A stretch of DNA of 62,373 nucleotides, filler included, from 15 parts of 15 records of this genome joined end to end with filler, not necessarily neighbours in it; one strand, 5' to 3'; positions 1 to 62,373 are shown, counted from the whole stretch's first letter. The notes: generated by a model not told the origin, from the letters alone. A program made the numbers and translations.

Positions 1-97
1 TTGTGTCAGGTTATTCACAGAACTAGGATAGACGTCACAACATTATACTTGTAGTAATTAGTAGTCTACATTCCATACACTAGCTTATGTCTATGTC

Positions 98-148
98 AGA
101 GTCCACTAATTTGAATTTGTTAGAGTCCACTCACTTGAATTTGTTAGA
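98..148 (+). repeat. 24-nt tandem duplication
   Basis: AGAGTCCACTAATTTGAATTTGTT followed by AGAGTCCACTCACTTGAATTTGTT. Confidence 0.85.
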
Positions 149-307
149 ATTTATAAATAATCATATGCATTTTAATTTTATAATGATCATGATATCGATC
201 GATTCATGAATGAGCGTATACTAAGCGTATACCGTAGCTATAGAGTGTTGAAGCAGTCAAAGTCAACGGTGGCCCCTTTTCAATCTGATTTTGTTCAAGC
301 CTGAGTT

Positions 308-1064
308 CTACTTCTCCTTCTGATCGTCGGGAGTTGGAGATGGAGCTGGAGAATTTTCGTTGCTTGGTTTCACTTGGACAACTTGGGAACCCTCAGCCTG
401 TTGCTCAGCATTCTCTTTCACCTGGCAGGATGCAATGAAGCAGCTGAGATGTTCGGTGGCGTATGTGTGGTCCCCATGGTATGTGTGGCCCTCAGATTGC
501 TCCCAGCAGAAGCACAACAGAATTGTGTCGATAGCGGTCTCAAACACACCCAGGAACATGCATGAAATGCAGTATGCAAGCAGGCCACACACAATCAGTA
601 TGAGGATCTCCGAGGAGATGTCGTCATTCAAATCGCACATGAGCCAACACAAGGCTACAGTGCCTGCGGTGATGAAAAGTTTCCCCAGGAACATCAAATA
701 CATGCTGACCCAGTTGAGCACGGCCACTTGCGACAGGTTGTCCATGATGAAATTGAAGGCCTCGTATGCAGCAAGGCAGAAGGGCTTGCCTTTGACAGCG
801 GTTACGATGTAGGCGTTCCTAGAGATGAACTCCATTATCCGCTTGAAACATTCAAGACAGCACTGAATGTATGATGCTGCCCACCGCAGCCAGGCAACGT
901 CGTCCAGATACTGCGAGAGCCTCGTCTTCACTGAGGTTGTACTTGTCGTATTCATCCATATAGTAGAAATAGAGGTAGATGCCACCAGCAGCACACGCCG
1001 CTACACAAATCACTGAGAGAAATATTGAAGTCCAGACAAAGCACGCTGCACACAGCCTGCACAC
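308..1064 (-). pseudogene. Choline transporter-like (CTL/SLC44/Pns1) gene fragment, apparently internally deleted or frameshifted
   Basis: The C-terminal CTL motifs YIQCCLECFKRIMEFISRNAYIVTAVKGKPFCLAA, FLGKLFI and VFETAIDTILLCF lie in 308-925. An earlier-type TM segment (RLCAACFVWTSIFLSVICV...) lies at 930-1060 in a different frame, and the expected intervening helices are missing. Confidence 0.6.
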
Positions 1065-1533
1065 AGTAGCTGGTCAGAGCCACACACCTATTTTAGGTGT
1101 TCAACTCGTTTTGAGCGGCGAGGGGGTCCATGAAGAACTGCACCAGAGACCGGACTGCAGACGGCTGGGCCAGCCCGCGAGAGCGAGGGCGGCATCACAT
1201 CGCGGCTCTTGCCTGTGCCGGGCTGCGGTCTAGGGTGGAGTCTCTTGGATTAGTCACGGAGTGACGTCGACGGACGACGGTGTTGCCGGGTGTTGCCGGC
1301 GTGCAGGATAGATCTCTTGGAGCACCAAGGCATATGACCGCGTATCACAATCGGCCAGAGAGCGACGGCGTTGTCGGAGCGATCATCGGTTGGCGGTCGA
1401 GTACGTGCATGCAGCTTCATGATGAGCACAACTTTGATCATGAACAGCTTGTTGAACTTGTCCCTGCTGGTCGGCTGGTCTTTTACCTTGACTCCAACGG
1501 TCTTCGAGCCACACATCGCGTGCGGCTGTAAGC

Positions 1534-4068
1534 ATGTTTCGCTGCGTGGCCCGGCTGGCGGCCCAGCGGTCGACCCGACCTGGCAGCCCGGGCAGCATGC
1601 TCCAGCGCTGGATGAGCGCGTCGGTGGCCCGGGCCAGGCGGGCTGGGCTAGCCTGGGCAGGCGGGCGACATCAGCATGAGCCGTAACATCGGGATATCGG
1701 CGCACATCGACTCGGGTGCCGGGCCGGGCCGGGCTGGGCGAGCCGGCTGGCAGGCAAGACAACGCTGACTGAGCGGATCCTTTATTACACGGGCCGCATA
1801 GATGACATCCACGAGGCATCCCGGGGCGGGGCCCGGGGCGAAGGGCAGGCAGGTGCGCGGGAAGGACGGAGTGGGCGCCAAGATGGACTCGATGGACTTG
1901 GAGCGCGAGAAGGGGATCACCATCCAGGTGACCCAGGCCCGCCCCGCCCAGCCAGCCAGGCCAGAGCGCGGCCACCCACTGCACCTGGGGCGACTACTCG
2001 ATGAACATAATCGACACCCCTGGACACGTGGACTTCACCGTTGAGGTGGAGCGGGCACTCAGGGTGCTGGACGGGGCGGTGCTGGTGCTCTGCGGGGTCT
2101 CGGGCGTCCAGTCCCAGTCCATAACGGTCGACCGCCAGATGCGTCGGTACAATGTGCCGCGAATCGCGTTTATAAACAAGCTCGATCGGATGGGCGCCAA
2201 CCCGTCCAGAGTGCTCGGCCAGCTGCGGACCAAGCTCGGGCTGAACGCCGTCTTTGTCAACCTGGCGCCCAAGCTGGAGGCCGAGTTTGACGGAGTGATT
2301 GACCTGGTGTCTGAGCAGCTAGTCAGCTTTGAGGGCCCGAGTGGCGAGAAGGTGGTTCGCTCGCCGGTCCCAACGGACATGCAGGTGCCCGCGCCCACCC
2401 CGGGCCGGCTGAGCCGGGCAGGCGGAGGTGGCGGCGGCGCGGGCCGAGCTGGTTGAGCGGCTGGCGGACGTGGACGATGAGCTGGGTGAGATGTTCCTGA
2501 TGGAGGAGCAGCCTAGTGTTGAACAGCTCCAGTGAGCCACCCACCCGGCAGCCAGCCAGCCGCGGGCAGGGCGGCCATCCGGCGGGCCACGATCGCGCAG
2601 AGCTTCGTGCCGGTGCTGCTGGGGACGGCACTGAAGAACCAAGGCGTGCAGACACTGCTGGATGCGGTGAGGCCCGATGGTGAGCCTGTGGCCGAGTGAG
2701 TTTAGGTGATGTCTTACCTTCCGGCGCCCGACGAGGTGAAGAACTACGCGCTCGACCAGAAGAACGAGGAGGCCAAGGCGACTGGGGGGGGCGGCGGGCG
2801 GCGGCCGAATGCAAGGGCAGGTGGAGCTGGACTGCGGGAGCTCTTCGGATCCTCTGGTGGCGCTGGCATTCAAGCTAGAAGAGGGCAGGTTCGGGCAGCT
2901 CACCTACCTGCGGGTGTACCAAGGCGAGCTGGCCAAGGGGGATGTGGTGTACAACCAGACCAACGGCAAGAAGATCAAGGTGCCCAGGCTGGTCCGGATG
3001 CACTCGAATGAAATGACCGACATCGACTCCGTTGGACCCGGCGAGATCGTGGCGCTCTTCGGAGTCGAGTGCGCCTCGGGCGATACGTTCACCGACGGCA
3101 AGCTGCCGTACACGATGAGCTCGATGCACGTGCCCACCCCGGTGATCTCGCTCGCTGTGAAGCCGCTCGGGAAAGGCTCGGACACCAACTTCTCCAAGGC
3201 GCTCCAGCGGTTCATGAGGGAGGATCCGACATTTAGGGTGCACGTGGACCCGGACAGCAACGAAACGATCATCTCCGGTATGGGCGAGCTGCACCTGGAG
3301 GTGTACTGCGAGCGGATGAAGCGCGAGTACAAGTGCGAGGTGCAAGTCGGCCAGCCGCAGGTCAACTACCTCGAGACGATCACCAGCAAGGCCGAGTTCT
3401 CGTACATGCACAAGAAACAGTCGGGCGGGCAGGGCCAGTTTGGGAAGGTGGAGGGCTGGATCGAGCCTGTCGAGCTCAAGCAGCAAACCAACCAGTTTGA
3501 GAACCAGACTGTGGGCGGCTCGATCCCGCCCAACTTCATCCCAGCCTGCCAGAAGGGGTTCGAGGAGGCCGCCCTGCGCGGGTTCTTGATCGGGCACAAA
3601 GTGGTCGACTGCAAGATGGTGGTCAATGACGGAGCCGCGCACGCGGTCGACTCCTCGGAGCTTGCGTTCAACTTGGCCACCCGCGGAGCGTTCCGGCAAG
3701 CGTTCGAGAAGGCGGGGCCGCAGGTGCTAGAGCCGGTGATGAATCTGGAGGTGGCCGCGCCCACAGAGTTCCAAGGCACCGTGATCGGGCAAGTCAACCG
3801 GCGCAAGGGGATTGTGAACGAGACCGAGACCGAGCATGAGTACGTGACGGTCCGGGCGGCGGTCCCACTGAGCAACATGTTTGGGTACTCGACTGACCTG
3901 CGGTCGGTCACACAGGGCAAGGGCGAGTTCACCATGTGAGGCTCCTCGGGGCGGGCTGACTTGCGGGGCAGGGAGTACTCGCACCACGCGGCAGTCACGC
4001 GCGATGTGCAAGAAAAGCTGATCGCCGAGTACCTGAAGCGCAGGGCCGAGGAGAAGAATTCAAAGTAG
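1534..4068 (+). CDS. GFM1: Mitochondrial elongation factor G1, 730 aa, 9 introns
   Basis: Removing introns 1624-1660, 1716-1753, 1816-1852 (GC-AG), 1928-1964, 2385-2421, 2532-2569, 2667-2705, 2778-2820 (GC-AG) and 3936-3971 gives one open frame. It begins with an Arg-rich transit peptide [13 protein letters not shown] and contains [79 protein letters not shown] and [22 protein letters not shown]. Confidence 0.97.
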
Positions 4069-4296
4069 TAGTAGTATCCTTTTTTCTTAAGCCTATAAGA
4101 CTTCTAATTAGCGGCGTTATCCAACAACCCAATACATCTTGAGTTCATTTACCAAACAATTGCCTAACTATTAAAGTGATGGGTCCCAACTGCCAACTTT
4201 GATGGGTCCTAGAGTAGTCCTAGAGCTAACTGGAGTGCGAAAGCACGAAAGTGCGCCGGCGAATCATCTGCGCAAGACAACACGCCAACGGCTCGG

Positions 4297-5313
4297 ATGG
4301 AGCGGTCCGAGGCCCGGGATGCGGTGCTGGTCCAGTGCAGGGACCTGACCCGCGACGTGGGGGCGCTGGCCCAGGCGCTGCGCCAGGCCCACACCGCGGC
4401 GGCCGGCCATTTCAAGGCCACGGGCACCGGCAAGCCGGCGGCGAACGGGTTTAAGCGGCAGCTGCTCTTCTGCCTGGAGCTGCTCGAGGAGAGCCACGCG
4501 CTGACCGAGCAGCTGTTCGAGCAGCGGGCAGAAGGGCAGCTCGAGCCCTCCGACCAGGCCCAACGGCAGCACGCCGAGCACGCGGCCCAGTACGCCGAGC
4601 TGAGCCAGTGGGCCGCCGCCCAGCCCGAGGCGGCCGGGCTGGCATTGCGGGCCGAGCAGCCGGCGCCGGAGCAGATCGAGGGGCCGGCCGAGCTGCAGCG
4701 GGTGGTCGAGTGGCTGCACCAGCGAGAGCGGACGATCGACTTTCAGATGGGCCTGGTGGCTGAGGCCAAGGCGGCCGAGGCCGCGTCGGGATACTCGCGC
4801 GAGAACTTTTCTTACGGCACCACCCCGTACAGCTCGTGGCGGCAGCTGGCCGAGCTGCCGTGCGTGGCCCAGGCCGCCGAGAGGGCCCGCCGGCAGGGCC
4901 GGTGCTACACTGTGTTTGGGAGCAGCGCTGGCTGGCTAGCGTTCTACGGAGCGCTGACTCTCGAGCTGCCGACTGTCGGGGTCGAGTTGATGGCTTTCCT
5001 GGTGCAGGAGGCCCGGGCGGCGGCTGAGCAGTGCGGGCTGGCCGAGCGGGTGCGGTTCGAGCACGGGGACATGCTGGCGCACGATCTGGCCGAGTGCGAG
5101 CTGTTGATGCTCACTTCGCAGTGCTGGGACCGGTCGCTGATCGAGCGGCTCGGGACAAAGCTGGCCGACCAGATGGCCCCGGGGGCGGTGGTGATCGACT
5201 ACCGGAAGGAGCTCGGAGCGGCCCACCCGGACCAGTTTGAGCTGGCCGGCAACATCCAACTGCCGGTCTCGTGGAATGACAGGTGCCAGTTTTATATCTT
5301 TCAACACAAGTGA
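4297..5313 (+). CDS. Class I SAM-dependent methyltransferase, DOT1-like fold, with helical N-terminus; intronless
   Basis: Motifs FSYGTTP, VFGSSAGWL (motif I-like), GVEL, RVRFEHGDM, PGAVVIDY and LPVSW. Confidence 0.7.
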   Translation: MERSEARDAVLVQCRDLTRDVGALAQALRQAHTAAAGHFKATGTGKPAANGFKRQLLFCLELLEESHALTEQLFEQRAEGQLEPSDQAQRQHAEHAAQYAELSQWAAAQPEAAGLALRAEQPAPEQIEGPAELQRVVEWLHQRERTIDFQMGLVAEAKAAEAASGYSRENFSYGTTPYSSWRQLAELPCVAQAAERARRQGRCYTVFGSSAGWLAFYGALTLELPTVGVELMAFLVQEARAAAEQCGLAERVRFEHGDMLAHDLAECELLMLTSQCWDRSLIERLGTKLADQMAPGAVVIDYRKELGAAHPDQFELAGNIQLPVSWNDRCQFYIFQHK

Positions 5314-5424
5314 GCTACATGTAGACGATTGATAGTCATGCCACTTAATTAAAAAGCTAAGAACAGGTCTGGTAATGACAGTGAGTGTAAATGAGCTGGT
5401 TTAATCCGGCCTATGCGCCTCGGG

Positions 5425-5965
5425 CTAGCTGCCTGCACTACATGCATGCGTCGAGTTCACTGCCTGTTTGAAGCTTTGGTCGAGCATGTTGTTCTCCTCA
5501 ACTCTCTCTTCGTACGCACCCGGCGCCTGCTCGATCGCCTCAATCCACCGGGCCGCGTGCTCGGGCGAGTCGGCCTGGAGCAGGAGCTCCACCCGGGCGG
5601 CCATCGGGTCCAGGCTCGGCCGGTCGGCCACCCAGTCGGGCGCGGCCGGCACACCGACCAGCCTGAACTCGGCCCCGCCCGTCGAGACCGCCTGGATCCC
5701 TGCTGGGACCGGCATGATCTTGCTCACCCGGTAGCTCGGCTCCTTCTTGCTGCACCCCCGGCTCGCTCGGCCCCTGGCCAGCCCGGTACCTGCCGAACCG
5801 CATGGTGCTGTCGAGCGGCTTGAGCAGCTGACAGAGCTGCTCGAACGAGCACAGGTCGGCCGCCCTCAGCTGCCGCAGCCAGTCAGGGTCGGCCTTGCCG
5901 TAGCAGAGCTCCAGGTCCCGACTGATCGCCTGCCAGTCTGTCAGCGGGTTGCCGGGGCCGGTCAC
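5425..5965 (-). CDS. 3' part of a PH-like domain protein (contig-truncated, spliced)
   Basis: ELLLQADSPEHAARWIEAIEQ matches the PH C-terminal helix. A GT-AG mini-intron near 5750-5790 joins the two frames. Confidence 0.5.
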
Positions 5966-5991
5966 TGTGGCGTGTCTGCTTGTCCGTTTAA

Positions 5992-6091
5992 NNNNNNNNN
6001 NNNNNNNNNNNNNNNNNNNNNNNNNNNNNNNNNNNTTAATTAATTAANNNNNNNNNNNNNNNNNNNNNNNNNNNNNNNNNNNNNNNNNNNN
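5992..6091. other. Artificial contig spacer (44 N + TTAATTAATTAA + 44 N); first of 14
   Basis: Identical 100-nt spacers start at 5992, 10855, 14021, 17228, 20470, 23788, 27042, 32099, 35405, 41802, 45463, 50173, 53304 and 58413. The 12-mer places stops in all six frames, as expected of a concatenation linker. Confidence 0.98.
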
Positions 6092-6134
6092 ACGTTAATG
6101 TGCGCTCAAATTTATGAATATTATTGGCAGCTGA

Positions 6135-6978
6135 TCAGCAGCTAGGCACAACGCCCTGAGACTGGATTGTCTTTGTCGCCCGCCAAACTACACGGCGGCA
6201 GCCACTTGTGCTGCCGTCATCACAATCAAAATGTACATCCGCGCTCAGCAGCGCCTGCGACCGCAAGCTCTCAGTGAAGGCAGCACAGCGGCTGGCACTT
6301 TGAAAGAGCCTTTCGAGGCGTCATAGGCTAAAAGGTACGCGACCGAACTCTCGGCTGTGTTAGATAGAGAGACACTCAACTGCCAGCTGCATTAGCGCCG
6401 GGCTGGGGTCCGCTCGGTACCGACTGATCATAGAGCACGTCGCCGCTGAGCATCGTGTCGTTCTGCAGCGCGCTACCGCTCCGGATCTGCTCCGGGAACT
6501 GCGCACAGTTGGCTGCCCGGCCAGAGGTGGGCAGCCACCCAGAGCGTGGACTTGGGATCCAAATCGGAAGCGTAGTGCACTTGGAACGCGATGTACCGGA
6601 TGACCTGCTTCGTACCAGCCAACGGCACTTTGAGCTTGACCTGCAGCTGCAGCCCAGCGGTAACGACAACGGCTGCTGGGCGGGGCACCGTCATGTTGAG
6701 CGCGATGGTGGGCGCCACGGTGCCCTGATACTTGGTGACCGAGAGGCAGGTGGCCACAGCCGAGTCCACGTCCAAATTGGGCGCCCCGAACACCGAACGG
6801 TTCAGAAAGGCAGCCACCCCTGCATAGGCTCGCTCGGGCTGGAGGTGCTACCCACCGAGGACTAAGGCGGTGACGAGCACGAAGATCGGGACGCTGGCGT
6901 AGGCCGAGCGTTGCTCCTACCAGGCACTTCTGAGAGCGCGGCCCGCGGCCGAGAACGCACCGCAGCGGCGAAGGCCAT
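6135..6978 (-). CDS. Unknown ~195-aa protein with an N-terminal hydrophobic anchor, 6 mini-introns
   Basis: Removing six GT-AG introns of 36-48 nt gives an open frame MAFAAA-EQRSAYASVPIFVLVTALVLGVAAFLNRSVFG...GVVPSC-stop. Confidence 0.6.
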
Positions 6979-7121
6979 CCCCCGGACCTGTGGAGGGGAG
7001 CAGCCGCGCCTCTGCTGGCTGCTTTCCTTGTGGTAGATCCGTTGGCCGCGCAACGGAATCACAAGGGCGTTGACGTTGGCAACGCAGTGCAACCACGCGG
7101 CAAGCCCCGGGCTCTCTCTAG

Positions 7122-10100
7122 ATGCCGTCTCAGGAGCGGCAAGCCGAGGTGTGTGAGCGGGGAGGGGCCCTGCCGAAAGGCGTGGCGTCCAGGAGCTTGT
7201 CGCGGCCACCTTGCCCTTCGCCAAAGGCTCAGATGTGGCGCGGCACGGCCAGGTGGACCGGCCCTGCCAGTACCGACTGAACCAGCCGGCAGGTGAACGA
7301 AGCCGCCAGGGACAAGCTGGTGCGCGCTGTCGGGTCGTGGGGGTGGGGGGTTGAACCCCGGGGCAGATCGAGTTTGTGATCCGGTGCAACGAGGACGGCG
7401 GCAAGCGCGTGATAGATGAACTCAAACCGCTGATCATGGGGGCGAGCACCAGGCCGGTCGCATCAATGGCGGCGCTCAAAATCTTGGACGACTGCGCGCA
7501 GCATGGTGGACTACCGTTCCGGGGCAAATTCATGGTTGACAAGTGGGCGAAACGCGTAGAAGAGGTGAAGCCGTTTGCGGTGCGGGGAGCCAACCGGGCG
7601 GGCAGGTCATTCTGAAATCGCATCACCAAGAGGCGCGGAGCAAGGCCGGCGCGTGCGATAAGGTCGGGGCAGGTGCGAAAAACCTTCTGTAACGTGCTGG
7701 TGGGCTGGCAAGCGATGATGGAGTCTACCAACGGGTGGGATTTCGATTCCAATAGAGACAGCACACCCATGAGCACGTCGATTAAAAAGCTGGAGAAGGC
7801 CGGGATCCCGGTGCGCGGCGGGGGAGCGTCTCTCGCCGATCAGTCAAACCTGATGTTCAGTGGGTCCATGTACAACCGTGGTCAGATCCAAGACTCGGGT
7901 GTGCGGCACGGCCGCTATCAAGTCGACGAAGAATACAACGCCGACACGCTAGCCCAGGACGACGCTGCATTCGGGATTGCCCCGGAGGGCGACGAGGCGT
8001 ACGCCTGGGTCCTGCACAACCAGCATGAAGCAGACATGCCCTCGATTGATATTGAGCAGACTCAGGATGACGAGGAATTTGCCAGGGCGCTCCAGGTGCC
8101 GCCATCAGTTGCTGCCCACCGTGGCCCGATTGCTGTGTCTGTGCAGGCTCAGTTTGACAGCGTCCAGAACTCACCGACGGGGCCGGACCTGCCTTCTGAC
8201 CAGGACCTGGAAGACCTGCTGAGCGGCCCAATGCCCGCCACAGTCGCTGGTGAGCCAGTTGCAGAAGAGCCCTCAGGGCGACCAAGCGCGGCCCCACGGA
8301 GTCAGGCCAGCCCATTCGCCTCGGCGCAGCCATCTCGGCGGCAACAACCATCCCAGCAGCAGTCGGCTGGCCAAGATTCTCAGTTGTCCGAGGCGATGGC
8401 TGCCTCCGTACGCGAGCACGGGCAACAGCAGGCCCGGCGGCGAGGCATGTCCCAAGAAGACGTGCAGCGGGACGAGGAGGCAAAGCTTGCGGAGGTGAGC
8501 TGGCCTGCTGTGCACTAGTGAATTTCCGACAGGCCATTCGGCTCTCGATTCAAGAAGAGGAGCGGCGGAAGGGCGAGAAGCAGCGGGAGGACATGGACCT
8601 GGAGCTGGCGCTATTCCGCTCTGTGGTGTGTGCTGCTCAGAGTCAAGTTGTCTCACTGCAAGTGTGCGCAGAGCGACGGCGTGCCTCATGAGCTGCTGGC
8701 CTCAATCAACGTGCTCAAAGAGCTCGGATTCTCACACGAGGGCGCGGCGGTCGAATGTCTTCAGGCTTCCGGGGGGGACCTTGAGCAAGCGATCAACATG
8801 CTGATTGCTCGTGCCAACGACCCTGGTGCAATTTCCTGATGGGTTGGCCCTGAGGTTGTGCTGTGCAGCTTATCAGGGTCAGGGAGGTGGCCAGGGTGGA
8901 TACCCTGGTCCCGGCCCGGGTGGAGCCTATGCGCAACCGCAGGGCGACTACGCTGCGGGCCAGGGCGGATACCCTGGCGCTGGTCCGGGCGGAGTAGCTG
9001 TTGTACCAGTTCCGATGGGGCAGCAGGCTTCTGCAGCTCCCCAGGAAGAGATGAGCGATTTTGACAAGAAACGAGCTGCAAAGAAAGCTGCTGAAGCTAA
9101 AGCCGCCGCTGATCAGAAGGTGGCTGTCTGTTTGGCTGGCTGGCGGGTGACTGTGCACTTTGAAGGCCAAACTGAAGCCTATGAAGGACATGGTGAGTGA
9201 GCTGAAAGAGAGGCTTGGCAGTAGGGATGGCAACAAGACTCATGCCAGCACGACAGACTTCAACCGGCAGTTTGTGCCCGCGGGCCCCAAAGACAGCCAG
9301 GCCTCTGCTCTTTGTGCGCCTGTCCCTATTGGGCCAGGAGCCACGGCCCTGCCAGAAGGATTTGTGCCCCGTGGTGGTGGCAAAGGCAAGGGCAAAGGAG
9401 GCAAAGGAGGGCCACCTGTGCGTGGCAAGGGTGGCGGGCCGCTCCAGCAGGGTGGGAATGGCATCACTCGGGATGCAAGCATCCTGGCCATGATGCGGCA
9501 GCTGCAAGGCAAGAAGGTTGGCGGAGGAGGTGTGCGGCGGGAGGGTGGCGGTGGGAGGGGTGACGCGGACCCTGAGCTCAACATGAACGACGAGCTCAAG
9601 GGTAAATCCAAGTTCTTTGCTCAGGTCAGTTTTGAAGTATTGGTATGGAACGTGAGCCTCGCTGGGACAGGTACAGGAGGACATTGAAAAGTATGGCCCA
9701 CGCCTGCAGGCTCTGGCTCAGGAGATCATGCAATTTGAGGGGTATGATCATGACTCGATCGTCAAGATGTGGCAAAGAGTGGAGAAAGAGATCGAGCCAC
9801 TTGGGGAGCGTGAGGGCGAGGTGCTCAAGGGAATACAAGGCTGGCCACACAGCAAGGTGGAAGTGATGAATATCGCCATCAAGCGGCATGTGGGGCTGAA
9901 GGAGCTGCTTGACAAAATCCGCCGGTGATCTGCCCAGCAGGCCTGTCTGAGCACGGGGCGGCAGCTGGCCTCACGCAGAGATGGAGGCGCCGGCCGAGTT
10001 GGTGCAGCTGGGCAAGGCAATGGATGCGATCATGAATAGGCTCGAGCCCCTCAAACGCAACAGGTGCAGCTGGAGGTAGACCTCGCCTGAGCTGCTGGTG

Positions 10101-10478
10101 CCAGGGAAGCTGACAAGGCCAAATTTGAGAACGCTAACATTGGCTTTGATACCACTCTGGTCAACAAGGTTGGACAATCAACGGTCAGTGAGCCTCATGA
10201 CGACCTGCTTATTGAAAGGATTTTTGTATTAGGTCATTCTCGCTCGCCGGGCCTGCACGCTTGCGCTGGCTTTGGTTGACAGATGGGGAAAGCAGAATGT
10301 GGGCGTGGTCCAGATGCCGCACTTTGTCAGCAAATTGTTGATCGACGCGGCACAGTTTTCTTTCCGAGTGTACCAATGTGCCGGTGGGTTTGACAAGGAG
10401 ACCAAGGCCTTGTTCACCAATGTCAACGAGTGCATCCAAAATGAAAACAAGCGCAAGGAGGCCGCCGGTGGGCAATAG
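7122..10478 (+). CDS. VHS-UIM(3-4)-UBA-Gly-rich-CHUP1 C-terminal-like fusion protein, 914 aa, 14 introns
   Basis: Introns: 7149-7192, 7253-7292, 7320-7366, 7565-7605, 7633-7672 (GC), 8096-8146, 8495-8532, 8626-8671, 8826-8868, 9120-9165, 9625-9670, 9925-9964, 10064-10104, 10184-10232. Removing them leaves 2745 nt in one frame. VHS: ALKILDDCAQHGGLPF...VRKTFCNVLVGW. UIMs: DDEEFARALQ, SQLSEAMAAS, EEAKLAEAIRLS, DMDLELALFRS. UBA: LKELGFSHEGAAVECLQASGGDLEQAINML. CHUP1-like end: FSFRVYQCAGGFDKET. Confidence 0.8.
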
Positions 10479-10983
10479 TGTGCGTAGCAACAATGCGCTC
10501 TTGGGTATTCGGTACTCGGCGCCCTACTCGGCACCCTGAGCGTCTTGCGAGTCTTGAGATTCAATTGGGTACATGATTGTACATGTACGACGATCACATG
10601 CAAGGAATTAGTGAGTTTTAGATCTATAGTAAAAAACTTCAAGAAAGACCATACATTACTTGTGGCCACACTGATGGGGCATCATATACCGAGTCTGCCC
10701 GCCAGAAAGTGCCGTAACGGTTATTATCGTCCCAATTGCAGTCTCTCGTTCGTACAGGAAGGAAGGTTCGCGAAGAGACGCACCTGTCGAGGTGGTTGCG
10801 AGCTGCGAGCAGCAGTGACGCGCACAGTCGGCACCTAGCACACGTGCTGGAATCNNNNNNNNNNNNNNNNNNNNNNNNNNNNNNNNNNNNNNNNNNNNTT
10901 AATTAATTAANNNNNNNNNNNNNNNNNNNNNNNNNNNNNNNNNNNNNNNNNNNNGGGGGGGGGGGGGGGGGGGGGGGGGGAGG

Positions 10984-12660
<1,677 letters not shown>

Positions 12661-13188
12661 GCACCCACGGGGAGCCATCTGTACACGTGTTCATCGTGCG
12701 CTGGGTGGCATCTGGCGCATCTGGGTGGCTTGCTCGGCTCGCGAGTAACAATCGCATGCGAGCTCGTAAGTACTTGTAATTGTCATAGGAAGTACGCTAT
12801 GTGAGGGTTCAATTATATTAAACTCACCGGTGTACTTCAACCTTGCTTGGTAATAACTCGAATAACTGCAGATCGCGCCGTAAAAGAAAATAAAAAAGAA
12901 AAGGAAAAGACGTCGCTCATGAAAACGGAAAAAACTAACGGATTAGATCTGTTGCCAGGCGAAGGCTGTTGCCGGGTGGGCTGGCGCAGACTCGGCGGCC
13001 TGGCATCGGTCTGAGAGCAGCGGGACCGATTCGCCCGGGATCGTGTGCTCGCCTGAGGTGTGCCCGCTCCCCCATCCCGCCGGCTTGGGCTGATGTGCCG
13101 GCCTAAGCCTGACTTGACCCCGGGCGGTTTGGACAGCTTGTCCGGGCTGAACCCACCCTAACCTTCCGAGCCCATTCGGCCGGCCAAG

Positions 13189-14020
13189 ATGAACGAGCCC
13201 GGAATTCGGATCTCGACATCCTGCCGCAACTCGCCGTGGACCGATAGGAACTCGGCCGCTTCCCGTCGACAGACCCGAGCCCAGACTCGATCGCGTCGCG
13301 GGCCCTTTGAGCCCCGCCCGGTGCGCCCTTGGCCGAGCCAGGTCCGATCGGCGGCGGGGCAGGGAGTCTCCGCGGAGGCGCATGTCCGGGGGTGGCGGGT
13401 GGACGATGTGGCCGCCTGGTGCCGCTCCACCCAAGAGCTAGGCGATGCGGTGCCCCGAGCCGGCAAGCGCCCGGTTCACCCCCACACACAGGTGGCGGAA
13501 GCCGTGGTCGCCAGCGAGATGGACGGGCCCGGCTTGGTGGCGCTCATGCAAGCCGGGAGCAGTAGAGCTCCCCGGCCGGGCATGACGGCGGCGGTGGCCG
13601 AGTGAGTGACTGAGTGCCACGTGTATTAGGCTTTGCGCTAACCCGCTGGCTTGTGCCCGTATGCATTTTGACCGGGGCTGTGGCGGGCAGGGCGCTCTCG
13701 GCGCAACTAGAGGAGCTGTTTGCCCGGCAACCGGTCGGCCAGGAGCCGCACCCAAGTCGGAGGGAGCACTGCAGACTGAGTTCTGATAACAGACCAGCGA
13801 GCTTTACGATCCTCGATCAGGTCAGCCTGCTGCTGGCCCTCAAGACTCAACTACGGACAGCTCACACAGCCCTCATCCGACCCGACCGAGCCAGCCTCGA
13901 GTGATTGGATGGATGTGCCCAGTGCGCCCGGTCAAGAGACTTTCAAGAGCGCGAAGCGGCGTAAGACAGGTCGCCTCTCTCCGACGCGGCCTGGTGAGCG
14001 GTGTTTGCGCAGGGGGGGGG
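13189..14020 (+). CDS. SAM-like domain protein, spliced, 3'-truncated
   Basis: VRGWRVDDVAAW...(intron)...VAEAVVASEMDGPGLVAL resembles the SAM W-x-x-x-DV-x-x-W...E-I-DG-x-x-L pattern. Boundaries are uncertain. Confidence 0.4.
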
Positions 14021-14507
14021 NNNNNNNNNNNNNNNNNNNNNNNNNNNNNNNNNNNNNNNNNNNNTTAATTAATTAANNNNNNNNNNNNNNNNNNNNNNNN
14101 NNNNNNNNNNNNNNNNNNNNTTAAATCAACTTACTAATTATATCCAAATTAACTGAACTAAATCGACTAAATACACGTTCATTGAGAAACATCAATTTTG
14201 TGCATTTAGTTTTTTTTTATTTCGAAGATTAGACTAGGGCTCGGGTTATATAGTAAGAATTATTTTCGGCTATATACTACGTGCGTACGTGTCGCCACTA
14301 TGTCGCCACCTCGCCGCTCACACTGCGTTGTCACGGTTGTAATTGCGTTGTTGAAGATCGAACTGAAGGTCGACGTCGTGTACCACATTACTGGTTAATT
14401 ACTGGTACTATGCATGCGCGCGTGTAGCTAAGCGACGTCACGTGGTAGTGTGGTTTTGTGTGTACTCGTACTGTTGGTATACAAACTCTTTTTCCAGTAT
14501 CATCAGA

Positions 14508-17111
14508 TCAATAACACCATTTGTAAAAGGGAACCCCCCATAGCACAACATGATGTAAAGCCAGTAGAAAATCGTCGAATTTTAGCCTTGTGGGGCAAGC
14601 TCCGAACATGTAGCCAATTCCAAGCATTTCGGCCAAAGAGGTGAAGGTAATGAGAACAGCAGGCACCATCATGCCAACAGTGTCCAGATAGCCAAGATGC
14701 CTGCACCAACATGCAATTAGCCGTATACTGGTCAGGCGCACGCCATCGGCGGACTTAGCTGCTATTGAGGTACTATTGAGGGTAATCTAGCACTAAGCTT
14801 ACCGTAGGCCATGAAGAGGCGGAGCCCTGTTTACTCCCACACTCGTCCTAAATGCCTGGAATGTTGTCTTCTTCCCACTAGTAACTTGCTTTATCAGCTG
14901 GATCACACTGTTGCCGCATGTTGATCCACCGACTGCACACCTTTTCCAAGGCATTAGAGATAGATAAATGTACAGGTTCGGTCACCTTCTCGGATGATAG
15001 AGGCCACCAGGATCCTGCGGATTGGAGTGCCTATCATACTCGCTCATTTCTTCTTCAGTGACTGGCGCATGTGGCAGGAACCCCAACGCAACTATAGCAT
15101 CTGTTGCTAGCTGCAACACAAGAGAAACAACAACAACGATCATAGCTTCTGTGGTGATGAAGGCATGCTTGAAGGTCTTCATCTTCACACCCCTTATCAG
15201 ACCCCAGCTGATTATGCAGACAAAGCGATGATATCCTGAGCCAAATTTGTTTGCCTGCATGAGACAGGTGAGCAAGTTTGGGACATAGATTTGCATTTTA
15301 CTTGGTAGAGTTTAGTATTTGCTGACTCAGTCACCCATCCGACCACCCTTGCAGAAGGCACACATTTGATGATTATCCAGCGAACCCAACCCAGCCGGTT
15401 CAGAAGCTTGTTTGCAAACCTGGCTCAACACCCTTACGGGCGAGGCCAGGGCATCAGAGGACCCGATGAAGAGTGCAATCAATCCTGCGTCGGATGCAAT
15501 AATTGCGTCAATCAGCACGCTCATGAGTTCAACTCCTGCACCAACATATTGTATCAACCACGTGTCTCTGCCTTAATCAAACCTTCAGCATATGAATGGA
15601 CGACAAAGAAGCACAAGATCACTATTTTCTTTTGATCCCCTTTGATTTGCCTCTTTTCATAAACCTACAGAGAGGCTCATCAAAAACAAGTGCACTGCCA
15701 TCCAAATGCTATGTGGCACGCAGAAACAGTTGAATGGCACCTTGTAGTTGTAGAGCCTTGAAACGCCCCATACAATCACACTGCCAGGCCCACATCAGAA
15801 ATTATCATTTGGACAAGTATTCACTCTTCAAGTCCGGTCGTAACAAACGTCAAGTAAAACGCAGTGGCATATTTGTTGACGCCGTTTTGACTCAGCATAA
15901 CGTAGCTGATGCATATCATAGAGAAAAGCAGATAGCCTGTTGCTAGTACAACAGGACAGGTAACAAGAAACCATAAAAGATGGTCCCGTAGCCGGAGTCC
16001 ATCTGTCTTGTGCATGAACCAGAAGTATGGACCTGAACAACCGAGCAGGAGAAATACCAACCCCACGCCCGATACAACGTACGAAGCTGCCTTGTCGCCA
16101 AACGGTATAGTCAGCGTCACGTAGAAATACACCGCGGATAAAGCTGTGATGACGTACCCAGTGGTTCTGGTACCTTCACTCCCAGTGAGCGCAAGCGCAA
16201 AGAACGTGGTGCAGATCGGCCCAAACCCCACTGCATCCCACCACGGCAGTATGTTCCGCCATATCGGCACATTCCCACAGGGGCCGGGTGACTCTTCGCA
16301 GTAGAACATTGCGGCGGTTTGAGCAACAGCCAGCAGAGTCACCACTCCAATCAAAATCACTTGGGTCCGAATGGAAGGCACGGGAAAGGACTTGGCGTCT
16401 TCACTCAGCACGTTGACAGGGACCAGCTCGGCGTCCCTGGGCGACAAGATCGGAGCGTGTACGGCCTCGGGCAAATCTGCTTGACCCAACCCCACGAATA
16501 GCACTTCGCCGCTCACCTGCAGCTCACATTAGTCTGACGGTAAGCCGTGCGCACAGACCTGCCAGACCAGCTGCTGGTGCTCGTCCGCCACCCGGATGCC
16601 CTCAGGCATGCCCGATCCTGTACCCACGAGCACCTGCAGCACACAAGTTTGAGGGTGCGCCAGTCCGCCAGCCGGCCTGCCAGCTGTGCTTCTCTTCCAG
16701 CTGCACGATATCAGGGCCAACTTTGGTGGGCAGATAGGCCGGTTCCAGGCCGCACCACCTGTACGTGTCTGGCGGAGGCTGCCAAACCACTTGGCCGCTC
16801 GACTTGTGTCTGGTGCCCCTGCACCGGGCGGCGGTCCGGAGAACCACCAGCCGGCCTTCTGCCTGGATCCTACGCTCGATCAGCCGGTCGACCGCCGGCC
16901 CGGTGCCCACAACGATCAGGCACAGGTCTCGCAGCGCCTGGCGGTGCGACTCCCAATCCTCGTCCTCGCCCGGCTCCCAAAGGGACACTCGGTCCCGGGC
17001 GACGGGCGAATACATCTCATTGAGCTGATCGCACTCATCCGAACCGTCCTCGAAGTACTCGTACTCGTAGTCCATTTCAACCGCCGTCGATTTGCGCGCA
17101 TCGGAAACCAT
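14508..17111 (-). CDS. Unknown multi-pass membrane protein with a soluble N-terminal region, many introns
   Basis: ORFs 16602-17144, 16529-16720 and 15821-16516 join via GC-AG and GT-AG mini-introns. Downstream hydrophobic exons lie at 15327-15557, 14982-15296 and 14508-14741. The 3' exon structure is not fully resolved. Confidence 0.5.
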
Positions 17112-17327
17112 GCCACAGAGGCTGGAGATGCAGGTCCGGTTCACCTCGGCGCGTCCGTGCCGTTAACCGTTGCCGCTACGGTATATCTTCGAAAATTAAT
17201 GTAGTTGGCCCTTCCTCCGGGCCGACGNNNNNNNNNNNNNNNNNNNNNNNNNNNNNNNNNNNNNNNNNNNNTTAATTAATTAANNNNNNNNNNNNNNNNN
17301 NNNNNNNNNNNNNNNNNNNNNNNNNNN

Positions 17328-20300
17328 TGTGCAGAGCTTGCGTGCCTTTGCTGCTCGCCTGCTCGGTCAAGGTGTCCGTCAGTGCCTGTGGAATATGAGA
17401 GCTAAATTTTGGTCCGAGACAAACGCTCAAGACGAGGCGTTTCGGGCCCGAGTGAACCTAATGACCACCAGCAAGAAAGTTGGGCTCAAGCTTCTCCGCA
17501 GGATACTGCATCTCATGCGCCAAGCCGATGTCCGGCGCATCCTGCTTGGATTCCGAAGCAATAAAGCGGCTGCCAAGGCCTCCAGACTCACAGAGCAGCA
17601 GATGGGCAGTCAGATGACGATGGCTCTCCGCGAGGCGTCACGAGGCGGCAGTGTGCGGCTGCTAGCAGCGGTGCACAGGCGGTGGGCCAGGTTCCCGATC
17701 CTGGCAGTAGTGTCGCGCTGGCGGCTGAATCGACAGGGCGCGGCTGTCAGAATGCAGATGGAGATCGAGGGCTCAGGGCGGGTGATGGGCCAGCTGCACC
17801 GAGGCAAGCGCGAAGCAGCTGCTCTGGTCATGCGCGAGCTTCGCACTCGAATCATGGCACAGAGCACACGGGGAGTCGTCTCGGCTTGGACAGCTGCACT
17901 TGCTCTGAGCCGCCAGAATCTAAGCAGCGAAATGGTAAGCAGGGAAGCAAGCCAGCGTCTCGCGGAGAGCGAAGTTGCCGCTGCTGAGCTTATGCTGCGG
18001 AGTCGCACTAACGGGGAGCGCTCCAAGGGACTTCTTGTATTAAACGGAGTGGTCCGGCTGTTGATATCCCGGGGTAAGCTTGGAGCCGTGCGGGCATGGA
18101 AGCATAATTGCGACCACGCCACACTGAGGTTGGAGCTGGTCATGCAGCACATGCATGACTTGAGGCAGCAACTGCTGCAGTCCCACAGGCGAGAGAGCTC
18201 GAGGAGGATGCGGCTGGCCAGATGGAGTATCCTGCAGAGTCGATTATTGGAGGCAGTCGGGTGTTGGGCTGGAGCTTGGAGAGCTGCAAGGATCATCAGC
18301 GTCGAGGATAAGGCGAATGCCGAGACCTCGAGACTGCGGCTGGATCGGAGCAACGGGCTTGACGAGAACAAACGCCAGCGACGGATGACTGCGCTGACCA
18401 AGCTGCGGTTCATCCTTGTGCGCTGGAGCCAGCAACTGGCGCACTCTGTGCTGCTGCGGTTCTACCAAAATGCCACAGCTGCGGGAAGCTACAGTGTAAG
18501 CAGGAAGGCGTCTGGCGCGCAACGCCTGGCGCAACTGCTCCTCCAGGTACCATCTCACTAGCTAGAAGTATTTACTCGCAGCCTTTAACATTCTGTGTTC
18601 TGCAGGGTTCGCGGATGAGTCTTGGCTGGTCTTTCCGAGAGTGGGTTCTGTATGGTGGACTTGGCAAACAGGAGCGGCAGATGCAAGGTGTAGTTAAGCT
18701 GGCCACCGACCTGCAGACCAAGAAGGCAATCACAGCGCGCGCCGAGCGTAACATGGCCATCCAAGGCATGTGGTGCTCAATGTGGCAGCTCTCTGCGTTC
18801 AGTGGCTGGCGCATGTGGACAGCGGGACGAATGTTCAAGGAGCGTGCTGGGCTCAAGGACGCGATGGTGCGACACCAGATCAGCACTGCCAGGCAAGATG
18901 CAGGTGCCAGAGCCATGTATCAGGTACTGTCGCGCTTCTGTGCCTATCAGCTTTCAGGGTGCATCTCTAACTGGCGGATATCGGCCAGAGCTACCAACCT
19001 ACGAGTGGTGGCGCAGGGTGACTTGCAGGCTGCAGACCGGGTGCGAAGAAACGCCCTGGCGGGTGCCTCCAAACAGAGCGCAGCGCGGCTGGTGCAGCGA
19101 ACGTTGCAAGCAATGCTGCAGCGAGAAGTCGCGGTCGCAGTGGGCAACGCCAAGGCGAATTGGGGCCAGGCCAAGGTCGTGAGGTTGTTTGCATCACGGA
19201 AGGACTCACGGGATCGCACGCTTGCCATCTCAATACTGCTGCGACTGAGCCAAACCTGGGCCCTGGTCAATATGGTTCGAGCTGCCTGGTCGATGCGCTG
19301 CAACATGCTGGGCGACCGGCGGGTAGCGGCCTTGCGTCGGGTGGTGTCCATGCAGCTTCTGCGTGCAGTAATGGCCCGCTGGGTGCAGTCTGCAGTCCAG
19401 CGCTCTGTGCGTGCACTCAGGGCCGGCTGCTGCGAGGCAGCAGTGGCCAACCAAGTAACTTCGAACAGCATGGAGCAGCTCGCTCAGTCTCGCAAAGCAG
19501 GCCGCCTCGGTACTCTTGGCTTCATCCTTCAACAGCTCCAGGGCGCCTTTACGCGCCGCGTGGTGGCAGCCTTGCGCCGGAACTGGGCTGTGGCTGGCAC
19601 CTCGGCTCGGATGGTGAAGGAGGGCGCTGTCCGGCTGCAGGGCGCCGTGCGAGGCTCGGAGCAAGCGGCTGCGCTTGCCGAGATCTGGCGGATAATGCTC
19701 AGGTGGGATCTTCTATCCAAGCACAAGGTGGTTCGAGCCTTGCAGTGTGTGCGCAGTCGCTCGTCAGTTCAAGCTGAGCGGAAGCAGACTGGGGTGCAGC
19801 GGATGGCTTGGGCGGCCCGTCGGCTGCTCTGGCGGCAGGCAGCTGGTGGCTTCTCGTGCTGGGCCGCCAACTGCCACTCGGCCTTAGCGGGCTCGCGTGG
19901 GTTGTCTTGCGGGATGCGGCGGGCGCAAGGGTTTGAAGCGCTCAGCCAGATCCTGAGGCGATGGCTCTGGACTAGGGCAGCAGGCGTAGTGGGCCGGCTG
20001 CGGGAGGGCGTGCAGCTTGGGAAGAAGGATCGAGAGGTAAAGGAGACGAAAAAGTTCGTTGAACAGCTGCTTCAGGATTTCGAGCAGGACTCGGAGCACT
20101 GGGAGACGGTGCAGGGTGAGTTCCAAACGCTCAAGATCAAGACCGCGTTCCAGCAGACGCTGTACCAGTGGCGGGTGCTGCTAGGGCTGGTGCTTGCCAG
20201 ATCTTTCTATGCGTGGACACAGCTGGTGGCGAGCAAGGGCTGGGGCGAGGACGCGGATGTGGCCGATTTGCAGGAGGTAGTGGCCGAGCTTGAGGTGCGC

Positions 20301-20390
20301 ATGATGCGTTCCGAAAAGGATAAGCTTGGGCTGATACGGAGTGTCGACCGGCTTACTAAGGACATTGATTCACTCATCGAAAATCAATGA
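17328..20390 (+). CDS. Large helical protein with Sfi1-like Trp repeats (5'-truncated), intron 18547-18605
   Basis: Two long ORFs are joined in frame by a 59-nt GT-AG intron. Periodic (A/F)xxW motifs occur (AVRAWKH, SFREW, AFSGWRMW, CISNWR, GFSCWAA, SFYAWTQ), followed by a C-terminal coiled coil. Confidence 0.55.
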
Positions 20391-20569
20391 GGCTAGAGCT
20401 CAGTCTCAGCCTTGAGTGAGATACAATTCATGTACATGTAAATAACAAATAAAACCAAAAGAGAAACCCNNNNNNNNNNNNNNNNNNNNNNNNNNNNNNN
20501 NNNNNNNNNNNNNTTAATTAATTAANNNNNNNNNNNNNNNNNNNNNNNNNNNNNNNNNNNNNNNNNNNN

Positions 20570-21176
20570 CGGCAACTACTCGGCGCTGCAGACAGTGGCA
20601 GACAAGTTCGGAATCACCCCGCTGTCGGCCGAGCAGGCGCACTGCCTGATGACGAACCCCAGCCATCCGGCCATGACGGCTAATCTTCAGGCATGCGTGC
20701 CCTTGATCGCGCCCGGAGCCAACGCCTCAGTGGAGGAGAAACGGCTGGCGTCGATGGGGCTGATGCACCAACCAGAAGACGGCAAGCTGGTGAGTATGTG
20801 CAAACCGAGCATGCCATGCAAGGAGTTCAACAAGTTTCTCGCCAACGGCTCGCTCGACGCCTCGGCGCTCTATTGCGGCGCTCTGAGCCCGCTGACTAAG
20901 GCTTTGGTCAGCTCTGATATGGTGCGCACAATCGCACAAGGGTTCCTGTTCCAGAACTCCGACACCGGGAGAACCGATGACTGCTACTGCGCCCGGCAGG
21001 ACGGGACTGGGCTGCGTGGGCCGGTGTTTGGCCCGATTTACTACGTGAATGCTAAGCTAATCTACCTGCTCGGCGGGTTGGAGGCATTCGGGCGGATGCC
21101 CGGATGCCGAGTACCGTGCCCAAAGGCAGCGAGCAACGCCAGTCTGTGCCACCCCCCTCCGATGTATGCTAATTAA
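20570..21176 (+). CDS. Unknown Cys-containing protein, 3' fragment
   Basis: Open frame runs from the contig edge to TAA and is followed by AT-rich sequence. It is convergent with the sulfatase gene. Confidence 0.5.
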
Positions 21177-21220
21177 TCAAGTAATGCATGCTAATTAATC
21201 GGCATTTCAAACATTTTCAA

Positions 21221-23095
21221 TCAATTGTCTGATGAAATCTTACTCGTACTCTCGGCCTCTCTAATGACGGGCCGCAGCTGAATATACTCGCGGACCCTCA
21301 AATCAAGGGCATCCACAACCTGCGCGTATCGCGCATCGCCCACTAGATTGTGGCTCTCGGGAAAGTCTAGCCACAACCCCGTGTCTGCCCTATGGTCGTA
21401 CAACTCTCTTCCCAACATTGTGTCAGTGCTCGGGACTAACGAGCTATTGTCAAAACTAAACCAGACAGTGTACCGCCACTCCACCGTGCGAATCGAATAT
21501 CCGACAGCCGTTGTTTGATTGCGGAAGTATTTGGGGTTGACATTGAAAGGGTCCGGCCTGCCAGCCAAGTCGGTGTTCGTCTTTGCAAATTGCGAGAATG
21601 CCGCATCTTTAACCACAGTCGCAGGGTCATCAAACATTGATGCGAACGAAGTCCCGTTCAGCTGCTGCCCCATCTCCTCCGGCGGCGGCAGCCCTGTCAG
21701 CTCGGCCAGCGTCAAGTAGAGGTCGACAGCCTCGACCAGCCCAGTGGCGCTCTTATTGACAGCTTGGGGCTTGGCTGGATGCCTCACTATGAGCGGGATG
21801 TGCGTGGCCAGCTCAAAGTTGGACATCTTGGCCCATAGGTCGTTCTCGCCCAAGTGCCAGCCTGCGCCGCCCCCGGCTCAGCTCACTGCACCCGGCAGTG
21901 GGCACCGTGGTCGCCGAATACGACGACGATGGTGTTGGAGGCAAGCCCAGTCGAGTCGAGGGCACTGAGCACTCGCCCGATGTTGTAGTCGGTGTAGGCT
22001 ACAGCTGCGTCGTACGTCCATCGATAGAGCCGGGCCCGTGTGGCATTGGCACACGAGCTGTTGAAGCTGGCATTGATCCCCCCCACGTCACCAGGCTCAT
22101 GCCAGGCCACCGCTGGCATCCCCACGGGCGCCCACGGCCAGGCCGCGAGCCCGTACGCTTCAAACGGCCGAGGTAGCGTCCCAAAGAACTCGTGCGGCAC
22201 AGTCCAGGGCACGTGCGGCTTGTGGAACCCACAGCCTATGAAGAAGTTGGAATAGTTGCCGGCTGCTCCGGTCAGGTTTGCAGCTGCCTGTATCTGCTGG
22301 ATACAGCTATCCCTGATTAGCTGGTCGGACAGCACCGACTCCTCCTTGCGCACCGCGGCCACGCACCGGGTTGGCTGGCCCTTGGCGTTCCTCTCCGCTG
22401 GAGGGTCCCCGTTGAGGCAAGTGTGAGGCCTATCCTTGGCAGCCTCCACGTATGGATAACTTTCAGTCCACGAAGCCGGGTAGTCGTTGTTGTCCATTCC
22501 CAGATTCTCCTTGCCGGGCTCTACCTACACCGACCGTCACTGCCCGGCCCACCAGCCGGCTCGCCGGGTGAAATCTGCACCGAACAACCGTCAGCCGCCC
22601 CCCGGCAGCTCTGGCGCTCACAATTTGCCGCTTCCCAGCACTAACCAGCCGTGCTGCTTGAAGTAGCCCGGCAGCGTCAGCCAGTCTCCCACCGGCCCGG
22701 CCTGCCTGAACGAGTCGGTAAACTCCCACACTCTGGTTGTGTCCGGCCGCCGTCCGGTCATAAACCTGCGCCGCTGTCAGCGGTGCAGCCCGCGCGAGGC
22801 GTGGCACGAGTTGCGGGAGGGCGAGCACCAGGCGAACTGGACATAGGCGCTGTCGAACCTCAGACCTTCACGAGCCAGCCCGTCGATCGCAGGTGTGCGC
22901 GCCAGGCTGTAGTTCTGACCCCCCGGTTTTCCCGGCCCGCCAGCCGTGGGGCACGTAGGCGCCAAGCGAGGGCCGAAGGTCGTCCACCACCAGAAACAGC
23001 ACGTTCGGGTGACCCGCCGTCGCCACGGCCATGCAGGCCATGACTGTGGGCCAGGCGAGTGGATTCGTCCGGGCTGAGGCCGCGCACGCCATCAT
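21221..23095 (-). CDS. Iduronate-2-sulfatase-like sulfatase, 5 introns
   Basis: Motifs PNVLFLVVDDLRP, TPAIDGLA, the formylglycine motif CSPSR, MTGRRPD, GKLFHP, GFHKPHVPW, GDHGWHLGE, WAKMSNFE and ELYDH. Confidence 0.92.
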
Positions 23096-23162
23096 CCCGT
23101 GGTGCGCAACCCTGTGCCGCAGCGCGTGAGCGCACCCGGCGTCAGTGCCGTTAGCCGCCGCG

Positions 23163-23756
23163 ATGGACGGGGAAAGCCTGGAGGTGGAGACCGGCATCGA
23201 AGTGGAGCGGATGGCCATGAACAAGCGGATCGCCGAGTTCAAGACTGAGCAGTCCAAGGCGCTAGAGCGTGCGCCCGGCCGTCCCGCCCCCCACCCGAGC
23301 CGGGGCGCAGGTTTCATCGCGCTGCAGCAGGAGCGATTCGAGCAGTTTAGCGAGTCCGCCCGCTCAAGCCGTGCGTCCCGCCCGTGTCCGGCCGCTGACT
23401 GCGGAGCAGATCGCCATAGTCGTCCTCCTCGCCTGGTGAGCGGTGAGCAGGACAGCCAGAGCATGTCGCTGCCGCGGACAGGAATGTTCTTCATGGACGA
23501 GGAGGACGAGGAGTCGGCGGGGCTGGAGGGGCTGGGGATCATCGAGGACGAGCTGCCCACCCCGGGCGGCGCGGAGACTGCGCACGAGGAGCCGGCTCTG
23601 CTGGTGCTGGCCGCGGAGGAGCCGCTGGAGAGCCTGGAGGAAACGGAAGTAGTGATGGCCAAGAGCCTGCCGATCGACGTGCCGATGATGGCCGCTCCGA
23701 AGGCGCGGCCGAAGAAGCTGCTCGAGATCTCAGCGCTAGACGAAACAGGTGTCTAG
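23163..23756 (+). CDS. Small acidic protein with a coiled coil and PRAS40-like motifs
   Basis: Two in-frame GT-AG mini-introns near 23269-23310 and 23371-23409. Motifs GMFFMDEED (23481-23507) and AKSLPIDVP (23658-23684). Confidence 0.55.
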   Translation: MDGESLEVETGIEVERMAMNKRIAEFKTEQSKALERAPGRPAPHPSRGAGFIALQQERFEQFSESARSSRASRPCPAADCGADRHSRPPRLVSGEQDSQSMSLPRTGMFFMDEEDEESAGLEGLGIIEDELPTPGGAETAHEEPALLVLAAEEPLESLEETEVVMAKSLPIDVPMMAAPKARPKKLLEISALDETGV

Positions 23757-23887
23757 CAGAGGTGCAAATTAAGGCTTAGTATAATCGNNNNNNNNNNNNN
23801 NNNNNNNNNNNNNNNNNNNNNNNNNNNNNNNTTAATTAATTAANNNNNNNNNNNNNNNNNNNNNNNNNNNNNNNNNNNNNNNNNNNN

Positions 23888-24821
23888 GCCAGCACATCCG
23901 GCACACTGGCCAGTCAGCTGGTTTATTCACAAACGTGCACTTGTAGCACGCCCACTCGAACCGCTGCCCGCCGGCCGGCCGCTCCCACTGGCTCTTCCCG
24001 TCTGATGACACGTAGTACTCCCGCCCAGTGCTCTTGCTTTGCCGTGCCTGCCACCCGGGGAGCAGTGCCCCCGGCTGGTCTGCTGGCTTATCCTCTGCGG
24101 TCAGGTCGACTACCGCGTCCGCAGCAGCAGGCCCCGGGGCTTCGGGCAGATCAGCTTGGTCGAATAAGTCCTCGCTCATCTGTGGGGCCTCGTCCAGGCT
24201 CTGAAATGGAGTGAGCACACCCTGCCTGATCAGCTCCTGCCTCCGCGCTTCCTGCCTGTCCTTGGCCGCCAGCTTGGCCGTGGCCTCAGCGCGCCGAGGA
24301 CCGCGCCGGGCCCGCTCGAGCCCTGGGGTGCATCGGCTGGTGCTGGGCATCACCGACTGTAGCCGGGCCTCCGCCCGCTGGCCCTCCCCGTCAACCCGCT
24401 GCCAGGCCATGGCGGCACCTTGATAGCGGCCTCCTCGGCCTCGCAGAGCAGCTCGACCTTTGCGGTCAGCTTGGTCTGTTGCTCGAGCAGCTTCTGGTGC
24501 CGCGGGCTGCCCTTGTCGGTCTGGCCAAGCTCGGTCCGCAGCTGCTTGAGCTGCCGCGTCGTCTTGGAAAGATCAGCCCGGAGCGCCGCCAGCCGCTGCC
24601 GGCCGCGATGCTGCTCGTGCTCCGACAGCGCGGTCTCCACCTGCCCAATCCCGCTGGCCGCGCCGGCTCGGGGGGCAGAGCACCTGGCCGATCAGGCTGT
24701 TCTCGAGCTCGGCTGACTCGTAAACCTGGGCCGATACCCCCGACCCGGCCTCGCACACGGTGGCCTGCGCCCGGTCGGTCTGGAGCACGATGCGCGGCGG
24801 CTTGGCCCGCGGCTGTGCCAT
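23888..24821 (-). CDS. CSB/ERCC6(Rad26)-like N-terminus plus WW plus RanBP2/NZF zinc finger (3'-truncated)
   Basis: QVYESAELENSLIGQV, a coiled coil and RQELIRQGVLTPF match conserved CSB N-terminal motifs. WW: LPGWQARQSKSTGREYYVSSDGKSQWERP. ZnF: WACYKCTFVN...CRMC. Confidence 0.65.
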
Positions 24822-24970
24822 TTGCCCACGCCACCCAGCTTAGTAGGGTCCCTAGTGCGCTGGTTCCATGACGACTCCGTCCCACTGCAGCTTTTTTGAC
24901 CAGCTGCTCGGCGACCCGACTGCGGCTGGACGGGAAGGGCAAGGAGGCGCCTGCAAAGGACGTCGGCGAG

Positions 24971-26692
24971 ATGGAGGCGGAGGATTCTGACGGGCTGTAC
25001 CTCATGTCCTGGAACGTGGCTGGGCTCAAGCCGACGCTCCGGCACATCCGGGCGCAGGACCGGCCGAACCGGTGGGAGGACTGGCTGCTCGGGCACAAGG
25101 TGGACATCCTCTGCCTGCAGGAGGTTAAGACCGACCGCCAGACCCTGGCCAACGCCCCGCTCGAGGCGGGGGCCCGGCTCGACGGCTACGAGAGCTTCTG
25201 GGCGCCGAACCAGCCCGAGAAAGGGGGCGGGCGCGGGCAGCGGGCCGGGCTGAACGGCGTGGCCACCATCGTCCGCAAGGGCCTGGTGCGCCGAGCCGAC
25301 AGCGCACCGCTCGGGGATCCGAGCCTGGACGCGGAGGGCCGGTGCATCCTGACTGACCACGGCAGGTTTGTGGTTTTCAACTGCTACGTGCCCAACAGCT
25401 CGGGAGGGCTGCGCGTGCCGTTCAAGATGCGCTGGCTGCGGGCGCTCCGGGCGGCCATGCAGCGGCAGCGTGCGGACGGCAAGGCGGTGCTGGTGGTCGG
25501 GGATATGAACATGCGCCACCGAGCGCTGATCGATGGGAGCTGGACCGGAGTGCCTCTCGATATCGGATGGCTGTCGGATCTGCCGGCCGACAAGATCCCA
25601 CCGGAGCTTCGGCCGGCGGTGGGCGAGATCAGCCGGCACTGGCCGGGGCTGAGCGAGCAGCTCCGGGGCAAGAGCCACCCGGAGCAGACCACTCGAGGTT
25701 CGACCAGTGGGAACGAGTGCCAGCGGTGGCGAGTGAGCGTGCCAGGCCGCTCCGGTGAGCCAGTGATACTGGGCAAGCCAATGCATGATGAGCTCGGGGC
25801 CCGGTCGAGCTTCTCTGTCGCGCAGTCCGGGGTGACCGAGGACGGCACTGTGCTGTTCGGAGAGGAAGCGCACGGCTGTGCGCACACACTCCGGCGGGAA
25901 GGGCAGCTCACCGCGCCCGAGCTGGCTGAGGCTATGTCCAAACTGCGGCAGGTGCAGCTCTCCGACGCTGAGCAACGCGGACTGGCGCACTTGGCAGCGA
26001 CGGCCCCGGCTGGTGTACAACAGTTCAGCTTGGCCCGGCACTATCTCTCGCAGATGATTGAACAGGAGAATCTGGTGGACGCGTTTGCCCACTTTTACCC
26101 GCAAGCTCGCCGGCGGGCCAGCTGCTGGGGGCAGTACGACAACTCGCGCTACTCCAACGCCGGCAGCCGGATTGATTATACGTTGGTGGATCGGCAGTTC
26201 TTTGAAGAATTCTGCCTGCGCGGCGCCCCCGGGCTCGATTGCGCGGGCCGGGATGACCTAGACCCCAACTCGGCCGAGGCAGCGCTGGCCGCGTGCACGC
26301 TCAACGGAAAGCACCAGCCGGTCTCGTTCGGGGGCGAGGGGCTGGCGGCGCTGATGCCGGCAGATTACAAGGCGCATTTCAGACCGGCCGGGACAGGGAT
26401 TGTTTACACACCGCCGCAGCTGTCGGACCACTGCGCTGTGACTTTACTCATCCGGAAGGCGGCGATCAGCGAACCGCTCAGCTTTACAGCAGACCAGGCC
26501 ACGCGAGTGTGCCAGCCACACGCGCAGATCAAGCCAATCACTAGCTTTTTTAAACCAAAGAGCGCAGGCAGTAAGGAGCAGACAAAGGAGCAGCCGAGCC
26601 GCAAGAGAGCCGCTGATAGCAAGCCCGTCGCCCCACCGCCAAAGAAGGGGACCATCACGGCGCTGTTTCAACGGAACAAGAACAATGCATGA
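24971..26692 (+). CDS. ExoIII-family AP endonuclease, APEX2/Apn2-like; intronless
   Basis: Motifs SWNVAG, ILCLQEVK, DAEGR, NCYVPN, VGDMN, GSRIDY and SDHCAV, plus a PIP-like QIKPITSFF near the C-terminus. Confidence 0.9.
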   Translation: MEAEDSDGLYLMSWNVAGLKPTLRHIRAQDRPNRWEDWLLGHKVDILCLQEVKTDRQTLANAPLEAGARLDGYESFWAPNQPEKGGGRGQRAGLNGVATIVRKGLVRRADSAPLGDPSLDAEGRCILTDHGRFVVFNCYVPNSSGGLRVPFKMRWLRALRAAMQRQRADGKAVLVVGDMNMRHRALIDGSWTGVPLDIGWLSDLPADKIPPELRPAVGEISRHWPGLSEQLRGKSHPEQTTRGSTSGNECQRWRVSVPGRSGEPVILGKPMHDELGARSSFSVAQSGVTEDGTVLFGEEAHGCAHTLRREGQLTAPELAEAMSKLRQVQLSDAEQRGLAHLAATAPAGVQQFSLARHYLSQMIEQENLVDAFAHFYPQARRRASCWGQYDNSRYSNAGSRIDYTLVDRQFFEEFCLRGAPGLDCAGRDDLDPNSAEAALAACTLNGKHQPVSFGGEGLAALMPADYKAHFRPAGTGIVYTPPQLSDHCAVTLLIRKAAISEPLSFTADQATRVCQPHAQIKPITSFFKPKSAGSKEQTKEQPSRKRAADSKPVAPPPKKGTITALFQRNKNNA

Positions 26693-27211
26693 GGCGGGCA
26701 TTCCTGTATGCGGTATTATACGTAAGATTTGACCAATTGGGCGCCCGACGCACTCGCACTAGGCGAGTGTACTGCATGTCGCCAACGTGTTCAATGCTGA
26801 CGTCTTGCACGAGTATGTGCTCGATGTTGCGGAGCTGTTCCTTGACAAGGCGAAGCGCCCGAACAATTGGGATAGGAACCTATGTGTGCGCATCCCATGG
26901 AACATGTTGATTGGGTTGACCAAGCCTTAGTAGTTAGTACGTAATACGTAGAGTAGCCTCCTGAAGGCGGAGGGGCATCGATCGGTGACTCCGGTCTCTA
27001 ATTAGATTTGATCAAGGTTTCCCATTGTTTATTGGGGGCACNNNNNNNNNNNNNNNNNNNNNNNNNNNNNNNNNNNNNNNNNNNNTTAATTAATTAANNN
27101 NNNNNNNNNNNNNNNNNNNNNNNNNNNNNNNNNNNNNNNNNACAGCCGTTGCGGAGGTCAGCCGAGCGGATTGGCGACATCAGCGGTAAGGCGCGCCTTG
27201 AACGGACGGGC

Positions 27212-29027
27212 ATGAGGCGCTCGATACTCGTCGCGCTATTGTGCTGGGCGGGACGGCTGGCGTTGGGTTTGCGGTTGGGGTTGGTGCTGCCGACGTTGCC
27301 GTGGACGTTCGGGCCGTACCAGTCTCAGGGCATGAAGCTGGCCCAGGTGCTGCACACCAGGCACCAGATGGAGGTCTATGTGATCCCGATCAACGAGAAC
27401 CTGCCCCAGGGGCCCAAGCACCGCTCGCCCGACCAGGTGGCCGCGCTGGTCGGGTGCGAGAAGCCGCCACCCAACTGGAAGCAGGCCGTGCACGTGGCCG
27501 GGTACATAGGGATCGACTGGGGCGGTCCGCTAAAGCGCGTGAGCCTGCTCAACCAGGCGGCGGGCGAGCACGGGCTGGAGGCGCTGGTCACGCTGATGGA
27601 CCTGAACATGCTTCTGCGCGACGAGGACTTTGGCCCGCCGGCCCTGGCCTGGTACCCGTACCACTTCGCCACTCTCAACCATGTCGACGCCTTCGCGTTG
27701 CGTGGCTACGCGGGCGTGGCCTCCCTGGCGCCGTCCAGCGCGCGGATCCTGGAGCGGCGGCTGGGCCGACTGCCTGTCCGAGTGATTCCGCACACGATCG
27801 AGCCAGATCTGCTGGCCGGAAACAAGCTCAAGCTGGACCGGGCCGAGCTGGGCCTGCCGGAGGGCGCGTTCATGGTGCTGCTGCAGGGCGGCAACTACCA
27901 GGTAGACGACCGCAAGGGCTGGGTGGTGGCGATTCAGGCCTTCCAGCAGATGCACGCCGCCCGCCCCGACTCTCACCTGTACATCCACGCAATCACGGAG
28001 CGGGCGATCCTCCGAAAGCACCGGCAGGGCGAGCCGCCGCAACAGGTCAAGAACAGCGGTGTGCCGCTGCTGCTGCTGCTGGACCAGCTCGGGCTGCCCT
28101 CGGAGGCGTACACACTGGTGACTGCGGTACTCCGGTCCGAGCGAGTGGCCGCCCTCAAAGAGCTAGCTGACGTGTGCCTTCACCCGAGCAAGACAGAGGG
28201 GTTTGGGATGAACGTGCTAGAGTGCCAGGTGATGCTTTAGAATGTCGGGCCTGTCAGTGACCCTACGGCAGGCGGTGGGCACCCCCGTGGTGAGCACGAA
28301 GTTCACCGCGATGGAAGACTACACTCGGTACGGGCTGGCTGTGCCGCCAGTCCAGCAGAGCTTCATGCAGCGTGGGATGGTGGCCCAGCCGCACCTGCCC
28401 GGCGTGATCAGCGCGCTGGAGCAAGTGTACAACCACTCCCGCGGGCTGCCCGCCGCCTCGATTGGCGACCGAGCCCAGACTGTCGCCTGGATTACGAAGG
28501 AGCTGTCGCCTGAGGCTGTCGGGGGCAAGTTTGCCAGCTGGATCAGAGAGCTGGTAAGCTCGGGCTCGAAACAGACCGTTCCGGCGAATGAAGCCAGGTT
28601 GAAGCCCTGCGCAGACTGCCCCGGCCCGGAGCCTCTCTACCACCACTTGACCGCGGATCAGACCAGCCCAGAGGACTGGGTGGCGCCCTGGATCCTAAGC
28701 TCGCCCGAAGCTGTCCAGTTCAATCATCTTGCGATCCAGGAGCTGCTCCGCCATATGGACTGGAGCCGGGTCGATGCGGTGTTTGTGCCTACACTCCGGG
28801 CGGATGGCACGCCCGTCCCGATTATGGACCCAGACTACCCAGGCCACGTCCACCCGGACAACGCCGTGCTGGTGCGGACCGCGCTGTTTGTGAATGGGCA
28901 GCTCAACAGCTTCCAACGGTATACGATCGTACAGCTCATCCTATCGGCGGGCGGCGGCAGCACCAAGCAAGTTCCGGTCGGCCTCGCCCGGTTTCCTGAA
29001 TCTCGTCAATCCAAGAGCGAACTTTAA
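27212..29027 (+). CDS. GT4-like (GT-B) glycosyltransferase with predicted signal peptide, intron 28229-28271
   Basis: Motifs VIPHTI, DRKGW and ADVCLHPSKTEGFGMNVLECQ|AVGTPVVST (EX7E motif), with a hydrophobic N-terminus. Confidence 0.85.
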
Positions 29028-29346
29028 AAGGTGGAATGAGCTCGTGCTCAAGCGTTAGATACATGCAGTACGGTACATAATAGGTACATGTATAAGTACT
29101 CTGAATTGCTCTATATAATAAATCGACTCTAGATACGCACAACCGCACAAAAGCACTTGATAGTGGTGGTCTCTGATTGTGTTGGCGACCCAATCTTATG
29201 CGCCGAATCTGGGGAGCGGCCGCAAGTACTCGTACGAGCAATCGTCCAGCGATCCACTGAGCAATAGTAATGATAACGTGATATGGATTTGATTCACAAT
29301 TAAATCACAATAATAAACACTCGATCTAGGGCAGGCCACCGGGGTA

Positions 29347-30050
29347 CTAACTGAATACGATCTGGGGCACTGGTCCGGCCAGCCGCGGGCAAACTCTCGG
29401 TGGGCGGGCCCTACTGTTATCGAGCCGCAGGTCCCTGATCAGCTCTGCCCCTCGGAGGCTCCACGGCGCCCGGGGTCCGGATCCGACCGACTTGCTCGTC
29501 CGGTACGGGAAGCTCAGTACGATCTGCTCCTGCCCGGTGATCAGCCCCTCGAACTGCTGGAAGGACATCCGGTCGTTGGCCCTGTCACACCAGAACCTGC
29601 CAGCCCGCTCAACCCTCCCCGGGCGAGAGCGCACGTATAGCGGTCGTTGGCCACCAGCTCGAACCGACCAGTCACCCGGGCCGAGCTCCTGTAGTCGCGC
29701 CGGGAATGGTCGGAGAGCCGGCAGGAGCCCACCGGCGGCTGGTTGCTCCCCCGGGCCCGGGCGGCCTCCGCGGCCGCAAACTCGAACCGGCCAGTGTTGA
29801 GGCAGAGCCGGAGCACCGCCGAGATCTCGAACAGCCCGGCCCCGTGCGGCGGGACCGCCTGGCGGGCCAGCATGTGCTCGCCCGGGACCGTCCGGCGGAC
29901 CGCGTACTCCCGGAGAGAGTCCGGGTGCCAGATCGCGCCCAGCGGGGCCACCGCAGGTGGGGCACAGAGCGGGGCCACCGGCGGGAAGTCCGGGAGGAGC
30001 TCGGTCTGCAGCGCCCGCTCCAGCTCGTCTAGCCTGCGGGACGAGCTCAT
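29347..30050 (-). CDS. Unknown protein, one mini-intron
   Basis: ORF 29541-30050 shifts into the frame ending at 29347 via a GT-AG intron near 29595-29635. It is head-to-head with the USP gene. Confidence 0.45.
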
Positions 30051-30141
30051 TGAAAGTTCGTTGACAGCGATTCCAGCGATTTGTTTCCGGAGGGGGAGTG
30101 GAACAAGGAGTTGCCGGGGCTACCCGGCCCCGCTCCACAGG

Positions 30142-31920
30142 ATGGGCTGTGTGCCGAGCAGCGACAGGAAAGAGTCGAATCCGGATGGCTCGCTCAGCCT
30201 CGCGGCCAAGCCGGCCGACGAGTTGTCCGCCGCGGCCGGCGAGGGCAGCAGCTCGACCGGTCCAAACCTGCCCACCATGCAGCCCGGCCCGATCCCAGCC
30301 AAGTCCTGGTGGCCGCCCGTATTTTTCAGCATCAACTCGGACTCGGCGGTGGTCTTCCGACGGTTCATGACCGCCGAGCTGTCGGCCGCCGCCCGCGCAG
30401 TCCAGCCGGGCGACCCGATCGTTGCGGTCGACGACCAGCCGGTCCTCGCCGGGGACAACCCGTCAAAGCTGATGGAGGCGCTGGTCGGGCCAGAGGAGAG
30501 CGCGGTCCGGGTCGAGTTCGCGGTGGACGATGGCGGGCGCCGAGTGCAGGTGGAGCTCACTCGGAGCGTGCCCGGGCGGCCGATCGCCGGGGCGGTTCAC
30601 GTGCGCGGGCTGGACAACCCGAGCAACTGCTGCTTTGTGAACGCCCCGATGCAGTGCCTGAGCCACACCTACCCAGCCATGGTCAGCTTCGTCTCCGGGA
30701 TGCGTTTGCCGGCCGGTTTGAGCGAGCAGGATACGCAGATGCACCAGATAGCAATCAGGTTTGCTGAGCTGGCCATGAGCATCACGGTGGACCAGCTGGC
30801 GGAGGGGGCCCAGCCGACGGTCGAGTTCCGCCAGGCGTTGGCGGCCCAGGTGGTGGGGTCCCGCTGGAGGGCGCTGAGTCGGGGCGGCAGGTCGAGGAGG
30901 TGCGGCCACCGGGGCGGCGGCAAGAGCAGGAGGACGCTCACCAGCTGCTAGTCCGACTACTCGACCTGATCGACAGCGCGCTGCTCGGGCCGGCAGTCAA
31001 CCTACCGGCCAGCGCTGAGCGCCGAAAGAAGGACGAAGAGAGCGCCACGACCGCGCTGAGGAAAGCGGAGATGAGTGTTTTCCAGAGCTACGAGGAGCCT
31101 GTGAACATGCTGTGCAACCTGGCCTGGGAGCGGGACATGACCCGGCGGCACGCGCTGGTGCAGCAGATGATGTGGGGCCAGTATGTCAAAGGGATCGGGT
31201 GCTACAAGTGCCGGCGGTGGGTCGAGGTCAGGCCAGAGGTGTACAACATGCTTGAGCTCCCAGTCCCCCCCCAGAGACGGTGAGCATCGCCCGGGGGCGG
31301 CATGCCAGCCGGGACAGGCCTGGGGCGGCGGAGATGACTATCAAGGTGCAGCAGTGCCTCGATTTGTTCTTTGACCAAGTAACTGCCGCGATTTGTGGCT
31401 CAGATTGACCGGCTCGCAGGAGAACTCGCGGAACACGCACGACCACGACATCAAGTGCCCGGCCTGCAACAAGTCAGGCGAGGTGCTCCAGAAGTACTCT
31501 TTGATTCGGATCCCGGCACACCTGGTGCTCGTGCTCAAACGGTACACGTTCACCTCAAGCACCAACCTGGCCAACGTCCGGGTGTCCAAGAACCTCACCA
31601 ACATAGAGCTGGTCGAGCAGCTCGACCTGCGCGAGCACGTGTTCGGGGCCGGCGACAACAAGAACTGCGGCGGCGAGGGCGGAGGGACGGTTTACGAGCT
31701 CGGGAGCGTCTGTGTGCACTTGGGCTCATCTCCTCGAAGCGGGCACTACGTGGCGCTTGTCAAGCACCTCGGCAAGTGGTGGCGGGTGTCCGACGAAAAG
31801 TTCCGGGAGTGCTCGCCGGCCGATTGGGACGAGGCTCAGAAGAATTGCTACATACTGTTTTATGATAAAGTGAGGACGTCACACGGGGGCGCGAGACAGC
31901 CGCTGGTGCCCGGGGTCTGA
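30142..31920 (+). CDS. Ubiquitin-specific protease with N-terminal acylation motif and PDZ domain, at least 3 introns
   Basis: N-terminus MGCVPS. PDZ-like VQPGDPIVAVDDQPV...LVGPEESAVRVEF. Cys box GLDNPSNCCFVNA, QEDAHQLL, LVLKRY, His box HLGSSPRSGHYVA, and YILFY. Confidence 0.88.
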
Positions 31921-32316
31921 AGCCGGGCGACGCTGGCGCGTGGAGGCATTCAGGGCTGTTCATCGGAGAGTCGTTGTGGCTTGATCCGCGGTTGCCTGTT
32001 GAATGTCCTTGGAATGTCGAGCTCTGCGGTAACTGTTGTTAGTGGCAATTCATTTGTAAGTTAAAACTATAAGTTTACATGGTTGTTAGAAGCGGAGGNN
32101 NNNNNNNNNNNNNNNNNNNNNNNNNNNNNNNNNNNNNNNNNNTTAATTAATTAANNNNNNNNNNNNNNNNNNNNNNNNNNNNNNNNNNNNNNNNNNNNAC
32201 AAGCAGTGGCTGGCCAACATATCAAACAATACGTACAATATGGTCCGAAATCACTACGAAATCACTTCATTTAATACATGTACTAAGTCTTGTATATCAT
32301 TTCCCTCTAATTTCCC

Positions 32317-35192
32317 CTATCCGCTCTCCACAATCGAGCTCAGAATGTCGTCTACCAAGTTTGCTCTCGACAGCGTGTCCCTCCGGCAAGCGCTCCCCGG
32401 CGTAGGCATCGCAAGCTCTGGGCTGGCCACCGCCTTGTTGGCTGGGGTGCTTGGGCAACTCTGCAGCGGTTCCTTGACATTTGGTGCCTCTTGGAAGCTA
32501 GCATCCACGAAGCTGATCATGTCAAGCAGCTTGGCTCTCACTTTGGCAGCAGACGACTCGGTCTGCGGTACAAATCGCAGCGCCTTTTGGCACCACTGCT
32601 GGGCGGCCTGGGACTGGCCCAGCTCAACCAGGCCTGCAGCACAATGGAAAACAGTGCTACCAGCCTCCACGTCCACAGGTTCGATTGCTGTTCCCTCTGC
32701 CATTTCCACCGCTTTGTGCAGCGCAACGGCCTTCTCAGTCCCGCCACTCGTCATTGCCAGCCTCAGCCACAGCTTGGCCAGCCGCCGATGTCGCGGAGTG
32801 CTCTGTTCAAAGCTCTCGATTGCAGCCTTGAAATGCACCAGGCAACCGGCCCAATCCTTGCGGGCGGCACACACCATCCCAAGCTCAGCTTGTAGATCGC
32901 TCTCCAGCAGCGGCCGGTGGGCCGCCAGCTGGGCCACTTGCTGCTGCATGGCTTGCACATGCGTCTCCCAGCCGGCAGTGCCGCTGCTGGCCTGTGCGAC
33001 CGCCAAAACCATCTCTGCTTGGGCCAGGAGCACCTGGTCTGTGGCGCCACACTCTAGTGCCTTCCGAGCGAGCGCACTGGCCAGATCAGCCTCATAGGCA
33101 GCCAGCGCCGCGCCGGCCAGCTCCACACAGAGCATGCAGGCCTCCTCAGCCGCACCGCAGCTGGTCAGGAGCTGGAGCGCAGGCTGGACTGGGCAGCCGG
33201 GGATAGACTGGCAGTAGAGCATGGCATCAGCGGACCGGATTCGTGCAGTGATTTGAGTCACGTCTTCGAGCTTGAAACGGATCGGTCGGGCAACAGCAGC
33301 CGCATTCACCTTAACTCCAGCCAGCCGAGCAAGGGCTGAGAGGACCAGTGGCCACAACGGCAGTAAATTTTGCAGCTGGGCAGCGCACCCGAATCGCTCC
33401 AGCATTGCGCCTGCCACCTGCTCAGACCACCAGCTCCTGTCGTCAGCTTCGTCTGGGGCAAAGCAGCTGTTGAGGACCGAGACAGCCACCCTGCGATGGG
33501 CCTCTGTGTCGTCCAGGGGCAGGCATCGCCACTGGGCCTCCAGGTGTGTCTTGATTACCCGAGCGAGCACCTCTGCGGACACCAACTCGGCCAGGTGAGG
33601 AGGTATGTCCATCTGCCAGGACCGTCATCCAAAGCACTCAAGCTAGCCAAGATACCTGCCCAAGCGCCCCGAGGTAGCGCATGTTGACCCCGGCGCTGTG
33701 CATGGCTTGAGCCAGACTCAGCCCATTGTACACCCTGACTGCTTGAGTGTTCAGACTGGCCGCCAGCTCAGGCAGCTGGGTTGAATGCAACATCGAGGCT
33801 GCCGCCACTACAGCAAGATCCTGCTGTTCTTGATCCTCTAGAAACCCACAGAATGCGTTCACTGACACACAGGCCGGCAGCGTTGCCAGCAGCTCAGGTC
33901 GTAGCTGCCGTTGACAGGCCAGTAACGTACCGCCTGCCGCCCGGTCAGCCTGCTCAATCCAGCTGGCCGGCACCGCTCACATCAGGTGGCATGATCCTGC
34001 CGAAGTTATGCAGATAGAACCGACCGTCATGCCCGAAGAAGAGCTGGATCTCCCACGGCATGCGAATTGATGTCCCGGCCCCAGCGATTTCAGCAGGTCC
34101 GAACTTGAGACGGTCAGCCAGCCCGCGGAGAGCTTGGGCACAGCCGTAGTCGCGCTGAATCTGCACCATCTGGCCATCCTCCTGCAGCGCCACCACCGGG
34201 CACAGAGTAAGAATTGGCGTGAGTGCACGGGCCAGCACAGCCCTTCCAGCTCTCTGGTATAGACAGCACAGCGGAGTAGCCAGCCGGGGCTGACTGTGCT
34301 CGGCACGTATGATTCCGGCCAGCATGGCGGCGGCCTTGACCTCTTGCAGCAGCGCCTTGCAGTTTGGAGGTGCATCCTCATCCTCGTCTTGCTGCAGTCC
34401 AGCTGACTCGACAGCTAGCTTGTAGACCACCCCGGCCTCTACCGCAACCTTGGTTTGTAAGAAGACCGAATCGCTCAGCAGCTCCTCTGCCCGCCGGCTG
34501 GCGAAGCGGACGAACCGGTCGGCGTGCTCAAGCAGCCGGCCAGTGTCGCCAGCCTCCACGAGCTGCTGGTACATTTCGTTCCAGTCCTCACCATGAACAC
34601 TATCCGGGGTGGTGGCATCCAGTGGCAACTTGGCCGCCAGCAGCTTCTCACCGGTCGACAGCCGGCGGCTCGGTGAACCGTCCAGACGCTCGAGCTGCCC
34701 TGCGCTCTCCGCCTGTTTGAACGGTGTGGGTGTTCCCCGCGGCCTCATTGGGCTGGCTGCGACCGGCGTCACGGACACTGCAGGTGAGGCGGACACGTTG
34801 ACCGCCGGCGGGGATGCCGGCGTCTCGCGTGGGGAGCAAGTCCACTCGTCGAGCCGTTGGATCCACCGCAGGCGCTCTGTGCCTGACTTGGCCGCCAAAT
34901 AGTATGCCCTAGCCTCCGTGAGCACCACCAGCACATGCTCCCGACCGAATCGCTCGTCTGGCATCGCCCGGATCGCTGAGGTTTCCAGTGGCACCTGGTT
35001 CCGCGGTGGGCCGCGGCGTTGGCTATCATCGTAGTAGGCTAGCTCGCCATCGTCAGTGAGCACGAAGTAGTAGCGCTTCCAGCGCTTAATGAGGCTGTTT
35101 GAGGTGTACTTGTCCAGGTAACCGGCCTCGACCACCGAACCGCCCGGCGATGGGCTGCCGTCCCGGTCACGACATCTGCAGGAACTGCGCAT
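32317..35192 (-). CDS. PH + Clu-like domain + TPR-like helical protein, 2 introns
   Basis: PH: EAGYLDK...WKRYYFVL...ERLRWIQRL. Clu-like: DWNEMYQ, LATPLCCL, GHDGRFYLHNFGRIMPP, LRPELL, MHSAGVNMRYLG, EVLARVIK. The start is uncertain. Confidence 0.75.
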
Positions 35193-35504
35193 CTTTCTCA
35201 ACGCAACAACCGAATCATATTTTCCCATGGATGCAGTATGAACATACTCGTACGCAGTAAAGGTATTTACAAGTACTTCATATTTATAAACTTGGAACCT
35301 AGGTTGTGGGCGACGCATAAACCCGTGTTCAAGCGTGTCGAGCCCATGTCCAATGCATGTCCCCTCGCCACGACCGCGACACCGGGGCGAATCACGCTTG
35401 GTGGNNNNNNNNNNNNNNNNNNNNNNNNNNNNNNNNNNNNNNNNNNNNTTAATTAATTAANNNNNNNNNNNNNNNNNNNNNNNNNNNNNNNNNNNNNNNN
35501 NNNN

Positions 35505-36901
35505 CAGAGGAAGTGGGTAGCTGGATGCAAGAACTAGAGAAAGTACTGGCTGAAAAGGCTGAGCGGCTTGCTGATTTTGCCGAAGACTTCCAACCCCCTG
35601 AGATCAAAGTGCAGCGCAAGTGGAAGCTCGAGCGGAGTGACTAACTAATCCTAGCCGCGCCCAAATACATTGCTCACGAGAGGGCCAGGATGCGCCACAA
35701 AGCTCGATGAGATGCTGAGCAGCGTGACCGACCTCGAGCTGACTGAAGGTGCGCCAAAAGTTGCGGGCCTCTTTGAGAGCTGGCGCAGGCGAGCAAGCAG
35801 TGGTGGAAAAGTTGAAATTGGATGAGGAGGATTCGCTGACAATCCAAATTCAGCGGTTGAAGTATGAGCTCATCAAGCACGACGACGAAGTGCGTGCCCT
35901 CGCATGCTTGATTTGATTTGCCTGACTGCTGATCCGAACAGGTAGCGGTGATTGACGCCGAGGTCCGCATGCTAGCAGAAAATTACCCCAAAGTTATGAA
36001 TATGCAGATGTCCTCCGACCAATGGGTTGGAGCTAAGAACTCTTCGGAGCAGATTTTGCAGTTCCCTGCCTTTGTGCACAATGCCGTGCTCTATCTCGAG
36101 AAAGAGCTACAGAGCACTGCCGAGGCTCTCAAGTATTACATTACTAGCTTGGACCGTGAATACAAGAGTGTAACTCAGAAGATGTGGTGCCGTAATAGTT
36201 GCAACTTGGAACAGCTCACAACATTTGACGCCTCCAACTCGGGAACTACTCATTCCACCAAAAAGCATAGGAAGCGCAAGCAAAAGTACCCTTACATTGA
36301 CAAGCTCCTAGCGCTTTTCAAGGACGATGAGTATGTCCGCCTGCGATTAGTCCGAATTGAGCAGTTGCTGGACCAGTGGTCCGGAATGGCTAGTTATCCG
36401 TATAACCCCCACTCGCTCGACACGCCAGCTGAGGTTGCAGCTGCCGCCCTCAGTGGCAAGAAGCGCTGTTGGACTCGGCTAATAATACTGCACGAGCGTG
36501 AGTTGGAGGCAGACAAGGGCCTGTCTAAGATAGTAGACGACTTGCATGAGAACAAACCCCGCAAAGACAAGGTGCAAAGATCGTGCCAATGCATCATGCA
36601 CCGCGAGATTTCTGGGCAGAAGAATACACAGCTGTTCATCCAGAGCTTGATGGAGCGGCTCGAAAACCCTATGCCCGAGGATGAACCGGCTGGAACCCCC
36701 ACCAGTGGCACAAAGACAAGAAGGGACGGCTATGCGAAGATTGACGCTAGCGAAGAGGCTGGCAACAAAACCTCAAAAAGTAGATCATGGTTTCGTCGAT
36801 GGTTTAGAGGAGATGAGAAAGCACCAATTGCTCAAAGCGCAAGCGAATCGTGGTTCAAGGGCGAGAAAGGAACAGAGCTGTACATGAGTATAGCGTCTTG
36901 A
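35505..36901 (+). CDS. Unknown helical protein, 3' part (spliced)
   Basis: A 317-codon terminal exon, preceded by short exons and introns from the contig edge. Confidence 0.5.
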
Positions 36902-37098
36902 CAACTATCAACGTTCTAGCAACGTTCGATCTTGTCTCGGAATCTAGCTAATAATACTATAGGGCACGTCAAATGTAGTAAAAATGCAGTTTAGGGATTG
37001 ACGAGCTATTGATTTCGGTTGACTTAATAATCGGGAACTATTTTGTACGCTATTTGTGCGCTATTTGTGCGCGGAACTATCGTAACCAAAAATAAATA

Positions 37099-38430
37099 CT
37101 ACCATCGAACCCCAACACCTTCAGCCGCCGGGCCTCCCATAGACATGAGCTCCTCGTCACTCGGTGGCGGGTAATACATGACCTTCACCCCAGCCGGTTC
37201 GAGGATCTGCTCCAGCCGCTCCACCACGCCCTGCACGTCCACAGCTAGCGTCTCAGGTTTCCCACGTCCAGCCCAATGCGATGAGCTGAGCGCTTGACTG
37301 AACGAGCCCAAAGCCTCGTCCACCGTATATTCGAGCAACGCCGACTGATAGAACATGCCATCCTTCGCCGGTATCGGCCCCGAGCCGCCCGCCATCACAG
37401 CATACATGTGCTCCGGATTTTCCTGCTCTGAGTATCCAAACCGCCTCAGCACAAAGAACTCATCCCCACCCTGGTTGATCGTTGGCTGGCCGGCTATCTG
37501 CTGCTGTAAGGCCAGTTGCTCGGGCGTGAGTGGGTCGTCCAGCGCTGAACCTGGGGTCTGAGGCGCTTCGCTTAGATTGGACGGCTTGAGTAGCACCGAC
37601 ACCCCGCTCGGCAATTGTACGGCGTACCGGCCCTTGGATTCGTCAAACGCGCTCGCCACCCCAACCGAGCCATTCAGTTCCGGCTTCGCCTGAAGTCCGT
37701 CGATCAGGACACGCCGACCAAGCAGCGGGGCGTTGGGCGCCTTGGGCAGCTGGTCCAGCACAGCGTTTGAATCAATCGCCTGCTGCAGCGCCGTGTGAAG
37801 CCTGGCCTCAAACTCGGGCTCGTCGGTCGGCAACGGAAACCCCGACATCAGCCCATCGTATACGATCCGCCCCAGAAACGGGAGCAGGGTGAGCCGAAGC
37901 CCCGCAGGGAGGCTCCGGCCGCCGTCCCGGAGCAAATCTCCGAGCGAGGATGCGATCCCCGTCACTTTATACGCCACTGCCAGCTGATCGTCCATCAGCA
38001 GCGCCGCTCCGTCCTCGGCCGCACCAACCAGGTAGAAGGTGCCAGTCAGCCGCTCGCGAGGCCAGGCGCCCAGCTCGCGCTCGACCACCAGTCGCAGCTG
38101 GCTGCCCGGTCGGTTTTTCCCGCCCGATCCGTGCAGCTGCCGGTCGTTGACTAGCTTATGCGGGGCCGGGCCGGCCGGCATCGAGTCCAGCAGCCGCTGC
38201 AGCACGCCCGGCCCGCGGCCGGGCCCCGCATACCAGTACGAGTAGGCCAGCCCCTGAAGGGTGACCGCTTTATGCAAGTCATCCCGGCGGAGGGCCGAGA
38301 TCTGGTCCAGGTCGTCCAGCCCGCGGTAACGGCCCGAGATCTGGTTGGCGTAGTACCGCGAGAGGTCGAGCAGCCCCATCAGGTTCCGCCCATCCTCCTC
38401 CGGGAGGCACCCCCTCGGCTGCTCGCTCAT
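37099..38430 (-). CDS. Unknown multidomain protein with an SH3-like GL..KPELNG..RY.V module; intronless
   Basis: Long ORF starting MSEQPRG. Contains GRRVLIDGLQAKPELNGSVG...KGRYAVQL...LLKPSNL and an upstream LTLLPFLGRIVYDGL block. Confidence 0.65.
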   Translation of the reverse strand: MSEQPRGCLPEEDGRNLMGLLDLSRYYANQISGRYRGLDDLDQISALRRDDLHKAVTLQGLAYSYWYAGPGRGPGVLQRLLDSMPAGPAPHKLVNDRQLHGSGGKNRPGSQLRLVVERELGAWPRERLTGTFYLVGAAEDGAALLMDDQLAVAYKVTGIASSLGDLLRDGGRSLPAGLRLTLLPFLGRIVYDGLMSGFPLPTDEPEFEARLHTALQQAIDSNAVLDQLPKAPNAPLLGRRVLIDGLQAKPELNGSVGVASAFDESKGRYAVQLPSGVSVLLKPSNLSEAPQTPGSALDDPLTPEQLALQQQIAGQPTINQGGDEFFVLRRFGYSEQENPEHMYAVMAGGSGPIPAKDGMFYQSALLEYTVDEALGSFSQALSSSHWAGRGKPETLAVDVQGVVERLEQILEPAGVKVMYYPPPSDEELMSMGGPAAEGVGVRW

Positions 38431-38597
38431 TCCAGCGTGCCGGGTGGCACCGTGGCAGTTATTCTGGCAGTTGTGCAATCTCCCCTCTCATCAGTCTGCA
38501 CTGCACTGCCTCAGGTGTTGGTGGCTTGGGGGAGGGACACACGTCCGCATCGAGGAAGTGCACCAGACCAAGTTGGGCCAGAGCCAGCGGGCCACTC

Positions 38598-41531
38598 ATG
38601 CTCAGCCCATCGCGCCGCAGTAGCGATTCGCTCAGCCTGGCGGCGAGCCCCGTCCGGTTTCCCACGAGCCGGAGCCGGAGCCCGGAGCCGGAGGATCCAG
38701 AGCGTGACCCGGCGGCCGAACCAGACCCGACGTTTGGGTGCATCTGGCAGCCGGACCAGGACGCCAGCCGCTGCCCGGTGGCCGGCCCTGGCTGCACCGG
38801 CCCGTTCACCACGACCAATCGGCGGCACCACTGCAGATTCTGCGGGCGAGTGGTGTGCGACCAGTGCAGCGGCCGGCAGATGGAGCATCCGCTCACCAAG
38901 AGGGACGAGAGGATCTGCGAGCAGTGCTACAAAGACCGATCCACAGGACCTGCCTCACCCCAGGGCCGGTACGGGCGGCTGGAGGCTCAGTACGGGCTGC
39001 GCCGGTGGCAGCCAGACTCGGAGGCGGTGGTCTGCTCGGTGCCTGGCTGCCAGCACAGATTTGGGTTCGCATTTCTGCGGCACCACTGCAGATTTTGCGG
39101 GCTGGTTGTGTGTGATCAGTGCAGTGCACGTCAGGCCGAGCATCGCCTGACTAGACGGCTGGAGCGGATCTGCAACCCGTGCCACGCTGCGAGAGCTCCG
39201 GGGGCTGCAGCGGAGGCAGCCGAAGCTACGCGGCCGCCGAACTCGAACCAAATCACAGCGGAGATCAGCGAACAGGTGGATACCTCCGGCAGCGCGGCGA
39301 TATACAGAGTCGAGTGCTCGCTCGGACAGTTACGCTGGCAGGTTGATAGGCGGTACCGCGAATTCAGGGAGCAGCACAGTCTGCTCAAGCGGCTTTATTC
39401 GGAGATTGTGGACCTCCCGTCCCGGCGGGTGTTCAGCGCGAGCACTGACCCGATGGTGGTGGCAGAGCGGCGGACCGGGCTCCAGCCGCTGGTGTGCCAG
39501 CTGTGCCGGTGGGAGCCGGCTTTCGCATTCCTGCAAGTGCCGGACGAAGCGAAGCGGCTGCTCAGCCGGAGTTTGGAGCAGGTACGCGAAGATGAGGCGC
39601 GGGAAGTCGGTGAGCGAGTAGACTGGACCGACCTGGTGCCCGGGCCCGGGATAGAGATAGAGGACCCGGCCGTGCGCGCGATCAGCCTGCGCCAGCTGCA
39701 GCTGATCATAGAGCACGTGGAGCGGAGGCTGGAGGAAGAACACTGGTGGGTGGACAGGAGGAGCAGCACTGGCGAGTGGAGTCAGTTGAGGATCGGGAAA
39801 GAGCCGGCTTGGTTTGGCGAATCTTTGCATACCCGCATGCCAAACCTGTACGACATCAACAAATTCGTGATTCTGCCACTGACAGTCGGAGCAAGCATCG
39901 CTGGGCGGATGGAACCGCTCGCTATACGAGCCAAGCTGTCGATGGTCGAGGCCATCGCTCAAGCCGAGCAGCCTTGCGACTACTTTTGCAGCCACGCTTG
40001 GGTCGAGCCGACTAAGAACTTTTTGCGGTGCCTGGAGCAGCACGCGGTCGACCGTGGGCTTGAGCAGCCTAGCGGGTGCTTCGATGGGAAGATCCTCGAC
40101 CCACATCCAAACTGGCTCGGCGGGCGCTCGCCACATTACTGGATCTGCGCCTTCTCTAACAGACAGCTCGACCTCGCGGCAGATATTGGCGGAACGCTTG
40201 AAGCCTCGTCGTTTCATAAGGCAATGGTAAGCGAGAGCTGCCGGGGGACAGTCAGCGTGCTGGATTCGGAAGGGACGTGCTTTGAAAGGATCTGGTGCAT
40301 CTACGAGACTTATATCAGCTTTACGCTGCAGAACATCCGGCCGCGCACCTACGATATCTACACTCATATGAAACACACCTGGAAGGGCTACGAGCACGGA
40401 AGAGTCAGCACGCCGAATCGCGGGCTCGAGCAGGCCCATGGGGGGATACCAGATCCTGAGCACGAGGCGCGGCGCTCTTCCGTTGGGATCATCACCAAAG
40501 GGCTAGCTGCTGTGGATTACGACGCCTCAGACAAGACCAGACGGGAGCTGCACTTTCCTATCAAGCTGCTGGTTCGCGGTATTCGTACAAAATGTATTGC
40601 AGCCAGAGCGACCGACCAGAGCGACCGCACCAGGATTCTCGAGAGGCTCGGATCTGAGAAGGAGCTGCTGGACTTTCAAGTGCATGGGATGTGTGCAGCT
40701 GCCGGGCTTCGGTATGCGATCGAGGAGTATGCTCAGCGCAAGCCCGATTCATGGGAGTCCTTTCTAAGTGCGTTGCAAAATGGCCACGTGAGGCGGCTGC
40801 AGCTGGACCTGACAGGCGTGAGCTGCGAGGCGGCCAGCGAGTCGACGCTCCGAGCTCTACTTCAAGCACTAGATTGCGATCGGCTTTCAGAGCTGGCCAT
40901 CACCAACGCGATTACTGAGGGCACGTGGGCCGATGAGTTGGGTGAGCGCCAGTTCAAGGCGCTGGACAAGTTAGATCTGCGGGGCTGCACCGGGCTGGCC
41001 AGGTTGCCAGACCAGCTCTGGTCACACCTGCCTGCTCTCGAGGTGCTAAATCTGTCACACTGCTTGGCGCTCCAGAAGCTGCCTGAACTGCCCACTGAAG
41101 CGGACGCACTGTGCAACCTCAGGCAACTCGATCTAGCTTCTAGCGGCTTGGATATCTTGCCAGAGAGGATCTGGGCCAGCATGAGCAGTCTGGAGGAGGT
41201 GAGTCTTTACAACTGCTCGAAGCTTATGTGCTTACCTGACGGGATAGAGCAGCTACAGCACCTCAAAACCCTCAACCTGGTGAGCTGCCCAGGCAGGCAC
41301 ACACTCTCGCGGAGCGCAGTCGAGGCGCTCAGCGGCAATTCATGGTTTGGATTTGGTCTGAGGCAGGCGCTAGCAAGCCCCCCTGAAGACGAAATGCTCG
41401 GCGCTTTGCACGAAGACGAACAGCCGTACAGTGATGCTTGCATATCAAACAATATCATCCATGACTACCAGCGCTATGTTGGCCACTTTCAACAACCTAA
41501 AAAACCATTGTGTAGAGCAGGCAGTGACTAA
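38598..41531 (+). CDS. FYVE-FYVE-PX-TIR/HET-like-LRR protein, 977 aa; intronless
   Basis: Two FYVE domains (WQPD...RHHCRFCG.VVC..C...RIC..C). PX: IYRVE...VDRRYREF...LPSRR...ERRTGL. Central DYFCSHAW...YWICAFSNRQ...FERIWCIYE block. About 5 LxxLxLxxCxxLxxLP repeats. Confidence 0.85.
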   Translation: MLSPSRRSSDSLSLAASPVRFPTSRSRSPEPEDPERDPAAEPDPTFGCIWQPDQDASRCPVAGPGCTGPFTTTNRRHHCRFCGRVVCDQCSGRQMEHPLTKRDERICEQCYKDRSTGPASPQGRYGRLEAQYGLRRWQPDSEAVVCSVPGCQHRFGFAFLRHHCRFCGLVVCDQCSARQAEHRLTRRLERICNPCHAARAPGAAAEAAEATRPPNSNQITAEISEQVDTSGSAAIYRVECSLGQLRWQVDRRYREFREQHSLLKRLYSEIVDLPSRRVFSASTDPMVVAERRTGLQPLVCQLCRWEPAFAFLQVPDEAKRLLSRSLEQVREDEAREVGERVDWTDLVPGPGIEIEDPAVRAISLRQLQLIIEHVERRLEEEHWWVDRRSSTGEWSQLRIGKEPAWFGESLHTRMPNLYDINKFVILPLTVGASIAGRMEPLAIRAKLSMVEAIAQAEQPCDYFCSHAWVEPTKNFLRCLEQHAVDRGLEQPSGCFDGKILDPHPNWLGGRSPHYWICAFSNRQLDLAADIGGTLEASSFHKAMVSESCRGTVSVLDSEGTCFERIWCIYETYISFTLQNIRPRTYDIYTHMKHTWKGYEHGRVSTPNRGLEQAHGGIPDPEHEARRSSVGIITKGLAAVDYDASDKTRRELHFPIKLLVRGIRTKCIAARATDQSDRTRILERLGSEKELLDFQVHGMCAAAGLRYAIEEYAQRKPDSWESFLSALQNGHVRRLQLDLTGVSCEAASESTLRALLQALDCDRLSELAITNAITEGTWADELGERQFKALDKLDLRGCTGLARLPDQLWSHLPALEVLNLSHCLALQKLPELPTEADALCNLRQLDLASSGLDILPERIWASMSSLEEVSLYNCSKLMCLPDGIEQLQHLKTLNLVSCPGRHTLSRSAVEALSGNSWFGFGLRQALASPPEDEMLGALHEDEQPYSDACISNNIIHDYQRYVGHFQQPKKPLCRAGSD

Positions 41532-41901
41532 CCCTTCCAAATATGGATTTCAAGTAATAATAAAGGGAATGAAGGCCCAAAACGACCCTAGCACAGATGC
41601 TTAGATAACAGACAGTTCAACAGTTGTTCTTTATCAAACAATCATGTGCGCTCGTGTGAGTGCGGGAGTTTTACAAGTCTGACTCTCCCCGTAGTACCTA
41701 GTACCGTACGTACCTATTCGTACGTATCTAGAGCCGCTACCGGTACAGGTTAATTAACGGACGTTGAGGAGTAATAACGTACGAGCAAAGTCTTCGTGAA
41801 TNNNNNNNNNNNNNNNNNNNNNNNNNNNNNNNNNNNNNNNNNNNNTTAATTAATTAANNNNNNNNNNNNNNNNNNNNNNNNNNNNNNNNNNNNNNNNNNN
41901 N

Positions 41902-42156
41902 GAAAGCTCGGTGAGGAACGCAGAGAGCTCGGGGAAGACGTTGCAGAGAAAGACAGGGAAGCAGCTCGGTGAGAAAGAGAAGGAAGAAGAAGAGCAAGAA
42001 CAGAATCACTCCATGCTCGAGAAAGAAAGGGGGGCGGAGAGAGCCTCTACCGCAGAAGAAGAAGAAGAACCATCCGCGAGGAGGAAGGGCGATGCAGAAA
42101 GGAGAAGGGCAGAGACGGCGAGGAGCAGCCTGAAACACGTTGAGGATGAGGAGTAG
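41902..42156 (+). CDS. Highly charged C-terminal gene fragment
   Basis: E/K/R-rich open frame from the contig edge to TAG. Confidence 0.4.
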   Translation, partial: ESSVRNAESSGKTLQRKTGKQLGEKEKEEEEQEQNHSMLEKERGAERASTAEEEEEPSARRKGDAERRRAETARSSLKHVEDEE

Positions 42157-42177
42157 GACATCTGGCGGAGAGGTCGA

Positions 42178-42693
42178 TCAGCAGGCCTTCACTTCGGGCG
42201 CCTTCACCTCGGTCGAGGCAGCAGGGATGGTAGAGTCCACCCTCTGCAGCTTCGCGTCCGGCTCGGTGACCTCGGTCGTGCTGCCCTTCCGCTTCTCGCC
42301 CTCCTTCTTCTCGTCGACCTCCATCTTCTCCGCGTCCTCCTCCTTCTTCTCGGTCTCGTTCTTGGTCTCGACCTCAGTCTTCTCGCCCTCCGCGGGAGCC
42401 TCGACCGCAGGTGCCTCGGCCTCGGCGGCGTCGTTCTCGCCTGCGGCGCCCTCAACCTTCTCCGCGGTCTCCTCCTTGTTCTCGACCGCGGTCTTCTCGC
42501 CCTCCGCGGGTGCCTCGGCCGCCGCGGCCTCGTCCTCGGGCTCGTTCTTCTCAAGGTGGTTCGAGTCGTCGTCGGCGGCGGGCTCAGCCTGGGGCTGGTC
42601 GGCGGGCTTGTTCTCCTCGGCGTCCGCGTTCGGGGCGGCGGGCTCGGCGGCCGGGGCCGGGTTCTCGTTGATCTCGTTGTTGGTGGGAGCCAT
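42178..42693 (-). CDS. Acidic low-complexity (E/A/K) protein, prothymosin-like composition, 171 aa
   Basis: MAPTNNEINENPAP..., internal repeat AEAPAEGEKT, basic KRKG...AKLQR cluster near the C-terminus, and nearly all codons G/C-ending. Confidence 0.65.
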   Translation of the reverse strand: MAPTNNEINENPAPAAEPAAPNADAEENKPADQPQAEPAADDDSNHLEKNEPEDEAAAAEAPAEGEKTAVENKEETAEKVEGAAGENDAAEAEAPAVEAPAEGEKTEVETKNETEKKEEDAEKMEVDEKKEGEKRKGSTTEVTEPDAKLQRVDSTIPAASTEVKAPEVKAC

Positions 42694-42865
42694 GTTCAGC
42701 GCGTGTGGGTGGTTTGGGCTCGGCGGGCTGAAGCATCTTATACCCCTCCCGGAGCAACTCAGCTGCCGAGATCGGGCCAACTTTTACTATGCGTCCGGAA
42801 CAGCCGGAATTCTGCCGTTGCTCGTCTGCAGGCCAGCCTCCTCTCGCCAGCGGCTTGCAAGCAGC

Positions 42866-44560
42866 ATGGCGGACGGCGCGATCGACCAGTCCAGGCTCGA
42901 GGCGATCGAGAAGCTCGGGAAGGCGCCTCGCCCACGCCGACGTACCGCCAGCCCCCCGGCGCAGGTGATGCGGAAGCATCGGCAGAAGCCGCGCCCGCAG
43001 CTCAACTCGCGGGTGGTCCAGGAGCTGATCAGCGCCGCCCAGAAGCAGGCAGCAAGTGCCGGCCGCGCGAGGCCGAGTGTGTTGAGCAGGACTCGGATAA
43101 GATCCGCGGGCTGGCGCTCAAGGCGCTGGGCGAGGAGGAGCAGAACGTCGACCTCGCCGCCTACATCCAGGAGGTCGACCATGCCAACGCCGACAAGCTC
43201 GTCAAGGTCTCGCCTGCCCTCCAGGCGGCGCGCCCAGGCCGTGGGGACAGAAGCGGCTGTCGGAGCTCTCGCGGGGCGAGTGGCCCGAGAACGTGGCGGC
43301 GCTGGAGGATCTGGGTGAGCCGAGGGGCGGCGGGCGGGCGGGCGAGCGGGCCGCAGATTACTGGCGGCAGTTCTCGGATAAGCTGACCATAGGCCAGCCG
43401 TGCCCGGACCACCAAGTGAGCATGCCGCCGGCCCACATGCAGGAGTGCCGCGACTCGCTTGCTCAGCACGGTCGAGCTGGAGGTGGCTGAGTGCACTCAT
43501 GGGGCGCAGGCTGGTTCAAGGCGGAGCCCACTGGCTGGGACGTGGTGCACGCAGACGTGCTGGCCACCATCAAGGCGCTGGTACGGCCCTCAGCCAGCCC
43601 GACGGCCTGACGAGCCGCCAGGTGGCCAATGGATGGCCGGCTGTGTTCGTGTACATGTTCGATCAGCCGTGGCAGCTGCTCGAGAGAGCCTGGAGCGTAT
43701 ACGGCGGAGTGATGGGTAGCTGGCCGGGCGGCCCGGGCTCAGCTGGGGCCAGACAAGGAGGTGATCCTGGAGCCGACTGTGTACACGTGGTACCTGCGGC
43801 CGGAGCTCGGGTCCAACAATCGCAAGTCGACAAGCCAGAACTTTGGGATGCCACACCGGGACTACCGGTACACTGAGAGCTGCTGGGAGGACGGCAGCCC
43901 CAAGCTGCTCACCGTCTGGATGCCCCTCACCAATGCGCACACTGTGAATGGTGGCCAGCTGGTTGGATTTAGGTCTGACTGGCGGGCAGGTTGCCTGTAC
44001 GTGCTTCCAAAGGAATACGACAAGTTCTACGCCGAAGACTCGGCGTATGAGCACATGCGCGGGGCCACCAAGGCCGAAGAAGGCAGCCCGCAGTGCCTGT
44101 GCCGGCCTGAGCTGGCCACAGAGCCGTTTAAGATGGAGCTGCGGTTCCCGATCCGAGGCGCGAAGCCACTCAGTTGCAAGCCTGGTGGGCCGGGCCGGGC
44201 GCGGCTGGCTGGAGTGGGGCGCAGGCGATTGCCTGGGCTGGATGGGTAATCTGATCCACTGGGGCTCCCGCTGCTCGCCGCACGCTGATCACGAGCGCTC
44301 AAACCTCGGGTGTACATTCAGAGCCAGGTGGGCACTTCAATCCGAAACTCCAGGGGTGACTCGGGGGCAGCACCGCTGAGGACTTTAATTGCGGGCTCGG
44401 GCCGATCTCACGCGAGCGGCTGAGGCGAGGGCTGACGGTCAGGGAGCGGCTGCAGCACATCAGTCGGTCACTATTGCTGTACTCGTGCCACTTTGACTTG
44501 CCCAAGAGCATTGTACCTCAACAATTTTGGGATGCCTATGGGCTTGCCCCAGAGCACTGA
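42866..44560 (+). CDS. PhyH-like Fe(II)/2-oxoglutarate dioxygenase, 11 introns (3 GC-AG)
   Basis: The spliced frame carries PHRD (HxD), TVWMPL...NGCLYVLP and KPGDCLGWMGNLIHWGS (distal His). Confidence 0.85.
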
Positions 44561-44847
44561 TTCAACTGACCCGAGAGTAGATTTGAAAGTGCTCGATGGG
44601 TTGGTTGATGCATTCAACGGCTCACAAATAGCTTCGAGAATAATGAGTACGGTATCTATCTAGATGAGCAGATGAACTGTACAGAAACTTACTCCAATAC
44701 CATACTCATTGGCTCTAAACTACAGTTCATATACAGTTCATACATCGTTCTGTAAACTTACTCTTTAGAAACTTACCTAAACTACTCTATAGCATTCTCC
44801 TTTTGACAACGGACATCACTCACCGGTAATCTCGTCCAGTTACTCCA

Positions 44848-45462
44848 ATGTCGACCTCCGCCACTTCGCCGATCGTGATTCTGACGGTGCCCAAAGAGCA
44901 TGTGAGTGTGGCCGAGGAGTGGGTGCACACTAAGCATGCCGACTTCATGCCCGACACCCACTACAAGGAAGGCCCGATGAAGCTCAACCTCTACACCACC
45001 AGCCAGGCCGCTCAGCTGACTGACCCGATGGATATGGCCTCCGATCCGGCCGCGAGTGGAGCGCAGATCATTGCCTGGTCTGAATTCTACACCGGGATAG
45101 ACGGCCTGCTCGACCACTGGAAGAAGGGGGGCGAGAGCGGTCTGCTGCCCGAGCTGATGAAACTGATCGAGGACGGAGTCCAATGCGACTGTATCCAGCC
45201 GCTAGAGATCCGGACCGAGCTGAACTTCATGCCGCCGGAGGTCGCGGGTGCGTGCCAGGTGATCGTCAAGGCTGTGTGCCCCAAGGAGCTAGTGGATGAA
45301 GCGCTCGCCATGATGGATGCTCACGCGGCCTGGATGAAGGATACCCACCTGAAGGAGCCATATACGGGGGACAGCCAGCTGCTCTTCTACGCAGTCGCCA
45401 CAGCCCCAGTGCTCACGGACCCGATGAATCTCAACAGGTCGCCCACCCGCTCCCGCTCGACC
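44848..45462 (+). CDS. Protein with a tandem-duplicated small alpha/beta domain (3'-truncated)
   Basis: HADFMPDTHYKE...QLTDPMD is repeated as HAAWMKDTHLKE...VLTDPMN. Confidence 0.7.
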
Positions 45463-45562
45463 NNNNNNNNNNNNNNNNNNNNNNNNNNNNNNNNNNNNNN
45501 NNNNNNTTAATTAATTAANNNNNNNNNNNNNNNNNNNNNNNNNNNNNNNNNNNNNNNNNNNN

Positions 45563-46600
45563 GCACTTTGTTAGGATAATCGAGGGCCAATTGCGGGAGC
45601 ACATCCAAGAACCAGCGCAGCGGTGGGCTGTTCAGATCGTCGCCCCCCAACGGATCGACTTGCTCTTGGGAGAGGCTCGGGTGCACGGCTGCCCACCGCT
45701 TGGCCCCTTGAACACACAGATTCCAAGCCGAAGTCGCAGGCGGGTCTCTATGGATGGCTGAGCCGGACCCGCGAGGCCCGACCAACAGCCAGCGGTACGG
45801 TGGGTTGTCTGCACTCACACTAGGTTCGGCCCCCGGCAGGAACCCGGGATAAAGCCCTAGCACGTCGTCAAAATATGCGGAAGGAACCTCGTACTCAGCC
45901 AGCATCGACCGGCCGCCTCGCTCGATCACAGCTTCAAATACGTAGAGCGGCGAGTCGTCTGACTGAGCCGCCATGTACGCCAGGTAATCGCCCAAACTCA
46001 CCATCACGTCCTTGCCCTCCATGTCTTCCCCCACCGGCACCTCCGTCCGCCGGCGCTGCTCGCACTCGCACAATGCCTCCGTCCGCCAGCTGGCCGCCGC
46101 CGCCCAGCCGTCCATCAGCCCCGTGATCAGCACGCACCGCCCGGTCTCGACAAACTCGCGCTCAAACTGGGCCGGGGACAGCTCGCTGTAGTGGTAGCTC
46201 GGGACCCCCGGCGCGGTCGAGGCGGCGGTGGCCGCCTCTCTGAACACTCTGCCGGGTGCTCCGTAGCCGTTGGCGGCCCAGTCGGACCCCGGGGCGTACA
46301 TTCGGTCTTTTGCGGCCTGGATGCGGCGCGAGGCGGCAGGGAGCATGTCCATCCGCGGGTGCGGGCTCTGGCCCTCCCGCCCAGCCTGGAACAGCCCGCG
46401 GGCCCGGAGCACCGCCGCGAGCTTCTGGATGTGCTCAAGCTCTTCGTCTTCCACAGGTCCAGCAGCGGGGCGCATTGATCCTGGGCTGGCGGCTGGGATT
46501 GTTGAGGCGAGAGCAGACCAGGCCCGGCAGACGGCGCCCACCAGCCGGCAGTGCGGCGGCAGGTGCTCGAACACCCGCCTGAGCAGCGACGCGGCTTCTA
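45563..46600 (-). CDS. JmjC (JMJD6-like) oxygenase with possible N-terminal F-box (3'-truncated, start unclear)
   Basis: Motifs DDSPLYVFE, YEVPSAYF and PPYRWLLVGPRGSGSAIHRDPPATSAWN..VQGAKRW. N-terminal LLRRVFEHLP...GAVCRAWSALA is F-box-like. Confidence 0.8.
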
Positions 46601-46761
46601 ACGGAAAATCACACTTGTACGACTGTAGAACGTCAGCTAAAGGTGTAGAATCAAGGAATCACCTAGGCGAGGGACTAGCGCGAGGGGCCGTACACAAACT
46701 AGATCTATAAATACTCGCCGTACACAAACGTACGTGATTGCTTACAGTAGCCATCGTCTCG

Positions 46762-47890
46762 TTAGTTGCACTTGCCCCCGCTTCGCTCCGCAGCTCTGAG
46801 CAGCTCGGCAGTCTCTACGTGCCCGTTGATGGTGGCATAATACGAGGCGGTGTTGAAGCTCCCATCCCGGGCGCTCGGCGCCGCCCCACTCTCCACCAGC
46901 TCTCTCACCACCGCCGTGTGCCCCTGCAGCGCTGCCATGTGCAATGCCGTGCCTCGGTTCTGCCCAAACCGGTTAACTGACCAGCACTCCGTCCCAGGAC
47001 TCACTGCGTCCTCGGCATTCGGGTCGGCTTTGGCCGCCAGCAGAGCAGCAGCCGCCTGGCTGCTGCCATGGTGCGCTGCACAGTGCAACGGTGTCCACTT
47101 GTGTGTATCTGCAGCATCGTGCGTCGCCCGCGCGCTGAGCAGCGCTTCAACAAGCCCCGGCAGGTCACGGCGGGTGGCGTGGTGCAGAGCAGTCCGGCCG
47201 TGCTGCCCCCCGTCGGGCGAGCCGGGCCAACCTCGCACCATGTCCGCAGCGCCTGCCTCAGCGCCCCCCGCCAGCAATCGCTCTGCTGTAAGCGCGTGCC
47301 CGGCCTTGACCGCACAGAGGAGTGCCGTGTACCCCGACTGCCCTGCCTCACCCGCTGCCGCCGACCAAACGCACCGACTCCCGAAGCTCTGTTGCCGCTT
47401 TACTCTCAAGCAGCAGCGTCGCCACCGCCGCCTGCCCCTCCCCAGCCGCCGCGTGCAGAGCGGCGACGCCGTCGGCGTCCTGCCAGTTCACTGCAGCCCC
47501 ATGATCGAGCAGCATGCCCACTGCCGCCCGCCGGCCAGCCCCCGCCGCCAGCTGCAGCGGAGCCGTCCGCCTCCGGCTGGTTGGTGCTGCGCGGATCCGG
47601 TCGGGGCGGAACCGACAGACGAGCAGCATCTGGCTGTCGGGCCCCGCGGCGGCGGCCCGGGCCAGGTCGACGGTGCCGGCCTGGCGGTTCCAGTCGGCGG
47701 CAAGCTCGGCCGCCAGGTGCTTAGTGAGCCGGCCTAACAACTCTGGAGCGGCCCCGAACCGGTAAAGCTGGGAGCCTGGGTCGCTGGCACCCAGCAGCAC
47801 CTGCCGGAGCGCGGGGAAATCCCACGGCCCGACCGGCGGCCTGGGCAGGTCCCACAGCCACGCGCCGCAGACAACCTCCCGGCCAGACAT
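46762..47890 (-). CDS. Ankyrin-repeat protein, 3 introns
   Basis: About 7 repeats of G.T(A/P)LH.AA..G....V..LL..GA. Confidence 0.85.
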
Positions 47891-47990
47891 CCGGTGTGAG
47901 CCGAAGAGTTGTGCCGTTATTACCGCGGGCCCGTGCGGTCGCTTAGCTCGGCGGTCTCGTCCTTGCACGTCGAGCGGGCTTGTGCAGAGG

Positions 47991-48664
47991 ATGGGTACCT
48001 TGTGCTCGCGCGGGGAGCCCGAGTCGCTGGTGGGGGGCGGGCGGGCGTCCACCCAGCCGCTGGTGTACGAGCCTCCGGCCGAGCCGGCGGGGGACCAGCA
48101 GCTCGACCGGTCTGGCCTGGTCGAGCAAGCGGTCAAGGACGGGCTGTTCGAGCGGGCGCCCGCGGCCAAGCAGGAGAAGGCCGATCCGTTGGACGACGCG
48201 TTCGAGGCGCAGTTCGTACAGGAGCCCGGCGCCGGGCAAACCAGCACCGCCGTGCCCCGCAGCGGGTTGCCTCGGACCAACAGCCTTAACTCGCTCTGCT
48301 CGAGCGTCAACGGAAGCCCCGACTGGGCCGAGGCGCTGGTACGGGCCGGCCGGGCGCGCGGTGAGCCGGCGGCAGGACCAGGAGTCGGGGCTTTATTATT
48401 ACTGGAATGAGGTGACCGGCGAGAAGAGCTGGAAACACCCCGACGAGGTGGGACGGCGGGGCTGGTCGTGCGGCTGACGGGGGGCAGCCGGTGGAGCTGG
48501 CGGCGCCGTTTGAGATGTGGTGGTCTGTGCCGAACAAGGAGATCCAAGTGCAGGGCAGCCGGTATAGGTATTATTATTGGAACACGACCTCGCAGGAGGT
48601 GAGCTGGAACCGGCCCAACTCGCGGCTGAGCCCCCAGTCAAGCCCCGAAAAGCAAAAGCCTTGA
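47991..48664 (+). CDS. N-acylated (MGTLCS) tandem WW-domain protein, 2 introns
   Basis: PDWAEAL|DQESGLYYYWNEVTGEKSWKHP and YRYYYWNTTSQEVSWNRP. Confidence 0.7.
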
Positions 48665-49034
48665 GCTCAGTGCCACCTGTGGAGATAAGCTTGGATTGCA
48701 TAACACTTTCGCAACTGATGGCCATGCAATCGATGTGGGACCTTATAGACCTGTCATTGCATCTTGGATAGATTATTCTACGTATGGACTAGTTATTAAA
48801 GTAAACCTAAATCATTTGAGACAACACCGCTGACAAGTTCGAGGACTAGTGGATAAGCCCGTCTCGAGACATCATAAGTACGAATATTCTCATCAACCGC
48901 CAACAAAAGGTATGTGTAGATACATGTAATCGTATACGTCAAATCTATGTGTAATAACTGGTCATTAAAGTACCTATAAAAAGCCGAACTCAAACGCGAG
49001 CTCGTTGTAGATTAAATTAACTACCTGATGTTGA

Positions 49035-49673
49035 TCAATCAAAGCCATACACTTTCCCGTCTGACAGAAAGAGCCGATTGGCATCGCAGTGCACCTGCAC
49101 GGCGTCGGTGACCTCCTTCAGGCTGCCCCACTGGTCAGTCACCTGCCGCCTGTAGCCGGCACACCTGTACGCGTTCTCGGCCGACCGGTCCTTGTTCACC
49201 TCCTGCAGGATGGCGCTCAGAGTCATGCTACTCCCCCCGCATCGCTGCATCGCCCGGAACACCAGCGTGACGCAGCGCTGCCTGCGCGCGTTCTGCAAGG
49301 TCGGATCCTCGCTCCGGCGCTCGGTGGGCTGGGCCGGCGTCCGGGCCAGCTCGGCCGGCAGGGGCCGAGCGGCCATCCGGAGCGCATGCTGGGCATCGTC
49401 AAACCCGAACAGGGTGTGCCCCTGTCTCTTGAGCGCGTGGAGCACGTCATTGCAGATTACGGTCCGCCGCCGGCCGTGCTCGGTGTACGCGACCGTGTCC
49501 CGCACCACCTTGCTCACGAAGCTCCGGAGGGCCGATCTAGCGTCCTCGTAGACTAGCCCGGACATGCGCTTGACCCCGCCCCGTCGGGCCAGCCGCTTGA
49601 TGTCGCCCGGCGTGATCCCGCTGATTGCGTCCCGCAACACCAGCCGGTGGCGCTTGGCCCCGGGCGCCTTCAT
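49035..49673 (-). CDS. Divergent histone H4 variant fused to a winged-helix-like C-terminal domain, 198 aa, intron 49123-49164
   Basis: [11 protein letters not shown]...[13 protein letters not shown]...YTEH...[12 protein letters not shown] followed by about 105 extra residues. The in-frame 42-nt GT-AG intron has a CTGAC branch motif. Confidence 0.88.
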
Positions 49674-49968
49674 CTCTGACCCCGGAGGTTGCCGAGTTGC
49701 CGCCAAGCCAAATGGCGCGAACGTTCAAATCCTCCGGTCCGTTGATTTTAACGGATGCATAAGCCGTCTGCGCGTCTGGGGCTCCCCACTGCCCAGCTAC
49801 CTTCTACCGCTGCTCACTGGTAGCTCACTGGGGCCATCCTCTGGCAAGTCTGTCACCGTCTGATTATCTGATTGGCACGAGGCAGTCTACATCGAGGGCG
49901 AAAGCATCACCCCGGAGCGGCAACAACAGTACGCCGAGCTTTTTCTACTGGCAGTGCCCTATCGCCGC

Positions 49969-50080
49969 TATCGGGTATCGGGTATCGGGTATCGGGTGGC
50001 GGGTATCGGGTATCGGGTGGCGGGTACCGGGTGGCGGGTGGCGGGTACCGGGTGGCGGGTACCGGGTGGTGGATATCGAG
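49969..50080 (+). repeat. Heptamer tandem array T(AT/GG/AC)CGGG x14 plus 2 degenerate units
   Basis: Units TATCGGG, TGGCGGG and TACCGGG in exact 7-nt register over 49969-50066. Confidence 0.95.
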
Positions 50081-50521
50081 TGGTATTCTCAAATGAGAGG
50101 AAATCACACAAAGGCGTCATGTGGCGGGCATCTGATTGAAAATGTTATCGTGATTTATCTAAGGCCCTCTAGNNNNNNNNNNNNNNNNNNNNNNNNNNNN
50201 NNNNNNNNNNNNNNNNTTAATTAATTAANNNNNNNNNNNNNNNNNNNNNNNNNNNNNNNNNNNNNNNNNNNNCCCCCCCCCCCGGAACTTGGATTAAGCG
50301 GCTAGTGGCCATGGGCGGAGGTATATACATAGTATTATATATATGACCGCGAGAACGGGGGTATGACCCCGAGCTCGATTGAGTAGTTAACATACCTGTA
50401 GGACTATGAATTGTTATAAACACTGCGTGTTTCTACTATTTTAAGCCAAGGCTTTCAGCCGCTGGCTGAGATCAGCTCCCAATCAGCTTTAAACTTGCCC
50501 CGAGCTCCTCGCCCGGAGCTC

Positions 50522-51663
50522 CTAGTCGTCATCATCAGCCAGCATGTCTTGCACCTGGCCGCGGCCGGGTCAGTTGGACGGCTTGTTGGGCCCGGACCTC
50601 CTGCACCAGCTTGTTCATCTCCTTCTGCTGCAGCGCTATCTCCTCATCCCTCTTGACCTAAGCCTCAGCACTGAGCATTCGCCCGGTGTTGGGCCCCAGC
50701 CCGAGCGGGCCGAGCTATAACGGACCAGCTGATCCCGCAGCCCGGCGTTGGCCTTCTCTAACCTCTCAACCTGCGCGCCAGGCAAGCGTCAGGCTCCAAA
50801 TTAGCTCCATTGTCGAGTCACCTTCTCCTCTAATTTGGCCTTCTCCTCTTGCCCTGGCAAGGCTCACCATACGACCCAGCCCGCAGCTCACCTGACTCGG
50901 CCGCTGCCTCCAGCTCCTTCACCCTACTTGCAAGCGCTTCGTCCTCCCGCTCAGCTGCCGCGTCCACCACCCTCGCCTGCTTGCCCGCTGCGGGCTCACC
51001 CGCTGCTGCCCCCCCGCTCTCACGCACCGGCGGGCTCGCACACCTGGCGGCCTCTCCATGCTGCTGGCTTGCAGCGCGGCGAACGCCTCGCGCGAGGCTG
51101 TGTCCGGCGCCTCAGCGGGGCCCCTTGGCCGGGTCGCCTGCAAGTTCCATGCGGAGCTCCCGGATCTGGCGCTCGGTAGCTTTCACTCGCTCCTCCAGCG
51201 GCCTGCGCCCCCCTCAGCCGGGCCCCGGCCGCACCGGCCACCCGGGGGTCTCGGCCGGGCTGTGAAACACCTCGCGGGCAAGCGGCGACGGCCTGCTGGG
51301 GCTCTGGGAGCCCACAGCGGGGGCTGGAACCGTTCTGCCGGCGAGGAGAGCGGACTCGTAACTGGACTGGCGCGCTGGTTGGCCTGCGCCGCCAGCTGAG
51401 CCGGGCCCGGCGCCCCTGCGACCTGCTCGAAGATCGCCCGGCGCGACTCTGTCGCCGGGCTCAGCCCCGGCCGGTAGGTTGGGCCACCTGATAGCGCCGC
51501 CCGCATCCCGGCGATGTCTTGCTCCAGCTGGGCCACCTGCCGCCCGGTCAGCCCTCGCCCGAACCGGCCCGCGCACCGACTTGCCCGCCAGCGGGCTCGC
51601 CGTCGGGGCCCTCAGCGCCGTGTGGAACATCGCCCGCTCACCACGGTGCTCTCACACCTGCAT
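50522..51663 (-). CDS. Unknown coiled-coil protein, multi-intron
   Basis: The terminal exons splice to VKRDEEIALQQKEMNKLVQE|VQDMLADDDD-stop. The 5' structure is not resolved. Confidence 0.4.
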
Positions 51664-51875
51664 GGATGGTCCTGCCGTTGGCTAACCCGTAACCGTGCAG
51701 ATCCTTTGCTGCTATAGGCCGCCGAGTAGCTATAGGATCGTAGGATATAGGGATTTAAGACAAATTTAATGAGGATAGAGCTCCTAAAGATGATTGGTCA
51801 CGTCGAGCATCGCCACGTAATTAAGCGAGTGACAATGGAAGCGCCCAATCCAAATTCACCGCGTTCACATAATTA

Positions 51876-53270
51876 TTATCGCTTTGGATTGAAACGACTA
51901 TTTGCCACCAACCACGTGTCGACCAATACATCTTGAAGCGAGCACCGCTCGGCAGGAGCCTTCGCCAGCATCCTAGCACACAGCTGGATGCATCCACCCG
52001 ACCGCCCCGCCCATTCCAGCCCTTGAAAACAGACCACCTGCGCTGGATCGACCACCTCATCTTGACTTGCAAACGGAAGTCGATTCGCCAACAGCGTATA
52101 AAGTATACACCCGAGCGACCACACGCTGCCCCAACTCAACCCAATTCAGCTCTCAGCCAACGCACTCGATCTTGGGCCCATAGTCTGCCAGCTGGTGCGC
52201 TCGGCCCGACGAACTCACCACCGTGCTCGCGTTGCACTCGTCCAGAATCTCCGGCGCGTTAAACCCTTTGGTGCCCACCTGCGCCGTGTGCAGCCTCTTG
52301 AGGCCTCCAGACTCCTCGCTGTGCACGAGCTTGCTCAACCCAAAATCAGCCACCTGCCAAGGCTTAAACTCGACCATGAAAGGGGTCGCCTTGAGGGTGA
52401 CCAGGCAGTCGGGCTCTTGGTAGGCACAGAGCACATTCTCTGGCTTAAGATCTCTATGCAGACAACCGCAGCTGTCCCACACATGCCGCAGTGCCAGCGC
52501 AATACAGTGGACTGCTGTGGCCGCCTCCGGCTCAGTCGGTGGCTCGCCGGCCGCAAATCTGTTGTCGATCCAGGTCTGCAGGTCTGGTGAGCCGACCTCG
52601 CCGCCAGGGACTAGGTCCATCATGACGAACACGGCCATGTCGTGGAAATAACAATCCAGCGGTCGCGCCACCTGCAGCCCCAACTGAGCCCTGCAGCGCC
52701 CCAGAGAGTCACGTTCGGGTGAGCGCCGCATGCCATCATCAGTCCGATCTCCACGGAGAGGCAGCCGGGAGGATGTTTGCCGTTGCTAGTCTCCCGGCGC
52801 CACTTGTGCAATGCGCTCACGCTGTTGGGCTCGATTATCTTACAGGCACACACGTGCCCCGATATCCTGTGTCTAACCCTGTAAACTGTCCCAAATGCGC
52901 CAGCTCCGATGAAGCAGCTCTGGTCCTCAATGCCGTCATACAGCAGCCGAGGGTCCTCCCGCTTGACGGCTTCATTCACCCTCTCGGCGAACTGCCGCTC
53001 CCCTCGGCGGGCAATCCGGGCCAGATCGGCCTCCAGCAGCCGCTGCTGCGCTTGTGGGAACAGTTTTTCGGCCAACCGATCTGCCTTGGCCCAGCTGGAA
53101 GCAGGAGCCCCCTCGGGCTGCATGCTCACCCGATCAGCGCTCCGGGCGGTGCTCTGGACGGCCTGCGTGTACCGGCGGCTCGACGTACTCACCCAGCGCA
53201 CCCCGGTCGCGGCCTGATCCTCGGCAGCTGTCTCCTCGGGCTCGGCTTGGGCTGTCGCCTCGGCGTCCAT
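51876..53270 (-). CDS. Ser/Thr protein kinase (CAMK-like), spliced
   Basis: Motifs IGAGAFGTV, ACKII, HRDLKPEN, DFGLSK, GTKGFNAPE and VWSLGCILY. Confidence 0.9.
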
Positions 53271-53427
53271 GGCTGACCACCTTGCAGTTGACCATGTCGT
53301 CGCNNNNNNNNNNNNNNNNNNNNNNNNNNNNNNNNNNNNNNNNNNNNTTAATTAATTAANNNNNNNNNNNNNNNNNNNNNNNNNNNNNNNNNNNNNNNNN
53401 NNNGTAAAGACTTAATTCAGTGGCCAG

Positions 53428-54969
53428 CTACAGCTGGACAACTTTCAACTTGAGCTCCTCAAGCCCATCGGCCGTAGTGCATGAACTTTGGAGGAAGGCG
53501 CTTCCAAGCAACAGCAATGCTTCAGCCCTTTGTGACCGCGCATCGACACTCACACCTCGGTCGTACAAGACATTCCACACAGCGCATCGAGTGGTCCACT
53601 CGATCTCAACAACAGTCAACGCAAACATAGTATCCACCAGCGAATCCAGTGTGGGCATTTCGGTATGGCTGCCTGGCATAGCACCAGTATGCATCGCCAC
53701 CCGAAGTGCACCACTCAACACATGCCAGTGGCTCGAGTACCCATGCACCTTTTCACTAACTGTACCATAAGCCGCTGCAAGTCGGCTCCCCACCAGCTGT
53801 GAAGCCTGATCGACGTAAATCTGGCCGAGAATCCCCATCAAGGTCCCGCCCAGCACAGTTTGCTCTTGCTCGAGTGGAGCCACCAGCCGCTGCACGGCAT
53901 CCTCCGGCCCACTCGAACTGGCCACCTCGTCAAGTGCCTCTGCCAGCGACATTGCCACGCAGAGCTCCCGTTTACGTTGTCTAAACTGCATTAGCGCTAC
54001 CAGAGCTGGCCTGGGCTGGCTGAGCAGCTCAGATTCGGACAACTCGGCGAGAAACGCGCCCTGTGGCTCGCCCAGCCAGCGCAGCCACCGCTCCGTGCCA
54101 AATAACAACTCGAACAGCACCGTGGGCTGGAGAAGCGCCGCCCCTTGCACCCGCCGCGTGCCTCCAGTGTCGTACGCCCTTCGGCTCCGAGGGTCGGCCA
54201 GAACCTGGTACGCGGTGGAAAGCTGCTGGAACTCTTCAGAGGCTTGCCCTGTCCTGTCTGGGTGGCATCTTCGAGCTCGGGCAAAGTACTGCCGCCGAAT
54301 TGTATCAAACGGCGCATCGGGCGCGACGCCCAGCGTGTCATAATACCGCGTGTCGGCAACTGCTATTCTTCTGGGATGAGTTGCATGCACCTGCGGCCCT
54401 GCAGCCTCGCTGCCAAGTTCATCCCCAGCCTCATCCAACAGCAGCCACTCCTGCGCCGTGCGCCACTGCTCAAGCACCTGCTCGTCCTCCAGCTGCGCTG
54501 CCGCGTGTCCGGCCGGCAGATCAAACGCCTGATACTCCCGATAGTACGGGTTCCAGTCGAGCGCTTCCCCCTGTCGCTGAACGCTCGCGGCCGTCTGTAC
54601 CAGCCCAGCCCTCAACTGCTTTGCCCCAGTGTACACCCCGGCGGCGCTCAGCCCGACGAGCGCCCCGGCCCCGAGGACCAGCCCGCCCGCCAGCCCAAGC
54701 GCCCCCTCGGCCCGCGCCCCGATCACCGGGGCGGCCACAAGGCAGGCGGTCCCTGCCGCGGCCCCCTTGATCACATTCTTTACTGCCGACTGGGCCCCGG
54801 CAACCACGTGCTGCGGTCGGCGCGCCGAGAAGAGCGAGAGCTCGGCCGCCTCGGCCGCCAGCCCAAGCACGGCGTCCGGACCCCGGGGCAGCCCAGCCGC
54901 CAGGAACTGCTCATGCAAGTAGGCCGCGAACGGCTCGGTCCGCACCGCCACTGCATCGTCCGGCTCCAT
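53428..54969 (-). CDS. J-domain protein with DnaJ-X-like C-terminus; intronless
   Basis: YYDTLGV...CHPDR...FQQLSTAYQVLADP...YD, followed by LFELLFG and EALLLLGSAF. Confidence 0.85.
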   Translation of the reverse strand: MEPDDAVAVRTEPFAAYLHEQFLAAGLPRGPDAVLGLAAEAAELSLFSARRPQHVVAGAQSAVKNVIKGAAAGTACLVAAPVIGARAEGALGLAGGLVLGAGALVGLSAAGVYTGAKQLRAGLVQTAASVQRQGEALDWNPYYREYQAFDLPAGHAAAQLEDEQVLEQWRTAQEWLLLDEAGDELGSEAAGPQVHATHPRRIAVADTRYYDTLGVAPDAPFDTIRRQYFARARRCHPDRTGQASEEFQQLSTAYQVLADPRSRRAYDTGGTRRVQGAALLQPTVLFELLFGTERWLRWLGEPQGAFLAELSESELLSQPRPALVALMQFRQRKRELCVAMSLAEALDEVASSSGPEDAVQRLVAPLEQEQTVLGGTLMGILGQIYVDQASQLVGSRLAAAYGTVSEKVHGYSSHWHVLSGALRVAMHTGAMPGSHTEMPTLDSLVDTMFALTVVEIEWTTRCAVWNVLYDRGVSVDARSQRAEALLLLGSAFLQSSCTTADGLEELKLKVVQL

Positions 54970-55119
54970 AGCGCTAGGGCGGTGACTTCCGCGGTGCTGG
55001 AACTGCCGAGTACGGCCGACGGGGAGCGCGGAGTGAGCGGTGGACCCTGCCTGCTCTGTTGCCAAAGCCAGCTACAGTGCCAAGGTTGCCTCCTCTGCAG
55101 CTGCCAAATCCGTTGAACA

Positions 55120-57456
55120 ATGCTGACAGGAGCGCTACTTGTGGTGCTCGGCGTATGCGCGGGGCTGGAGCTGCAGGACCCGACCGGGCGGCTCGCGGGC
55201 TTCTCGGTCAGCCACTCCGGCGCTCTTCTCTTCTCAGCCTCTCAGGGGCCGGCCGTGTTCCTCGACGGTCGGTGGCACGCCGCACGGACAGGCAACCTCG
55301 CGTTCGTCCGTGCGGCCCCAGTCTCCGGGGCCGACGCGGCGCTCGGCACCTACACCGGCACGGGCGTGGACTGGCTTGCCGGATTATGCCGCGTGCGCAC
55401 GACCGTCAAGGTGTTCAGCTCGGTCGACGCGATGGTGTTTGAGACGTCGTTCCCGGACGGTGCCAACCGGACCAGCCCGGTCGAGCTGATCAATGGCACT
55501 ACCCGGGACGCGGTAGCGGTCAACTTCCCGATGTTCTCGAGCGTAGCGTTGCCCGACCAGCTCTCGTGGCAGGGCAGCTTTGTCCAGCCCACCAGGCAGT
55601 CCACCGGGCCGACCGGCGGGCCCACTGTGTTCTTCAATTCGAGTGACAGCCAATTGGGCACCGTGGTGGTCGGAAGCGCCATGTCCCGGTTCAAGACAAG
55701 CTCGGCCGGGCCGGGCAAAGGGTGGGACGGCGTGACGGGTTGGGCTCCTGGGACAGCTGGGACAGTGCGCTCGTTTGAGCCAGGGTTTAAGCAGCAGGTG
55801 ATGCTCTATCTGTCGCAAGGGATCACCAATACTGTGGCCGAGTGGGGCAGGCTGCTGCAGCGGGTGCACCGCACTTACAAACTCGAGGACCCTACGCTCG
55901 ACTATATCGGCTACCAGACGGACAACGGGGCAGCGTACGTCTTCTGCAACGGCAATTGCTCACACACGCTAATAGCGAAACTGGCGGAGCTGCGAGAGGC
56001 GGGGGTCCCGATGGGGTACCTCTCCTACCAAGGCGCCGGCGCAAGCACGTTCGATGCAGCGCCCCCCGCGGCGCCATGGTGCGTGAACACTTGGGGCCCG
56101 GATCTTCCAGGCCATGGCTCGTATCCTTTGCCTCTGCGCGATTTGCAGCGCGCCATTGGGGTGCCGCTGCAGTTATACGCGCCTTACTTTTGTCCCTCCA
56201 GCGATTACTTTAATAGCTCGTCCAGATGGCACTCGGTGGTCTCAGACACTTCGCTTGAGGGTTGCCATGATTACGGATTTCAGGACATCCAGCCGGCCCA
56301 GTCCAGGGAGTTCTATGACTGGTTTTTCAATAAAGGGGTCGAGGTCGGCATGGTGTCTTTTGAACCCGACTTCATGAATCAGAACTACAACTGTGTTCCT
56401 GAATTCATCCATTCGACAACTGCTGCTGATGTTTGGCAGCAAGGGCAGGCACAGGCGGCCCTGGCTCGGAATCTCACGATTCAATGGTGCTATGCAACTC
56501 CAACAGACGTGCTAGCGGCCCTGGCAATGCCGGCTGTCACTAACTTCCGGGTGTCGCTGGACTTCTGCTACGGGCGGTCATGGGACATTGGCGTCTCAAG
56601 CCTTTTGGTCTGGGCTCTCGGGTCGAAACCATCAAAGGATACTCTGTGGACTTCTGACAACGGCCGCTTGAAGGTGCCAGGCTGCAACTGGACTCCTGAC
56701 CATGAAGCACCTGCTGCAGAGCTCCACGTTGTCTTGGCGTTGATGAGCACAGGGCCTGTTGGCATCTCGGATTTACTGAATGCCACGAATGTTGGGTTGA
56801 TCCAGCGGACGATTTCACAGTCTGGCCTACTCCTGAAGCCGTCAAAGGCCATCACATCTGTCGATTCGAGCTTGGCTGGTGGGGAAAGTGCACCAAACGG
56901 AAACGTGTACGGGACCTTCTCGGCTGTGGGGTCCCTTCTTGTGCACCAGTTTGTTTCATTTCAGCTCAAATCACCCTACCGACTCCAGCGTCGAGATTTC
57001 TATCCCGATCTGCACGCCGATACTTCGCGCTTAGTACATCGACGGTTTGGTGATCCACCGTGTCGTCACGAGGCGCCTGCAACCTCTTGCGTATCATTCA
57101 TCAATCAAAGTGAGCCCTTGCCAGTACTTCCCAGCTCGGATATGACAAACGTAACTGGTGGCACAGACTACGCACCAACTGTGACAGCAGTTTGGAGTAT
57201 GTGTGTTTCTGGCTGGGCACTTCTGGGAGAGCTAGGGAAGTATGTCCCGATATCACCCCAGAGATTCGCGAATGACTCGGGCTGCACCCAAGAGGGCTTG
57301 CGGGTTTCTATGATGGGGATAGCAGGAGAGCAAGTGCAGATAGCTCTTCTGCAGCCTTCAGATAGCTCAAGTACACACAACAGCGGGCATGAGCGTGTTG
57401 TATTGGTGTCAAGGACCATTCCCAACTCCGGCCGAGTAACTATTTCGTTGCCTTGA
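55120..57456 (+). CDS. Secreted glycoside-hydrolase-like protein (GH36/raffinose-synthase-like TIM barrel inferred), 778 aa; intronless
   Basis: Signal peptide and many N-glycosylation sequons. Blocks GYQTDNGA, FEPDFM, IQWCY, FRVSLDF and MSTGPVGISD. Confidence 0.6.
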   Translation: MLTGALLVVLGVCAGLELQDPTGRLAGFSVSHSGALLFSASQGPAVFLDGRWHAARTGNLAFVRAAPVSGADAALGTYTGTGVDWLAGLCRVRTTVKVFSSVDAMVFETSFPDGANRTSPVELINGTTRDAVAVNFPMFSSVALPDQLSWQGSFVQPTRQSTGPTGGPTVFFNSSDSQLGTVVVGSAMSRFKTSSAGPGKGWDGVTGWAPGTAGTVRSFEPGFKQQVMLYLSQGITNTVAEWGRLLQRVHRTYKLEDPTLDYIGYQTDNGAAYVFCNGNCSHTLIAKLAELREAGVPMGYLSYQGAGASTFDAAPPAAPWCVNTWGPDLPGHGSYPLPLRDLQRAIGVPLQLYAPYFCPSSDYFNSSSRWHSVVSDTSLEGCHDYGFQDIQPAQSREFYDWFFNKGVEVGMVSFEPDFMNQNYNCVPEFIHSTTAADVWQQGQAQAALARNLTIQWCYATPTDVLAALAMPAVTNFRVSLDFCYGRSWDIGVSSLLVWALGSKPSKDTLWTSDNGRLKVPGCNWTPDHEAPAAELHVVLALMSTGPVGISDLLNATNVGLIQRTISQSGLLLKPSKAITSVDSSLAGGESAPNGNVYGTFSAVGSLLVHQFVSFQLKSPYRLQRRDFYPDLHADTSRLVHRRFGDPPCRHEAPATSCVSFINQSEPLPVLPSSDMTNVTGGTDYAPTVTAVWSMCVSGWALLGELGKYVPISPQRFANDSGCTQEGLRVSMMGIAGEQVQIALLQPSDSSSTHNSGHERVVLVSRTIPNSGRVTISLP

Positions 57457-57474
57457 TTACATGCAGCAATTCGC

Positions 57475-57746
57475 TACATGTACGTAATGTTAGAATCATT
57501 ATTTATACATGTATTGATTGCATGCAATCATGTGCAATCACTGATGCATAATTACATGTATGCGCAAAACTAGATTAATGAACTTTCATACTTGCCCATA
57601 CATGATCATGATCGTATACGTAGCTAGCGCATGGCCATTACATGGCCATGCACACTTACATGCATAGTTATATATGTACAAGTAAAATAAATCGATCGCG
57701 AGTAAGCTAGGCGATCACCCAGATCACCGAATCAGAATTACATGTA
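57475..57746. promoter_or_regulatory. Cluster of TACATGTA palindromes in a convergent 3' spacer (candidate 3'-processing element)
   Basis: Exact copies at 57475, 57506, 57553 and 57739. Nine more exact copies elsewhere all lie downstream of stop codons. Confidence 0.45.
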
Positions 57747-57851
57747 TAGAGCGAACATCTCCTGAGCTATCCGTCTATGTAGATTACGGAGACACAATAC
57801 GCTGACAACACGCTTTGATTACGATTTGATGCACATGTATTTGTGATTTGA

Positions 57852-58379
57852 CTAATTTCTACCGGCGACAAGCTCTTCGTTGTTTCTTTCAACAAGCACT
57901 TGGTACTTTTTCAGTTCGTCATCTTTTGCTTTCAACTCAGCTTCAAGAGCAGCAACCCGTGCAGCGAGTTCTTTATCTTCTGCTGGGGAAGCTGCGTGGT
58001 CATTCTGCTTCTCGCCAAACTTGACATTCCGTATACGAGGTGCAACAATCATATCATTGATACCGCGCAGCCACGCCACCACAGCATCCGGCTCGGCTGC
58101 GCGATTTGCCAGTAGCCCTGCCTTGTAAGTATTGGGGTCATTGCTAGCAACTTCGTTCGGTTTGGAGCCTGAGAACCAGCTCGAAGCACCGGCCTTGCCG
58201 GCACTCGTGGAGCCAGCCTGGTTGCTGTCGGCAGCGGCTACGCTTGCTTCTCCGAGCTGTGCCAGCACGTGATTCGCAGGATGCTCCAGCCCCTCCACAT
58301 CTGGATGGCCTGATAGTGCCGCGTTTACTATAGCACCGCTCTTTGCAGCCCGCAGCCTTGGAATATTCCCTGCTGCCAT
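57852..58379 (-). CDS. Unknown protein with C-terminal coiled coil
   Basis: 175-codon ORF ending in an AT-rich convergent spacer. It may be 5'-truncated. Confidence 0.5.
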   Translation of the reverse strand: MAAGNIPRLRAAKSGAIVNAALSGHPDVEGLEHPANHVLAQLGEASVAAADSNQAGSTSAGKAGASSWFSGSKPNEVASNDPNTYKAGLLANRAAEPDAVVAWLRGINDMIVAPRIRNVKFGEKQNDHAASPAEDKELAARVAALEAELKAKDDELKKYQVLVERNNEELVAGRN

Positions 58380-58512
58380 CGAGTCTCAACCGCAAAGGGC
58401 AACCTCGTAAAGNNNNNNNNNNNNNNNNNNNNNNNNNNNNNNNNNNNNNNNNNNNNTTAATTAATTAANNNNNNNNNNNNNNNNNNNNNNNNNNNNNNNN
58501 NNNNNNNNNNNN

Positions 58513-59027
58513 AGCTAGAGTTCTGCAGAATGTTCAGTCCAGCCACCAAGCTCCGACTGGTGGCCCTTGCACCGCCCGGTGGCTCACGGCAGCTGGACAG
58601 AGCTGCTTTCACGAGTATTTCTCGATAATAACGGACGGATTGGACGTGTCCGAGTATGTGGAGGCGTTGGGTCCGGAGCAGCAAGTCGAGATACTAGTGC
58701 GTGCCGGGCTGGGCTCTGCGGCGGTGCTCCAGACACTGAGTGAGACGACGCGAGAGCAATGTGGCCTGTCTAGGCGGGCCGGCTGATGGGGCCGGTGCAG
58801 ATGTGGAGTCCACTCTGCGAGATCAGGGTAGCCAGGCGGTGCCGGAGAGGTGGGATGGTGGGCCGATCTGCTTTGCAGAAGAAGTCGTGTTTGAATGCGG
58901 GTCGATTGACGAGTGCAGGGCATGGGTCGAGCGACTAGTTGTCTGCCTGGGCGTCGAAACGGTGGAGGTGCTGGATGACCACGACAAAGTCCCCGAGCTC
59001 GGCCGCAATGCCACAATGTGGCTTTAG
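58513..59027 (+). CDS. Unknown gene, 3' fragment (spliced)
   Basis: Coding-like frames from the contig edge to TAG 59027, followed by an AT-rich 3' region. Confidence 0.4.
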
Positions 59028-59269
59028 CTACGATTTAACAATAATAATCCATTCTTAATTAAGTACTATCTCAAGTACATGTATAGTACATGTAGTACAT
59101 TGTCATGATTGTAGCACATTGTCACGATCGTATGATTTTAAACCTACAAGTAGCACAAGAGCATTGCCTAAATTAAACTATGCGTTCGGGTACATGACTT
59201 GTAAAATGAAAGTACGATGTGTTACATGTAGATTTTGCCGGAGTTGATTGGTGATCAATTGAAACTTAG

Positions 59270-60214
59270 TTACGTATAGAACTCATTGCTCGTCACAATG
59301 CCTGCACACGAGCCTATTGCGCTACAATAGCGAACCGAGCCTATGCTGCAGTGCTCCATTACAGCAACTAGCAAGCACATTTTTGGGCAAACCAAGAAAG
59401 CCGGATCCCTACACTCGCCTTGACACCACACCGCTTCGAGCTCGCTGTCGGCCTTTTCCAGGGCGGCATCCAGCCCCGCGCGTGCCTCCACAACCGAAAA
59501 TACCTCCTGATCGCACCAGTTTGAGCAATTGTAGAAAATCGAGTTCTGGCCTCCGATTGCGGTCACGGTTGCACCATTCAACCAATCCGGTGGCGGCGGC
59601 AATTTTTGCTTCAGCAAATCCACAAGCCGGTCAGCCTCGGCTCTACTGACCGGGTTGGCAGCGTCCACCGCCCGGCCGCACGCCTCGGCGAGCATCGCAG
59701 CCGCCACCCCGCTCCCGACCTCTCCCATGTACAATCTCAGCTGCTGGTCCGGCCCCAGGCTCGTAATCTGGAAGCTGCCACCGCCAGAATCCCAACAGAT
59801 GACCTCCTCCAGCCCGCCCTCCCTGAACGCCGCCGCCGTCCGGAAGCCCAGCCTGGCTTCGGTCGGCTGATCCACCAGCTGCAGCCTGAGCCCGAGCTCG
59901 AGCTCTACTCTGTCCAGGAACTCCGGCCCGTTTGGCGCCCGACGGAAGACTTGGGTGGCCACCCCCGCCCGCTGGCTGGCTCCCAGCTCGTCGCACCGGC
60001 GCACGAACTCGGCGAGGACCTCGAGGCCTCTCTGCTGGATTTCGGCGCCCAGCTCACCGATCCCGCTCCGGCTGGCGGCGATTGTGAATCCGACCGGGAC
60101 CTCCCGCCCGAACAGCTCGGCCTGTATCCGGCCGGTGCTCGTCTCCACGTCCGCCACGTAGAGCTTGGTGGCCCCGGAGCCCACATCGAACCCGGCCCGA
60201 CGCACCACAGCCAT
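59270..60214 (-). CDS. Ppx/GppA-family (ASKHA) phosphatase, short form; intronless
   Basis: Motifs AGFDVGSGATKL, GVATQVFRRAPNG, VDQPTEARLGF and WDSGGGSFQI. Confidence 0.85.
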   Translation of the reverse strand: MAVVRRAGFDVGSGATKLYVADVETSTGRIQAELFGREVPVGFTIAASRSGIGELGAEIQQRGLEVLAEFVRRCDELGASQRAGVATQVFRRAPNGPEFLDRVELELGLRLQLVDQPTEARLGFRTAAAFREGGLEEVICWDSGGGSFQITSLGPDQQLRLYMGEVGSGVAAAMLAEACGRAVDAANPVSRAEADRLVDLLKQKLPPPPDWLNGATVTAIGGQNSIFYNCSNWCDQEVFSVVEARAGLDAALEKADSELEAVWCQGECRDPAFLVCPKMCLLVAVMEHCSIGSVRYCSAIGSCAGIVTSNEFYT

Positions 60215-60261
60215 CGAGTGCGTTCCGTTACAAGTGGCGCCAACACGGAGCAGCGAGGAGA

Positions 60262-60681
60262 ATGCAGCCCGGGGTGCTGGTGGTGGGAGCCAGCCCGGGG
60301 CCAGTGCTGCGGCCCGCAGAGATGCCCCTGTCCGAATCGTCACTCCAGCTCGCGGCAGACGGCTCGATCGCCTACGGCCGCAGACGCGTGCCGCCGCCCG
60401 CTCGCGAGGTGAACCCCGCTGTGTGGCCAGCGCCTCACCTCTGGCAGCCCGGGCCGGACTGCCCCAAGCAGCGGCGGCACTACCGGGACGACCGGCCGGA
60501 GTGGGAACCGCCGACTGGCCGGCGCCACTTCCCAGCTGCGCCTCAGGGCTGCGCTGTTTACTCTGCCGGAGCCAATCCGGTCCAGCTCGAACGGAATGGG
60601 CCGCCCAGTCACGCTGAACAGTTTGGGCTGCTCGCACGCGGGGCCGATTACTCCGGCCCGCTGGACCCCCCGCGGCGATAG
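60262..60681 (+). CDS. Small Pro-rich unknown protein
   Basis: ATG-initiated 139-codon ORF between the Ppx start and an AT-rich convergent spacer. Confidence 0.4.
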   Translation: MQPGVLVVGASPGPVLRPAEMPLSESSLQLAADGSIAYGRRRVPPPAREVNPAVWPAPHLWQPGPDCPKQRRHYRDDRPEWEPPTGRRHFPAAPQGCAVYSAGANPVQLERNGPPSHAEQFGLLARGADYSGPLDPPRR

Positions 60682-60897
60682 AATCTCTGCTTGCTAAAAC
60701 AGCTGGTGCTGCTTTACAGACTAAATCTATGTGACAGTTACTTTTTGAGGAAGGCATGCTTAAATAGTTACTTGAGTATATTAACATAATCGCACACGCT
60801 AGTGCGAAAACCGGAGTACTTTCCAAGTGCTAGCCCATAAAGAAACTAGGCGATTAAAGTCGAACGGACGTTGAACAAAGAGTGTTGTCTTGCATGC

Positions 60898-62295
60898 CTA
60901 ATCGCACGTCTGGATCACATGCTGCGCCGGCTCAACCACCTCCTTGTTCTTCTTGAATTTCTCTATCGCCTTCTTTGCCACCTTGACCGCTCCGGCATCG
61001 GCCAGCCGTTGCGGATTATGCTTGGCCACCGACAGGTTAGCCATTGCCCTACAGCCCCACATCTGGACGTCCTCGTCATCAGGCAACGCCTTCATCGAGG
61101 TCACTGCCTGCTCGCACGCACCCAGCTCGCCCAACTTGCTCCCATTCCGCTGCCGGCCGGCCAGGTTGGAGAGCACGGCCAGCCCTTCGATCTGGATCTC
61201 GACGTGCTTCCTGTGAGCCGCCATCGCAGAAATCACAGCCTCAAATGTCTCTTCGCTTGCCAGCTCGCCCTTCAGATTCTCGCCGTACGCCAGCTTGTTG
61301 ACACGGTGCAGCATCTCCACCGCCGCGTCGGCCTGGGCCTGGTTATGTTTGACTAGCATCTTGGCCATTGACTCAGTGTCTGCACCCTCCACCAACCGGG
61401 CGGTCCGGTGAGAGTAATTGCTTGCACTCATCTCGGCTTCGGCCTCCACCGCCACCTGCAGCGAAAGCCGCTGCTGCACCGCCGTGTCGAGCACTTGCGC
61501 CTTGTGCTTCATCGCCTTGCGCTGGGAGCGTGGCGAGGCCAAGTATTCTTGGTGGGCCTTGGTGAGCAAATCATGCATCTGCCTCTCGTCGCCGGAGTCC
61601 AGGATAGAACGCTGCTCTGGGTTGAGCACCTCCCAGCCCTGCCGCATCGAGGCCAGCTTCTCGACGGGAGTTACGTTGCTGGTCGCCGCCATCGTTTTAG
61701 AGAAGGTGGCAGTCCGGTTTCTGAACTGGGTCAGCGAGTCCGACTCATCGTACGAGGGAGGCGTTTCGAACCGGGCCTCCATGGACTGCAGGTACCAAGT
61801 AAGCAGGCATTGCTTGGTCAGCTGATAAGCCGTCTTCTTGGCCACCTCCGCGCGCGCGACGGTGCGAACCGACTTGCGCACCTCCACAGCAGTGGCCGCG
61901 CTGCGAGGCGACCATTCCCTGCCCGCAGGCGCCTCCTCCATGTCGGCCAGGTCCTCGTCCTCGAACCGCATGCTCCGCGGGCTCCGCTGCTCACGAATGT
62001 CATCCACCATCCGCTTCAGCTCGGAAGAACAGACTGAGCAGATGAATTCGAGCGAGTTGCTCCGAGGATGGAGGGCCTTCTCAGAGGTGCAAGAGGCGCA
62101 TACCACGTCCCCGCAGAAGCGGCAGTGGTGCCGCCGCCGGAGCATCCCGAACGGTTCGCTGCACACCATGCACCCGCTGGCTGACTCGTCTTTCTGCCAC
62201 CAGATGCAGAATTGATCATTCCAAACGCACTCGCCGCGGTCCTTCTGCTGCCCGCCACGCGGCTTGGCTTGGCCGTTGGGCACCCCGAATGTCAC
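60898..62295 (-). CDS. FYVE + armadillo-repeat protein (start uncertain)
   Basis: FYVE: WQKD...RRRHHCRFCGDVVCASC...ICSVC. ARM-like: VISAMAAH...IQIEGLAVLSNL and VQMWGCRAMANL. Confidence 0.85.
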   Translation of the reverse strand: MTFGVPNGQAKPRGGQQKDRGECVWNDQFCIWWQKDESASGCMVCSEPFGMLRRRHHCRFCGDVVCASCTSEKALHPRSNSLEFICSVCSSELKRMVDDIREQRSPRSMRFEDEDLADMEEAPAGREWSPRSAATAVEVRKSVRTVARAEVAKKTAYQLTKQCLLTWYLQSMEARFETPPSYDESDSLTQFRNRTATFSKTMAATSNVTPVEKLASMRQGWEVLNPEQRSILDSGDERQMHDLLTKAHQEYLASPRSQRKAMKHKAQVLDTAVQQRLSLQVAVEAEAEMSASNYSHRTARLVEGADTESMAKMLVKHNQAQADAAVEMLHRVNKLAYGENLKGELASEETFEAVISAMAAHRKHVEIQIEGLAVLSNLAGRQRNGSKLGELGACEQAVTSMKALPDDEDVQMWGCRAMANLSVAKHNPQRLADAGAVKVAKKAIEKFKKNKEVVEPAQHVIQTCD

Positions 62296-62373
62296 ATTGC
62301 GCGACCCCCAGTGGCATTGCGCAGCCGCGGCTTGCTCGTCAGCGTGCCGCGCGCGCAGTGCCTCGAGCTCCTT

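Follow-up and report, generated by a model that had tools for sequence, protein, structure and literature searches.

CHUP1 sits on the chloroplast envelope and, by building short actin filaments there, moves and anchors the chloroplast; it has been put forward as a fourth class of actin nucleator, specific to plants. In the main report, CHUP1 is divided into an N-terminal hydrophobic chloroplast-envelope anchor, a coiled coil, an F-actin-binding region, a polyproline (FH1-like) tract and a C-terminal domain (CHUP1-C), which in plants was found to polymerise actin with profilin and to have severing activity (bioRxiv 10.1101/2020.01.14.905984). Profilin-actin polymerisation was not observed for CHUP1-C without the polyproline tract. 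Arg820, a proposed actin contact, was essential, as was Phe958, for both dimerisation and function. The likeness to the formin FH2 domain is a partial one, confined to a three-helix bundle and unaccompanied by sequence similarity. The same report describes "CHUC" genes, which encode the C-terminal half of CHUP1 only and occur in Coccomyxa, Micromonas, Guillardia and land plants; the authors who coined the name regard their function as unresolved. A further relative, IPGA1, has its C-terminal region in common with CHUP1 and is described as a microtubule-associated protein (PMC6793458).

The gene reported here combines a tail of this type with a front half that recalls endosomal adaptors. Its product resembles Hrs/Vps27, STAM/Hse1, TOM1 and the GGAs in starting with a VHS-like domain ahead of candidate ubiquitin-binding motifs, but FYVE, SH3, GAT and GAE domains were not detected by Pfam and its VHS match lies below the Pfam cut-off; to our knowledge, neither a UBA nor a CHUP1-C tail is part of those families. 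Sla2/Hip1R proteins have an ANTH domain and a C-terminal actin-binding THATCH domain. The likeness to them is one of design only (a helical N-terminus of the ENTH/ANTH/VHS kind, a long linker and a C-terminal cytoskeleton-binding module), as the C-terminal domains are unrelated and Sla2/Hip1R lack ubiquitin motifs. Unlike CHUP1, the protein has no chloroplast anchor, coiled-coil/F-actin-binding region or polyproline tract, with VHS-like, UIM and UBA elements and a Gly/Lys-rich tract instead, its Arg820 column is not conserved, and the closest named relative of the host is Telonema subtile, a plastid-less predator. The host is a marine protist, probably a telonemid. Arabidopsis IPGA1, IPGAL1 and IPGAL2 have a C-terminal region of the CHUP1 type in common with it, as far as the available text goes, but are plant proteins with different N-terminal parts. 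The CHUC hosts reported so far in that work are all photosynthetic, and the accessible description of CHUC genes includes no VHS, UIM or UBA partner. The CHUP1-C domain has thus already been reported outside land plants (as CHUC, in three algae), and within the available text of that work what appears new is the partner to which the domain is fused and a host that is not photosynthetic. A literature search found no paper combining "CHUP1" and "VHS", in keeping with the view of the first-pass annotation that no such architecture was known. The fusion of VHS-like, UIM and UBA elements to a CHUP1-C-type domain is real and conserved, and apparently undescribed.

Gene structure and conservation of the fusion

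The gene lies on the plus strand of the window, the whole 62,373-nt stretch of DNA that was analysed. Removal of 14 mini-introns (38-51 nt) leaves a single open frame of 917 codons plus stop over 7122-10478:

7122..10478, +, whole coding region: 15 exons, 14 introns, ATG at 7122, TAG at 10476-10478
7149..7192, +, intron 1: 44 nt, GT..AG; frame continuity, ungapped against L001-L003; outside RNA cover
7253..7292, +, intron 2: 40 nt, GT..AG; spliced frame and L001-L003 alignment; outside RNA cover
7329..7366, +, intron 3: 38 nt, GT..AG; spliced frame and L001-L003 alignment; outside RNA cover
7565..7605, +, intron 4: 41 nt, GT..AG; spliced frame and L001-L003 alignment; unbridged by RNA contigs
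7606..7632, +, micro-exon: 27 nt, nine codons, within the VHS-like domain; X5 RNA contig, L001-L003
7633..7672, +, intron 5: 40 nt, GC..AG donor; weak RNA joint, ungapped against relatives
8096..8146, +, intron 6: 51 nt, in frame if retained; L001-L003 alignment; outside RNA cover
8495..8532, +, intron 7: 38 nt, splits UIM 3; splicing restores a UIM conserved in L001-L003; outside RNA cover
8626..8671, +, intron 8: 46 nt, splits UIM 4; X2 RNA joint with a 62-nt side, L001-L003 alignment
8826..8868, +, intron 9: 43 nt, fusion intron; continuous ORFs in L001-L003; outside RNA cover (four runs)
9120..9165, +, intron 10: 46 nt; RNA joints in X2 and X6, two studies
9625..9670, +, intron 11: 46 nt; X1 RNA joint, L001-L003 alignment
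9925..9964, +, intron 12: 40 nt; X1 and X2 RNA joints, junction matches Telonema subtile transcript P0010
10064..10104, +, intron 13: 41 nt; X2 RNA joint, P0010 alignment (Telonema subtile)
10184..10232, +, intron 14: 49 nt; X1 and X2 RNA joints, P0010 alignment (Telonema subtile)
10479..10596, +, 3' untranslated region: at least 118 nt; the X5 RNA contig runs 10266-10596

The evidence for this structure came from relatives and from RNA. Three intronless contigs of about 3 kb from relatives (L001, L002 and L003) each hold one ORF, of 934, 937 and 915 aa, and these ORFs align with the 917-aa model end to end and without interruption through the UBA-linker junction (438 of 871 aligned positions, about 50%, identical to L001). 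All 14 junctions are backed by this collinear alignment to single ORFs, and 12 of them have no gap within 3 residues; the two gapped junctions fall in low-complexity linkers, and one of these is RNA-confirmed. The 17 residues that retention of intron 6 would add are missing from the three relatives, and the nine codons of the micro-exon correspond to nine matching alignment columns. Searched separately at a database size of 1e9, the first 455 aa and the last 277 aa of the model both matched the same relative ORFs, at E 1.8e-71 and about 2e-115 respectively.

RNA contigs from four marine metatranscriptome runs were compared with the gene and bridged half of the introns (7/14: 7633-7672, weakly, 8626-8671, 9120-9165, 9625-9670, 9925-9964, 10064-10104 and 10184-10232). 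The X5 contig joins the last 26 nt of the micro-exon to 7673 onward; this joint (7630>7671, with 3 shiftable letters) is weak, being carried by one contig with a 26-nt side. The 26 loose letters of X5 were found to lie on the micro-exon that follows intron 4. Cover in the four runs stops short of 8779-8995 and so excludes the fusion intron. Excision of this intron removes the TGA at 8837-8839 and connects the UBA exon with the linker. Intron 9 was the top-ranked single-intron solution for 8672-9119, with two other such solutions listed.

The first-pass annotation had proposed a single frame after removal of 14 mini-introns, which stands, at 917 rather than 914 aa (a trivial difference), and the five peptides that it quoted from the window are all present in the spliced model. 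Of the two introns that it had singled out for RNA support, 9120-9165 was confirmed in two studies and 8826-8868 fell outside the cover, while the co-occurrence of VHS and CHUP1-C that it had suggested seeking elsewhere was found, with a VHS-like domain, in the single ORFs of all three relatives. The UBA-side and CHUP1-C-side halves are one gene, and the fusion is conserved in L001-L003. The architecture, a 917-aa two-module protein with a ubiquitin-binding-type front and a CHUP1-C-type tail, is almost certainly real.

Domains of the predicted protein

Folds and whole-protein Pfam scans were obtained with relatives (L001, and for Pfam also L003), and the window itself was scanned exon by exon. 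The elements assigned to the window protein are as follows:

7122..7729, +, VHS-like N-terminal domain: aa 1-135, five exons and the start of exon 6; sub-threshold Pfam, Foldseek, ESM Atlas
8066..8161, +, degenerate UIM-like motif 1: aa 248-262, spans intron 6; seen by eye, conserved in relatives, fails the strict pattern
8375..8416, +, putative UIM motif 2: aa 334-347; pattern match, strict in the window only
8474..8559, +, putative UIM motif 3: aa 367-382, across intron 7; the strict pattern fits the window and all of L001-L003
8587..8677, +, putative UIM motif 4: aa 392-406, across intron 8; the strict pattern fits the window, L001 and L002, and L003 aligns
8681..8809, +, UBA domain: aa 408-450; Pfam PF00627
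8825..8993, +, Gly/Tyr/Pro-rich low-complexity linker: aa 456-497; composition
9054..9219, +, Lys/Ala/Glu-rich, probably helical segment: aa 518-557, spans intron 10; sequence
9367..9441, +, Gly/Lys-rich basic tract: aa 607-631; sequence, at the place of the CHUP1 polyproline tract
9460..10439, +, CHUP1-C-type (CHUC / IPGAL1_C-like) domain: aa 638 to about 905, including the N-terminal helix

The CHUP1-C-type domain is the best-conserved part of the protein, with 69% identity between relatives compared with 32-46% elsewhere. The last window exon alone matched only 8waf and 8wag in the PDB (E 0.014). Profiles that include the window exons raised these matches to E 1.4e-18 for 8waf (profile A1, next E 0.67) and E 1e-29 for 8wag (profile A3, over chain positions 8-267), and the relative P0004 matched the CHUP1-C chain at E 5.2e-14. 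A model of the L001 domain, which is 69% identical to that of the window, had a pLDDT of about 90 over residues 70-290. Foldseek matched it to 8waf at E 2.3e-8 (TMt 0.82; next E 0.09), and VIA matched it to 8wag with Z 18.6 and an rmsd of 2.6 A over 213 residues at about 24% identity (next chain Z 8.6). In the ESM Atlas the top cluster was PF26700 IPGAL1_C, "IPGAL1-like C-terminal domain" (0.93), a name that is an Atlas label only. The Pfam scan of L001 and L003 gave no FH2 match, and no FH2 chain was among the matches listed in the Foldseek and VIA searches of the L001 domain. Judged by profile and predicted fold, the C-terminal ~270 aa are truly homologous to Arabidopsis CHUP1 716-982 (8wag, 8waf) over the whole fragment, including the conserved C-terminal motif and the 716-755 N-terminal helix present in the dimeric crystal form, which the window profile also matched. 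The first-pass annotation had recognised this relationship from CHUP1 strings that agree with the 8wag chain.

The two CHUP1 residues of known importance behave differently in this family. The Phe at the position of CHUP1 958 is kept in the window, L001-L003, Telonema, P0004, P0009 and P0014. At the Arg820 column the window and L001-L003 have Gly, Telonema has Ile and P0004 has His; in alignment A1, Arg was found only in P0009 and P0014. CHUP1 numbering was taken from chain offsets, which also put an Arg at 820; the window has an Arg two residues upstream of the column, so that a local alignment shift is possible. There is no proline run ahead of the C-terminal domain in the window protein; the Gly/Lys-rich tract found there instead is kept in L001-L003 and in the divergent L004. 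Further upstream, the second half of the Lys/Ala/Glu-rich segment is conserved in relatives, and L001-L003 have a Gly/Pro/Leu repeat where the window has its Gly/Tyr/Pro-rich linker. The label "actin-polymerase" given to the tail at first reading was an extrapolation, given the absent polyproline tract and the Gly in the Arg820 column.

The N-terminal domain, which begins at residue 1, was more difficult to classify. Pfam VHS (PF00790) matched the window exon 7367-7564 with 16.1 bits (E 0.01) and L001 and L003 with 20.7 and 21.1 bits (E 3-4e-4), all below the 29.8-bit gathering cut-off. An all-helical model of low confidence (mean pLDDT 52) gave ten top Foldseek chains that were all VHS or ENTH-VHS, among them GGA3, Hrs, STAM1/2, GGA1 and At3g16270, at E 0.012-0.12 with none at or below 0.001; the VHS domain of TOM1 also figured among the best fold matches. 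A PDB profile search returned four weak matches, of which two were the VHS domains of STAM2 (E 0.67) and TOM1 (E 1.1), both collinear, and VHS clusters made up 27 of 30 ESM Atlas matches. The assignment is consistent across four methods yet sub-threshold, and the domain is best termed VHS-like.

The strict UIM pattern used (an acidic run, then hydrophobic-x-x-Ala-x-x-x-Ser-x-x-acidic), counted as raw matches, occurs three times in the window, twice each in L001 and L002 and once in L003; at motif 2 the Ala position is Thr in relatives. Pfam UIM gave no match even at E up to 10. The front half thus has two candidate UIMs conserved at motif level only, plus two weaker ones. The UBA match in window 8534-8836 (PF00627, E 3.7e-5, 23.9 bits) exceeds the 22.4-bit cut-off, and in L001 and L003 it is weak (UBA_7 at E 0.018-0.028). 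The front half is predicted to string several putative ubiquitin-binding elements together, in the manner of endosomal sorting adaptors. Pfam scans of L001 and L003 at E up to 1 revealed no FYVE, SH3, GAT, GAE or lipid-binding domain, and scans of the window exons no FYVE, SH3 or GAT, although divergent versions could escape Pfam. No domain of these kinds was thus detected that would assign the protein to a particular membrane, which weighs against the adaptor reading proposed below. The domain order of the first-pass annotation holds for the UBA and the CHUP1 homology, with the VHS assignment sub-threshold and the UIMs at motif level, and its term "ESCRT-0-like" was loose, as FYVE, SH3 and GAT were not detected.

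Possible functions and their meaning

By analogy with CHUP1, the best explanation, to which we give even chances, is that the protein is a ubiquitin-docked adaptor whose CHUP1-C-type tail organises the cytoskeleton on endosomes or phagosomes. Through avidity, the front half would hold the protein on endosomal or phagosomal membrane cargo that bears ubiquitin, and the tail would then organise the cytoskeleton at the docked cargo, with actin the most likely filament if CHUP1 is a guide. The logic of CHUP1, an organelle-targeting module joined to a CHUP1-C tail, would be kept, and ubiquitin recognition would replace the chloroplast anchor. Cytoskeletal coupling of any kind is itself a balanced proposition, and actin polymerisation specifically, argued from the plant protein, is rather doubtful. 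One point against it is IPGA1, a plant protein with the shared C-terminal region that binds microtubules and not actin (PMC6793458).

The tail of the same fused protein might bind microtubules, as IPGA1 does, and tether ubiquitin-marked vesicles or cargo to them without nucleating actin. We consider this unlikely. It would fit the CHUP1 C-terminal region that IPGA1 shares, although the available part of the IPGA1 report does not specify which part of that protein binds microtubules (PMC6793458). The naming of the Atlas top cluster as IPGAL1-like, the absence of the CHUP1 polyproline tract and of Arg820, and the conserved Gly/Lys-rich basic tract ahead of the domain, which could bind acidic tubulin tails, point the same way. 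However, CHUP1 itself is what the domain matches best in both structure and sequence, and CHUP1-C is the only solved and assayed member in the accessible literature and acts on actin (bioRxiv 10.1101/2020.01.14.905984).

An equally unlikely role for the tail is that of a helical dimerisation or scaffold module in a ubiquitin receptor that is soluble and multivalent, such as a shuttle or an aggregate/autophagy receptor, and that has no direct cytoskeletal activity. Combinations of UIM and UBA are also known from soluble ubiquitin receptors, the VHS-like domain is the only possible membrane-targeting domain found, and the dimerisation position Phe958 is conserved where the actin-contact position Arg820 is not. 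The superior conservation of the domain, however, extends over its whole length and not only its dimer contacts, which speaks for a role beyond that of a spacer. Proteins commonly end in a UBA. That, the gap in RNA cover and the existence of CHUC-only genes in algae, in the available text of bioRxiv 10.1101/2020.01.14.905984, would suit two genes, one for a VHS-UIM-UBA adaptor that stops at TGA 8837-8839 and one for a separate CHUC protein from the ATG near 9013, but this is highly improbable given the uninterrupted ORFs of L001, L002 and L003 through UBA, linker and CHUC, a frame open from 8869 whose first in-frame ATG is at about 9013, the X6 RNA contig that begins at 8996, upstream of that ATG, the 43-nt GT..AG unit at 8826-8868, whose length is in line with the other 13 introns (38-51 nt), and a GC content of 0.67 over 8840-9014, like the coding sequence (0.60) and unlike the 3' flank (0.45 over 10479-10900).

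Where a gene fusion is conserved, a functional link between the fused parts is classically suspected. Fusion to ubiquitin-binding-type elements, conserved in relatives, leads to the testable hypothesis that CHUC outside plants acts on ubiquitin-marked endomembranes, and it hints that the supposedly plant-specific CHUP1 domain also works on such membranes; Telonema, the closest named relative, has no chloroplast to move. Because two features needed for CHUP1 actin activity are missing here, the activity of the CHUP1-C-type family may, as a caution, extend beyond actin. On a broader, long-shot view, the domain would be of older origin and would assemble cytoskeleton for "organelle-positioning" in general, the module fused to it choosing the target, with ubiquitin as the target in telonemid-like predators and plant CHUP1 as a later retargeting to the chloroplast envelope. 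On this view, filaments assembled on the spot would push or anchor ubiquitin-tagged endosomes or phagosomes, through a ubiquitin-aimed nucleator that needs no formin, Arp2/3 or WASH intermediary. We know of no ESCRT-0 described in the deep-branching eukaryotic group of the host. If the adaptor reading is true, this group would have a new route coupling ubiquitin sorting to the cytoskeleton.

Gene structure and conservation of a single reading frame

The interval 7122-10478 (+) contains no long ORF and is interrupted by short GT..AG units. Splicing out 14 introns of 38-51 nt yields a single 917-codon frame that opens at ATG 7122 and closes with TAG 10476-10478. The first-pass annotation had proposed the same number of mini-introns and a single frame, and every peptide that it quoted is present in this model; only its length of 914 aa needed correction. 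Thirteen introns are of the GT..AG type, and one (7633-7672) is GC..AG. The final model was built with RNA joints and relatives as guides, superseding a minimal-intron search that left the frames open but placed the introns wrongly; codon usage trained on long ORFs gave no discrimination and was left out.

Parts of the stretch were present in 18 marine metatranscriptome RNA runs (one sequencing-run search), and intron bridging was judged on contigs from four of these runs. Half of the introns (7/14) were bridged:

7633-7672, plus strand, intron with a weak bridge (one RNA contig, 26-nt side, which also shows micro-exon 7606-7632)
8626-8671, plus strand, intron bridged by an RNA contig
9120-9165, plus strand, intron bridged by RNA contigs of two studies
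9625-9670, plus strand, intron bridged by an RNA contig
9925-9964, plus strand, intron bridged by an RNA contig
10064-10104, plus strand, intron bridged by an RNA contig
10184-10232, plus strand, intron bridged by an RNA contig

The 27-nt micro-exon, followed by the 40-nt GC..AG intron, is backed by that one contig together with relatives. RNA contigs were continuous across 9162-9402, 9668-9923 and 10232-10596, and left 7122-7600, 8357-8562 and 8779-8995 uncovered. The last of these gaps contains the fusion intron (8826-8868), which joins the UBA exon to the linker and removes TGA 8837-8839; this intron is among the seven unbridged ones and is thus without direct RNA proof, whereas intron 9120-9165, earlier named with it for an RNA check, is spanned.

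Relatives were sought in metagenome contigs with two peptide patterns taken from the C-terminal domain; 217 stretches matched, of which 7 were confirmed. Three contigs of 3.0-3.1 kb (L001, L002 and L003) each carry one uninterrupted ORF, of 934, 937 and 915 aa, respectively, flanked by short UTR-like ends. All of the window's introns are absent from them, which is most simply explained if they are assembled transcripts. The 917-codon model aligns with L001-L003 from a shared N-terminal Met-Pro-Ser to the C-terminus, with 438 of 871 aligned positions identical to L001. At 12 of the 14 splice junctions there is no gap within three residues in the alignment to L001-L003; the two gapped junctions both lie in low-complexity linkers, and one of them is RNA-confirmed. 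This alignment supports the predicted micro-exon and GC..AG intron, the excision of the in-frame 51-nt intron 8096-8146 and, above all, an unbroken frame from the UBA through the linker to the CHUP1-like domain.

With the database size set to 1e9, the first 455 aa of the model match the L001-L003 ORFs with an E value of 1.8e-71, and the last 277 aa match the same ORFs at ~2e-115. Two separate genes are highly improbable: the ORFs of L001-L003 each run from UBA through linker to CHUP1-like domain, the frame from 8869 lacks an in-frame ATG until about 9013, the GC content over 8840-9014 is coding-like (0.67, against 0.45 in the true 3′ flank), and the 3′ UTR, at least 118 nt long in an RNA contig, would not fit between two genes here. 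Several ubiquitin-binding elements and a CHUP1-C-type domain are conserved as one protein.

The window itself is strung together from about 15 contigs, each 3-6 kb in size; at 5992-6091, 10855-10954 and 12 further places they are connected by the same linker (44 N + TTAATTAATTAA + 44 N), 14 copies in all. The contig of the studied gene spans only 6092-10854, and a Pfam scan of the ORFs flanking the gene inside it gave no match. Because the window is joined contigs rather than one genome stretch, genes on the other contigs are unproven neighbours. Three of these look intron-split:

308-1000, minus strand, choline-transporter-like gene
1932-3939, plus strand, elongation factor G-like gene (Pfam EFG_III, EFG_IV, EFG_C)
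11816-12340, plus strand, AAA ATPase fragment

Homology of the C-terminal domain to CHUP1

When the last exon alone was compared with the PDB, only chains of the Arabidopsis CHUP1 C-terminal fragment were matched (8waf and 8wag, E 0.014). Against the full library of 1.84 billion representatives, it matched nine proteins at E <=0.001. Seven of these were inspected (P0005 and P0007 were left out), and the domain was found in P0001-P0004, P0008 and P0009; P0006 is a repeat protein whose match looks spurious. P0001 and its longer isoform P0010 represent a 5′-truncated Telonema subtile transcript (EukProt), 73% identical. P0004, which spans the whole domain, matched 8wag with an E value of 5.2e-14. 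A profile of the library proteins and the window's five exons matched 8waf at 1.4e-18 (next chain, 0.67), and a larger profile, A3, matched 8wag at 1e-29; this match extends over chain positions 8-267 and takes in the entire CHUP1 716-982 fragment with its N-terminal helix. Exon 9671-9924 alone retrieved nothing meaningful from the PDB; word-index protein searches with this exon (64 candidates) and with P0004 (4158 candidates) left no candidate scored, and carry little weight.

Folds were compared using the L001 domain, 69% identical to that of the window, as modelled by AlphaFold with a pLDDT of ~90 over the core. Foldseek returned 8waf (E 2.3e-8, TMt 0.82; next chain E 0.09), and an independent scan of 48,161 chains returned 8wag with a Z of 18.6 and an rmsd of 2.6 Å over 213 residues, followed by a chain with a Z of 8.6. 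No formin FH2 chain was among the fold matches listed. In the ESM Atlas, the domain adjoins clusters labelled IPGAL1_C (PF26700) and CHUP1. Sequence, profile and fold comparisons thus establish the homology to CHUP1-C, and the alignment blocks given in the first-pass annotation proved right.

A second, more divergent CHUP1-C-type group (L004-L007) is 35-41% identical to the Telonema domain. In L004 (1-1500), a 5′-open ORF of 499 aa keeps the Gly/Lys tract and the N-terminal helix; its upstream part differs, being Gln/Pro/Ser-rich with no visible UBA. The ENA proteins P0002, P0008 and P0011, predicted from genomic contigs of close relatives, read on from the last CHUC (CHUP1 C-half) exon into a MYND-type Cys-rich segment. 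Probably a gene caller of the prokaryotic type read on through an intron or into an adjacent gene, and the fusion is not real.

The ubiquitin-binding half and its linkers

On the window exon, the UBA exceeds its Pfam cut-off (PF00627, 23.9 bits vs 22.4), in agreement with the original assignment. Three matches to the strict UIM pattern occur in the window, two of them conserved in relatives (aa 367-382 and aa 392-406, each intron-split), and a fourth UIM-like motif is degenerate. As Pfam gives no UIM match, the proposed UIMs rest on motif and conservation.

The N-terminal domain is likely to be VHS-like, judging from four independent lines that are each weak and agree. Pfam VHS scored 16.1 bits on the window exon and ~21 bits on L001 and L003 (E 3-4e-4), under the cut-off of 29.8. 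With a poor structure model (mean pLDDT 52, 5-row alignment), the top ten Foldseek chains were all VHS/ENTH-VHS (E 0.012-0.12), including GGA3, Hrs, STAM1/2, GGA1 and At3g16270. A PDB profile search gave collinear matches to the VHS domains of STAM2 (E 0.67) and TOM1 (E 1.1), and VHS labelled 27 of the 30 nearest ESM Atlas clusters. The VHS exon alone found nothing meaningful in the PDB, and a word-index search with L001 residues 1-185 (532 candidates, none scored) is weak evidence. A Pfam scan of L001 and L003 revealed no FYVE, SH3, GAT or any other domain; the protein therefore falls outside ESCRT-0, TOM1 and GGA proper, and the earlier "ESCRT-0-like" label is a loose one.

After the VHS-like domain and before the first UIM lies a short conserved island (7900-8030, aa ~205-235), in which acidic residues precede a core resembling Ala-Trp-x-Leu-His-Asn-Gln; the stretch around it is poorly conserved. 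A linker of approximately 180 residues, in part low-complexity and in part helical, separates the ubiquitin-binding elements from the CHUP1-C-type domain. After the UBA (8825-8993), the linker is Gly/Tyr/Pro-rich in the window and a Gly-Pro-Gly-Leu repeat of variable length in L001-L003; composition is kept, sequence is not. A LIR or ALG-2-binding role was dropped, as the relatives swap Tyr-containing repeats for Gly/Pro/Leu repeats.

Functional features, host and proposed role

According to a preprint (bioRxiv 10.1101/2020.01.14.905984), two residues of CHUP1 are essential, Phe958 for dimerisation and Arg820 as a proposed contact to actin; profilin-actin polymerisation requires a polyproline tract, and a 716-755 extension is seen in the dimeric crystal form. 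Residues were mapped by chain offsets that place Arg at 820 and Phe at 958. The Phe958 equivalent is kept in the window and all relatives, and the N-terminal helix is conserved. A homodimer prediction for the L001 domain (score 0.14, mark 0.32) was uninformative either way. At the Arg820 column, in contrast, the window shares Gly with L001-L003, Telonema has Ile and P0004 has His; Arg occurs only in P0009 and P0014, the representatives of the divergent group in alignment A1. Two residues before this column, the window protein carries an Arg. The polyproline tract is absent, and a basic Gly/Lys-rich tract before the domain is conserved in the window, L001-L003 and the divergent L004.

Since neither Arg820 nor the polyproline tract is kept, and the plant paralogue IPGA1 is described in PMC6793458 as a microtubule-associated protein, actin polymerase activity is at present a hypothesis: the CHUP1 homology of the earlier label stands, and its polymerase part is an extrapolation. 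A tail serving as a microtubule tether, as IPGA1 would suggest, seems unlikely, and so, to the same degree, does a soluble ubiquitin receptor whose tail is no more than a dimerising scaffold, with which the retained Phe958 equivalent would be compatible.

CHUC genes are known from the same preprint, which lists Coccomyxa, Micromonas, Guillardia and land plants as hosts and terms the function of these genes unresolved. These hosts are all photosynthetic, unlike the presumed host here, for which Telonema subtile, of the phylum Telonemia, is the closest relative with a name, a placement suggested by the likeness of one gene. Beyond this preprint, nothing relevant was found on CHUC together with CHUP1, and the titles and opening lines of abstracts of the papers listed gave no protist homologue of this kind. 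No publication with both CHUP1 and VHS was found among freely accessible main texts, in keeping with the first-pass statement that no such architecture was known. The fusion partner of the CHUP1-C-type domain and its non-photosynthetic host appear to be new. In the favoured cargo-linked cytoskeletal role, avidity would hold the front half on ubiquitinated membrane cargo, where the tail would then organise the cytoskeleton. The protein may thereby mirror the design of CHUP1, an organelle-targeting head with a CHUP1-C tail, in which ubiquitin recognition would replace the chloroplast anchor.
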